Shown here: piece by piece, positions 1 to 32,463 of the stretch
Position numbering within the stretch: the stretch's first letter is position 1
Layout of the letters: the number at the start of each line of letters is the position of its first letter
Source of the DNA: a virus
Length of the DNA stretch: 32,463 bases
Direction: 5' to 3' (one strand)
IMG/VR virus record: IMGVR_UViG_3300022683_000007
Coordinates: 1 to 32,463 of that record
The notes under the pieces: model-generated
What the model was told of the DNA's origin: nothing
Databases searched by the model: none
What the model saw: the letters and a program-made list of their open reading frames with translations, nothing else
Made by a program: the position numbers and the translations under genes

Positions 1-99
1 GCTTCAGCATCTCGATAAGGTTACGCATTAGTTTCTCACTGTCTGAATTACTTTCTCGGCTGAACGCCCAACAACGTAGCCACCCAGACCTAACTGTAA
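1..99. repeat. Terminal exact direct repeat, copy 1 (identical to 32365..32463); signature of circular closure or terminal redundancy
   Basis: Read directly: bases 1-99 (gcttcagcatctcgataagg...gacctaactgtaa) match 32365-32463 base for base. Removing one copy gives a 32,364-bp unit. In that unit the holin stop (28-30) and the endolysin ATG (32390-32392, equivalent to 26-28) overlap as TAATG. Confidence 0.95.
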
Positions 100-417
100 C
101 AGGGTCCAGGCCTCATCGCGTAATGGATTTGGTAGCCAGCCCAATGCGTCACCAACGGCTAATGCTAGGAAAGTTAACATTGTAATCGGTCGCCAAGTAG
201 CAGTTATCCAATGCTCTGACTTAGCCTCTGCTGATACGATCTCAGCCTTGGCTGTCATTATTTCACGTTCGTATTTGAGAGAGGAATCTAGGACTAGGGC
301 TTGTATCTCTAGCAGGCGCCTGTGTTGTTTAATGCGTTCTTCTTCAGACGTGTGTAGCTCGTCGATCAACTCAGCAGCGGGTTTGAATATCCCCGCTATT
401 AAATCGATGAAGCCCAC
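28..417 (-). CDS. Holin-like protein resembling the '3-TM holin for gene-transfer release' (GTA-type holin) family
   Basis: 129-aa ORF with a GTG start that shares one base with the TAG stop of the upstream ORF (TAGTG, 415-419). The N-terminus is MGFIDLIAGIFKPAAELIDE, followed by a charged helical segment. Hydrophobic segments follow (WITATWRPITMLTFLALAVGDALGWL; WTLLQLGLGGYVVG). Its TAA overlaps the endolysin ATG across the circular junction. The family assignment is from memory of the motif pattern. Confidence 0.65.
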   Translation of the reverse strand: MGFIDLIAGIFKPAAELIDELHTSEEERIKQHRRLLEIQALVLDSSLKYEREIMTAKAEIVSAEAKSEHWITATWRPITMLTFLALAVGDALGWLPNPLRDEAWTLLQLGLGGYVVGRSAEKVIQTVRN

Positions 418-749
418 TAGATGCCGCCTTTAATCCACAACCCAATCACGCCCATAACACCAGCCATAATAAGCCGTTCAATCCACTGGTTCTTGGCTAT
501 GGAGATTTCTATTGCTTGCAATCTTTTCTCGTGCCCTTTAACTTCTTCTTTAATGAGTGACTCGACGTTATCCAATCGCTTATGCGCCCTATCAATACTG
601 GTGTGAGAGTTAGCCTGGCGTTGTTCCAAGACACTGAGTTTTTCTAGCGATGATGCTATCGAGTTTAATGCAGACTTCATGTCCCTTAGATCATCAGCCA
701 TAGCCTCTTGCTGTACTTGTAGCTTGGCTACTGCCGATTCAACAGACAT
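417..749 (-). CDS. Tail-anchored coiled-coil membrane protein in the lysis cassette (possible holin regulator or non-canonical spanin-like protein)
   Basis: 110 aa, with an ATG preceded by a GGGG SD 6 nt upstream. The first ~85 aa are charged and heptad-like (LEKLSVLEQRQ...HKRLDNVESLIKEEVKGHEKRLQAIE). There is a single C-terminal hydrophobic segment, LIMAGVMGVIGLWI. It lies between two membrane-protein genes and upstream of the endolysin. Confidence 0.5.
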   Translation of the reverse strand: MSVESAVAKLQVQQEAMADDLRDMKSALNSIASSLEKLSVLEQRQANSHTSIDRAHKRLDNVESLIKEEVKGHEKRLQAIEISIAKNQWIERLIMAGVMGVIGLWIKGGI

Positions 750-752
750 AAA

Positions 753-1016
753 TTACCCCTTAATCTGCTTTAAATTATGTAAGACAACAATAATATAAAC
801 GCCATTCAATAACCAAACAACCCAGTGGTCAAAGACCAATAGACCAATGATGATTATTGATAACGACTTCATGACTATTAAACCTTGAACAGGCCCAATC
901 ATTCTAAAGACGTAGTTCAATAACGGATTCATCTCGCGCCCGTTCATCTTCAAAGCCGTGAGGGTAGTCCATGAGTCAGCGACTTGTAAGAGTATGAACA
1001 GTAGGAAAGCTATCAT
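753..1016 (-). CDS. Small polytopic membrane protein (DUF5658-like); first gene of the lysis cassette
   Basis: 87 aa, with an ATGA start/stop overlap with the upstream fibre gene. Three hydrophobic segments are visible (IAFLLFILLQVA; GPVQGLIVMKSLSIIIIGLLVF; VVWLLNGVYIIVVL). No Cys or lipobox. Confidence 0.5.
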   Translation of the reverse strand: MIAFLLFILLQVADSWTTLTALKMNGREMNPLLNYVFRMIGPVQGLIVMKSLSIIIIGLLVFDHWVVWLLNGVYIIVVLHNLKQIKG

Positions 1017-3343
1017 CGCGCCACCGAATTCTTAAATGGACTCTCGGCAAATGCCATGTATATGTATGTAGACCCAGATGCGTTGTGATCTGTGTTCGGA
1101 TTTAATATTTTAAAACCATTAGATAGTAGGTCTATACTTGTTCCACTTGACTCTGCGAGGTCTAAGTTTGGATAAAGCGCTGGATTGTCTCCGTTGTAAC
1201 CTTCTCGTTTATTGTCAGCCAATATCCAATTTCCAGTTCCTCCTATTGCTCTTTTATAAAGAACAAACGCAGGTTTAAACCCTGTATAAACAAATGGTCC
1301 ATCCGCTGATCCATTGCCGACATAAGTTCCGATCTTGCTGAAGCCTTCAACCTCTGCAAAGCAATAGGCAATATGCGGGTCACCTGCGCTTCCGTATGAG
1401 GTAAATACACTGCTTGTTGGGCTTGTGTTATTCCAAAAAAAACTGCTTGTGACTGCGGCAGATGTCAGGTTTAGATATATTCCCTGTGTGTTTCCAAGAC
1501 TTTGGTGATAAACAGACCAGTTTGTTGGCACATTTCTTGTTTTGGCAATTATTAAATTTGGGGCAACACCTAACCCATGACCAATAGCGTCAGGATTTGT
1601 TGTTGCAGTGTACGAAACAATACTAAACCCAGCGTTTACGTTAGCACTAACCTGTGAAGTGATTGATCCGTCTGTATTAGATACTGCTGTGCCGCCAGCT
1701 TTCCATACCCACGCAACCGAATTACCAGAAGGTGCTGAATAAGTAGTCTCTGCCGCAGTAGTGTTTGACTGAAGAACACCTGTGCCTCTGACAGTATCAA
1801 TAAGCTGGTGGTTGTTTGAGTTGGCTCGGTCTTTAATCCACACCAAAGAGCTATCGAAAACAGCTTCTGCCGTAGCCTTTATGTTAGCGCCTGTGTCTAG
1901 CACCACATTAAACTGAGTCTCGCTGTCTACAATAGTAGGTTCAGGCAGGTTGTCAGTGCATAGGGCTAGATAGCCTGTAGGTGGAGTGTAGTAGAAGTCA
2001 CCAATGCCGTTAGCGTCTGTGTTTCCTTGACGTGTTTTGATTCCTGCGAATGATGAGTCGGCTCCTGCATTTACAGTAAGGAGCCAGTATCCACTGACAT
2101 CTCTATATGGCTCCGCAATCATCTTATAAGTTCCACTGGGCGTAAATGTTCTATCTGGATTTGCCCCAGTGTCTGGATCGCCACTACCGTTCCATACACC
2201 ATCTTTACCAACCCACAACTTGCCAGCATCAAGATCAATGGCAATCTGCATAACCGTGCCTACTGCGCTTCCGCTAAAACCCAATGCACTAAACGCGCCC
2301 TCACTATAAGCAAACCAAGAAGTGCTACCAGTAGAATATGTAGCTCCAAGACGATCAGAGCCATCGTGCATGCCAAAGATTCCGGCTGCTCCATTTCCCG
2401 AATAACTAAAAGCATTTAAGGTGGTCTCCATATACCACTTTCCAGAAGAAACACCAACTGTGCCGTATGCAATAACATCGTCCCCTGGTGGACTTGACAA
2501 AAAAGTCTTTAGGTTGCCTTCTGAAAGAATTAGGGCAGCCGACTTATCTAAAGGATTCAAGACACTAAAGTTATTCGTAGGCGTATCAAGCATCTGATCT
2601 GTGCTTGCTAGGTTAGTAGGCGTCCAATCGTTAGTGTTGCCGCTTGTGTCATCGCCTAGTGCAGCACCGTCTTTAAACTCTAAATAGAATCCGTTAGTGC
2701 CGTATGTGCCTTCGTATTTCTTAGGTGACCACTCGCCTGTTACTGAATCAATCTTACCGAAAGCGTTAGGGGTTAGGGCTTGACCGTCTATGAAGTTGAC
2801 TTCTGCCATGTAGCCGTCAAAAAAATCAGTGGGCTGAGGTTGCGATCCTATTGTATGAGGATAAGTAGTATTTACTGTTAAATCTTGATTTAACGATGGA
2901 TACGTTGCTGTGGAAAATGAAGTTACCTGCTCTCCGTTGACATATATTTTAACTCTGTCGGATGCGGTTGCTTGGGTTGTATCCACTACACAAATTAAAT
3001 GATACCAACCAGAGGTGTCTCTTAGCTTTGCGCTACTGCTTACAATTCCACTAAAAGAGTCTAGAAACCTAATTTCATCATCATAAAAGTAAAATAAACC
3101 ATACGGAGCTAAGCTTCCGTTTCTAGCTTCAAACAACGTATAAAAACCGGAAGCGGCAAGATTCCCACGCTTAACCCAGCCACTCCATGTCCACGTCTTA
3201 CGGTTACCCGCTACACTTGGTGTACGCGTTAAAATAGCTGAGTCGTTATCGTTGAAGCGTAGCGAGTTAGTAACAGAAAATCCCCCGCCACCACCACCTA
3301 GAGCCGCGATCTCTTGAAATAGGTTAATGCCGAGGTCAATCAT
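1013..3343 (-). CDS. Large virion fibre/adhesin with LamG (concanavalin-A-like lectin) and SPRY-like domains
   Basis: 776 aa. LamG-type signature: WTWSGWVKR...SGWYHLICVVD...VKIYVNGEQV...FFDGYMAEVNFIDGQAL. SPRY-type signature: SSGKWYMETTL...AAGIFG. It has an N-terminal G5 linker and is the last structural gene before the lysis genes. Confidence 0.6.
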   Translation of the reverse strand: MIDLGINLFQEIAALGGGGGGFSVTNSLRFNDNDSAILTRTPSVAGNRKTWTWSGWVKRGNLAASGFYTLFEARNGSLAPYGLFYFYDDEIRFLDSFSGIVSSSAKLRDTSGWYHLICVVDTTQATASDRVKIYVNGEQVTSFSTATYPSLNQDLTVNTTYPHTIGSQPQPTDFFDGYMAEVNFIDGQALTPNAFGKIDSVTGEWSPKKYEGTYGTNGFYLEFKDGAALGDDTSGNTNDWTPTNLASTDQMLDTPTNNFSVLNPLDKSAALILSEGNLKTFLSSPPGDDVIAYGTVGVSSGKWYMETTLNAFSYSGNGAAGIFGMHDGSDRLGATYSTGSTSWFAYSEGAFSALGFSGSAVGTVMQIAIDLDAGKLWVGKDGVWNGSGDPDTGANPDRTFTPSGTYKMIAEPYRDVSGYWLLTVNAGADSSFAGIKTRQGNTDANGIGDFYYTPPTGYLALCTDNLPEPTIVDSETQFNVVLDTGANIKATAEAVFDSSLVWIKDRANSNNHQLIDTVRGTGVLQSNTTAAETTYSAPSGNSVAWVWKAGGTAVSNTDGSITSQVSANVNAGFSIVSYTATTNPDAIGHGLGVAPNLIIAKTRNVPTNWSVYHQSLGNTQGIYLNLTSAAVTSSFFWNNTSPTSSVFTSYGSAGDPHIAYCFAEVEGFSKIGTYVGNGSADGPFVYTGFKPAFVLYKRAIGGTGNWILADNKREGYNGDNPALYPNLDLAESSGTSIDLLSNGFKILNPNTDHNASGSTYIYMAFAESPFKNSVAR

Positions 3344-3344
3344 A

Positions 3345-3599
3345 TTAGTACACCGCTACAATGTTGGTTGCGTCAGTTCCAGTGGAATAAACTTTTAATA
3401 TCCGAACAGGTAGGATAGAGCCAGCTAATACACCCGTGAAGGTAACTGTATCACCGCCCAATGTATCCACCTTAATAGCGCCAGCGCCACCAACAAACAA
3501 AGCACGAGCCGCGTGTGTTAGGTTAGCTGAGTCGTTAGGGGTTACAGCAAAAGCGTTACTTGCTGGTGCATCATATCCGCTTGCGTCTTTCATGGTCAT
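3345..3599 (-). CDS. Small beta-rich virion protein resembling the 'spike base' family (RcGTA head-spike base type)
   Basis: 84 aa with a GGAG SD 7 nt upstream. The sequence AVTPNDSANL..ARALFVGGAGAIKVDTLGGDTVTFTGVLAGSILPVRILKVYSTGTDATNIVAVY matches my recollection of that family. It lies directly upstream of the large fibre gene, the same small-plus-large pairing as in RcGTA. Confidence 0.4.
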   Translation of the reverse strand: MTMKDASGYDAPASNAFAVTPNDSANLTHAARALFVGGAGAIKVDTLGGDTVTFTGVLAGSILPVRILKVYSTGTDATNIVAVY

Positions 3600-3601
3600 A
3601 T

Positions 3602-3754
3602 TTAACTCCTTGCTGTTTTAGCAGCGTCTTTAAAATCTTTAGCAGTAGGCGCACCTTTAGTGCCAGGCTTTCGCATACGCTCACCAGAACCAGAAGCAAT
3701 TCGCTCCCGCTTCTTCTGTATGTAATAGTATAAACCTTTCTTGGGTTTTCTCAT
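3602..3754 (-). CDS. Small basic protein (MRKPKKGLYYYIQKKRERI... type)
   Basis: The track ORF is 3602..3790 (62 aa). No SD precedes the ATG at 3790, whereas GGTGAG lies just upstream of the internal ATG at 3754. I therefore prefer the 50-aa form. The protein is Lys/Arg-rich. Confidence 0.45.
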   Translation of the reverse strand: MRKPKKGLYYYIQKKRERIASGSGERMRKPGTKGAPTAKDFKDAAKTARS

Positions 3755-3810
3755 AAACTCACCACTTACTCTTGTTATACCCAGATACATTTATTCTTTT
3801 AAGTAGAGAC

Positions 3811-6648
3811 TTAGACATTCCATTCAACTTCCAATGATCTGGCAACACTTGCCTGGCATGATTTAATAATCTCGGCCTTACAGTGGATAGTCTCTGCTGC
3901 CGTGTCACCATCTAGTGACAGTGTAACAACGTCAGTGGCTATAGTAACTCTTACCCTTCCACCAGTAATTGGGTCGCTAACAGAGGTGTATCTTTTCCCA
4001 GATAGAACAGCGGTGGCTCCACTTTGACCATTTAAAAGAAACTCTAAAGTACCACTGTAGTCACGAACATTATTAGCCATATGCAAGCGCACCAGTATTA
4101 CGCCATCTACACTGGCTTGACCAAAGGTAATCACTGCGAAATCTGTTTGCGCTGTTCCTGCATGCCATAATTCTCTAGTCGTCAAAGATTGACTGCCAAC
4201 AACGTACTGGCTTGAGTCATTAACCCAATGCCTAATCTGACCTTCTACACCAGTGCCGACAATCTTATTATCAAAGTCTTGCACATCATAAGAAGTGTTA
4301 TACACCAAAGCGTAGTCAGCGTTACCGTTTGTTTTAATATAGTTGTTTGAGACTCTGACATAATCCATGTTCGATCCTGTCGAAACAAAGAAGTCACAGC
4401 TATTATTTGTTCCAGATGGCGGTGTCAAAGTAGACCAGCTATCGGTAACAATGTTTCCATCAATAACAGTGTAATCCCCATCTCCAACCAGAATCGACAT
4501 ACCAGCGCCTTGGGTCTCGCGGATAATGTTGTTCTTAATTGAGCAGGTTAGATAGTCGTTAATGTTTATTCCTTGGAACGATTGGAATAATTCATTGCCA
4601 GCTATATAAACATCCCCAGCGTCATCTAGATTAATGTCAACTCTGTTTAGCTTGTTGTTTGTAATAGTAATCGTTCTAAATCTATCGCTAGAATCAGTAA
4701 CATCAGTATGAATAATAATTGAGTTACCCGCTTTAACTGGATCGTTCTTACTAATAAACGAGTTTCCATCAATTAAAATATCAACATTGTCTGGCGCAGC
4801 GTTTGTGCTGCCGTCATAAATCTTAATAATGTTATCGCTAAATGGAGCCGCAGTATCTAGGTTTAGGTAGTTGTTGTTTACAATTTGTAAATTGCTAGTG
4901 TGAGATTGAGTGGCATCTCCAACCCTAATGATATTAATAAACCGACCAAAACTATTTGCAAGATAAGAGCCTGAACACTCCATTAAATTGCCAGAAAATA
5001 AATAGTTATATCCTACCGATTCGGTTCCATAAAATCCCTGTGAGCCAATGTTAGCTACGTCTGGCCCCACGCCACCTGTTACGTCACGCGTAATGTCCAT
5101 GATTTTATTATTGATAAAACTGTTGTAATCCGATCCTATCGTACAACCAGAACCGTGAAACGTGCAGTTCGCATAAGTCGAATGCTCTACGTTACCGTGA
5201 AAGTCGCCAGCAAACGCACCGTTCTGAGATGAAAGCGTACAGCCAGTTACGATAATGTTTCGGTTGACAATGTTTAAGCCGTCAGCCGCGCCACCGACAC
5301 TTATTGCGTGCCATCTTGAAATACCATTACAGTTGTCAACTCTAATTCGTTGCGAGTTTCCGATTAGGAAAGGGTACATATTAAATGTAACACCAACATA
5401 ATCAGCAATCTTGTTAGAGCAATTAGATACCGAAACGTCATAGCAGTTGTGCAGATAAATACAAGAATATCCAGCTGATAAATTTACGTTAACATTATCA
5501 ATATTACACTGGCGCCCAAAGTGAATATCAATACCAACAAACAAACTACCAGTTGAGATAATGTCAAAATCTTTTAGTGAAACACTGATTGTGGATACTT
5601 TGTAAAGTTTAGAAGTTGCAGACCCATAGGCATCGTAGAAACTTTCATCGAACGAAACTTCTGCGCCACTAACATAGTTAACAGTAAGGTATTCACCTTT
5701 GTAATAGTTTGCCCTTCTTGATGAATAACTAAAATCGTTATCGTCCCAGATCGCAAATAAATCATCAGCCGCAAACCCGTGACCAGAAGATGAGAATGTG
5801 TATCTTCGATCACCAGCGGCAATAGCGTTTGAGTTTGATTCAATCAGTGTTCCACCGCCACCGTTAAAATCAAATGCAGCTTCATCATCAGCTAAACCGC
5901 TAACGTCAATCTTAGTGTTCGGCCCATCACCATAAATAAAGATATCTCGGGTTACAACGATGGGAGAGGATAGCGCATAAGTACCAGATGGAATGTAGAT
6001 AGCCTTAGCACCAGAAGCCACAGCCGCAATAAATGCCGCAGTAGCGTCAGTGCCATTACCAAGAGCGCCAAAGTCTTTAACCGAAACCGTGTCATCTAGC
6101 CTGGCTTGTACAGTTCTTTGAACCGATCCAGTGTAGCCAGCTTTGTAAAGTGTGCTACTTGCGTCACCAACCGTAGTAGCGATTGTTTCAACGTTACCAC
6201 TTGCGTCAAAGGTTAAGACTTTATTCGCCCGAGCAGCCGCAGCGGGTAGCTCCATATTGATTGAGTCAGCATCCGTAATCGGCTTTCTTACTGCTCGCGT
6301 ATCAACTTCTTCATTCTGCTGTACCGCTAGCCATAATCGATCAAAGTCAGCGTTTACCTCAGCCGCTAGAAAATCACCAGACGTTTGATAGTCGGTCGTT
6401 CTTTCATACGCCATGTCACGATACAGGGTAATCGTGTCGCCAGCAGTAGCACCAGAAGTAAAGGTAATGTTTCCACCGTTGTTATTACCAACGCCAGATA
6501 CCGTGTAATCAGTGCCTTCAGATAAGGTTGTGCTGTTTTGTACTACAACAACATCGTCCTTGTTGAAGATTTCAAACGTGTATGGAAATACCGTCTGCCC
6601 ACTGGTAGCGGTATACTGGTCTCTGCTTGTGTTGTCTGCTACTGTCAT
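3811..6648 (-). CDS. Tail fibre/tailspike with a pectate-lyase-type right-handed beta-helix (probable polysaccharide depolymerase)
   Basis: 945 aa. The N-terminal ~110 aa look like a podovirus tail-fibre attachment module (TATSGQTVFPYTFEIF...TLYRD...ADFDRLW). Next comes VKDFGALGNGTDATAAFIAAVASGAKAIYIPSGTYAL, a pectate-lyase-3-type start. Many Asn/Gly/Ile-rich beta-helix-like repeats follow. ATGA overlap with the upstream gene. Confidence 0.8.
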   Translation of the reverse strand: MTVADNTSRDQYTATSGQTVFPYTFEIFNKDDVVVVQNSTTLSEGTDYTVSGVGNNNGGNITFTSGATAGDTITLYRDMAYERTTDYQTSGDFLAAEVNADFDRLWLAVQQNEEVDTRAVRKPITDADSINMELPAAAARANKVLTFDASGNVETIATTVGDASSTLYKAGYTGSVQRTVQARLDDTVSVKDFGALGNGTDATAAFIAAVASGAKAIYIPSGTYALSSPIVVTRDIFIYGDGPNTKIDVSGLADDEAAFDFNGGGGTLIESNSNAIAAGDRRYTFSSSGHGFAADDLFAIWDDNDFSYSSRRANYYKGEYLTVNYVSGAEVSFDESFYDAYGSATSKLYKVSTISVSLKDFDIISTGSLFVGIDIHFGRQCNIDNVNVNLSAGYSCIYLHNCYDVSVSNCSNKIADYVGVTFNMYPFLIGNSQRIRVDNCNGISRWHAISVGGAADGLNIVNRNIIVTGCTLSSQNGAFAGDFHGNVEHSTYANCTFHGSGCTIGSDYNSFINNKIMDITRDVTGGVGPDVANIGSQGFYGTESVGYNYLFSGNLMECSGSYLANSFGRFINIIRVGDATQSHTSNLQIVNNNYLNLDTAAPFSDNIIKIYDGSTNAAPDNVDILIDGNSFISKNDPVKAGNSIIIHTDVTDSSDRFRTITITNNKLNRVDINLDDAGDVYIAGNELFQSFQGININDYLTCSIKNNIIRETQGAGMSILVGDGDYTVIDGNIVTDSWSTLTPPSGTNNSCDFFVSTGSNMDYVRVSNNYIKTNGNADYALVYNTSYDVQDFDNKIVGTGVEGQIRHWVNDSSQYVVGSQSLTTRELWHAGTAQTDFAVITFGQASVDGVILVRLHMANNVRDYSGTLEFLLNGQSGATAVLSGKRYTSVSDPITGGRVRVTIATDVVTLSLDGDTAAETIHCKAEIIKSCQASVARSLEVEWNV

Positions 6649-9600
6649 AAGTCACCCACCTTTTCTTCTATTGTATCAAAACCTTGTCTAATAAACGTCA
6701 AGTTTTGGTACGGTATTAAACGTCTAAGGGCTCTCGTGTCAGATTCACCCCAACCATCTTCTGCTAGTCCAGCATTTGCTACTCGCAACGAAGTATCCAA
6801 TAAACTGCCAACGGTAGGCCCAAGCAAATTTTCAGACATACTTCTTGAAACAAATCGTGCCGCGCCTCTTTCAATTCCAAGCAAAGGCCTTAGCCCAAAG
6901 TTATTGCTAGATAGTTTCTCTAACGTATTGTTAATTTCCATTAGGCTTCCAAGAACACCAGCCCTATCTATGCCCTCTACAATTAACTCTACAGGGTCAT
7001 CAGATATTTCTCGCTTGGCGTCCCACTGTTTAAACGCGTATGCCATTGTTCCAATGCTAGTTAACATTAATACGCCAGCTACCGCATTATGATCTTGCCC
7101 TTGCAATGCGCCAATCAACATTCTTTGTGTGGAAGCAAACATAAACGAACGGAATTGAAATATTGTCTTACCTAGCTCGCTAGACATAAACAATGGCTTT
7201 TCTTGCCCTGGAACAACAATTACTCGATCAGATTCTTTTCTAATTGCTGCCGCCCACATTTCATAAAGAGCAGGTGAGTCCCAGTTTTTAGCATTAGATA
7301 TCCACACGCCGTCTACTTTTTCAGCGTGTTTTTTTAGCTGTCTAGCAATGTTTTCAGCGTTGGCATTATCAATACCCAGCCGAGCAAGGCGCTTGTCAAT
7401 CTTGCCTTTTAGTAGGTCATCAATAACCCCGTTCTGCATTGTTACTGCGTGAAGTTGTTTAACACCAGCCGTCCAATAATCCATTAAATTGATTCGACCA
7501 AAGTTATCAGTCATAGACTGTAATCCACGCTCAAATGCTGTGCCTGGCTGTGTATAGTCAACAACATCAGCGATAATTTGAGATCGACCACCCATTAAAG
7601 CGTCAATTCCAACACCGTATCTTTTGGCTTCTGCAGCAGAAACTTTAAATGTTTTTAAATTTTTAGCTAGTGGCAATAAGCCTTTTGAGAATGTTCTAGC
7701 AACACCCTCTGCCATAAAGATTCGGGCAACGTCTGGAACGGATGAGGCGACAATGCCACCCATGAATCTAAGATAATTAAGATTTCTTGACACGCGGCCA
7801 GCACGAACCCAGATGTTATTAGGGTCAACATCACCATACACGCCACGAATTCTATCTCTCATAGCGGCAAGGTCTTTAATATCTGCGTCATACTCCGCTA
7901 CTAATGCAAGGCGCTCTTTTTCAGTTTTGGCATTATCTAAAGCGGTTTTATGCCATGCTTCCATTTCTTTAAAAGCATCGGTCATTCCAACATCGCCAAA
8001 CTTTTTGGTAAGTTCTAAGTCGGCGGCAGTCTGTCGAAGATACATACGCCCCAAGTCTTCAATATTGTTATCCATGAACTTCTCTACCATATTATCTGGT
8101 ATCTGAAATACACGAGACTTTAGCGGCCCCCTTAGACCACTAGCGCCATTGAGACCTCCAGACTTTGAACCTTCACCCATTTTCCAATCATAGGGAAGTT
8201 TGCCATCTGGCGTCCCCATAATCCTCTGGGCTATCTGTCTAGCGATATCTTCATAGTCAAAATCTTCAAGCTCTTTAGCTTCTTTAAACTCTGCCTTATC
8301 AATAATAGCTTGTAGCTTTGTTCGTTCGGCTCCAGTTGCGTCAACAATCTTTATTCTTGCATCTTGGGCTTTAGAAAATAGATTTAAGTCTTCGTCTTTT
8401 AGCCACCTAGACACTACTTTTACAAAGTCTGGAAGCTCTGCTGCCACTTTGTTTTTGTTCCATCTGCGGTTTAAATAATTAACAGCGGTAGTAACATCAA
8501 CGTCTTCAGGCAACAGCTTAGTTTCAATCAACTCATTTTTAATAGGATCGTACAATTCTTTTTGCCAAGCCTTGGCTGCCGCCTCAACTTCTGGAATATC
8601 GTGCCGACCCTCGCGTATGGCTGTAGAAACAGCCTCATTGAACTGCAAGCGCTTCATAGTACCTTTGCCTTTGTTGCGCTTCCTGTACGCCCTAAACGCG
8701 TCTGTATGCGCCTGCAAGGCGGCATTGTAGTAACCATCTTTAATCTTTGTTAAGCTCTCTGCCGCCGTCATAGACGGCCCGTCCATCTTGTATGGATTCT
8801 CAGCCAACATATTAGCAATTCGTCTTGTTTCTGGATTTGCGCTAGTAAGGGTTCTTGATAGCGGATCAAAGCCCAAAGCCTTAGCTAAAAACTTTCCAGT
8901 TTTCCCAGATACCTGCTGACCATTTGCTACTTGAGCAGCGCCCACGCTTAACTGCTCTGGAGTTATGCCCTCTGCCTCTGCTTCTGCTTTTATTTTTTCA
9001 GATTGAAAATCAAAAACAGTATCTTCGCCTCTAGCAATCCTTGGCTCCACATTCATAGAGCGTTCGATTTCTTCTAGTTGCGATTTGTTAATGTATCGGT
9101 TTAGTTGATTTGCGCCTACACCAATGGCGCTACCAAGTAAAAACGATGCACCAACATTAATAGCAGACTCACCTATGGTGCGCTCTAATTGTGTAGAGTG
9201 CAGTGCCGCCTCTGTAACCGCAGAGCTTGCAGAAGAAATAGAGCCAGTAATAATACCAGCGCTTAAAATAGAGTTGCCTGCCTTATAGGTTTTAGCAACC
9301 GCGCCACCTATAGGGATTAGGTTAATTGGGTCAGCAATAGCTACGCCAGCACCAATTACAAACGACATAGCGCCGCCCTTTCTAATAGTTTCTCTATCTG
9401 CCTTTTCTTTAGCAGACTGTCTACGCAAAGCGTTTATCTCATCGACTGTATCGGCAAGAGCAGCATTACTAACAAAAACGTCGTCTAGCGCTTCTTCTTC
9501 AGTAAGGTAGTCAAATGGATTAAATGAGCGATCATCAACCCGTCTAGGCAACCCTTCTTCTTGGGCTAAAAACGAGCCTATTGTGTTTTCCTGTCTCCAT

Positions 9601-9707
9601 AGGGCAGATGCAAGCTCAGACACCGTAGGCTTGTCTGGCTCGGCCTCAGCTAAATTAACCAGTTTATTTTTTAAAACTGCGTCTTCTGGAGAAGAAACAA
9701 AAGGCAT
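6645..9707 (-). CDS. Internal virion/ejection protein (position of T7 gp16-type core protein)
   Basis: 1020 aa. It is the largest and last of three consecutive proteins after the nozzle gene and is start/stop-coupled on both sides. It has Gly/Ala-rich hydrophobic stretches (AMSFVIGAGVAIADPINLIPIGGAVA). The call rests on position and size only. Confidence 0.5.
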   Translation of the reverse strand: MPFVSSPEDAVLKNKLVNLAEAEPDKPTVSELASALWRQENTIGSFLAQEEGLPRRVDDRSFNPFDYLTEEEALDDVFVSNAALADTVDEINALRRQSAKEKADRETIRKGGAMSFVIGAGVAIADPINLIPIGGAVAKTYKAGNSILSAGIITGSISSASSAVTEAALHSTQLERTIGESAINVGASFLLGSAIGVGANQLNRYINKSQLEEIERSMNVEPRIARGEDTVFDFQSEKIKAEAEAEGITPEQLSVGAAQVANGQQVSGKTGKFLAKALGFDPLSRTLTSANPETRRIANMLAENPYKMDGPSMTAAESLTKIKDGYYNAALQAHTDAFRAYRKRNKGKGTMKRLQFNEAVSTAIREGRHDIPEVEAAAKAWQKELYDPIKNELIETKLLPEDVDVTTAVNYLNRRWNKNKVAAELPDFVKVVSRWLKDEDLNLFSKAQDARIKIVDATGAERTKLQAIIDKAEFKEAKELEDFDYEDIARQIAQRIMGTPDGKLPYDWKMGEGSKSGGLNGASGLRGPLKSRVFQIPDNMVEKFMDNNIEDLGRMYLRQTAADLELTKKFGDVGMTDAFKEMEAWHKTALDNAKTEKERLALVAEYDADIKDLAAMRDRIRGVYGDVDPNNIWVRAGRVSRNLNYLRFMGGIVASSVPDVARIFMAEGVARTFSKGLLPLAKNLKTFKVSAAEAKRYGVGIDALMGGRSQIIADVVDYTQPGTAFERGLQSMTDNFGRINLMDYWTAGVKQLHAVTMQNGVIDDLLKGKIDKRLARLGIDNANAENIARQLKKHAEKVDGVWISNAKNWDSPALYEMWAAAIRKESDRVIVVPGQEKPLFMSSELGKTIFQFRSFMFASTQRMLIGALQGQDHNAVAGVLMLTSIGTMAYAFKQWDAKREISDDPVELIVEGIDRAGVLGSLMEINNTLEKLSSNNFGLRPLLGIERGAARFVSRSMSENLLGPTVGSLLDTSLRVANAGLAEDGWGESDTRALRRLIPYQNLTFIRQGFDTIEEKVGDL

Positions 9708-12085
9708 TATTGGTTTTCCTCACGAATTTTTCGTCTTAACCTTTCTTCTTCTTTGCGTCTCTTTTCGGTTGACTCTTGAAGGGCGGCACGCTGAGACTTG
9801 CCTTTCTTCGATATCGCCTCGCCAACCTGACCAATAAGACCTAATGCTGCACGCTGTGGCGCTGTTGCCATAACAAGACCCTTTTCAACTAGGTCTGCAT
9901 AGTCTTCATAAACGGTAACATCTTTGTATATTTCAGATGCTGGTTTTACTTTGGTTCGAACGCGCTCTGGTTTAACGCCTGTTTCTTCTTCAATAATTCT
10001 ATCAATTCTGGATTGCTCTAGCTTTTGTTGCGCAGGGGTTAAGGCTCTTTTTTCCTCTATCCTTGCTCTAGCTTCTTCTAATTTTCTTTCTCTTGCCGCA
10101 TCAACATCTGGCATAAAATATTCATTAGTAGTTTGAATGATTCCATTCTCATCTATAAATGATATTTTGTACATCGGCCTGCCTTCAGATGCGGTTCTGG
10201 CAGTTACATCGTCGCTTAACAGCATGATGCTATCTGGGTCAATGTCCCCATAAATATCCGAGCCTTGAGACAAGCCAGCTATTATTTCTTCTCTCATGTA
10301 CTCAATGTCACCGCTAATAGCGTAATACTGCTCTGGCGGGTACATCATTGGCCCAAATGAAGATTCAGAATAATTTGTATTCAAGAATTTTTCGGCTTGC
10401 TCTTGAGCGGTATCTTTATCTGCGCCGTTTGTAAAATACGCTTCAAACACGGTTTGATACTGCTGTACTGCAAGCCCCATAGATATAGGGCTAACGTCAC
10501 CCACGATATCTTTTGTCCACTTGCTATATTCTTTTGGATACTTTTCTTTTTTGATTTCAGCTTGTCTTTGGCTAATTCGTGCTTGATCCATTTCGCCACC
10601 AAGGTACTGCTTGCTAAGGTCATACGCCTTTTCTGGCGACATAACGCTCATTAAACGAACCATATTAGTGGCAAAGATTTTGGCCGACGGAGGAACCATT
10701 GCGTCAAACATTCCAGGAATTTCATCAACACGATCAACAAGCATAGCTGCTTCAGTGATTAATGCTGGGTCTCCAGAGGATATAAATTGGTTTACCTGCC
10801 TCTTAATTTTGCTTGGAACCATACGTGTAGCGCTAATGTAATTAGCTTGCACAAGTGACTTGTTTTCTACGCCTTCTAGCTGTGGCTCTAATACCTCCTC
10901 GTAGTATTCATCAATACCTTTTTGCTCAACTACAACGCTAGAGTCTCCCTTAATCCTATCGGAAACATCTAGTATTCGACGATTTTTGTCTAGCGTTTTA
11001 CCTTGATTAGAGTAAACCCTATTAATGATAGATGTTCTTTCATCTCCAGTAATATCTTCGTTTTTAAATAAACGGTTAGCGTCTGCGATAATTTCATCGC
11101 CTGGTCGAAGGTCGTTTGCTGCCGCAATCTCTAGGTTAGATACCTCTAGCGCAATTTCAGAGCTTCTTTGAGATGCCTCTTTTGCAACCGCTATGCGAAC
11201 ATCATTAACTCGAACATCAATCTTTTGCTCTAATGCGCGCTTTTCATCTGGAGTTAAATCTTCAAAAAAATCTAGCTCCCTTAGATCAGATAGGAACTTT
11301 TCACCTTTAGCAAGTCTTGTTGTTAAGGTCTCATCTTCATTAAAGACTATTCGGTCAATTTCACCCAAATAGATTTCTTCTGCAACATTCTTGCTCAAAT
11401 TATCCAATCGAGTCTTAGCTTCCGCTGGATCAACAAATGCCCCAACTTCTTCTATTCTTTTGTATAGCCTAGCCTCTAGCGCCTGTTGCTTCTCGGTATC
11501 ATTGTTTCTAGCGGCATAAAGAATTTCATTCTCTAGCGAATCTAACTCAGACCGAACATCAGTTAAATTTTTCTGAAAAGTGCGATCAACAAAAGACTTT
11601 TTTAAGTCTCTTTCACGAAAGTAAATGTCTTGCTCTAACTGAGGCAGTATTTCTGCTTGTATTTCTGGTGGCAATCCAATCATTACGCCATTTTGATAGG
11701 CTTGTGCTTCTTTTGTGTATGCCGCTGGATCGTCTTTAAACTCAACAGCAAGCTCATCTAGCCGTCGCTTTGCATCTAAAGCAATGCCAGACTTATAAGA
11801 ATTAATTGCGGACTCATTAAATGCTTGCCCGTAATAAGTAGTATCTTCTTGTAGCTCTGGCGCAATAATATTTCCTTCTTCATCGCGCTCAACTTTAGAA
11901 CCAGCTAAAGCACCCGCCTTAGCCGCCTTATCTGCTCGCTCTTGTAATGCAACCTGCCCAAACTGCGAAGCCGCTTCGCCAACTTGATCGGCAAGACCTG
12001 CAAGTGCCTGAAAGCGTTTGGCAGTAGAAAAGTCTGGGCCTGTTGGATCAAACCTACCATAATAATCTATCTGCTTTATTGCCAT
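9707..12085 (-). CDS. Internal virion protein (position of T7 gp15-type core protein)
   Basis: 792 aa, highly charged and helical or coiled-coil-like throughout. It overlaps the downstream gene as TAATG. The call rests on position and size. Confidence 0.5.
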   Translation of the reverse strand: MAIKQIDYYGRFDPTGPDFSTAKRFQALAGLADQVGEAASQFGQVALQERADKAAKAGALAGSKVERDEEGNIIAPELQEDTTYYGQAFNESAINSYKSGIALDAKRRLDELAVEFKDDPAAYTKEAQAYQNGVMIGLPPEIQAEILPQLEQDIYFRERDLKKSFVDRTFQKNLTDVRSELDSLENEILYAARNNDTEKQQALEARLYKRIEEVGAFVDPAEAKTRLDNLSKNVAEEIYLGEIDRIVFNEDETLTTRLAKGEKFLSDLRELDFFEDLTPDEKRALEQKIDVRVNDVRIAVAKEASQRSSEIALEVSNLEIAAANDLRPGDEIIADANRLFKNEDITGDERTSIINRVYSNQGKTLDKNRRILDVSDRIKGDSSVVVEQKGIDEYYEEVLEPQLEGVENKSLVQANYISATRMVPSKIKRQVNQFISSGDPALITEAAMLVDRVDEIPGMFDAMVPPSAKIFATNMVRLMSVMSPEKAYDLSKQYLGGEMDQARISQRQAEIKKEKYPKEYSKWTKDIVGDVSPISMGLAVQQYQTVFEAYFTNGADKDTAQEQAEKFLNTNYSESSFGPMMYPPEQYYAISGDIEYMREEIIAGLSQGSDIYGDIDPDSIMLLSDDVTARTASEGRPMYKISFIDENGIIQTTNEYFMPDVDAARERKLEEARARIEEKRALTPAQQKLEQSRIDRIIEEETGVKPERVRTKVKPASEIYKDVTVYEDYADLVEKGLVMATAPQRAALGLIGQVGEAISKKGKSQRAALQESTEKRRKEEERLRRKIREENQ

Positions 12086-12088
12086 TGA

Positions 12089-12526
12089 TTATGCTCCACC
12101 AATGCTTTGGCTTTGTTGAACCTGACCCGCTACTTGTGTGCCAGTCTGTAACAAGGTAGATGCCGCTTGTAACTTTCCTGTTCGTGCCGCATTAGCGCCT
12201 TGTCGTCGTAACTGTGCTTGCCGTAGTTTATCCGTAAGGCTAATAGCGCCCTCACTTATTCCCACTTGTTTAGCGCTTGCTAGGGCTATGCTTGCTGGAG
12301 TACCTTCACCCGCAAGTCCAGATTGCCCCATACCCACCATGTTAGCCGCTAAAGCTCGGTTTAACTCTTGTCGTCTCTGTAACTCACGGCTTTGTGCTGC
12401 AACCTTTTCTTGCTCGGCTTGGCGTTTTAACTCATCTTCTTGCACCCTGCCAGCAACATAAGAAGCCCTAGCAGATACACCGCCAGATGCCGCAGCCAAA
12501 ATTGCAAATATAGTAAACGGGTCCAT
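12089..12526 (-). CDS. Small internal virion protein (position of T7 gp14-type)
   Basis: 145 aa with an N-terminal hydrophobic segment (FTIFAILAAASGGV). The rest is rich in Gln, Ala and Arg. It lies directly after the nozzle gene. Confidence 0.45.
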   Translation of the reverse strand: MDPFTIFAILAAASGGVSARASYVAGRVQEDELKRQAEQEKVAAQSRELQRRQELNRALAANMVGMGQSGLAGEGTPASIALASAKQVGISEGAISLTDKLRQAQLRRQGANAARTGKLQAASTLLQTGTQVAGQVQQSQSIGGA

Positions 12527-15006
12527 TAGCTTGACTCCACCTCGTATTCAATCGCCTGGATATGGAAAGGCGTTGGGTCTGGTACACTGATTGTTGGCAT
12601 AACGTCTCGATTCCAACCGTTAATATAATATACATCGGATATTATGCCACTTAATGCTGTAGGGGCGCTATCTAGGGGCGTGGTTGGCGCAGAGCCGAAC
12701 GTTCTAATCGGAACAGGGTTACCGTCCACATGGACGCCATACGTCTCATATACGCGCATATTGACTCGTATAATGCGCTTTAATCTCATCGCATTCTGAC
12801 CAGAACCCATATTCGTATTTAGTGGCATTGGTATTAATTCTGGTACAAAGTTTAAGCCCAATTCAATTTGAGAATAACCGATCTCGTTAGCGTCTAATTC
12901 TATCTCGCCACTCGCTACGGTTTTTGGACTAAGCACAATTCCATCACCGACAATCTGTACCGTATCGCCCTCTAAATGGCTAAGACCTGTAATGACTGTT
13001 TGGGTAGGTGTTGGACTTACCTTAATAGACGAGTCCATTAAATAAGAGAAGTCCCATCGCTCAACATACGATACGGTAGAGCCGTCAATCTCTCTCTCAT
13101 TAACTATATAGAATTCATCGTCAACAACAGCACCCGACTTCAAGGCGCCACTGGTAGTCCACTCTGTATAGCCGTTAATATCCTGAGAGCGCAAAGTGTT
13201 TAGGATTGCCGCCCCGCCATCACTGTTAATAATGAATAGCCAGTTAGAGTCCTCACTCTGAGTACCCGTCAACAAGGCTAGGTCAATAGGTTGCTTGATT
13301 AAGTTTGACGCTAGAACGGACTTATCCTGCGTTGTATAGGCATCCTCATTGAATGAGTAGATAAAGTCTCTTAACGTCTTACCATTACGGTCGATAAATA
13401 GGGTAGAGCCGTCTACTTCCTGTACTTCAATGTTAGATGCACCGTGTGAAGTCTGTGGGGTAATCGCTACCGTGCTTGGTGTTAATGGCTTAACGGTTAC
13501 CGCAAACTCAGCACCCGAGGTAAATATCTGTAAAGTCCTGCCAGGGAACACGTCAACAATGTCATTCAGCTTTCTTGACGAGATCGTCGCGAAGATTCCT
13601 TCATCGTCATCGCCATCATCAATATCAAAGTCAAAGAACGATCCCGTTTTACTAGCGAATAAACTTTGTCTCTTAGACTTAGTACCACCAATGACTAACC
13701 GACTCTCATAGAAACAAGCCGTCTTAGGCCAGCCCCTAGTAGCAGACCATACGTCCTCTTTTCTTGGTGAGCCGCTAGCAGTCTTAACAAAGCCAACCGT
13801 CTTACTAGCCGTTCCACTGGTCGCAAATCCAGAATACAACTCGAAGTCTTTTGCAGACTCACCGCCCACGGTAATGTCATACACACCCGCAGAAACATAG
13901 GAAACGCTTACGCCTGTGTCGCCCATGACAGGCATTTCTTGAATGTTCTTCTGTATGTTAAATACAGTGGACTCTCTCTGATCTGCGTTAGCGTCACCCG
14001 CAAAAGTAATGTTCTTAGATAACACACCCTCAATGTCTAGCTGAAACGTATCACCAGCTACGAAAGACGTTAGCGTCATTCTCTGCACGTCATTGACAGG
14101 GGTGGGACTAAGAGCATCGTTATAGTCAAATTGTGGGACGTTTACGAAAGGTGCAAGGTCTAAGAACCAATCGGAGTCAGTGCCTAAGTTTACTAACCGA
14201 CTAGGCGCGTAGTCCTCTTGGAACAACAGCATGACGTTCTCGACTTGGGTATCCCGAATATCTGGAATGGCGGCAGACTGCATTGCCATCTTAACGTCGG
14301 CCACATAAGTGTCTGGCGTTCTAATAATCCGAATGTTCTTATCTGTTAATACAAGTAAATAATGTCGATCAGATTCTACGGAAAAGTCTAATAGCTTGAC
14401 GTTAGATGCCGTTGCAGACTCATTAAATAGGTTAAAGTCGGATAATGTAACCTTAGCAGTACCTAAGTCTGTGGCTGTAGTCTTTACGATTCGCCAGTAT
14501 CTTTTGGTGACTCCTGCTTTGAATCGGAAGTCTTGTGCGCTTGGCCCAAGTAGGGGAATATCGGCAAGTTTCGTCCATGCAGACCCATCGTCACTATGCT
14601 CAATATCAAATTCATTAGACGTACCAGACGTAAGTAGTATGCCCCTAACGTCAACCACCTCAATATATTCTGCGCTGCCCAAATCCATTTGCGCCACAAC
14701 ATACGGGTTTGTCGTACTAATATTCGCTGTCGTGCTTGTAGACGTAGCGTCGTTTTCATCGTCAATGTCTCCAGGTGTTCCACCCTCGGGCATGGTCATA
14801 GTGCCTGCAAGTTTCTGTAAGACGTTTAACGCTCGGTCTATATACTGAGTGCCAGCCCTACGCTTCATGCCGCCCTGTGGGACGATAACAAGGTTCTTAG
14901 CAACCTCTGCGCCTTGGTAGTATTGGTCAATATCCACCCGACCTTTTAGTAAAGGGGACAGAGCGCCACTAACTAGGCTGGTTTGAAAGAATCTTGACTT
15001 AGCCAT
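12526..15006 (-). CDS. Tail tubular protein B / nozzle-type protein (T7 gp12-like) with an inserted discoidin-like domain
   Basis: 826 aa. The N-terminus (SLVSGALSPLLKGRVDIDQYYQGAEVAKNLVIVPQGGMKRRAGTQYI) is typical of podovirus nozzle proteins as I recall them. It sits after the gp11-like gene. Residues ~70-195 carry F5/8-type-C hallmarks (VAQMDLGSAEYIEVVDVRGI; HSDDGSAWTKL; RYWRIV). Confidence 0.55.
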   Translation of the reverse strand: MAKSRFFQTSLVSGALSPLLKGRVDIDQYYQGAEVAKNLVIVPQGGMKRRAGTQYIDRALNVLQKLAGTMTMPEGGTPGDIDDENDATSTSTTANISTTNPYVVAQMDLGSAEYIEVVDVRGILLTSGTSNEFDIEHSDDGSAWTKLADIPLLGPSAQDFRFKAGVTKRYWRIVKTTATDLGTAKVTLSDFNLFNESATASNVKLLDFSVESDRHYLLVLTDKNIRIIRTPDTYVADVKMAMQSAAIPDIRDTQVENVMLLFQEDYAPSRLVNLGTDSDWFLDLAPFVNVPQFDYNDALSPTPVNDVQRMTLTSFVAGDTFQLDIEGVLSKNITFAGDANADQRESTVFNIQKNIQEMPVMGDTGVSVSYVSAGVYDITVGGESAKDFELYSGFATSGTASKTVGFVKTASGSPRKEDVWSATRGWPKTACFYESRLVIGGTKSKRQSLFASKTGSFFDFDIDDGDDDEGIFATISSRKLNDIVDVFPGRTLQIFTSGAEFAVTVKPLTPSTVAITPQTSHGASNIEVQEVDGSTLFIDRNGKTLRDFIYSFNEDAYTTQDKSVLASNLIKQPIDLALLTGTQSEDSNWLFIINSDGGAAILNTLRSQDINGYTEWTTSGALKSGAVVDDEFYIVNEREIDGSTVSYVERWDFSYLMDSSIKVSPTPTQTVITGLSHLEGDTVQIVGDGIVLSPKTVASGEIELDANEIGYSQIELGLNFVPELIPMPLNTNMGSGQNAMRLKRIIRVNMRVYETYGVHVDGNPVPIRTFGSAPTTPLDSAPTALSGIISDVYYINGWNRDVMPTISVPDPTPFHIQAIEYEVESS

Positions 15007-15659
15007 CAGACCTCCATAAAGGTCAAATTCATCGAGAAAATGTCCACAACCAGAGAAGTTGTGCCATCTCCCTTAATCATTACATGAAATTCATCACCCG
15101 TATTGATCTGGAATATGCCGTTAGATGATGCCGATCCTCTTTTGTTTGCAGACGTAAACGACCGCACAATAGCTTGAGGACTTATAACGTCATTGATAGA
15201 TAGGGCTATGGTTACATCAGCAACCTTTTGCGAACTCATATCAACCGAGCCAACAAACTGAAACAAGCCACCAACACCAGTATAAGTCAGAGTATTATCG
15301 GCTAGGGTAAAGTCTCGGGCTGGGCCAATAGCCATATTGGGTACTTCAGTATACGTTACACCATCGTTATTCAGAGGCAAAACTGTCTCTGTGCTTAAGT
15401 AGTAGTAAGCATACTCTCGGTCTAAAAAAGACGTTTTTGCGACCACCACGCTGTTCTTAGATACCGCTGTGACCTTAGCCGTGTAAACCTCAACCGAGTT
15501 ATTAACGATGATTAGGTCTTTAACCTGTAGCTTTGTGTACGCCTCGTTAAAATAACCAGCGCCTAAAACTACTGTACGCCCATCCAGTGTTTCGTAAGTA
15601 TAGATTCTGGGTGCAGGAGAACTGCCGCCAACATGAGAAAAGCTCTCGTTATCAAACAT
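15006..15659 (-). CDS. Fibre/spike-like protein: N-terminal domain paralogous to ORF 16261..16518, C-terminal C1q/TNF-like jelly-roll candidate
   Basis: 217 aa. N-terminus: SHVGGSSPAPRIYTYETLDGRTVVLGAGYFNEAYTKLQVKDLIIV. This aligns by eye with SRIGGSGDANAVWVYSSTESPATVAGSGYFNNASAELTVGDVVLIV of the 85-aa protein. The C-terminal ~90 aa (GLFQFVGSVDM...VTIALSINDV...NGIFQINTGDEFHVMIKG) look C1q-like. Confidence 0.4.
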   Translation of the reverse strand: MFDNESFSHVGGSSPAPRIYTYETLDGRTVVLGAGYFNEAYTKLQVKDLIIVNNSVEVYTAKVTAVSKNSVVVAKTSFLDREYAYYYLSTETVLPLNNDGVTYTEVPNMAIGPARDFTLADNTLTYTGVGGLFQFVGSVDMSSQKVADVTIALSINDVISPQAIVRSFTSANKRGSASSNGIFQINTGDEFHVMIKGDGTTSLVVDIFSMNLTFMEV

Positions 15660-16216
15660 TAGAACCTCACATTGGTAAACGGGTTAGACGTAATCGGAAC
15701 CTGTGGATATTGTTGTGAGTCTGTGTATCTAGCCATGCGTGACTGATTAATGTATTCGTTGGTCATTGTCTGACGCGCTGAATCGCTGTCTCGGATCGAT
15801 GCGGCAAAATCCCTAGCTAGGGCATACTCAATCATTTTAGAGAAGTATACGGGCCATTCAGACTCTGGTGCGTTGTATATGTAATCAGCATACAAAGCGC
15901 TTGAAGTGTCCGTGTAAACCTTGTCACCGTACAGTTGATAGCTTGTATTGGGGTACAGCTTGATAAGGAAAAGCATATCAGTGGGTAATTGATATATGCT
16001 GCGCCACTCATCGTCTACTGGAACTTCAGTTGTTAGGGATAACTGCGCCTTCTTCTTGGCAAAGCCCCAACGATGCTTGGTTAATTCATTCTGCACGATA
16101 TTGTCGTACAGGTTCGATGCCACTTGTTGCGCTCTAGTGCCACCAGTAAGGGAGTTAATAGGAGTGTCGCCAATTAGAATGAGAGCATTACTAATTAGGT
16201 CTATCTTAGAAGCCAT
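15659..16216 (-). CDS. Tail tubular protein A / adaptor (T7 gp11-like)
   Basis: 185 aa. The N-terminus (IDLISNALILIGDTPINSLTGGTRAQQVASNLYD) and the size match the gp11-type family as I recall it. It is the first gene after the capsid-module terminator. Confidence 0.6.
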   Translation of the reverse strand: MASKIDLISNALILIGDTPINSLTGGTRAQQVASNLYDNIVQNELTKHRWGFAKKKAQLSLTTEVPVDDEWRSIYQLPTDMLFLIKLYPNTSYQLYGDKVYTDTSSALYADYIYNAPESEWPVYFSKMIEYALARDFAASIRDSDSARQTMTNEYINQSRMARYTDSQQYPQVPITSNPFTNVRF

Positions 16217-16227
16217 AACTCACCTTT

Positions 16228-16252
16228 GAAATAGATGGGGGCCGAAGCCCCC
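16228..16252 (-). terminator. Hairpin terminator after the capsid module (minus sense)
   Basis: Minus sense reads GGGGGC-UUCG-GCCCCC (16237-16252), a 6-bp all-GC stem with a UUCG tetraloop. It is followed by AUCUAUUUC, only a partial U-tract, so termination is probably partial, as after T7 gene 10. Confidence 0.55.
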
Positions 16253-16260
16253 GATTGTGC

Positions 16261-16518
16261 TTAAACGTTGCCTACAGCCGTACCAGATGCACAGTCAACT
16301 ACACCAGCGCTATTAGAAATAACGAAGGATACAGTTACAGCAGGTGCGTCAGTATCAACAATCAGAACTACGTCGCCAACAGTAAGCTCGGCGCTTGCGT
16401 TGTTGAAGTAGCCAGAACCAGCAACAGTTGCAGGTGATTCAGTAGATGAGTAAACCCATACCGCGTTTGCATCACCAGAACCACCAATGCGTGAAAGACC
16501 GTCTCTTGAAAATGCCAT
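16261..16518 (-). CDS. Small capsid-associated protein (possible decoration or spike-anchor protein)
   Basis: 85 aa with a GGAG SD 8 nt upstream. It lies immediately after the major capsid gene and before the terminator. It shares its whole length with the N-terminal domain of ORF 15006..15659. Confidence 0.4.
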   Translation of the reverse strand: MAFSRDGLSRIGGSGDANAVWVYSSTESPATVAGSGYFNNASAELTVGDVVLIVDTDAPAVTVSFVISNSAGVVDCASGTAVGNV

Positions 16519-16531
16519 GATTTAGTCTCCT

Positions 16532-17365
16532 TTACGCAGTGCGATCATATTGAACTTTAACCAAACCACCCTCGTCGCGTACGACAGAGCCAGCCTTCAG
16601 CATACCATTGGTAAGCCATGCGGTTCGCTCGGGAATCCAGTTAATTTCGGTTTTCATGTCAATGCCGATAGCAAGGCCAACAGCAGGACGTTGGAAGAAC
16701 CAAGAGTCAACAATGTCTGAAGCTACAGTTAAGCCGCCTTCGTTTCGTGTCTCAATGACAATGAACTGAAAGCCGCACAAAGTGTTAATCTCACCAGAGA
16801 CCAAAGCCTTGATAGCCTGGTAGTCAGCAGAAGTTGCCTTCTCATCGTTCAACAATCCACCAAGACCCTGCGCGTCAATAGCCGCAAATAGCTCAGTGTT
16901 GGGTACACCTTGGTCACGGAGTGCTACTTGAGCCTCAATAACTTTAGCCATAGTGAGGTTAGTACCGCCCTCAGGAATAGCAGTAGTTAATGGGGTAGAA
17001 GCGTCCATTGCATCAATAACGAGTTGGTCAGAACGACGACCAAGAGCGCCTGCGATAGTGCTTGCAAGCTCCTGCTTCTCATCAAAGTTGACTTCAGCAG
17101 CGTCAAAGATGTCAGTGTACTCGGGCGCGTTCCAGTTGCTAAGAGTAGCAGTCTTGAACTCGTGCCCTACGTCCATTGGAGTTACTAAGTCAGAAGTTGA
17201 TTTCTGGTTAGCAAGACCTTTGCCCATACGACGGAATTTGTAGGTATCGCCTACAACGTTATTACGGACGGTTACTGCGCCTTTCAGTAGGCCCATGCCC
17301 TGATAGGCATGCTTGACCATACTGTCAAACTCAATTACCGCTACAGCAGATAGATTTTTACTCAT
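16532..17365 (-). CDS. Major capsid protein
   Basis: 277 aa. It follows the scaffold gene (an HNH island intervenes). It has its own promoter candidate, a long structured leader, a GAGGG SD and a downstream hairpin terminator. The sequence style (VVGDTYKFRRMGKG...NAPEYTDIFD...) resembles podovirus HK97-fold coat proteins. Confidence 0.8.
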   Translation of the reverse strand: MSKNLSAVAVIEFDSMVKHAYQGMGLLKGAVTVRNNVVGDTYKFRRMGKGLANQKSTSDLVTPMDVGHEFKTATLSNWNAPEYTDIFDAAEVNFDEKQELASTIAGALGRRSDQLVIDAMDASTPLTTAIPEGGTNLTMAKVIEAQVALRDQGVPNTELFAAIDAQGLGGLLNDEKATSADYQAIKALVSGEINTLCGFQFIVIETRNEGGLTVASDIVDSWFFQRPAVGLAIGIDMKTEINWIPERTAWLTNGMLKAGSVVRDEGGLVKVQYDRTA

Positions 17366-17400
17366 GTGATAACCCTCAAAACGAGTAATTAATAAAAGTT

Positions 17401-17464
17401 TTGTAGGTTTTCGACTGAGTACCCGACAGATTCGGTCAGTCTACAACCTTATAAATCTGTCAGG
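17401..17464 (-). promoter_or_regulatory. Structured 5' leader of the capsid mRNA: two interleaved 11-bp helices (pseudoknot or mutually exclusive hairpins)
   Basis: Helix 1 pairs 17422-17432 with 17454-17464 (11 bp). The pair 17424/17462 is G-U in minus sense but A-C in plus sense. Helix 2 pairs 17401-17406 with 17441-17446 and 17414-17418 with 17436-17440 (6+5 bp around a 7-nt bulge). Each helix's inner strand lies in the loop of the other. Confidence 0.55.
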
Positions 17465-17489
17465 CCTCGAAGGGGTATCCGACTACACT

Positions 17490-17498
17490 ATAATAACA
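17490..17498 (-). promoter_or_regulatory. Extended -10 promoter candidate (TGTTATTAT) for the capsid gene
   Basis: Minus sense reads TG-T-TATTAT (TGn plus a 5/6 -10 hexamer). The identical 9-mer occurs upstream of terS at 23493-23501. No good -35 is present, which is consistent with an extended -10 promoter. Confidence 0.4.
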
Positions 17499-17507
17499 TC
17501 TAGTTAT

Positions 17508-17534
17508 AAAAAAACAAACTAACCAAATGTTTGT
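17508..17534 (-). terminator. Weak intrinsic terminator after the HNH gene
   Basis: Minus sense reads ACAAAC-(9-nt loop)-GUUUGU followed by U6-7 (plus-strand A-run 17508-17514). The stem has only 6 bp with 2 G-C pairs, so it is weak. Confidence 0.3.
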
Positions 17535-17543
17535 GTATAAGGG

Positions 17544-18023
17544 CTAGCTGTGTCTGCAAAATTCGCCATGAAGCTTATTTCTAGCAGAATAAGCAGCGCA
17601 AGCCGCTTCAAACTTGGAATCAAAAAAACCAATGTGACAATCTTTGTTGCCAGACCTAACTCTTACATGCCATTTTTTTTGCCTGCTTGCCCAAGATACA
17701 TTTTTAATACCGCTGGTATTGGTTATTGGTTTTTTGTAATTCTGCATGTTCTCTGCTTGGCTACAAGCTCGCAGGTTTTCAATTTTGTTGTTTAATGGAT
17801 TGCCGTCAACGTGGTCTATGATTTTGGGAAGATATCCATTGTGATACAAAAAAACCAGCCGATGAATGTAATAAACAACACCGCTTATTTCGCATCTTAA
17901 ATAACCCTTATCAGTTATCCACCCAAGTGTTTTGGTGCTGCTTATGCCGTTTCTTTTTGATTTCCAGAAAAGATTTCCGTCGTTATAAGTAATGATAGAT
18001 TTTAAGGTTTGCTGATTTATCAT
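17544..18023 (-). CDS. HNH homing endonuclease with C-terminal AP2-type DNA-binding domain
   Basis: The track ORF is 17544..18029 (GTG). The ATG at 18023 has a GGAG SD 8 nt upstream. HNH motif: YYIHRLVFLYHNGYLPKIIDHVDGNPLNNKIENLR. AP2-like motif: SGIKNVSWASRQKKWHVRVRSGNKDCHIGFFDSKFEAACAAYSARNKLHGEF. Confidence 0.85.
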   Translation of the reverse strand: MINQQTLKSIITYNDGNLFWKSKRNGISSTKTLGWITDKGYLRCEISGVVYYIHRLVFLYHNGYLPKIIDHVDGNPLNNKIENLRACSQAENMQNYKKPITNTSGIKNVSWASRQKKWHVRVRSGNKDCHIGFFDSKFEAACAAYSARNKLHGEFCRHS

Positions 18024-18058
18024 AACCACTGCTCCTATGGTTTGCGCTCATGTAGGTA

Positions 18059-18110
18059 ACGCGCCAGACTGGTGAGCTTCCAGCTTTTCCCCCGCTAAGG
18101 GTAGGCGCGC
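18059..18110 (-). other. GC-rich stem-loop between the scaffold and HNH genes
   Basis: 18059-18065 pairs with 18104-18110. That is 7 bp in minus sense including one G-U, but only 6 bp in plus sense. It encloses a ~38-nt interior with small sub-hairpins and has no U-tract. Function unknown (processing site or boundary of the inserted HNH island). Confidence 0.3.
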
Positions 18111-18124
18111 TATTAGTATAACAC

Positions 18125-18865
18125 TTATCCGAAGGTTTGTACGTACGGCTTATCGCCACCGAATTCACGAAACATGCGTTGAATCTTAGCTTCATGGTTC
18201 CGATCAACCGAACGAAGTAGGTTTCCGTTCTGATCTTTCTTGTACATTTCAGCCTCAATTGCTTCCCATGTAATACCGCCTGGCTCAACCACTCCATCAA
18301 TCGGTAACTTGGCTGGAGCAGTAGCGCCAATCAGAGCCTCAACCAATTCAACCGCCTCAGCACTGTTCACACCGTACCGAACACGCTCATAAGTCTCTGG
18401 ATCAAGGTTATTCTTCATGAACTGCTCAACAGTCTTAATGCGCTGCTGTCCATTGTCACCAAGTTTAGCCAATTCGGTTTCAACGGAAACTTCCTCGACT
18501 GCTTGTGACTGTGCAACCAACAAATCCCACGCACGATTGAACGCGTCTTGTGACATATTGGTTTCTTCAGCAAACGTCTTAAGCTCAGAGAGTAGCTCGT
18601 CGCCATCCTCTACGCCCTCGGGTACAGAGTAACCCTCTTTAGGCGCACCCTTAAAGCCACCAAATCGCTTCTCAAGCTCGGTATACGCCTTAGCTTGATC
18701 TGCTATTGATTTATATTTGTCAGCCTTAAACCACTCTGGAGTGTCTCCTGAGCCCTTAATTCCTTCAGTTAAAAAGTATTCACCCTCTGACAACGTAGGG
18801 CTTGATTCATCTAGTAAAGACTCCCCGCCTTGCAGGGTATCGTCTACGACGGCCTGATCTTCCAT
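18125..18865 (-). CDS. Scaffolding protein
   Basis: 246 aa, very acidic, helical-looking and Cys-free, with a GGAG SD 8 nt upstream. It lies between the portal-proximal genes and the capsid gene. Confidence 0.65.
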   Translation of the reverse strand: MEDQAVVDDTLQGGESLLDESSPTLSEGEYFLTEGIKGSGDTPEWFKADKYKSIADQAKAYTELEKRFGGFKGAPKEGYSVPEGVEDGDELLSELKTFAEETNMSQDAFNRAWDLLVAQSQAVEEVSVETELAKLGDNGQQRIKTVEQFMKNNLDPETYERVRYGVNSAEAVELVEALIGATAPAKLPIDGVVEPGGITWEAIEAEMYKKDQNGNLLRSVDRNHEAKIQRMFREFGGDKPYVQTFG

Positions 18866-18869
18866 AACT

Positions 18870-19184
18870 CTATCTCCAAGGATATTGAATAACAGCCCTT
18901 TTAGGACTGACCTGCTGGTGTTTCAACAGGATTTCCATGATTCGACGCTCACCATTCAATAACGCTAAATCGTTAACGTCGATCCAATCTAAATGCTTAT
19001 CGCCTTGGTAACAGCGAAACGCACGAAACTTGTGGATATATTGGAACTTATCGAACTTGTACTGCTCTTGAATCTTATCTAGCCATTCAAACTTAAACTT
19101 TGACGACACCAACCAGTCTTTCTCGTCGCAGATCAAAGTGTATTTAGGCTGAACAGCCCTCGGCTTTCTCTTAGTCTCGGTCAT
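18870..19184 (-). CDS. Hypothetical protein (head module)
   Basis: 104-aa ORF, tightly packed (4-nt overlap with the upstream gene). No motif recognised. Confidence 0.5.
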   Translation of the reverse strand: MTETKRKPRAVQPKYTLICDEKDWLVSSKFKFEWLDKIQEQYKFDKFQYIHKFRAFRCYQGDKHLDWIDVNDLALLNGERRIMEILLKHQQVSPKRAVIQYPWR

Positions 19185-19456
19185 AACTCCTCCGCTTGCC
19201 TTACTAAATGCAGGATAAACTTAATCGCACCCGCCTCACCATTGTGATAGGCCGCTTCATAGTTGATATTCTGCGAACTTAGGGGCGTGTTGTTGTCGAT
19301 TAAGAACCTGCGACTTAAATCCTCAATAACTTTAAAGCCGTCATCAGTAGAAAAACAGCGATGATAAGCCTTGGCTAACTCAACCTGCTTTTCTCTGATC
19401 TGGGCTTTGCTCTTATTTGCTTTTTCTTGGTCTATCTCTAAATTTTCCCAACTCAT
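19181..19456 (-). CDS. Small head-module protein resembling Bbp19-type proteins
   Basis: 91 aa, directly after the portal gene with a 4-nt overlap. The pattern F.TDDGFKVIEDLSRRF...YHNGEAGAIKFILHLV resembles the Bbp19-like family as I recall it. Confidence 0.4.
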   Translation of the reverse strand: MSWENLEIDQEKANKSKAQIREKQVELAKAYHRCFSTDDGFKVIEDLSRRFLIDNNTPLSSQNINYEAAYHNGEAGAIKFILHLVRQAEEL

Positions 19457-21018
19457 TCAACCGCCCGCAATTGTGGTTGTTGTTGCATCTGTGCCGCTTC
19501 AGCACCCGCTTGGATGATCTGCTGCTTCTCAGAGTCAGATCGTACCAATTCGCTAGACATTCCTGTCTTTTCAGCCGCCCATGTACCGAAGTCCTCAGTC
19601 TTAAACGCCATCATTACCTGCTCTGGGCCTGCCGTCTGAAGTACAAACTGAACCGCCTGCTGTACTGCTAGTAAATCCTCGGCATCCTGCGCCCTAGCCA
19701 GCGGAGAAGTGAACTTTACGTCTACATCCACACCGTCTAATTGGATAGGCGTAATCAATCCGCGACGTGTAAGGATAGCAACGCAACGCTTCAGAACTGG
19801 CATTAGCACTTCAGTCTGTAATCGACCGAAGGCTGAACCTATACGCTTGGCTAATTCTCTCGACTCAATGGCTATTTCAGTAGCAGATCGCACTGGGCCA
19901 GTTGGGTCACGCAGATCGTTAAACAATGCAACCTTGATTGCGTTTTGTAGCTCACTAATTTCAAACTGCGCCAGTTGTAAATTGCTTGAAGTATCTAGCC
20001 GTTGAATAGATGGGTTACTTGTGTTGTTAGAACCTACAGGAATGACAATGCCAGGGGCGATTGTTAGGTTATAGGGGTTGGTCACACCGTCATCAGTCGC
20101 GGTATACATACCCGCTAGATCAATAGCCGCCTTTTGGAGTACAAACTCTTTAGCCTTATTCAGCGATCTAACGTCGGGCAATGTCTGCATGGCAGGGCCA
20201 CGACCTCGAACCTCGCCTGCTACCTTAGTGTATCGACCAGTAACCCAAGGCGAAGTATCTCCGAAGTCCTCGAACCATGATATGTGCGCCTCTTTCTTAA
20301 CCCACACGATACCGTAATACTTCTTAGTCTTAGGGCAGTAAACAACGCCTTCCGATATCTCTACCTCTTGGTCGGGTTGGTTCTCGATAATGTTCCGAGT
20401 GGTTGATGATGGCTCAAAGCCTCGCCACATTCTTTCCAATAGACGCGCTTTTACCTTCATTCGTCGCCAGTGAGTCTCAATCGTACCGAATGGCCCTTCT
20501 TCAAATGCGATTCCTTTCTGTGGGATAGCATGAAATACAAACGGCATTGTATCGTCGTCAGTCTCATCTATCCGTAGAGTCGCAGTACCCACCAATAAAT
20601 CAAGGGCGGCCTCGTAAAACTGAGTGCCGAAGTTTGATCGGTTGATATAGTCAAACACGATACTGGCTTGAGTCTCTAGGTTCTCTCGAATGTCCTGCTC
20701 TGACACGCCAAAGTCACCAGATTCTAGCGCTCTCAATACCTGCTCGCTAGGCTGGAATGTAGCCCAACGCGCCCAAATAGGTGCAATGCTTTCTTGTAGC
20801 TTGCTTGCGCCCTGCTGAATAGCAGTCAGTGACGTTGAATCGAATATGCGATCCATCTTCTTCTGACCTTTATCCTCTCGGTCAAATAGGTTTCGTTGGG
20901 GCAAGAAGTATTCGTAAACGTCTGACAATTGAGTGTGCCACATAGCCTCTGAATCGAAAGCCTTAGCTTCTCGCGTAACCATGTCATTGAGTGACCCTAA
21001 GTGTGAAGGTATTTGCAT
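19453..21018 (-). CDS. Portal (head-to-tail connector) protein
   Basis: 521 aa with a GGGGG SD. It lies downstream of TerL and upstream of the scaffold and capsid genes. Its size and sequence style fit a podovirus (T7 gp8-type) connector. Confidence 0.8.
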   Translation of the reverse strand: MQIPSHLGSLNDMVTREAKAFDSEAMWHTQLSDVYEYFLPQRNLFDREDKGQKKMDRIFDSTSLTAIQQGASKLQESIAPIWARWATFQPSEQVLRALESGDFGVSEQDIRENLETQASIVFDYINRSNFGTQFYEAALDLLVGTATLRIDETDDDTMPFVFHAIPQKGIAFEEGPFGTIETHWRRMKVKARLLERMWRGFEPSSTTRNIIENQPDQEVEISEGVVYCPKTKKYYGIVWVKKEAHISWFEDFGDTSPWVTGRYTKVAGEVRGRGPAMQTLPDVRSLNKAKEFVLQKAAIDLAGMYTATDDGVTNPYNLTIAPGIVIPVGSNNTSNPSIQRLDTSSNLQLAQFEISELQNAIKVALFNDLRDPTGPVRSATEIAIESRELAKRIGSAFGRLQTEVLMPVLKRCVAILTRRGLITPIQLDGVDVDVKFTSPLARAQDAEDLLAVQQAVQFVLQTAGPEQVMMAFKTEDFGTWAAEKTGMSSELVRSDSEKQQIIQAGAEAAQMQQQPQLRAVE

Positions 21019-21027
21019 ATTAGCCCC

Positions 21028-21393
21028 CTAGCGCTGTTGTGCGCTTGGCATACCTGATCGAGGCATTGAGCCGCCACCGAAATTAGATGAACCGCCACCA
21101 TAACCGCCAGACGTTCTTACCGATCCACCAGCCATACCACCCATTCCACCCATCATACCGCCAACAAGTGACCGACCGGCAGAACCACCAAGCCCAGAGG
21201 CACGACCACGACCTGCCGCTTCTTCACGGCTTCTTGGTGCGCCACCTAATAGGCTAACTGTTCCACGTTTACCACGAGATAAAGCACGAAAACGGTCTTC
21301 CTGCTCCTCGATCTCTTTATCTAGCATGATAGTTTGACGACGTTCTACCGCGACTTCTTGCGCTGTCTTTTTCGGAGCTTTTGGTTTACGCAT
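21028..21393 (-). CDS. Basic N-terminus plus Gly/Met/Ser-rich low-complexity protein
   Basis: 121 aa: MRKPKAPKKTAQE...RGKRGTVSLLGG, then GGMMGGMGGMAGG...GGYGGGSSNFGGGS. It overlaps the upstream gene by 8 nt. Confidence 0.5.
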   Translation of the reverse strand: MRKPKAPKKTAQEVAVERRQTIMLDKEIEEQEDRFRALSRGKRGTVSLLGGAPRSREEAAGRGRASGLGGSAGRSLVGGMMGGMGGMAGGSVRTSGGYGGGSSNFGGGSMPRSGMPSAQQR

Positions 21394-21721
21394 GTAATAA
21401 CCTCACATAGAGTTGATAAGGTGTAAGAATCAACGGGTTATTGATTCCAAGTATTTGTTTGACGTGTCCCACACAAGTATTGAGCATGATTGGACTACGC
21501 TTGCATTCTTTCCTTTTTGCCTTAATGACAATCACATCTTCTAGTGTAAACGGTTTATCATCCACTGTAAAAATATCCAGTGAGCCAACGGTCTTGCCGT
21601 ACACTATCCACCTACCACGGTCTGGAATGACAACGTAACAATGACGGCAAAACGGTTGCAGGAATCGTGACCACCAATGCCCATCGTCATCACAGAACAC
21701 AACGTACACATCAGAAGACAC
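21386..21721 (-). CDS. Hypothetical protein
   Basis: 111 aa with a GTG start and an AAGGTGG SD 6 nt upstream. It overlaps the TerL 3' end by 11 nt. Cys/His-containing (FCDDDGHWW...FCRHC...TCVGHVKQILGI). No family confidently recognised. Confidence 0.5.
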   Translation of the reverse strand: MSSDVYVVFCDDDGHWWSRFLQPFCRHCYVVIPDRGRWIVYGKTVGSLDIFTVDDKPFTLEDVIVIKAKRKECKRSPIMLNTCVGHVKQILGINNPLILTPYQLYVRLLHA

Positions 21722-23171
21722 TAAACGCCACCTTAGCCGTTGTAGGACGATGAAAGCCCTGCGCCCTAGTCAATGCCTGCCTGCCCTCACCTTCGCCCTG
21801 TAAAGCGTATTCAAGAGCTTCTACGGGATGTGAGTATTCGTTCTTATCGGGTTCATCAGTGTACCGATCCCCCGAGACTTGGATGCGTCGATAACAGAAC
21901 CCACCTTGTAAGCCCTTGCGTATCATCTTGGCCTTACCTGTTAGCTGGAACCTTGGCTTACCATCCATGCAGTTTTCCTTCATCGGTAACTCTAAGGCAG
22001 CACGTCGCATTGCAGGATCGTTAGTGCTAGTCGGGGAACATGGAATACCTGCCGCGCGTATGATCTTAAAAGGCGTATCTGCATTGGCCTGGTTCTTGTT
22101 GTCGCCCGATGGGTCACCCCAGCCCTTAAACTTGTGATCGGGATAATTAGCGTCGATATAACGTTTTAACTGTGGTGCAAAGTCTACCGCGCCCGAGTCT
22201 GTTAAACAGAATTCATCGAAGCACACCCACCTACCCATTGACGTACGCTGTAAGAATGCACAAGCAGGAGTCCGACCAAAGTCAAAGCCGAGTATGATAG
22301 GGATGTCTTTCGATGGCTCGAAGTGATCTTGCGAGCAGTGTACCGAGTCGACGTACATAGGGTGGACTGGCTTGCCACTAGATACAAAGCCGTATTCATT
22401 CGCTAGGTTGACCTTTATCCAATCGTCTGTTTTACCTTGCAGACCGCGTGAGTAGTAAGCAGTCGGCAGGTTGTCTAGGTTCTCGGCATCGGGATTGATA
22501 ACCCATGACTCGCCATCCTTAAACACACCCCCTGGTTGACGATGAAAAGCCCAGCCTTCTGGGCGTTCTTCCTCTGCTAGCTTGTAATACCAGTGATCCT
22601 CGTCGGGTGCGTTCGAGTCGCCTATGATGCCGTAGTGAGTAGGACGTGCGCCTTCCTTTGGTGACGGGTATCGACCAGCCCGCAGATCGAGCATATCAAC
22701 AACGGCCTTAGAGTGTTCCTTTGCCTCGTTCAGCCAGACCCATGTGGTCTGAATACCTCGAGCCTTCTTAACGTGATCTGGGCGATCAAAGGCAATAAAG
22801 ATAACCTCACACCGAACACTTGTACCATCGTCTAATTGAAACGCCAGGCGATGCGTGGGCGGTTCTTTATTACCCTGCTTAAACTCGCCCAAGTCTCCGA
22901 GTATCTCCAGCCAGTCCTTGATTGTCGTGCTGAATAGCTCGCTGTATGTATTACGAGCCGCAATGATTCTGGTCAGTCTCACCCCGTGATTAGGATGCTG
23001 TTCGCTTTTGACTGGCGCCTGCTCACACATTAGATCAAACAGTTTGAGGATAGTCTGTACTGTCTTACCACTACCGAGCGGGCCCATAATGAAGCTGTTA
23101 CGCTCTCGGCAATCAGCGAATTCTTGAAGCACTCGCCCTTGTGGTTTGAGATGATACTCAATCGTCGGCAT
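21711..23171 (-). CDS. terL: Terminase large subunit
   Basis: 486 aa. Walker A is GPLGSGKT and Walker-B-like is TTWVWLNEAKE. The C-terminal nuclease-like region reads ILGFDFGRTPACAF...WGDPSGD. TAATG overlap with terS. Confidence 0.9.
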   Translation of the reverse strand: MPTIEYHLKPQGRVLQEFADCRERNSFIMGPLGSGKTVQTILKLFDLMCEQAPVKSEQHPNHGVRLTRIIAARNTYSELFSTTIKDWLEILGDLGEFKQGNKEPPTHRLAFQLDDGTSVRCEVIFIAFDRPDHVKKARGIQTTWVWLNEAKEHSKAVVDMLDLRAGRYPSPKEGARPTHYGIIGDSNAPDEDHWYYKLAEEERPEGWAFHRQPGGVFKDGESWVINPDAENLDNLPTAYYSRGLQGKTDDWIKVNLANEYGFVSSGKPVHPMYVDSVHCSQDHFEPSKDIPIILGFDFGRTPACAFLQRTSMGRWVCFDEFCLTDSGAVDFAPQLKRYIDANYPDHKFKGWGDPSGDNKNQANADTPFKIIRAAGIPCSPTSTNDPAMRRAALELPMKENCMDGKPRFQLTGKAKMIRKGLQGGFCYRRIQVSGDRYTDEPDKNEYSHPVEALEYALQGEGEGRQALTRAQGFHRPTTAKVAFSVF

Positions 23172-23461
23172 TACTCTACACCGTCGAAGCGCTTTTTAAG
23201 CACAGACACGACCAGCGCATCACCGCCTTCGCCTGTAACCTCAGTGGCCTTAAGGTCTGGCAGGTACTTACCTAGTAGCTTGATACGCGCCTCAGTAGCG
23301 TACTTTAAGGCGTTTAGCTCGTTAGCTTCCATGCTAGCGCCCTGCTGTTCTATTTTCACAATGTTATCAACAGCTTTTTCAAGATGCTTTTGTTTCGATA
23401 ATAGGTCTCTTAGCGACTCCTGACGCATCGTTCTTTGCTTTGCCGCATTGGTTGCTGCCAT
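23171..23461 (-). CDS. terS: Terminase small subunit (putative)
   Basis: 96 aa, helical, and the first gene of the late operon. It is translationally coupled to terL. Motif: ARIKLLGKYLPDLKATEV. Confidence 0.6.
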   Translation of the reverse strand: MAATNAAKQRTMRQESLRDLLSKQKHLEKAVDNIVKIEQQGASMEANELNALKYATEARIKLLGKYLPDLKATEVTGEGGDALVVSVLKKRFDGVE

Positions 23462-23492
23462 GACTCACCCACGCATAAATTTTACCTATTGC

Positions 23493-23501
23493 ATAATAAC
23501 A
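23493..23501 (-). promoter_or_regulatory. Extended -10 promoter candidate (TGTTATTAT) for the late/packaging operon
   Basis: The same 9-mer sits upstream of the capsid gene (17490-17498). It lies 32 nt upstream of the terS ATG in an AT-rich 163-bp divergent intergenic region. Confidence 0.4.
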
Positions 23502-23532
23502 CAAATTAATATAACTAAATAATCTATACACT

Positions 23533-23562
23533 TTGTTACTATATCTATTTACACGATATCAT
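23533..23562 (+). promoter_or_regulatory. Sigma70-like promoter candidate for the plus-strand accessory module
   Basis: TTGTTA (23533-23538), an 18-nt spacer, then TATCAT (23557-23562). Downstream in the leader are a hairpin GGCTC-ACGGG-GAGCC (23587-23601) and a GGAGG SD. Confidence 0.3.
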
Positions 23563-23624
23563 CTATTAATAAATAATCACCTCAACGGCTCACGGGGAGC
23601 CACACAGCCTGGGAGGGCAGCACA

Positions 23625-23846
23625 ATGACTTCATTTGATATTGAGAAAAAGCGGTTAGATGGTATTTATTACGAGGGCTTTAATCTCATGCAATCAACAA
23701 TCAATGCACACGGTGTTGAGTTTGCACACCGCATGTTTAACGCTTACCACAAGCCAGGCGAGCCACACCGAGGCACTATTGAGGGCTATTATTTTATGAA
23801 GGGCGAGTTTGACGCCATTTTTAAAGCCACATACAAGGCCGCGTAA
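23625..23846 (+). CDS. Hypothetical protein (first gene of the plus-strand module)
   Basis: 73 aa with a GGAGG SD 9 nt upstream. His-rich (HGVEFAHRMFNAYHKPGEPHRG). No family recognised. Confidence 0.55.
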   Translation: MTSFDIEKKRLDGIYYEGFNLMQSTINAHGVEFAHRMFNAYHKPGEPHRGTIEGYYFMKGEFDAIFKATYKAA

Positions 23847-23852
23847 GCGGCC
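23837..23852 (+). other. All-GC hairpin with GNRA loop spanning the stop codon of gene 1
   Basis: GGCCGC-GTAA-GCGGCC. The TAA stop (23844-23846) lies in the loop, and the SD (AAGGGG) of the next gene follows immediately. There is no U-tract, so this is not a canonical terminator. Confidence 0.35.
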
Positions 23853-23865
23853 CAAGGGGTTAACA

Positions 23866-24048
23866 ATGAACACACAAGAGAAACGACTTTATGCGATCAT
23901 CATGGCCTTACTGTTTGCAGTACTTGCCCTGGGCATTGCTGGAACTGGAGACATCGAGGCAGAGGAAGATAGCGCCAGAATGTATAACGAGATGGTTTGC
24001 AAGGGTCACTGGCCCGACTATGAGGGGAGAAAACCGAAATGCCCTTAA
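23866..24048 (+). CDS. Small single-pass membrane protein
   Basis: The track ORF 23809..24048 is shortened to the ATG at 23866, which has an AAGGGG SD 5 nt upstream. That gives 60 aa: MNTQEKRLYAIIMALLFAVLALGIAGTG..., with a Cys-containing tail (CKGHWPDYEGRKPKCP). Confidence 0.55.
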   Translation: MNTQEKRLYAIIMALLFAVLALGIAGTGDIEAEEDSARMYNEMVCKGHWPDYEGRKPKCP

Positions 24049-24635
24049 AAGTATTGGTCGCCTGCGAGTATAGCGGCACAGTAAGAGAATCATTTATAAG
24101 GCGCGGACACTACGCGCTTTCTTGCGATCTACTTCCTGCAGATGATAACTCACCGAATCACTATCAAGGCAATGTCTTAGATATCTTGAGCGATGATTGG
24201 GATTTAATGATAGCCCACCCGCCCTGCACCTATCTGGCAGTTAGCGGACTGCACTGGAATAAAAGAATTGAGGGTCGCGCTCAGAAAACCGAGGAGGCGT
24301 TAGAGTTTGTTCGCCTACTCTTAGATGCGCCCATTCCTAAAATCGCAGTAGAGAATCCTGTAAGCTGTATCAGTACACGCATTAGAAAGCCCAATCAAAT
24401 AATTCAGCCTTGGCATTTTGGAGATGATGCTAGCAAGAAAACTTGTTTATGGCTTAAGGGCCTGCCGCCACTTGTAGAAACGAACAGACTAGAAGGCGAC
24501 GATAAAACTCGCAGGGCAAATCAAACGCCAAGCGGACAGAACAAACTAGGGCCGAGCGCGGACAGGTGGAAAATACGTAGCAAAACTTATCAAGGAATTG
24601 CAGACGCCATGGCAGATCAATGGGGCAGCGCATGA
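24039..24635 (+). CDS. Minimal C5-cytosine-methyltransferase-like protein with no recognisable target-recognition domain
   Basis: 198 aa. Motif-I-like: KVLVACEYSGTVRESF. Motif IV with the catalytic Cys: IAHPPCTYLAVSG. Motif VI, 42 aa later: AVENPV. Motif-VIII-like: IIQPWHFG...TCLWLKGLP. C-terminal: RSKTYQGIADAMADQW. It is far shorter than typical C5-MTases (300 aa or more). Confidence 0.5.
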   Translation: MPLKVLVACEYSGTVRESFIRRGHYALSCDLLPADDNSPNHYQGNVLDILSDDWDLMIAHPPCTYLAVSGLHWNKRIEGRAQKTEEALEFVRLLLDAPIPKIAVENPVSCISTRIRKPNQIIQPWHFGDDASKKTCLWLKGLPPLVETNRLEGDDKTRRANQTPSGQNKLGPSADRWKIRSKTYQGIADAMADQWGSA

Positions 24636-24641
24636 GTGCGA

Positions 24642-24788
24642 TTACTTCTTGAAAATCCTATCCCACCCTTCAGCGTAAGCCTTCCGCGTTTCTTCCGTAG
24701 CCCTTCGGGGCTTCGATCCTTTGCCACCGTCCATTTCTGGAAAGTGGCGCTTTCTCGTTTCCTTATCTAGCTTGTGTCTTAAGTCCAC
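24642..24788 (-). CDS. Small protein ending ...GKGSKPRRATEETRKAYAEGWDRIFKK (short form; the track's long form is 24642..24893)
   Basis: The track ORF starts at TTG 24893 with no SD. In the same frame, GTG at 24788 is preceded by GGGGG 9-10 nt upstream. That GTG shares a base with the TAG stop of the hidden ORF 24788..24937 (TAGTG). The C-terminal GWDRIF motif is common in tiny phage proteins. Confidence 0.4.
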   Translation of the reverse strand: MDLRHKLDKETRKRHFPEMDGGKGSKPRRATEETRKAYAEGWDRIFKK

Positions 24789-24937
24789 TAGAGAAACCCC
24801 CACAATATCCAAGCCGACAACAACAAAAGGCTTAGGTGTATAGGGAATGTAATCTTGAAATTCTTCGCCAGGTCTAGCTTGAAGATTTCCCAATCTGCTT
24901 TTCTGTGCGCCTTCTTAATCTCTTTTTCAATACTCAT
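24788..24937 (-). CDS. Hidden 49-aa tail-anchored membrane peptide (below the ORF-track size cutoff)
   Basis: Hand translation gives MSIEKEIKKAHRKADWEIFKLDLAKNFKITFPIHLSLLLLSAWILWGFL. Its ATG (24935-24937) overlaps the TGA of the upstream HTH gene as ATGA. Its TAG overlaps the GTG at 24788. Confidence 0.4.
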   Translation of the reverse strand: MSIEKEIKKAHRKADWEIFKLDLAKNFKITFPIHLSLLLLSAWILWGFL

Positions 24938-25143
24938 ACACGCCACCAGTTGTAACCGTGTTCCTGAGCGCCACGAATGTTATTTCGGATGCAGTCAGAG
25001 CTAACGCTAAAGATCATTCCTAATCTTTCATAACCCAGCCCCTTAGTCCTTAGCTCCATCGCCTCGACTACCTGCTCAATACTTAGCTTTCGTTTCCTCG
25101 GTCTGAATACCAAAGTCGCGTCATGTAAATCATCAATCGTCAT
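24934..25143 (-). CDS. Small HTH DNA-binding protein
   Basis: The track ORF starts at TTG 25203, inside the upstream gene. The ATG at 25143 has a GGTGAGGG SD and lies 8 nt after the stop of the upstream gene. That gives 69 aa, with an HTH-like segment LSIEQVVEAMELRTKGLGYERLGMIFSVSSDCIRNNI. Confidence 0.55.
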   Translation of the reverse strand: MTIDDLHDATLVFRPRKRKLSIEQVVEAMELRTKGLGYERLGMIFSVSSDCIRNNIRGAQEHGYNWWRV

Positions 25144-25150
25144 AAATCCC

Positions 25151-25912
25151 TCACCCGTCCGTAAAACAACCACACCCAGAATCATCGAACATTGGCAGCT
25201 CAAGTGTCTGGCTATCTAATTCATCTCGAAACTCTTTTAACGTAATGTATTGAGTTTCAGTATTATGCACTTTTCTCAAAAATGGCTTCGCAGTTTCACC
25301 TATTGCCGACATTGCTCTGTTCATCTCTGCCTCATGGTAAGCAAACCGATCTGGGTTTGTTCTATATAATCGCTCAAACTGAACCAAACCTGCCTTGCAA
25401 CAAAAACCACCACAGTTGTTATGCTCGTATCCTTGCTTATAAAGCCTTGGCTTTTCAATTTCATACTTATCTAAATACCATTCAAACTTCGGTCTATAGA
25501 CTTTATGCTCAATAATTAAAGAGCGAACAGGTCGATCCCAGTTTTTTTGCGCTCTTTCTAACCTATCTATTTCTGAATAATCCATTCCCAAAATAAGCGG
25601 ATCACCTGGCTTTGCGTTTTGATCTAGCCACGCTTTTACTGGCTTTGTTTTTAGCTCAGTTGAACAGTGAGCAGTTCGGCTGTTGCCTATCCAACGCTTA
25701 TCAATGTAAACATCCCAAGGTGTTCGCCCATCTGTTAATGTTATGATTTTCTTGCCAACAGCTTTGGCTACGTCTTCATTGAAACGGTAGAGATCTTCAT
25801 CCTCTATGAGCGTATCCGCAAATATTAGGTTAAAATCTAATCCTTGCTCGTAAGCTATAAAAGCCGATACAGCGCTACCCATTCCTCCGCTAAAACTAAT
25901 TTGATAAGTCAT
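25151..25912 (-). CDS. PAPS-reductase-like PP-loop ATP pyrophosphatase family protein
   Basis: 253 aa. The N-terminal PP-loop is SFSGGMGS. A Cys cluster (NNCGGFCCKAG) and a C-terminal GCGCF are present. TAATG overlap with the upstream gene. Confidence 0.6.
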   Translation of the reverse strand: MTYQISFSGGMGSAVSAFIAYEQGLDFNLIFADTLIEDEDLYRFNEDVAKAVGKKIITLTDGRTPWDVYIDKRWIGNSRTAHCSTELKTKPVKAWLDQNAKPGDPLILGMDYSEIDRLERAQKNWDRPVRSLIIEHKVYRPKFEWYLDKYEIEKPRLYKQGYEHNNCGGFCCKAGLVQFERLYRTNPDRFAYHEAEMNRAMSAIGETAKPFLRKVHNTETQYITLKEFRDELDSQTLELPMFDDSGCGCFTDG

Positions 25913-26298
25913 TAGTTATAACTCCTCGGCTCGTAGCCTTCACTTTCCCCCATGGCTTTTAACTCATCTCGATAGTGCTTAGATATCTCTTTCTTAATCT
26001 CGGGCGTAGCCTTAAAGATACCCCGCTGCTTCTCTCTTAAAATCTCCATATGACCTTCACCAAAATACTGATTAAGCCAATCTGTAAACTTCAAGGGGTT
26101 CTCCGTAAAATCTCTGTGACACCAATGACAAAGACAAACCGCGTTATCCAGTGACCACCTAACCGACTTCAGCCTGCGCCCGTAGATATGAGCGCACTCC
26201 ATTCGTGAGTCAGTCTTTTTGCAGTGTTCACAAGTATAATTTGCTTTCTCTCGTACAACATCACTAAACCATTTATCACACGCTTCTCTTTTTATCAC
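25912..26298 (-). CDS. ninG: NinG/Rap-like HNH-type endonuclease core (the track's long form is 25912..26436)
   Basis: Core motifs: ACDKWFSDVVREKANYTCEHCKK...ECAHIYGRRLKSVRWSLDNAVCLCHWCHRDF. The first 46 codons of the track ORF are Arg/Ser-rich junk-like sequence and overlap a better ORF in another frame. GTG at 26298 has a GAGGA SD 8 nt upstream. Confidence 0.55.
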   Translation of the reverse strand: MIKREACDKWFSDVVREKANYTCEHCKKTDSRMECAHIYGRRLKSVRWSLDNAVCLCHWCHRDFTENPLKFTDWLNQYFGEGHMEILREKQRGIFKATPEIKKEISKHYRDELKAMGESEGYEPRSYN

Positions 26299-26458
26299 TT
26301 TCTTTATCCTCGATGGTGAACTGGCGCTCTCTGCCGATGGCTTTCGCGAAGTGTAAACAGCTTGGACACACCCACCCATTGAGCCTAAAATTTTCCGATG
26401 CGGTAAAGACCTCCTGCATCTGGACATCGCAATCATCGCACATCATTATCGCAATCAC
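26276..26458 (-). CDS. Zinc-ribbon peptide, probably the detached N-terminal module of NinG
   Basis: 60 aa with two CxxC pairs (CDDC...CPSC). GTG at 26458 has an AGGAG SD 7 nt upstream. It ends 23 nt inside the NinG-core ORF, at a run of five A (plus-strand T5, 26289-26293). Confidence 0.45.
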   Translation of the reverse strand: MIAIMMCDDCDVQMQEVFTASENFRLNGWVCPSCLHFAKAIGRERQFTIEDKESDKKRSV

Positions 26459-26660
26459 GTTCCCACTCCTCTATTAAAAACTCAATGTAATGTTTGGCTT
26501 TCAGTAAATCACTTAGGCCGCCCTTCTCTCTCCACCTGGAGACATACTTGACGACGTTACCCTCACAATACCCCAAACCGTTAGCCATAATATAGTCTAT
26601 CGGCTGGATATCTTTTGATTGATAGTGATCGCCACCTACTTGATAGTCTTTTGAACTCAT
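26433..26660 (-). CDS. DUF3310-like (SaV-type) early protein
   Basis: The track start is TTG 26675. The ATG at 26660 has a GGGGG SD. Motifs: YQVGGDHY...IQPIDYI...GNVVKYVSRWREKGGLSDLLKAKHYIEFLIE. Confidence 0.6.
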   Translation of the reverse strand: MSSKDYQVGGDHYQSKDIQPIDYIMANGLGYCEGNVVKYVSRWREKGGLSDLLKAKHYIEFLIEEWERDCDNDVR

Positions 26661-26668
26661 GTCACCCC

Positions 26669-27829
26669 CTAGCAAATCATTTTGTAGCTGATTGTCTGAC
26701 TCGCAACCTGCCCATATTCTTTATGATAAGTAATCACCTGAGCCTCTCGACCAGACATCCATCCACCACGGCTCGCGTATGCGTCTGGTGCTGCTAAAGT
26801 TCTGTGCTGAGTGACTAGCATTAGGTTGGTTTCTTTAACGTCAACCGAGTGATAATGCCCCATGTGAGCGTAGGCGTGTTCAGTCCGTCCGAACACTTCT
26901 CGGAATTTAGCCGCAAACACACTGTCTACGTTGGCAACCTTCCGCTTGTGTCCATGATGAAAGAACAATGCAGTCTTGCCCCACTCGAAACAGTAATAAG
27001 TATCGGCCGTGTTATCAACATCAATCCTTGGCTCTTGGTCGTACAGTGCCGTTAGGAATTCACGCATCCACGCGCTACTAGCTGGATCGTGATTAGCGTC
27101 ACACCATTTAATGTGAACCTTCGGGTACTTTTCTAAGAGCATTTTAATAACTCTACGGATAACTCTGATCGTTGTCCTGACTAGCTTTTGAAATCTTGTA
27201 TCCGCGTCTAAGATATGCCGACTCGCTGGGGTAACCGCTTCGAGTGAGTCAAAGTGGAGAAAGTCACCAAGCTGCGCAAACACACCAACGTCTGCATCTG
27301 GTGATAGCTTGATAGCCTGGGCGAACCAGTTAACTAAAGTGTCCTCTGCGATCTGTAAATCCCAGTCAGAGCCCGTTTCTTCATGCCAAGCCAGCATACC
27401 TGCATGGTAATCAGTAATAACGTACATATTGCATAGCTGAGACTTTTTAACTTTGGGCGCATCAACCTTTGGCTCTGGCTTGATTTCTTCATTGAGCGCA
27501 TCAATAGCCTCGCGCATCAACTCCATCTGACGTTCTTGGTTTATGTCAGACTTGACCCACTGGATAACTGGCTCGCCCTCTTTGTACAGCGTTGAGGTTC
27601 CTCGAACCTTAAAGCCATCAGGAACGGTATGCACCATGTCGTGTTCTGGTGAGTAGCCTTGTTTCGCGGCTCTAGCTTTGATCCTCTGACACATCATAAG
27701 AACATTTCGCTTACTTACATTAAGCGTTTTAGCTAACGTCTCAACGGTAACGCCCTGCGCTCGCGCACTAACAACTTCTCTCTGACGGTCGCTTTCGCAA
27801 AACGGTAAATAACTTTCCCAATCGTTCAT
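26669..27829 (-). CDS. Fusion of an N-terminal LuxR/sigma-r4-type HTH with a calcineurin-like metallophosphoesterase domain
   Basis: 386 aa. HTH: SDRQREVVSARAQGVTVETLAKTLNVSKRNVLMMCQRIKARA. Phosphoesterase-type metal motifs appear in order: ITDYH, GDFLHFD, ANHD, HHGH, GHYH. Confidence 0.55.
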   Translation of the reverse strand: MNDWESYLPFCESDRQREVVSARAQGVTVETLAKTLNVSKRNVLMMCQRIKARAAKQGYSPEHDMVHTVPDGFKVRGTSTLYKEGEPVIQWVKSDINQERQMELMREAIDALNEEIKPEPKVDAPKVKKSQLCNMYVITDYHAGMLAWHEETGSDWDLQIAEDTLVNWFAQAIKLSPDADVGVFAQLGDFLHFDSLEAVTPASRHILDADTRFQKLVRTTIRVIRRVIKMLLEKYPKVHIKWCDANHDPASSAWMREFLTALYDQEPRIDVDNTADTYYCFEWGKTALFFHHGHKRKVANVDSVFAAKFREVFGRTEHAYAHMGHYHSVDVKETNLMLVTQHRTLAAPDAYASRGGWMSGREAQVITYHKEYGQVASQTISYKMIC

Positions 27830-27831
27830 TT

Positions 27832-28272
27832 TTAACCCCTTTGAAACTCTCTCATCTTCATGTATTCAGAGTCAGCAGGGACCGGCAATAAAACACCATG
27901 ATCCGCTGCCCACTCTTGAATCTGATCCATGAAGTAGGTCATCTCACCCTTGGTTAGTTTTGAAGTCCTTTTTAACTGGCCTTCGATTACAGTGTTCCCA
28001 ACTACAACATCCTCTGTACCGAGGAATTTGTTTTTCATTAGCAACTTCATTTGCTCTGCGTCAACTTCGACCTTTGCAGAGAAGTGTTTGGCCATCATAC
28101 CGAACCAAGTGTGAAGCAGTGCGTTTTGACTGAGTGATCTTGGGTTTGTGTATTTTCCGGGCTTAATAACCAGAGGGGTAGAAAAGTCCCACCCCTCCAG
28201 CCAGTTGAGAAGACTACCGATCACGCCTGGTATGTCTTTCTGATCTCTTAGTAGCCAGCTTTTTTCTGTCAT
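27832..28272 (-). CDS. ninB: NinB/Orf-type recombination mediator
   Basis: 146 aa. RSLSQNALLHTWFGMMAKHF and KRTSKLTKGEMTYFMDQIQEW match the NinB pattern as I recall it. ATGA overlap with the upstream ORF. Confidence 0.6.
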   Translation of the reverse strand: MTEKSWLLRDQKDIPGVIGSLLNWLEGWDFSTPLVIKPGKYTNPRSLSQNALLHTWFGMMAKHFSAKVEVDAEQMKLLMKNKFLGTEDVVVGNTVIEGQLKRTSKLTKGEMTYFMDQIQEWAADHGVLLPVPADSEYMKMREFQRG

Positions 28273-28399
28273 AAGCTATTTGAACGTGGGCCCGCACCAG
28301 AGACCTGAACTTCTCTGGCACTTGATCCAGCATTTCTACCCTCTTTTGGCGTGAGGTTTCCGCAATAATCTCTATGGCATAAGTCCTCGGCCACCTCAC
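28214..28399 (-). CDS. Small helical protein in an overlapping frame (...IIAETSRQKRVEMLDQVPEKFRSLVRAHVQIAY...)
   Basis: 61-aa ORF with a GTG start immediately after an in-frame TGA. An internal ATG at 28333 has an AGAGGG SD 5 nt upstream. Its sequence looks more protein-like than the overlapping tail of ORF 28269..28643. It overlaps that ORF by 131 nt and ninB by 59 nt. Confidence 0.35.
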   Translation of the reverse strand: MRWPRTYAIEIIAETSRQKRVEMLDQVPEKFRSLVRAHVQIAYDRKKLATKRSERHTRRDR

Positions 28400-28643
28400 T
28401 CACCCACCGTTTCCTTAACCACTTCTCACCCCTGCTCTTTCGGTAAGTTAAATCTATATTAGAACCTTGGCTCTGAATGTAACCATCGTCCATAAGTAGG
28501 CGCAGTAACTCGTTCATTCTACTAGCATGTTTGACCATTGTACATTTTTCAGCCATTTCCTTGATAGTAAACGCTTCGCCTGAGTTGTATAGATCAGTCA
28601 ATAGTATCTCTTGCATCTGATCCACTGTCTTGAATTTAGCCAT
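28269..28643 (-). CDS. Winged-helix-like DNA-binding early protein
   Basis: 124 aa. The N-terminal 80 aa look like a winged helix (FTIKEMAEKCTMVKHASRMNELLRLLMDDGYIQSQG). The C-terminal 44 aa are low-quality sequence overlapping ORF 28214..28399. Its stop overlaps the ninB ATG (ATGA). Confidence 0.5.
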   Translation of the reverse strand: MAKFKTVDQMQEILLTDLYNSGEAFTIKEMAEKCTMVKHASRMNELLRLLMDDGYIQSQGSNIDLTYRKSRGEKWLRKRWVSEVAEDLCHRDYCGNLTPKEGRNAGSSAREVQVSGAGPRSNSL

Positions 28644-28992
28644 CGAACGCCTGCCCGTATTTATTAGTGAAGTAAACTCTCATCTGTTCCTTTTCGGAAC
28701 CCTCTAGCCAAGAGATATCAGTTAAATCATCAAGGTTTGATCTCTGCCTGATAGTCTTTGGGCCATCGAGTTTGATAGGACTGCTGCCGCCCTTATCCTG
28801 CGCCCTTGATAACCAAGAGTTAACAAACCGTTTGATACCTTTTGAAGTCTTGCGCTTTGACGGGTTAGCATCGAGCCAGCTTTCCATCTTCGCTAACTCC
28901 TGGAATACATCGACAGCTTGATAAGTCTTTTGCCATTGGATAACGTCCGTGTCCTCTGGCTGCCACTCCTCTCCCGTGTTTAAAATCATCAC
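28636..28992 (-). CDS. Conserved-looking early protein (WLDANPSKRKTSKGIKRFVNSWLSRAQ motif); possibly replication-associated
   Basis: 118 aa with tandem GTG-ATG starts and a GAGGT SD. The motif resembles one seen in lambdoid early-region proteins. I cannot name the family. Confidence 0.45.
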   Translation of the reverse strand: MMILNTGEEWQPEDTDVIQWQKTYQAVDVFQELAKMESWLDANPSKRKTSKGIKRFVNSWLSRAQDKGGSSPIKLDGPKTIRQRSNLDDLTDISWLEGSEKEQMRVYFTNKYGQAFDG

Positions 28993-29264
28993 TTTACCTC
29001 AACAATGAAACCTTCATCGGAACTACGAATGCGCTCTACTGTTTTATAGGTGCCTTGTTGTTCATCCCACAGTTGGTGACCTATTCCAACAAACGGACCA
29101 CCACTAGGATCGAACATGCCAAGATCATTCGGATCAATTCCAGACTGACCTTCCTTGCCACCAAAGCGACAGTACTTCATTGAGTCACCTTCCATTACAA
29201 ACTTGTATTCTTTATCGCTAATCTTTTCCCAATGATACTCATCACCGTATCTATTTTTCATCAC
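28989..29264 (-). CDS. Hypothetical early protein
   Basis: 91 aa with tandem GTG-ATG starts and an AAGGGG SD. It is tightly coupled on both sides. Confidence 0.5.
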   Translation of the reverse strand: MMKNRYGDEYHWEKISDKEYKFVMEGDSMKYCRFGGKEGQSGIDPNDLGMFDPSGGPFVGIGHQLWDEQQGTYKTVERIRSSDEGFIVEVK

Positions 29265-29569
29265 TCAATCCCCTTCATCTTCAGATAACACAGCGCCGCT
29301 GCTTTCGTTGGGGTTTTTGCGTCTGCGCTTGTGCAAGTACCATCTGTAAGTATTCCATAAGCTGACCATTCAAAACTGTCATAAGATAAATCCATTCCTT
29401 CACGCTCAATGATCGGCCCTATGTCTGACCAGCCTTTACAGTAGTCAACAAACTTTATGTCGTCATTTGGGTCGGTTAGTATCTCAACCTCATCACCGAC
29501 CAAGCCAATTACAAGCTTTTCATACTCAATCTTTGAAATCGCTAAGTTAATCTCTGCTTCTGTCATCAC
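29261..29569 (-). CDS. ninX: NinX-like (DUF2591-type) protein
   Basis: 102 aa with a GGAGGGAG SD. The pattern CKGWSDIGPIIEREGMDL...WSAY...TPTKAAALCYLK fits the NinX family as I recall it. Confidence 0.5.
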   Translation of the reverse strand: MMTEAEINLAISKIEYEKLVIGLVGDEVEILTDPNDDIKFVDYCKGWSDIGPIIEREGMDLSYDSFEWSAYGILTDGTCTSADAKTPTKAAALCYLKMKGIE

Positions 29570-29581
29570 TTACTCTCCCTC

Positions 29582-29620
29582 CTGCACTAGGTAATGCAAA
29601 TGTAATGCACTTTTATGCAC
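29582..29620. repeat. Helically phased short direct repeats (GTAATGCA x2, TTATGCAC, CTGCAC) in a 43-bp intergenic gap
   Basis: GTAATGCA occurs at 29591-29598 and 29602-29609 (11 bp apart). TTATGCAC is at 29613-29620 (10 bp further). CTGCAC is at 29582-29587. Candidate operator for one of the adjacent HTH or RHH proteins. Confidence 0.35.
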
Positions 29621-29807
29621 CTAAATAATACTCAGCGTACACCTTGTCATTAGAACGCTTGTGCCTGGTCTCTATCTTATAACCCTGCGCCCGTAGTCTA
29701 TGAACTCTAGATGCCAGCCGCATGCAGCCGAACCTTTCAAGAGCCAAAAGCGGGGTCACTGCGTTCCCTTCACGTAGGTAATTAAGTATTTGTTGTTCTT
29801 GATTCAT
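29613..29807 (-). CDS. Winged-HTH protein (HTH_39-like)
   Basis: The track start is TTG 29819. The ATG at 29807 has a GGAGG SD 5 nt upstream, giving 64 aa. Motif: ILNYLREGNAVTPLLALERFGCMRLASRVHRLRAQGYKIET. Confidence 0.55.
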   Translation of the reverse strand: MNQEQQILNYLREGNAVTPLLALERFGCMRLASRVHRLRAQGYKIETRHKRSNDKVYAEYYLGA

Positions 29808-29826
29808 AACTTCCTCCAAAGTTTGT

Positions 29827-29973
29827 TTAACTAATTGCTTCTGCTATTACTCTAGACACTGGCACTCCCCTCTCTTTAGCCAGTCTCTCGTATTCTGACA
29901 TCTTTGATCCTCCTATCATTCTTCGTTTGGTTCTTCCTCGAGTGTGAAACTTGCTTGTTTCTTTTGCTTTCAT
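29827..29973 (-). CDS. Hidden 48-aa ribbon-helix-helix-like protein (below the ORF-track cutoff)
   Basis: Hand translation gives MKAKETSKFHTRGRTKRRMIGGSKMSEYERLAKERGVPVSRVIAEAIS. A GGAG SD lies 6 nt upstream of the ATG. The C-terminal part fits an RHH pattern of strand, helix, GxP turn and helix. Confidence 0.5.
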   Translation of the reverse strand: MKAKETSKFHTRGRTKRRMIGGSKMSEYERLAKERGVPVSRVIAEAIS

Positions 29974-29984
29974 ATGATTCTCCA

Positions 29985-30353
29985 GACAATAGTTGTCATT
30001 TAGAGGACTGAGGGTGACCCTAATCCATAACCGTACCAGCTTAGTCCATTCAATCTACAGTCATCAGCAAACATTTCATCGGTGGGTATCTCCGATCAGG
30101 CTGCCAAAACCTTCCCATTACTGTCACCACTAAACGCTGTTTATTCCCGTCCTCTAAAGGTCGTAGATTGATTCTGGCTTTATTGAGCAGCTGCACCATG
30201 AGACAGCACTATTTAACTAGGCTCGACTAGGCGACTGATGATTGCGGTTTGTAAAACTGGTGTGGTAAACTGCATTCATCATTGACGTCGCACCTCAATG
30301 ATACTTCCTCCGCACTCCCCGTGCAACCCCCCTCCCTCCAGGGGGGTTTTTTT
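29985..30353 (+). ncRNA. Candidate ~370-nt structured non-coding RNA (family not recognised), ending at a canonical intrinsic terminator
   Basis: This is a 378-bp ORF-free gap. A plus-oriented terminator lies at 30327-30353, and a possible promoter TTGCTT-N16-TATGAT at 29951-29978. There are multiple perfect 8-10-bp helices, including an interleaved pair. One helix has a G-U that is valid only in plus sense. The 5' end is a guess. Confidence 0.4.
30327..30353 (+). terminator. Canonical rho-independent terminator, plus orientation
   Basis: CCCCCCT (30327-30333), loop CCCTCC, AGGGGGG (30340-30346), then T7 (30347-30353). The T-tract overlaps the TAA of the minus-strand HTH gene. Minus sense has no U-tract after the hairpin. 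Confidence 0.75.
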
Positions 30354-30543
30354 ATGCCTGAATTAAATACTCAATGTTGATATCTAGCGCATCACTAACC
30401 TTCTCAATCGTTGATAGCTTCAAGTCTTTCGACTTAGCGATCGTATGCGCCCTCTGTCTGGAAACCCCGAGCAGCTCCGCGAACTGCTCATAGGTTAATC
30501 CTCTAGCTTCGAGTACGTTTCTAATGCTTTGCCCTATATCCAT
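30352..30543 (-). CDS. Cro/XRE-family HTH regulator
   Basis: 63 aa with a GGGG SD. HTH: LTYEQFAELLGVSRQRAHTIAKSK. Confidence 0.7.
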   Translation of the reverse strand: MDIGQSIRNVLEARGLTYEQFAELLGVSRQRAHTIAKSKDLKLSTIEKVSDALDINIEYLIQA

Positions 30544-30552
30544 TGATTACCC

Positions 30553-30810
30553 CTAGAATGGAATTGACATGTCGTCGAAATCGTCATCGATGGCCTGCTT
30601 GGCTTGCTGCATAGCTGGTTTAGCCACCGCATCCTTAGCCTTGACTGACAGCGAAAAGAACTTCTTGCCCTGCTTAGACTCCTTGATCCAACCAGATAGG
30701 TAATGATCTACCCCGCCAACATCAATTGATCCAGTGAAGTCTGGGTGTTTCTCAGACTCTTTCTTGTCGTTGCGAAATAAAACCCCGCGATTAGTGTTAT
30801 CGTATTCCAT
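30553..30810 (-). CDS. Mini-protein carrying an SSB-type acidic C-terminal tip ([11 protein letters not shown]); non-canonical SSB or SSB-interactome mimic
   Basis: 85 aa with a GGAG SD 8 nt upstream, immediately downstream of erf. The tail closely matches the E. coli SSB tip (...DFDDDIPF). The ~60-aa N-terminal part ([27 protein letters not shown]...[20 protein letters not shown]) is too short for a canonical OB-fold SSB. Confidence 0.5.
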
Positions 30811-30813
30811 TGC

Positions 30814-31449
30814 TTACTCTCCTGTTGCCGTTCTAAATTCGGTCGATTTCATTATCGCCCGTTCTCCTGTGGTGAACACACCACCCTTACTTGGGGCTTT
30901 CCAGATTCCGATCTTTTCTTCCTCTGTTAGCTCGTCCCATGCCTCTTTAGCCATTACTAAATCACCGATCTCAATGCCAGTTTTAATGGCCTCTACACTG
31001 TCTATTAGCTTGTTAACTAGCTCCTCGTACTCATCAGGTACGGTAGGCTGTTGCGAACCACGCAATACAGCAGCTTCAGCATCATCATCGACCGCAGGTA
31101 TACCGAACAGCGCCTGTAATGCGTACCGCCTGGCATACGTCACAGCACTGCCTGCCGCCTGTGGATCGCCCTTAACCATCGGCAAAGTAAACTCGTTCTC
31201 TAGCCACTGCCCACTGGTGTGAATAAGCCGCGTCACTACACCAATTGAATTGCCGTCACGATGCGGTAGCTGGACATAACTAAGCCCGTGTTTAAAGCAT
31301 GGCTCTTTAATCGCTTTAATAACGCTTGTAAGGTCAGCATAGCTTGATTTAAAGAAAGGGTTAGCACTGCCCTTCACAGCGCCTCCCATCTCACCCTGAG
31401 CCGCACAGAGCGCCTCAGCTAGTTTCTCTATAGTCTCACTAGACTTCAT
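30814..31449 (-). CDS. erf: Erf-family single-strand annealing recombinase
   Basis: 211 aa from the ATG at 31449, with a GGAGGG SD 8 nt upstream. Erf-type pattern: ANPFFKSSYADLTSVIKAIKEPCFKHGLSYVQ...AAGSAVTYARRYALQALFGI. Confidence 0.75.
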   Translation of the reverse strand: MKSSETIEKLAEALCAAQGEMGGAVKGSANPFFKSSYADLTSVIKAIKEPCFKHGLSYVQLPHRDGNSIGVVTRLIHTSGQWLENEFTLPMVKGDPQAAGSAVTYARRYALQALFGIPAVDDDAEAAVLRGSQQPTVPDEYEELVNKLIDSVEAIKTGIEIGDLVMAKEAWDELTEEEKIGIWKAPSKGGVFTTGERAIMKSTEFRTATGE

Positions 31450-31687
31450 CAAAAAATCCCTCCATCTCTTGGTTTATAAGGTAGTCCTCTACCTCGTCCA
31501 TATCACCTACATCAAGGTCCACTTCGTAACCTTGAAAGGTAACCTCTCCCCACTCAACTTCGTAGGTAGTATGTAACGCGCGTCTACCCCATGCTTCAGT
31601 AACATCGGTTTCGCTGGTTACAACACAGTTCTTAAACTCCAGTTCATTCACTGGAACGCGAATCATTAACCATACATGTCTTGACAT
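31439..31687 (-). CDS. Strongly acidic small early protein (82 aa)
   Basis: I prefer the internal ATG at 31687, which has a GGAGGG SD 7 nt upstream, over the track start at 31765. By hand count it has 20 Asp+Glu and 5 Arg+Lys. The C-terminus reads DLDVGDMDEVEDYLINQEMEGFFDEV. Confidence 0.5.
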   Translation of the reverse strand: MSRHVWLMIRVPVNELEFKNCVVTSETDVTEAWGRRALHTTYEVEWGEVTFQGYEVDLDVGDMDEVEDYLINQEMEGFFDEV

Positions 31688-31839
31688 TGCGCTTCCCTCC
31701 CTTGTAATTCTGCGTAGCCTTCGGCAAACCCAGCCATGTAGTCTGGATTGTTGTCTAAAGGCCATGAGTACATCTCCGCATCACAGTAGCCACACCACCG
31801 TAGCCACTCTGAGTATTCGACTTGATTTAATTCATCCAT
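31666..31839 (-). CDS. Acidic small early protein (57 aa), first gene of the early operon
   Basis: The track start is TTG 31890, inside the promoter. The ATG at 31839 has a GGAGGG SD 7 nt upstream. By hand count it has 12 Asp+Glu and 2 Arg. Sequence begins MDELNQVEYSEWLRWCGYCDAEMYSW... Confidence 0.5.
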   Translation of the reverse strand: MDELNQVEYSEWLRWCGYCDAEMYSWPLDNNPDYMAGFAEGYAELQGREAQCQDMYG

Positions 31840-31868
31840 GTGGTTTCCCTCCGTCATTCCACAGACAC

Positions 31869-31897
31869 AGGTTAACCTATCTGTTTGCAAGCGTCAA
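31869..31897 (-). promoter_or_regulatory. Sigma70-like early promoter candidate
   Basis: Minus sense reads TTGACG (31892-31897), a 17-nt spacer, then TAACCT (31869-31874). It lies about 30 nt upstream of the first early-gene SD. Confidence 0.45.
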
Positions 31898-31902
31898 CAG
31901 AT
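31879..31902. promoter_or_regulatory. Inverted-repeat operator candidate overlapping the early promoter
   Basis: ATCTGTT (31879-31885) and AACAGAT (31896-31902) are 7-bp arms with a 10-bp spacer. The repeat overlaps the -35 hexamer and spacer of the early promoter candidate. Confidence 0.4.
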
Positions 31903-31960
31903 GCAATGATTTATTTTAAAGTTTTTTTGTGGTGTACTTGAAGGGTGTTAATTGCAGCTT

Positions 31961-31980
31961 GCCCCGAAAGGGGCTTTTTT
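31961..31980 (+). terminator. Second plus-oriented intrinsic-terminator-like hairpin abutting the endolysin stop codon
   Basis: GCCCC-GAAA-GGGGC followed by T6 (31975-31980). The T-tract overlaps the endolysin TAA. In minus sense the hairpin is preceded by A6 and followed by AAGCUGC, which is not U-rich. Confidence 0.5.
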
Positions 31981-32392
31981 ATACCAGATATTCGCCACGC
32001 TCTAGCATGTAAGCCAGTTCGTTAGCCCTGTCACCTACTTGAATTGCGTACCTTGAGTTTAATAATTCAGCGGCAGCTTGTGAGTATGCCTTGTTAGATA
32101 GGTGTCTAATCATTTTTTTAAAGCCTAAGAACCTGGGCAACCCAAGGTTAAACAGTAGGTCAACCATCGCCTCCTGTCGCACTATGTCTAAACCAGAGAA
32201 CCACTCAAATACTTCTAGCTCGTTGTAGCATCGCTCAATATCTGAGACGAGCATAACCTCTGCCTCATACCGACTGATACCCATGCTCTCTAGGTTTCTA
32301 CCATAGCCGATAGTTAACTGATCTGAAGTACATAGGTAAGGCTTTAGTCTTAAACCTTCGTGCCGCTTCAGCATCTCGATAAGGTTACGCAT
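31979..32392 (-). CDS. Endolysin, T4-lysozyme-type muramidase (GH24)
   Basis: 137 aa. The sequence HEGLRLKPYLCTSDQLTIGYGRNLE shows the Glu...Asp...Thr catalytic-triad spacing of T4 lysozyme. The start overlaps the holin stop once the genome is circularised. Confidence 0.85.
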   Translation of the reverse strand: MRNLIEMLKRHEGLRLKPYLCTSDQLTIGYGRNLESMGISRYEAEVMLVSDIERCYNELEVFEWFSGLDIVRQEAMVDLLFNLGLPRFLGFKKMIRHLSNKAYSQAAAELLNSRYAIQVGDRANELAYMLERGEYLV

Positions 32393-32463
32393 TAGTTTCT
32401 CACTGTCTGAATTACTTTCTCGGCTGAACGCCCAACAACGTAGCCACCCAGACCTAACTGTAA
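32365..32463. repeat. Terminal exact direct repeat, copy 2 (identical to 1..99)
   Basis: See copy 1. It contains a duplicate of the holin 3' end (32392-32463). Confidence 0.95.

Follow-up and report, generated by a model that had tools for sequence, protein, structure and literature searches.

A conserved pseudoknotted RNA, a proposed leader, and a predicted small RNA on the opposite strand in a non-coding spacer of uncultured phages

Results

The window, the whole stretch of 32,463 nucleotides of viral DNA that was analysed, contains a non-coding gap at 29974-30351 that carries a large structured RNA, here called A, on the same strand as the surrounding genes. Compensatory changes in its relatives leave very little doubt that A is a sense-strand structured RNA with several pseudoknots and, judged by sequence matches, it is shared by well over a hundred uncultured phages. 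The opposite strand of the gap probably specifies a second, much shorter RNA that ends at an intrinsic terminator. The best explanation is that the spacer is a small control region in which each strand carries one RNA gene. The features are collected in Table 1.

Table 1. Features of the spacer and its flanks, in window coordinates
Feature	Position	Strand	Remarks
Cro-like HTH gene	30352-30543	minus	Pfam HTH_3, E = 5.5e-9
48-aa ORF	29827-29973	minus	next ORF after RNA A
SD (GGAG) and ATG of the ORF after RNA A	29971-29983	minus	begins 4 nt past the end of A
RNA A, structured leader RNA	29987-30230	minus (gene sense)	about 245 nt, several pseudoknots; from hairpin P1 to closing helix P11
P1		minus	hairpin; CUAG/CUAG arms are the ACTAGGC repeats; covaries to AGAG/CUCU and GUAGUG/CACUAC
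P2	30203-30207 / 30190-30194	minus	hairpin, GCUGU/GCAGC; spans 30190-30207
PK	30195-30198 / 30175-30178	minus	5' strand UGGU (P2 loop), 3' strand GCCA; H-type pseudoknot
P4	30163-30170 / 30051-30058	minus	5' strand CAAUCUAC, 3' strand GUAGAUUG
P5	30149-30158 / 29999-30008	minus	5' strand UUUAGAGGAC, 3' strand GUCCUCUAAA; crosses P4
P6	30135-30139 / 30065-30069	minus	5' strand CAGCG, 3' strand UGCUG
P10	30123-30128 / 30013-30018	minus	5' strand GGUGAC, 3' strand GUCACC; crosses P4 and P6
P7	30116-30123	minus	peripheral hairpin, CA-GUAA-UG
P8	30110-30113 / 30097-30100	minus	peripheral, AAGG/CCUG; loop conserved
P9	30092-30096 / 30078-30082	minus	peripheral hairpin, AUCGG/CCGAU
Predicted convergent small RNA	30278-30353	plus	about 76 nt; H3, ACUUCCUCC, H2, terminator H1
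H3	30278-30302	plus	hairpin, first in the small RNA
Single-stranded ACUUCCUCC	30303-30311	plus	between H3 and H2
H2	30312-30324	plus	hairpin
H1	30325-30353	plus	terminator; CCCUCC loop, U7
Predicted small-RNA promoter	30242-30271	plus	-35 TTGCGG 30242-30247, 18-nt spacer, extended -10 TGgTAAACT (30266-30271)
Predicted sense promoter	30298-30326	minus	-35 TTGCAC 30321-30326, 17-nt spacer, -10 TATCAT 30298-30303, start near 30291

The spacer and its coding potential

The phage is about 34 kb long. All its genes lie on the same strand, and none of them is recognisable as a phage RNA polymerase. The gap lies between a Cro-like HTH gene and a 48-aa ORF, both on the minus strand, and the stop codon of the HTH gene abuts the plus-strand terminator. 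The gap had been predicted to be non-coding, and its relatives agree: no reading frame is conserved, and indels of 1, 2 and 4 nt are numerous, some of them inside the 49-codon minus-strand ORF at 30050-30199, which is broken in two loci (L002 and L039) by indels that are not multiples of three. A small minus-sense ORF after the GGAGG motifs was also considered, and rejected as not conserved.

Structure and covariation of RNA A

Alignment of 60 distinct sequences to a covariance model trimmed to 219 positions gives compensatory changes in 33 of the 42 A pairs, with 91.9% of cells paired. The covariation score for these members is 0.374 compared to 0.115 in shuffles, and 0 of 500 shuffles reach the observed value. 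In a MAFFT alignment of 38 members that was not fitted to the model, 91.2% of cells are paired as against 74.1% after shuffling, and 28 pairs change on both sides; sliding the partners of this alignment by 1-3 columns lowers the paired fraction to 38-49%. Compensatory change is above both the shuffled and the slid controls, on one strand. P5, P10 and PK are absent from the model structure, and yet they covary.

The strand is given by the wobble pairs and the loops. Read in the minus sense, the A family has 202 G.U cells against 55 A.C cells, and GNRA and UNCG tetraloops appear on the variable hairpin of A in this sense only; together with the invariant G.U pairs, these loops assign A to the minus strand. 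Covariation thus bears out the original prediction that the spacer encodes a structured non-coding RNA, and the one-strand RNA wobble pairs within it argue against the alternative of a DNA origin for this central element.

The covariance model matches the window at 29995-30216 with 184 bits. The fold begins with an H-type pseudoknot (P2/PK), which is followed by a core where P4/P6 cross P5/P10; in all there are seven or more helices and at least three pseudoknot-type crossings, and the junctions ACCUUUGAGGACGGGAAUAAACAGCGU and UUGCUGAUGACU are invariant. All five pairs of P2 covary, with 98.9% of cells paired and a closing U.G in 49 of 55 sequences, and this hairpin was recovered independently by an unbiased scan of column pairs. 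In PK three of four pairs covary (the second being UA, CG or GC), with 96.8% of cells paired, and in P10 all six do (99.4%). The pairing strands of P6 are invariant in 59 sequences, with a G.U in 58 of the 59, and are uninformative on pairing as such, fitting the minus strand only; they are flanked by the invariant junctions GGGAAUAAA (30140-30148) and AUGACU. Among the peripheral elements, P7 is capped in relatives by GAAA, GAGA, GUAA, UUCG or UACG tetraloops, P8 covaries in three of four pairs, and P9, which is missing from one clade, covaries by eye (AUGG/CCAU, GUCG/CGAC).

The two longest helices noticed in the single sequence, 10 bp between 29999-30008 and 30149-30158 and 9 bp between 30050-30058 and 30163-30171, are real. 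They correspond to P5, in which 8 of the 10 pairs covary (17 sequences, for instance, have GC in place of AU; the strands in locus L049 are UUUGAUGGAC/GUCCAUCAAA), and to P4, in which all 8 do, with up to six pair types per position. The check for covariation in relatives proposed with them also bears out their interleaving as a pseudoknot. Other parts of that reading did not survive. The helix GGACUA/UAGUCC (30005-30012 / 30040-30047) overlaps P5 and was rejected: where P5 covaries, as in L219, its pairing is not maintained. The sequence of the supposed hairpin at 29985-29997 is conserved but the hairpin itself is not kept, and it is more likely that this segment forms the 3' strand of the closing helix P11. 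The short direct repeats, which might have been iterons of an origin, are otherwise accounted for: the ACTAGGC pair forms the arms of P1 and GTAAA(A)CTG lies in the predicted plus-strand promoter. The folding energy of A alone (29986-30240) is unremarkable, with MFE z-scores of +1.4 on the minus strand and +0.4 on the plus strand; there is no thermodynamic signal because the real fold is pseudoknotted.

Distribution and genomic context of RNA A

Homologues of A are present on about 60 viral contigs (62 covariance-model matches) and on at least 104 metagenome contigs, 104 of the 120 pattern matches listed being confirmed; the total of more than 150 instances is a lower bound. The search of both strands against Rfam, a proposed check on novelty, returned no family matching A. 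With Rfam 15 (4227 models) at the gathering threshold the whole window matches only int-alpA, at 18045-18111, and at E <= 10 the region 29700-30600 gives only sub-threshold plus-strand matches driven by the terminator, none of them on A. Twelve related loci had no match, and no relevant match was obtained at E <= 5 for L034, which has the element X described below as well as A, or for L008, which has a replacement RNA (type B). Three A or X variants had no blastn match among 50,697 GenBank phages, and A had none among 72,556 plasmids; a 14-mer scan of genome contigs gave chance matches only, and nhmmer found none among loci L063-L182. By this measure A, absent from Rfam 15, is a kind of RNA outside the RNA family catalogue. 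No description of it was found in the literature covered, and it may be listed unnamed in the supplements to a survey of 10,000 csRNAs (PMC10690425).

Without exception A has the orientation of the genes, and in every clade no more than about 30 nt separate its end from the start of an ORF. It always directly precedes the first ORF of an early operon and lies downstream of a predicted sigma-70-like sense promoter, which is 78-86 nt upstream in the clade of the window and 135-170 nt upstream in other clades. Most of these other clades have two further features between promoter and A, namely another conserved element, X, and a hairpin with a U/C-rich run after it; the G.U and A.C cells of X number 23 and 7 in the sense orientation, and 20 and 0 in antisense. 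A helicase gene is encoded within 3 kb downstream of A in 36 of 78 loci (46%) and a primase-like gene in 29 of 78. In some phages (loci L054 and L200) A heads the whole early operon, with no gene of the same strand upstream.

The conservation of A is far above that of the neighbouring proteins; at locus L039 the A core is about 95% identical whereas the Erf protein is 47% identical. Such conservation would be expected if A interacts with a host machine that is itself conserved. Sibling phages that share the flanking genes have, at the position of A, an unrelated structured RNA instead, which we call type B. The nut and put sites of lambdoid phages are likewise exchanged.

The plus-strand module and the facing promoters

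The 76-nt module on the plus strand folds far better than shuffled sequence (MFE -28.8 kcal/mol, z = -5.9). Relatives were gathered with a loose pattern, whose matches are mostly due to chance, and nhmmer kept 31 of them, representing 17 distinct sequences. The predicted plus-strand terminator was found by a terminator scan as a stem of nine pairs at 30325-30348 followed by T7, a Rho-independent terminator, and its stem is kept through compensatory changes in the 17 related sequences; the U-tract is full length in 11 of these and interrupted or set back in 6. The hairpin loops of the module are UUCG or GAAA in relatives in the plus sense only, as the U-tract is, and six cells of H3 are G.U in this sense but would read A.C in the other. 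The helix 30278-30285 / 30295-30302, now part of H3, is conserved as had been proposed, but it changes only by one-sided G.U substitutions.

From these features a plus-strand RNA of about 76 nt probably exists. The terminator had been taken to end a long plus-strand transcript with CCUCC motifs; it is genuine and probably does end a plus-strand transcript with these motifs, the predicted length of which is only about 76 nt. Its candidate promoter is kept in the 17 sequences, where three divergent versions (TTGnnn, a 16-18-nt spacer, and TAAACT, TAAAGT or TACACT) are found at an equal distance from H3. The predicted sense promoter is kept in 17 of 17 distinct relatives as TTGCAC (TTGCGC in one lineage), a 17-18-nt spacer whose sequence varies, and TATCAT. 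Both promoters are consensus matches, and scanning the region for promoters yields no excess of sites over shuffled sequence; furthermore, the -35 and -10 hexamers of the sense promoter coincide with arms of H2 and H3, and their conservation could therefore reflect the plus-strand RNA alone.

With the sense leader starting near 30291, as predicted, the small RNA would share only about 14 nt with it. Full complementarity exists only with transcripts that read through from the HTH operon.

Discussion

The arrangement suggests how the spacer could work. A would form the 5' leader of the early operon behind it, transcription coming from the predicted sigma-70-type promoter and also by read-through from the HTH operon. 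The convergent promoter would produce the small RNA across the sense promoter, transcription stopping at the terminator by the HTH stop codon. Being face to face, the two promoters would probably interfere, and the small RNA would be antisense to read-through transcripts. A would then be under antisense or convergent-promoter control. Alternatively, in most of the other clades control could reside in the X/hairpin region, A having a different job.

What A itself does is the step proposed with least certainty. It may license the operon behind by a cis effect, either on the transcript that contains it or on the polymerase making that transcript; that A is a cis-acting leader regulator of any sort has a little less than an even chance. 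The most likely mechanism would be one resembling HK022 put or Bacillus EAR, in which elongation or termination is controlled, and it is less likely that A sets mRNA stability or translation. The put- or nut-like element first listed as an alternative is thus closest to the best reading of A, but antitermination specifically should be held only tentatively. HK022 put, a cis-acting RNA for processive antitermination in a lambdoid phage (PMC9378689), is, like A, a sense-strand RNA of a phage early operon that is proximal to the promoter, which for A is a predicted one. Immediately before putR is cro, and immediately before A is a Cro-like HTH gene; neither RNA would need a dedicated nearby phage protein; and nut and put alternate by phage at one position as A and type B do here. 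The put RNA is about 70 nt with two stem-loops and has no sequence similarity to A, which has neither its size nor its fold, being three to four times longer than put and far more elaborate than the antitermination RNAs known. Acting in cis on RNA polymerase, put suppresses pausing and termination. Downstream of A, the early region shows no strong intrinsic terminator in sense orientation, and therefore nothing obvious would need antitermination.

A broader view would make A and type B the founding members of new large-RNA classes specific to uncultured aquatic podophages, each a ribozyme or a reprogrammer of host transcription or replication machinery that acts without a phage protein partner, in an exchanged promoter-plus-leader cassette; this we regard as less likely than not.

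The first of the competing explanations is that A is catalytic, for example a self-cleaving ribozyme that cuts the polycistronic or leader transcript and defines the 5' end of the downstream mRNA, with type B as a second ribozyme class. The invariant junction nucleotides within a multi-pseudoknot core and the invariant CUGAUGA would suit this, as would the interchange of A with an unrelated structured RNA at one site; different self-cleaving ribozyme classes are known to share genetic contexts. In addition the strand order of A, P4a-P5a-P6a...P6b-P4b...P5b, matches the nested double pseudoknot of HDV-like ribozymes, P4, P5 and P6 corresponding to their P1, P2 and P3. However, the joining regions of A are far longer (9 nt for P5a-P6a and 6 nt for P6b-P4b), there is an insertion of about 100 nt at the position of L3, the P2/PK domain is an additional one and is conserved upstream of the would-be cut, no conserved catalytic C is evident at J4/2, and no Rfam ribozyme family matches A even at E <= 10; the conserved HDV-like core is not found. 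A hammerhead was rejected since RACC follows the 5' strand of P4 where GAAA would be expected, and a length of 220-250 nt is large for a self-cleaver. Catalysis is on balance unlikely. A likeness of A to the "S element" of group I introns (AAUAGUCC) was also rejected on inspection.

Two further explanations are less likely still, to a similar degree. In one, A would be the primer or pre-primer RNA of an origin, like ColE1 RNA II, with the antisense RNA setting initiation frequency as RNA I does. The layout is that of ColE1 RNA II/RNA I and of the IncB/IncI-alpha and R1 rep leaders: a promoter comes first, then, inside the leader, a short antisense RNA that is transcribed convergently, has three stem-loops and ends at a terminator of its own, and last a large structured sense RNA that precedes replication genes. 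In the IncB/IncI-alpha systems it is a long-range pseudoknot of the leader that is regulated. A lies directly before helicase and primase-like genes in about half of the loci, and no replication initiator, helicase, primase or polymerase is recognisable among the genes of the window phage. Against this, the ORF that starts within 30 nt of A makes the same RNA an mRNA leader, and in some loci the genes downstream have other roles than replication; A greatly exceeds the leaders of these plasmids in conservation and in complexity, and junctions invariant across very divergent phages are not needed for R-loop priming. The predicted overlap of sense and antisense is small, there is no Rfam RNAI match and none among the 72,556 plasmids, and the cumulative GC skew of the window has no inflection at the spacer.

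In the other, A would be a stable RNA, made early and abundantly, that acts in trans by titrating a host protein as a decoy or sponge; candidates for such a protein would include an RNase, a global RNA-binding protein or a defence factor. This goes with type B as an alternative accessory cassette. A is promoter-proximal in an early operon, its exchange with type B between near-identical flanks leaves the neighbouring proteins unchanged as happens with accessory or anti-defence modules, and its distribution is mosaic, A being nearly identical in phages whose Erf proteins are as divergent as noted above. Yet neither a terminator nor a processing signal is present where A ends, A always running directly into the ribosome-binding site of the next ORF, and its conservation across clades exceeds what a variable defence-protein target would predict.

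It is more improbable again that A is a riboswitch aptamer through which a metabolite or signal gates the early or replication operon. Its size, pseudoknots, invariant purine-rich junctions and 5'-leader position resemble those of large aptamers, but no expression platform is visible, neither a terminator after A nor an SD-sequestering helix, and the linker to the SD is a variable A-rich stretch with no conserved partner; the genes that follow A are of mixed kinds, sibling phages have an unrelated RNA in its place, and A matches no Rfam family. Finally, the single plus-strand RNA of about 370 nt first proposed, running against the neighbouring genes from a promoter at 29951-29978 to the terminator at 30353, is very improbable: the terminator is indeed plus-sense, TTGCTT-N16-TATGAT is present, and the 380-nt spacer folds slightly better than shuffles on the plus strand (z = -2.2, against -1.3 on the minus strand), but all strand signals for 29987-30230 place the conserved domain of about 245 nt on the minus strand, the proposed promoter is not conserved because it extends into the beginning of a gene for which relatives have a different one, and the terminator module occurs in 13 related sequences without A, its own nearby promoter being kept.

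Large multi-pseudoknot RNAs with invariant junctions are rare in bacteria and phages, and most of those characterised are ribozymes, riboswitches or binders of core cellular complexes. A is abundant and heads early or replication operons in phages that have no obvious regulators. Its function, once worked out, could reveal a protein-independent control by phages of transcription, mRNA fate or replication, and would also explain the timing of gene expression in one-strand podophages of about 34 kb. The alignment, the structure and the cassette system of A, type B and X make it directly testable in vitro.

The predicted small RNA has its closest counterparts in lambda oop and P22 sar. All are short, with their own promoter and an intrinsic terminator, and run against the early operon just downstream of the gene in the Cro/CII position from face-to-face promoters. 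There is no sequence similarity to either, and the small RNA overlaps only the stop codon of the upstream gene, whereas oop overlaps a coding region and sar a ribosome-binding site. With its CCUCC motifs it might pair in trans with ribosome-binding sites, one example being a 9-nt match to that of the wHTH gene (29809-29817).

A conserved pseudoknotted RNA on the gene-sense strand

Related loci were gathered from viral contigs by an Erf search and by conserved DNA patterns. Comparison by blastn divided the spacer, the ORF-free gap after the Cro-like gene, into two independently inherited modules, a terminator-proximal one and a central one, here called A (see table). A is conserved, with many indels, even where the Erf proteins of the phages are only 47% identical. 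Using nhmmer and a covariance model, A was found at 62 places in viral contigs and in at least 104 metagenome matches (among the 120 listed matches to a 22-base two-part pattern); neither the 50,697 GenBank phage records nor the PLSDB plasmids gave a match, and the Erf homologues are all metagenomic.

Features of the spacer region, of A and of related elements (window coordinates unless a locus is named; helix sequences in minus sense)
Feature	Position (strand)	Description
Erf	30814-31452	First in transcription order around the spacer
Short SSB-like protein	30553-30810	After Erf
Cro-like HTH protein	30352-30543	Directly before the spacer
48-aa ORF		Directly after the spacer
Winged-helix HTH_39 protein (wHTH)		After the 48-aa ORF
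NinX-like, NinB, phrog_704 exonuclease, DUF3310, NinG-like, PAPS-reductase-like protein		After wHTH, in this order
Terminator-proximal module	~30263-30353	Parts follow in plus-sense order
Predicted promoter	(+)	Three divergent versions, all keeping TTGnnn, a 16-18-nt spacer and TAAACT/TAAAGT/TACACT
H3, then C-rich linker	(+)	Hairpin after promoter
H2	(+)	Hairpin; compensatory GCAC/GUGC to GCGC/GCGC in one lineage
Terminator	(+)	G+C-rich; stem covaries; loop UUCG or GAAA in some relatives; U-tract in plus sense only
Central module (A)	~29984-30250	
P1		CUAG / CUAG; hairpin
P2		GCUGU / GCAGC; hairpin
PK		UGGU / GCCA; P2 loop with downstream strand, H-type pseudoknot
P4		CAAUCUAC / GUAGAUUG; long-range
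P5		UUUAGAGGAC / GUCCUCUAAA; crosses P4
P6		CAGCG / UGCUG; invariant
P10		GGUGAC / GUCACC; crosses P4 and P6
P7, P8, P9		Peripheral hairpins
P11		CAAUA / UAUUG; closing helix, tentative
GGAGGAAGU	29809-29817 and 30303-30311 (-)	wHTH ribosome-binding site; complement of the small RNA's single-stranded linker
Type B	L008:7175-7400 (+)	~215 nt, non-coding, conserved; also L004-L006, L009, L010, L045-L048, L001, L003, L014, L040, L336
X	L034:8644-8740 (+ as listed; the RNA may be on either strand)	~95 nt, conserved; also about 35 other loci
DNA methyltransferase (phrog_757)	24039-24635 (+)	Between early and structural genes
Promoter-like sites	23496-23577 (+)	Clustered ahead of the phrog_757 gene
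int-alpA motif	18045-18111 (-)	Within the structural genes, flanked by the major head protein region and a 246-aa ORF
Second terminator	31955-31980	Just past the lysozyme stop codon

A is clearly an RNA of the sense strand, conserved and complex in its fold. The model was derived from an unbiased column-pair scan, RNAalifold and inspection, which were mutually consistent. When 38 members were aligned with plain MAFFT, 91.2% of cells were paired (shuffled controls 74.1%, slid partners 38-49%), and two-sided changes occurred at 28 pairs. For a second test, 60 distinct sequences were aligned to a model containing P2, P4, P6 and P8 only; 33 of the 42 pairs now showed two-sided changes, and the covariation score (0.374 vs 0.115) was reached by 0/500 shuffles. 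Furthermore, P10, which is absent from that model, is 99.4% paired and covaries at 6/6 pairs, while P5 and PK, also absent, covary at 8/10 and 3/4 pairs respectively. MFE folding gave no signal (z = +1.4), as expected of a pseudoknotted fold.

The strand of A follows from three observations: it contains invariant U.G and G.U pairs (for example, G.U in P6 of 58/59 sequences), there are 202 G.U cells to 55 A.C cells, and only in minus sense do GAAA, GAGA, GUAA, UUCG or UACG loops cap the variable hairpin P7. The original prediction was of one ~370-nt plus-strand ncRNA. Its gap, plus-strand terminator, helices and CCUCC motifs all lie where it placed them, and covariation shows its two best helices, P4 and P5, and their pseudoknot to be real. 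The gap is indeed non-coding, as the indels of relatives are not multiples of three, even within a 49-codon minus-strand ORF. The plus-strand assignment of the main element was, by the strand signals, wrong; the proposed strand and length fail for A, and the plus strand is retained only for the short terminal RNA.

Neither strand of the spacer matched Rfam, and A itself has no Rfam 15 family match. The literature searched contains no description of A, although an unnamed entry in the IMG/VR csRNA survey is possible. The architecture, a phage leader RNA with a convergent small RNA, is of a known kind, and the fold of A is new; the spacer finding is real and merits further study.

The terminator-proximal module and its predicted small RNA

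The terminator-proximal module is common to 17 distinct sequences. The predicted 76-nt small RNA folds with -28.8 kcal/mol (z = -5.9); its H3 shows no two-sided changes, but six of its cells are G.U and would become A.C mismatches if read on the minus strand. The minus sense of the same DNA carries a fully conserved TTGCAC-N17/18-TATCAT whose hexamers overlap the H2 and H3 arms, and the unpaired bases which complete the hexamers (AA after H2, A after H3) are invariant. The module is therefore read as two predicted promoters placed face to face, with putative starts near 30291 (minus) and near 30278 (plus). H2 and H3 could additionally be palindromic operators.

The window contains just two exact copies of GGAGGAAGU. 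At 11 of the 12 loci scanned, the stretch of complementarity to the small RNA that is longest among the downstream genes (6-10 nt) lies in the ribosome-binding site of a wHTH-sized ORF (62-69 aa); upstream genes too have 7-8-nt UGGAGGG matches. The wHTH ribosome-binding site as a possible trans target is a lead, not a finding.

Genomic setting of A and the elements around it

A always lies on the coding strand, and no more than about 30 nt separate its end from the start of an ORF. Among the 78 distinct loci whose sequence extends far enough past A, 36 have a helicase and 29 a primase-like gene within 3 kb downstream. Other loci have A right at the beginning of the early region, ahead of an Erf/Rad52-type recombinase, or, as in the window, behind a Cro-like gene. 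The window phage (24600-32400) has no recognisable gene for a polymerase, helicase, primase or replication initiator. Many A-carrying relatives encode a helicase and primase-like protein immediately downstream of A.

A predicted sigma-70-like sense promoter lies upstream of A at a distance consistent within each clade (for example TTGACG/TTTACA-N17-TAGATT, or TTGCAC-N17/18-TATCAT in the window clade). Between this promoter and A most clades carry X, a hairpin with a U/C-rich run and a well-scoring predicted antisense promoter; the latter was found 40-100 nt upstream of A at ~38/54 loci, which are not independent. X, missing from the window, consists of GUGCCGGACGG, a hairpin and UAGCnnACCGGACUGA...CCGCACUCCGGCAC; one variant begins GCGUCGGUGGGG. 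Covariation is seen in both the outer stem and the hairpin of X.

A is also exchangeable. In 13/17 module sequences it is not A but the unrelated type B that comes next, followed by homologous genes. In sibling phages type B takes the exact place of A, with an unchanged HTH/small-RNA module on one side and homologous genes downstream. Type B shows compensatory changes (GGCCGAGG..CCUCGG vs GGCUGGGG..CCCCAG) and GNRA-capped hairpins. Neither X nor type B has a match in Rfam 15.

Possible roles of A

Judging from the conserved consensus elements, A would serve as a promoter-proximal leader to an early or replication operon, and the promoter region of A would be crossed by a short convergent transcript. 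The position of A at the operon head, the extreme sequence constraint on its junctions, its independence of any adjacent phage protein, its exchange for another structured RNA, and a one-strand genome without an RNA polymerase gene all favour a role in cis, through contact with a conserved host machine. By analogy with put or EAR, our first choice is that A may control transcription elongation or termination; however, no terminators needing suppression were found, A is far larger than put, and in other clades X or an attenuator-like hairpin, rather than A, may hold the control. Alternatively, as a second choice, A could act in mRNA stabilisation or translation control. Its being a ribozyme, a ColE1-like primer, a decoy or a riboswitch are rival explanations.

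Other features of the phage genome

The window is a near-complete podovirus-like genome of ~34 kb with nearly all genes on the minus strand; the methyltransferase is the sole clear plus-strand gene. Terminase, portal, major head protein and tail proteins are recognisable; the large terminase shares ~52% identity with its counterparts in Burkholderia BcepC6B-like phages and is also related to those of marine podophages. One related 34.5-kb contig (L001 / L007, IMGVR_UViG_3300045135_000767) has the Erf region at both ends, pointing to a genome of ~34 kb that is circular or has terminal redundancy, and hence to a window that is nearly complete. The Rfam int-alpA motif scored 48.7 bits (gathering threshold 35.8); no integrase or AlpA gene was recognised in the window.

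The second terminator also faces "backwards": its gene-sense sequence is A6 followed by GCCCC-UUUC-GGGGC and lacks a U-tract, while the plus-sense one is GCCCC-GAAA-GGGGC then T6, so both strong early-region terminators oppose the direction of the genes. It is followed in gene sense by a -35-like hexamer, TTGACG, at ~31895.
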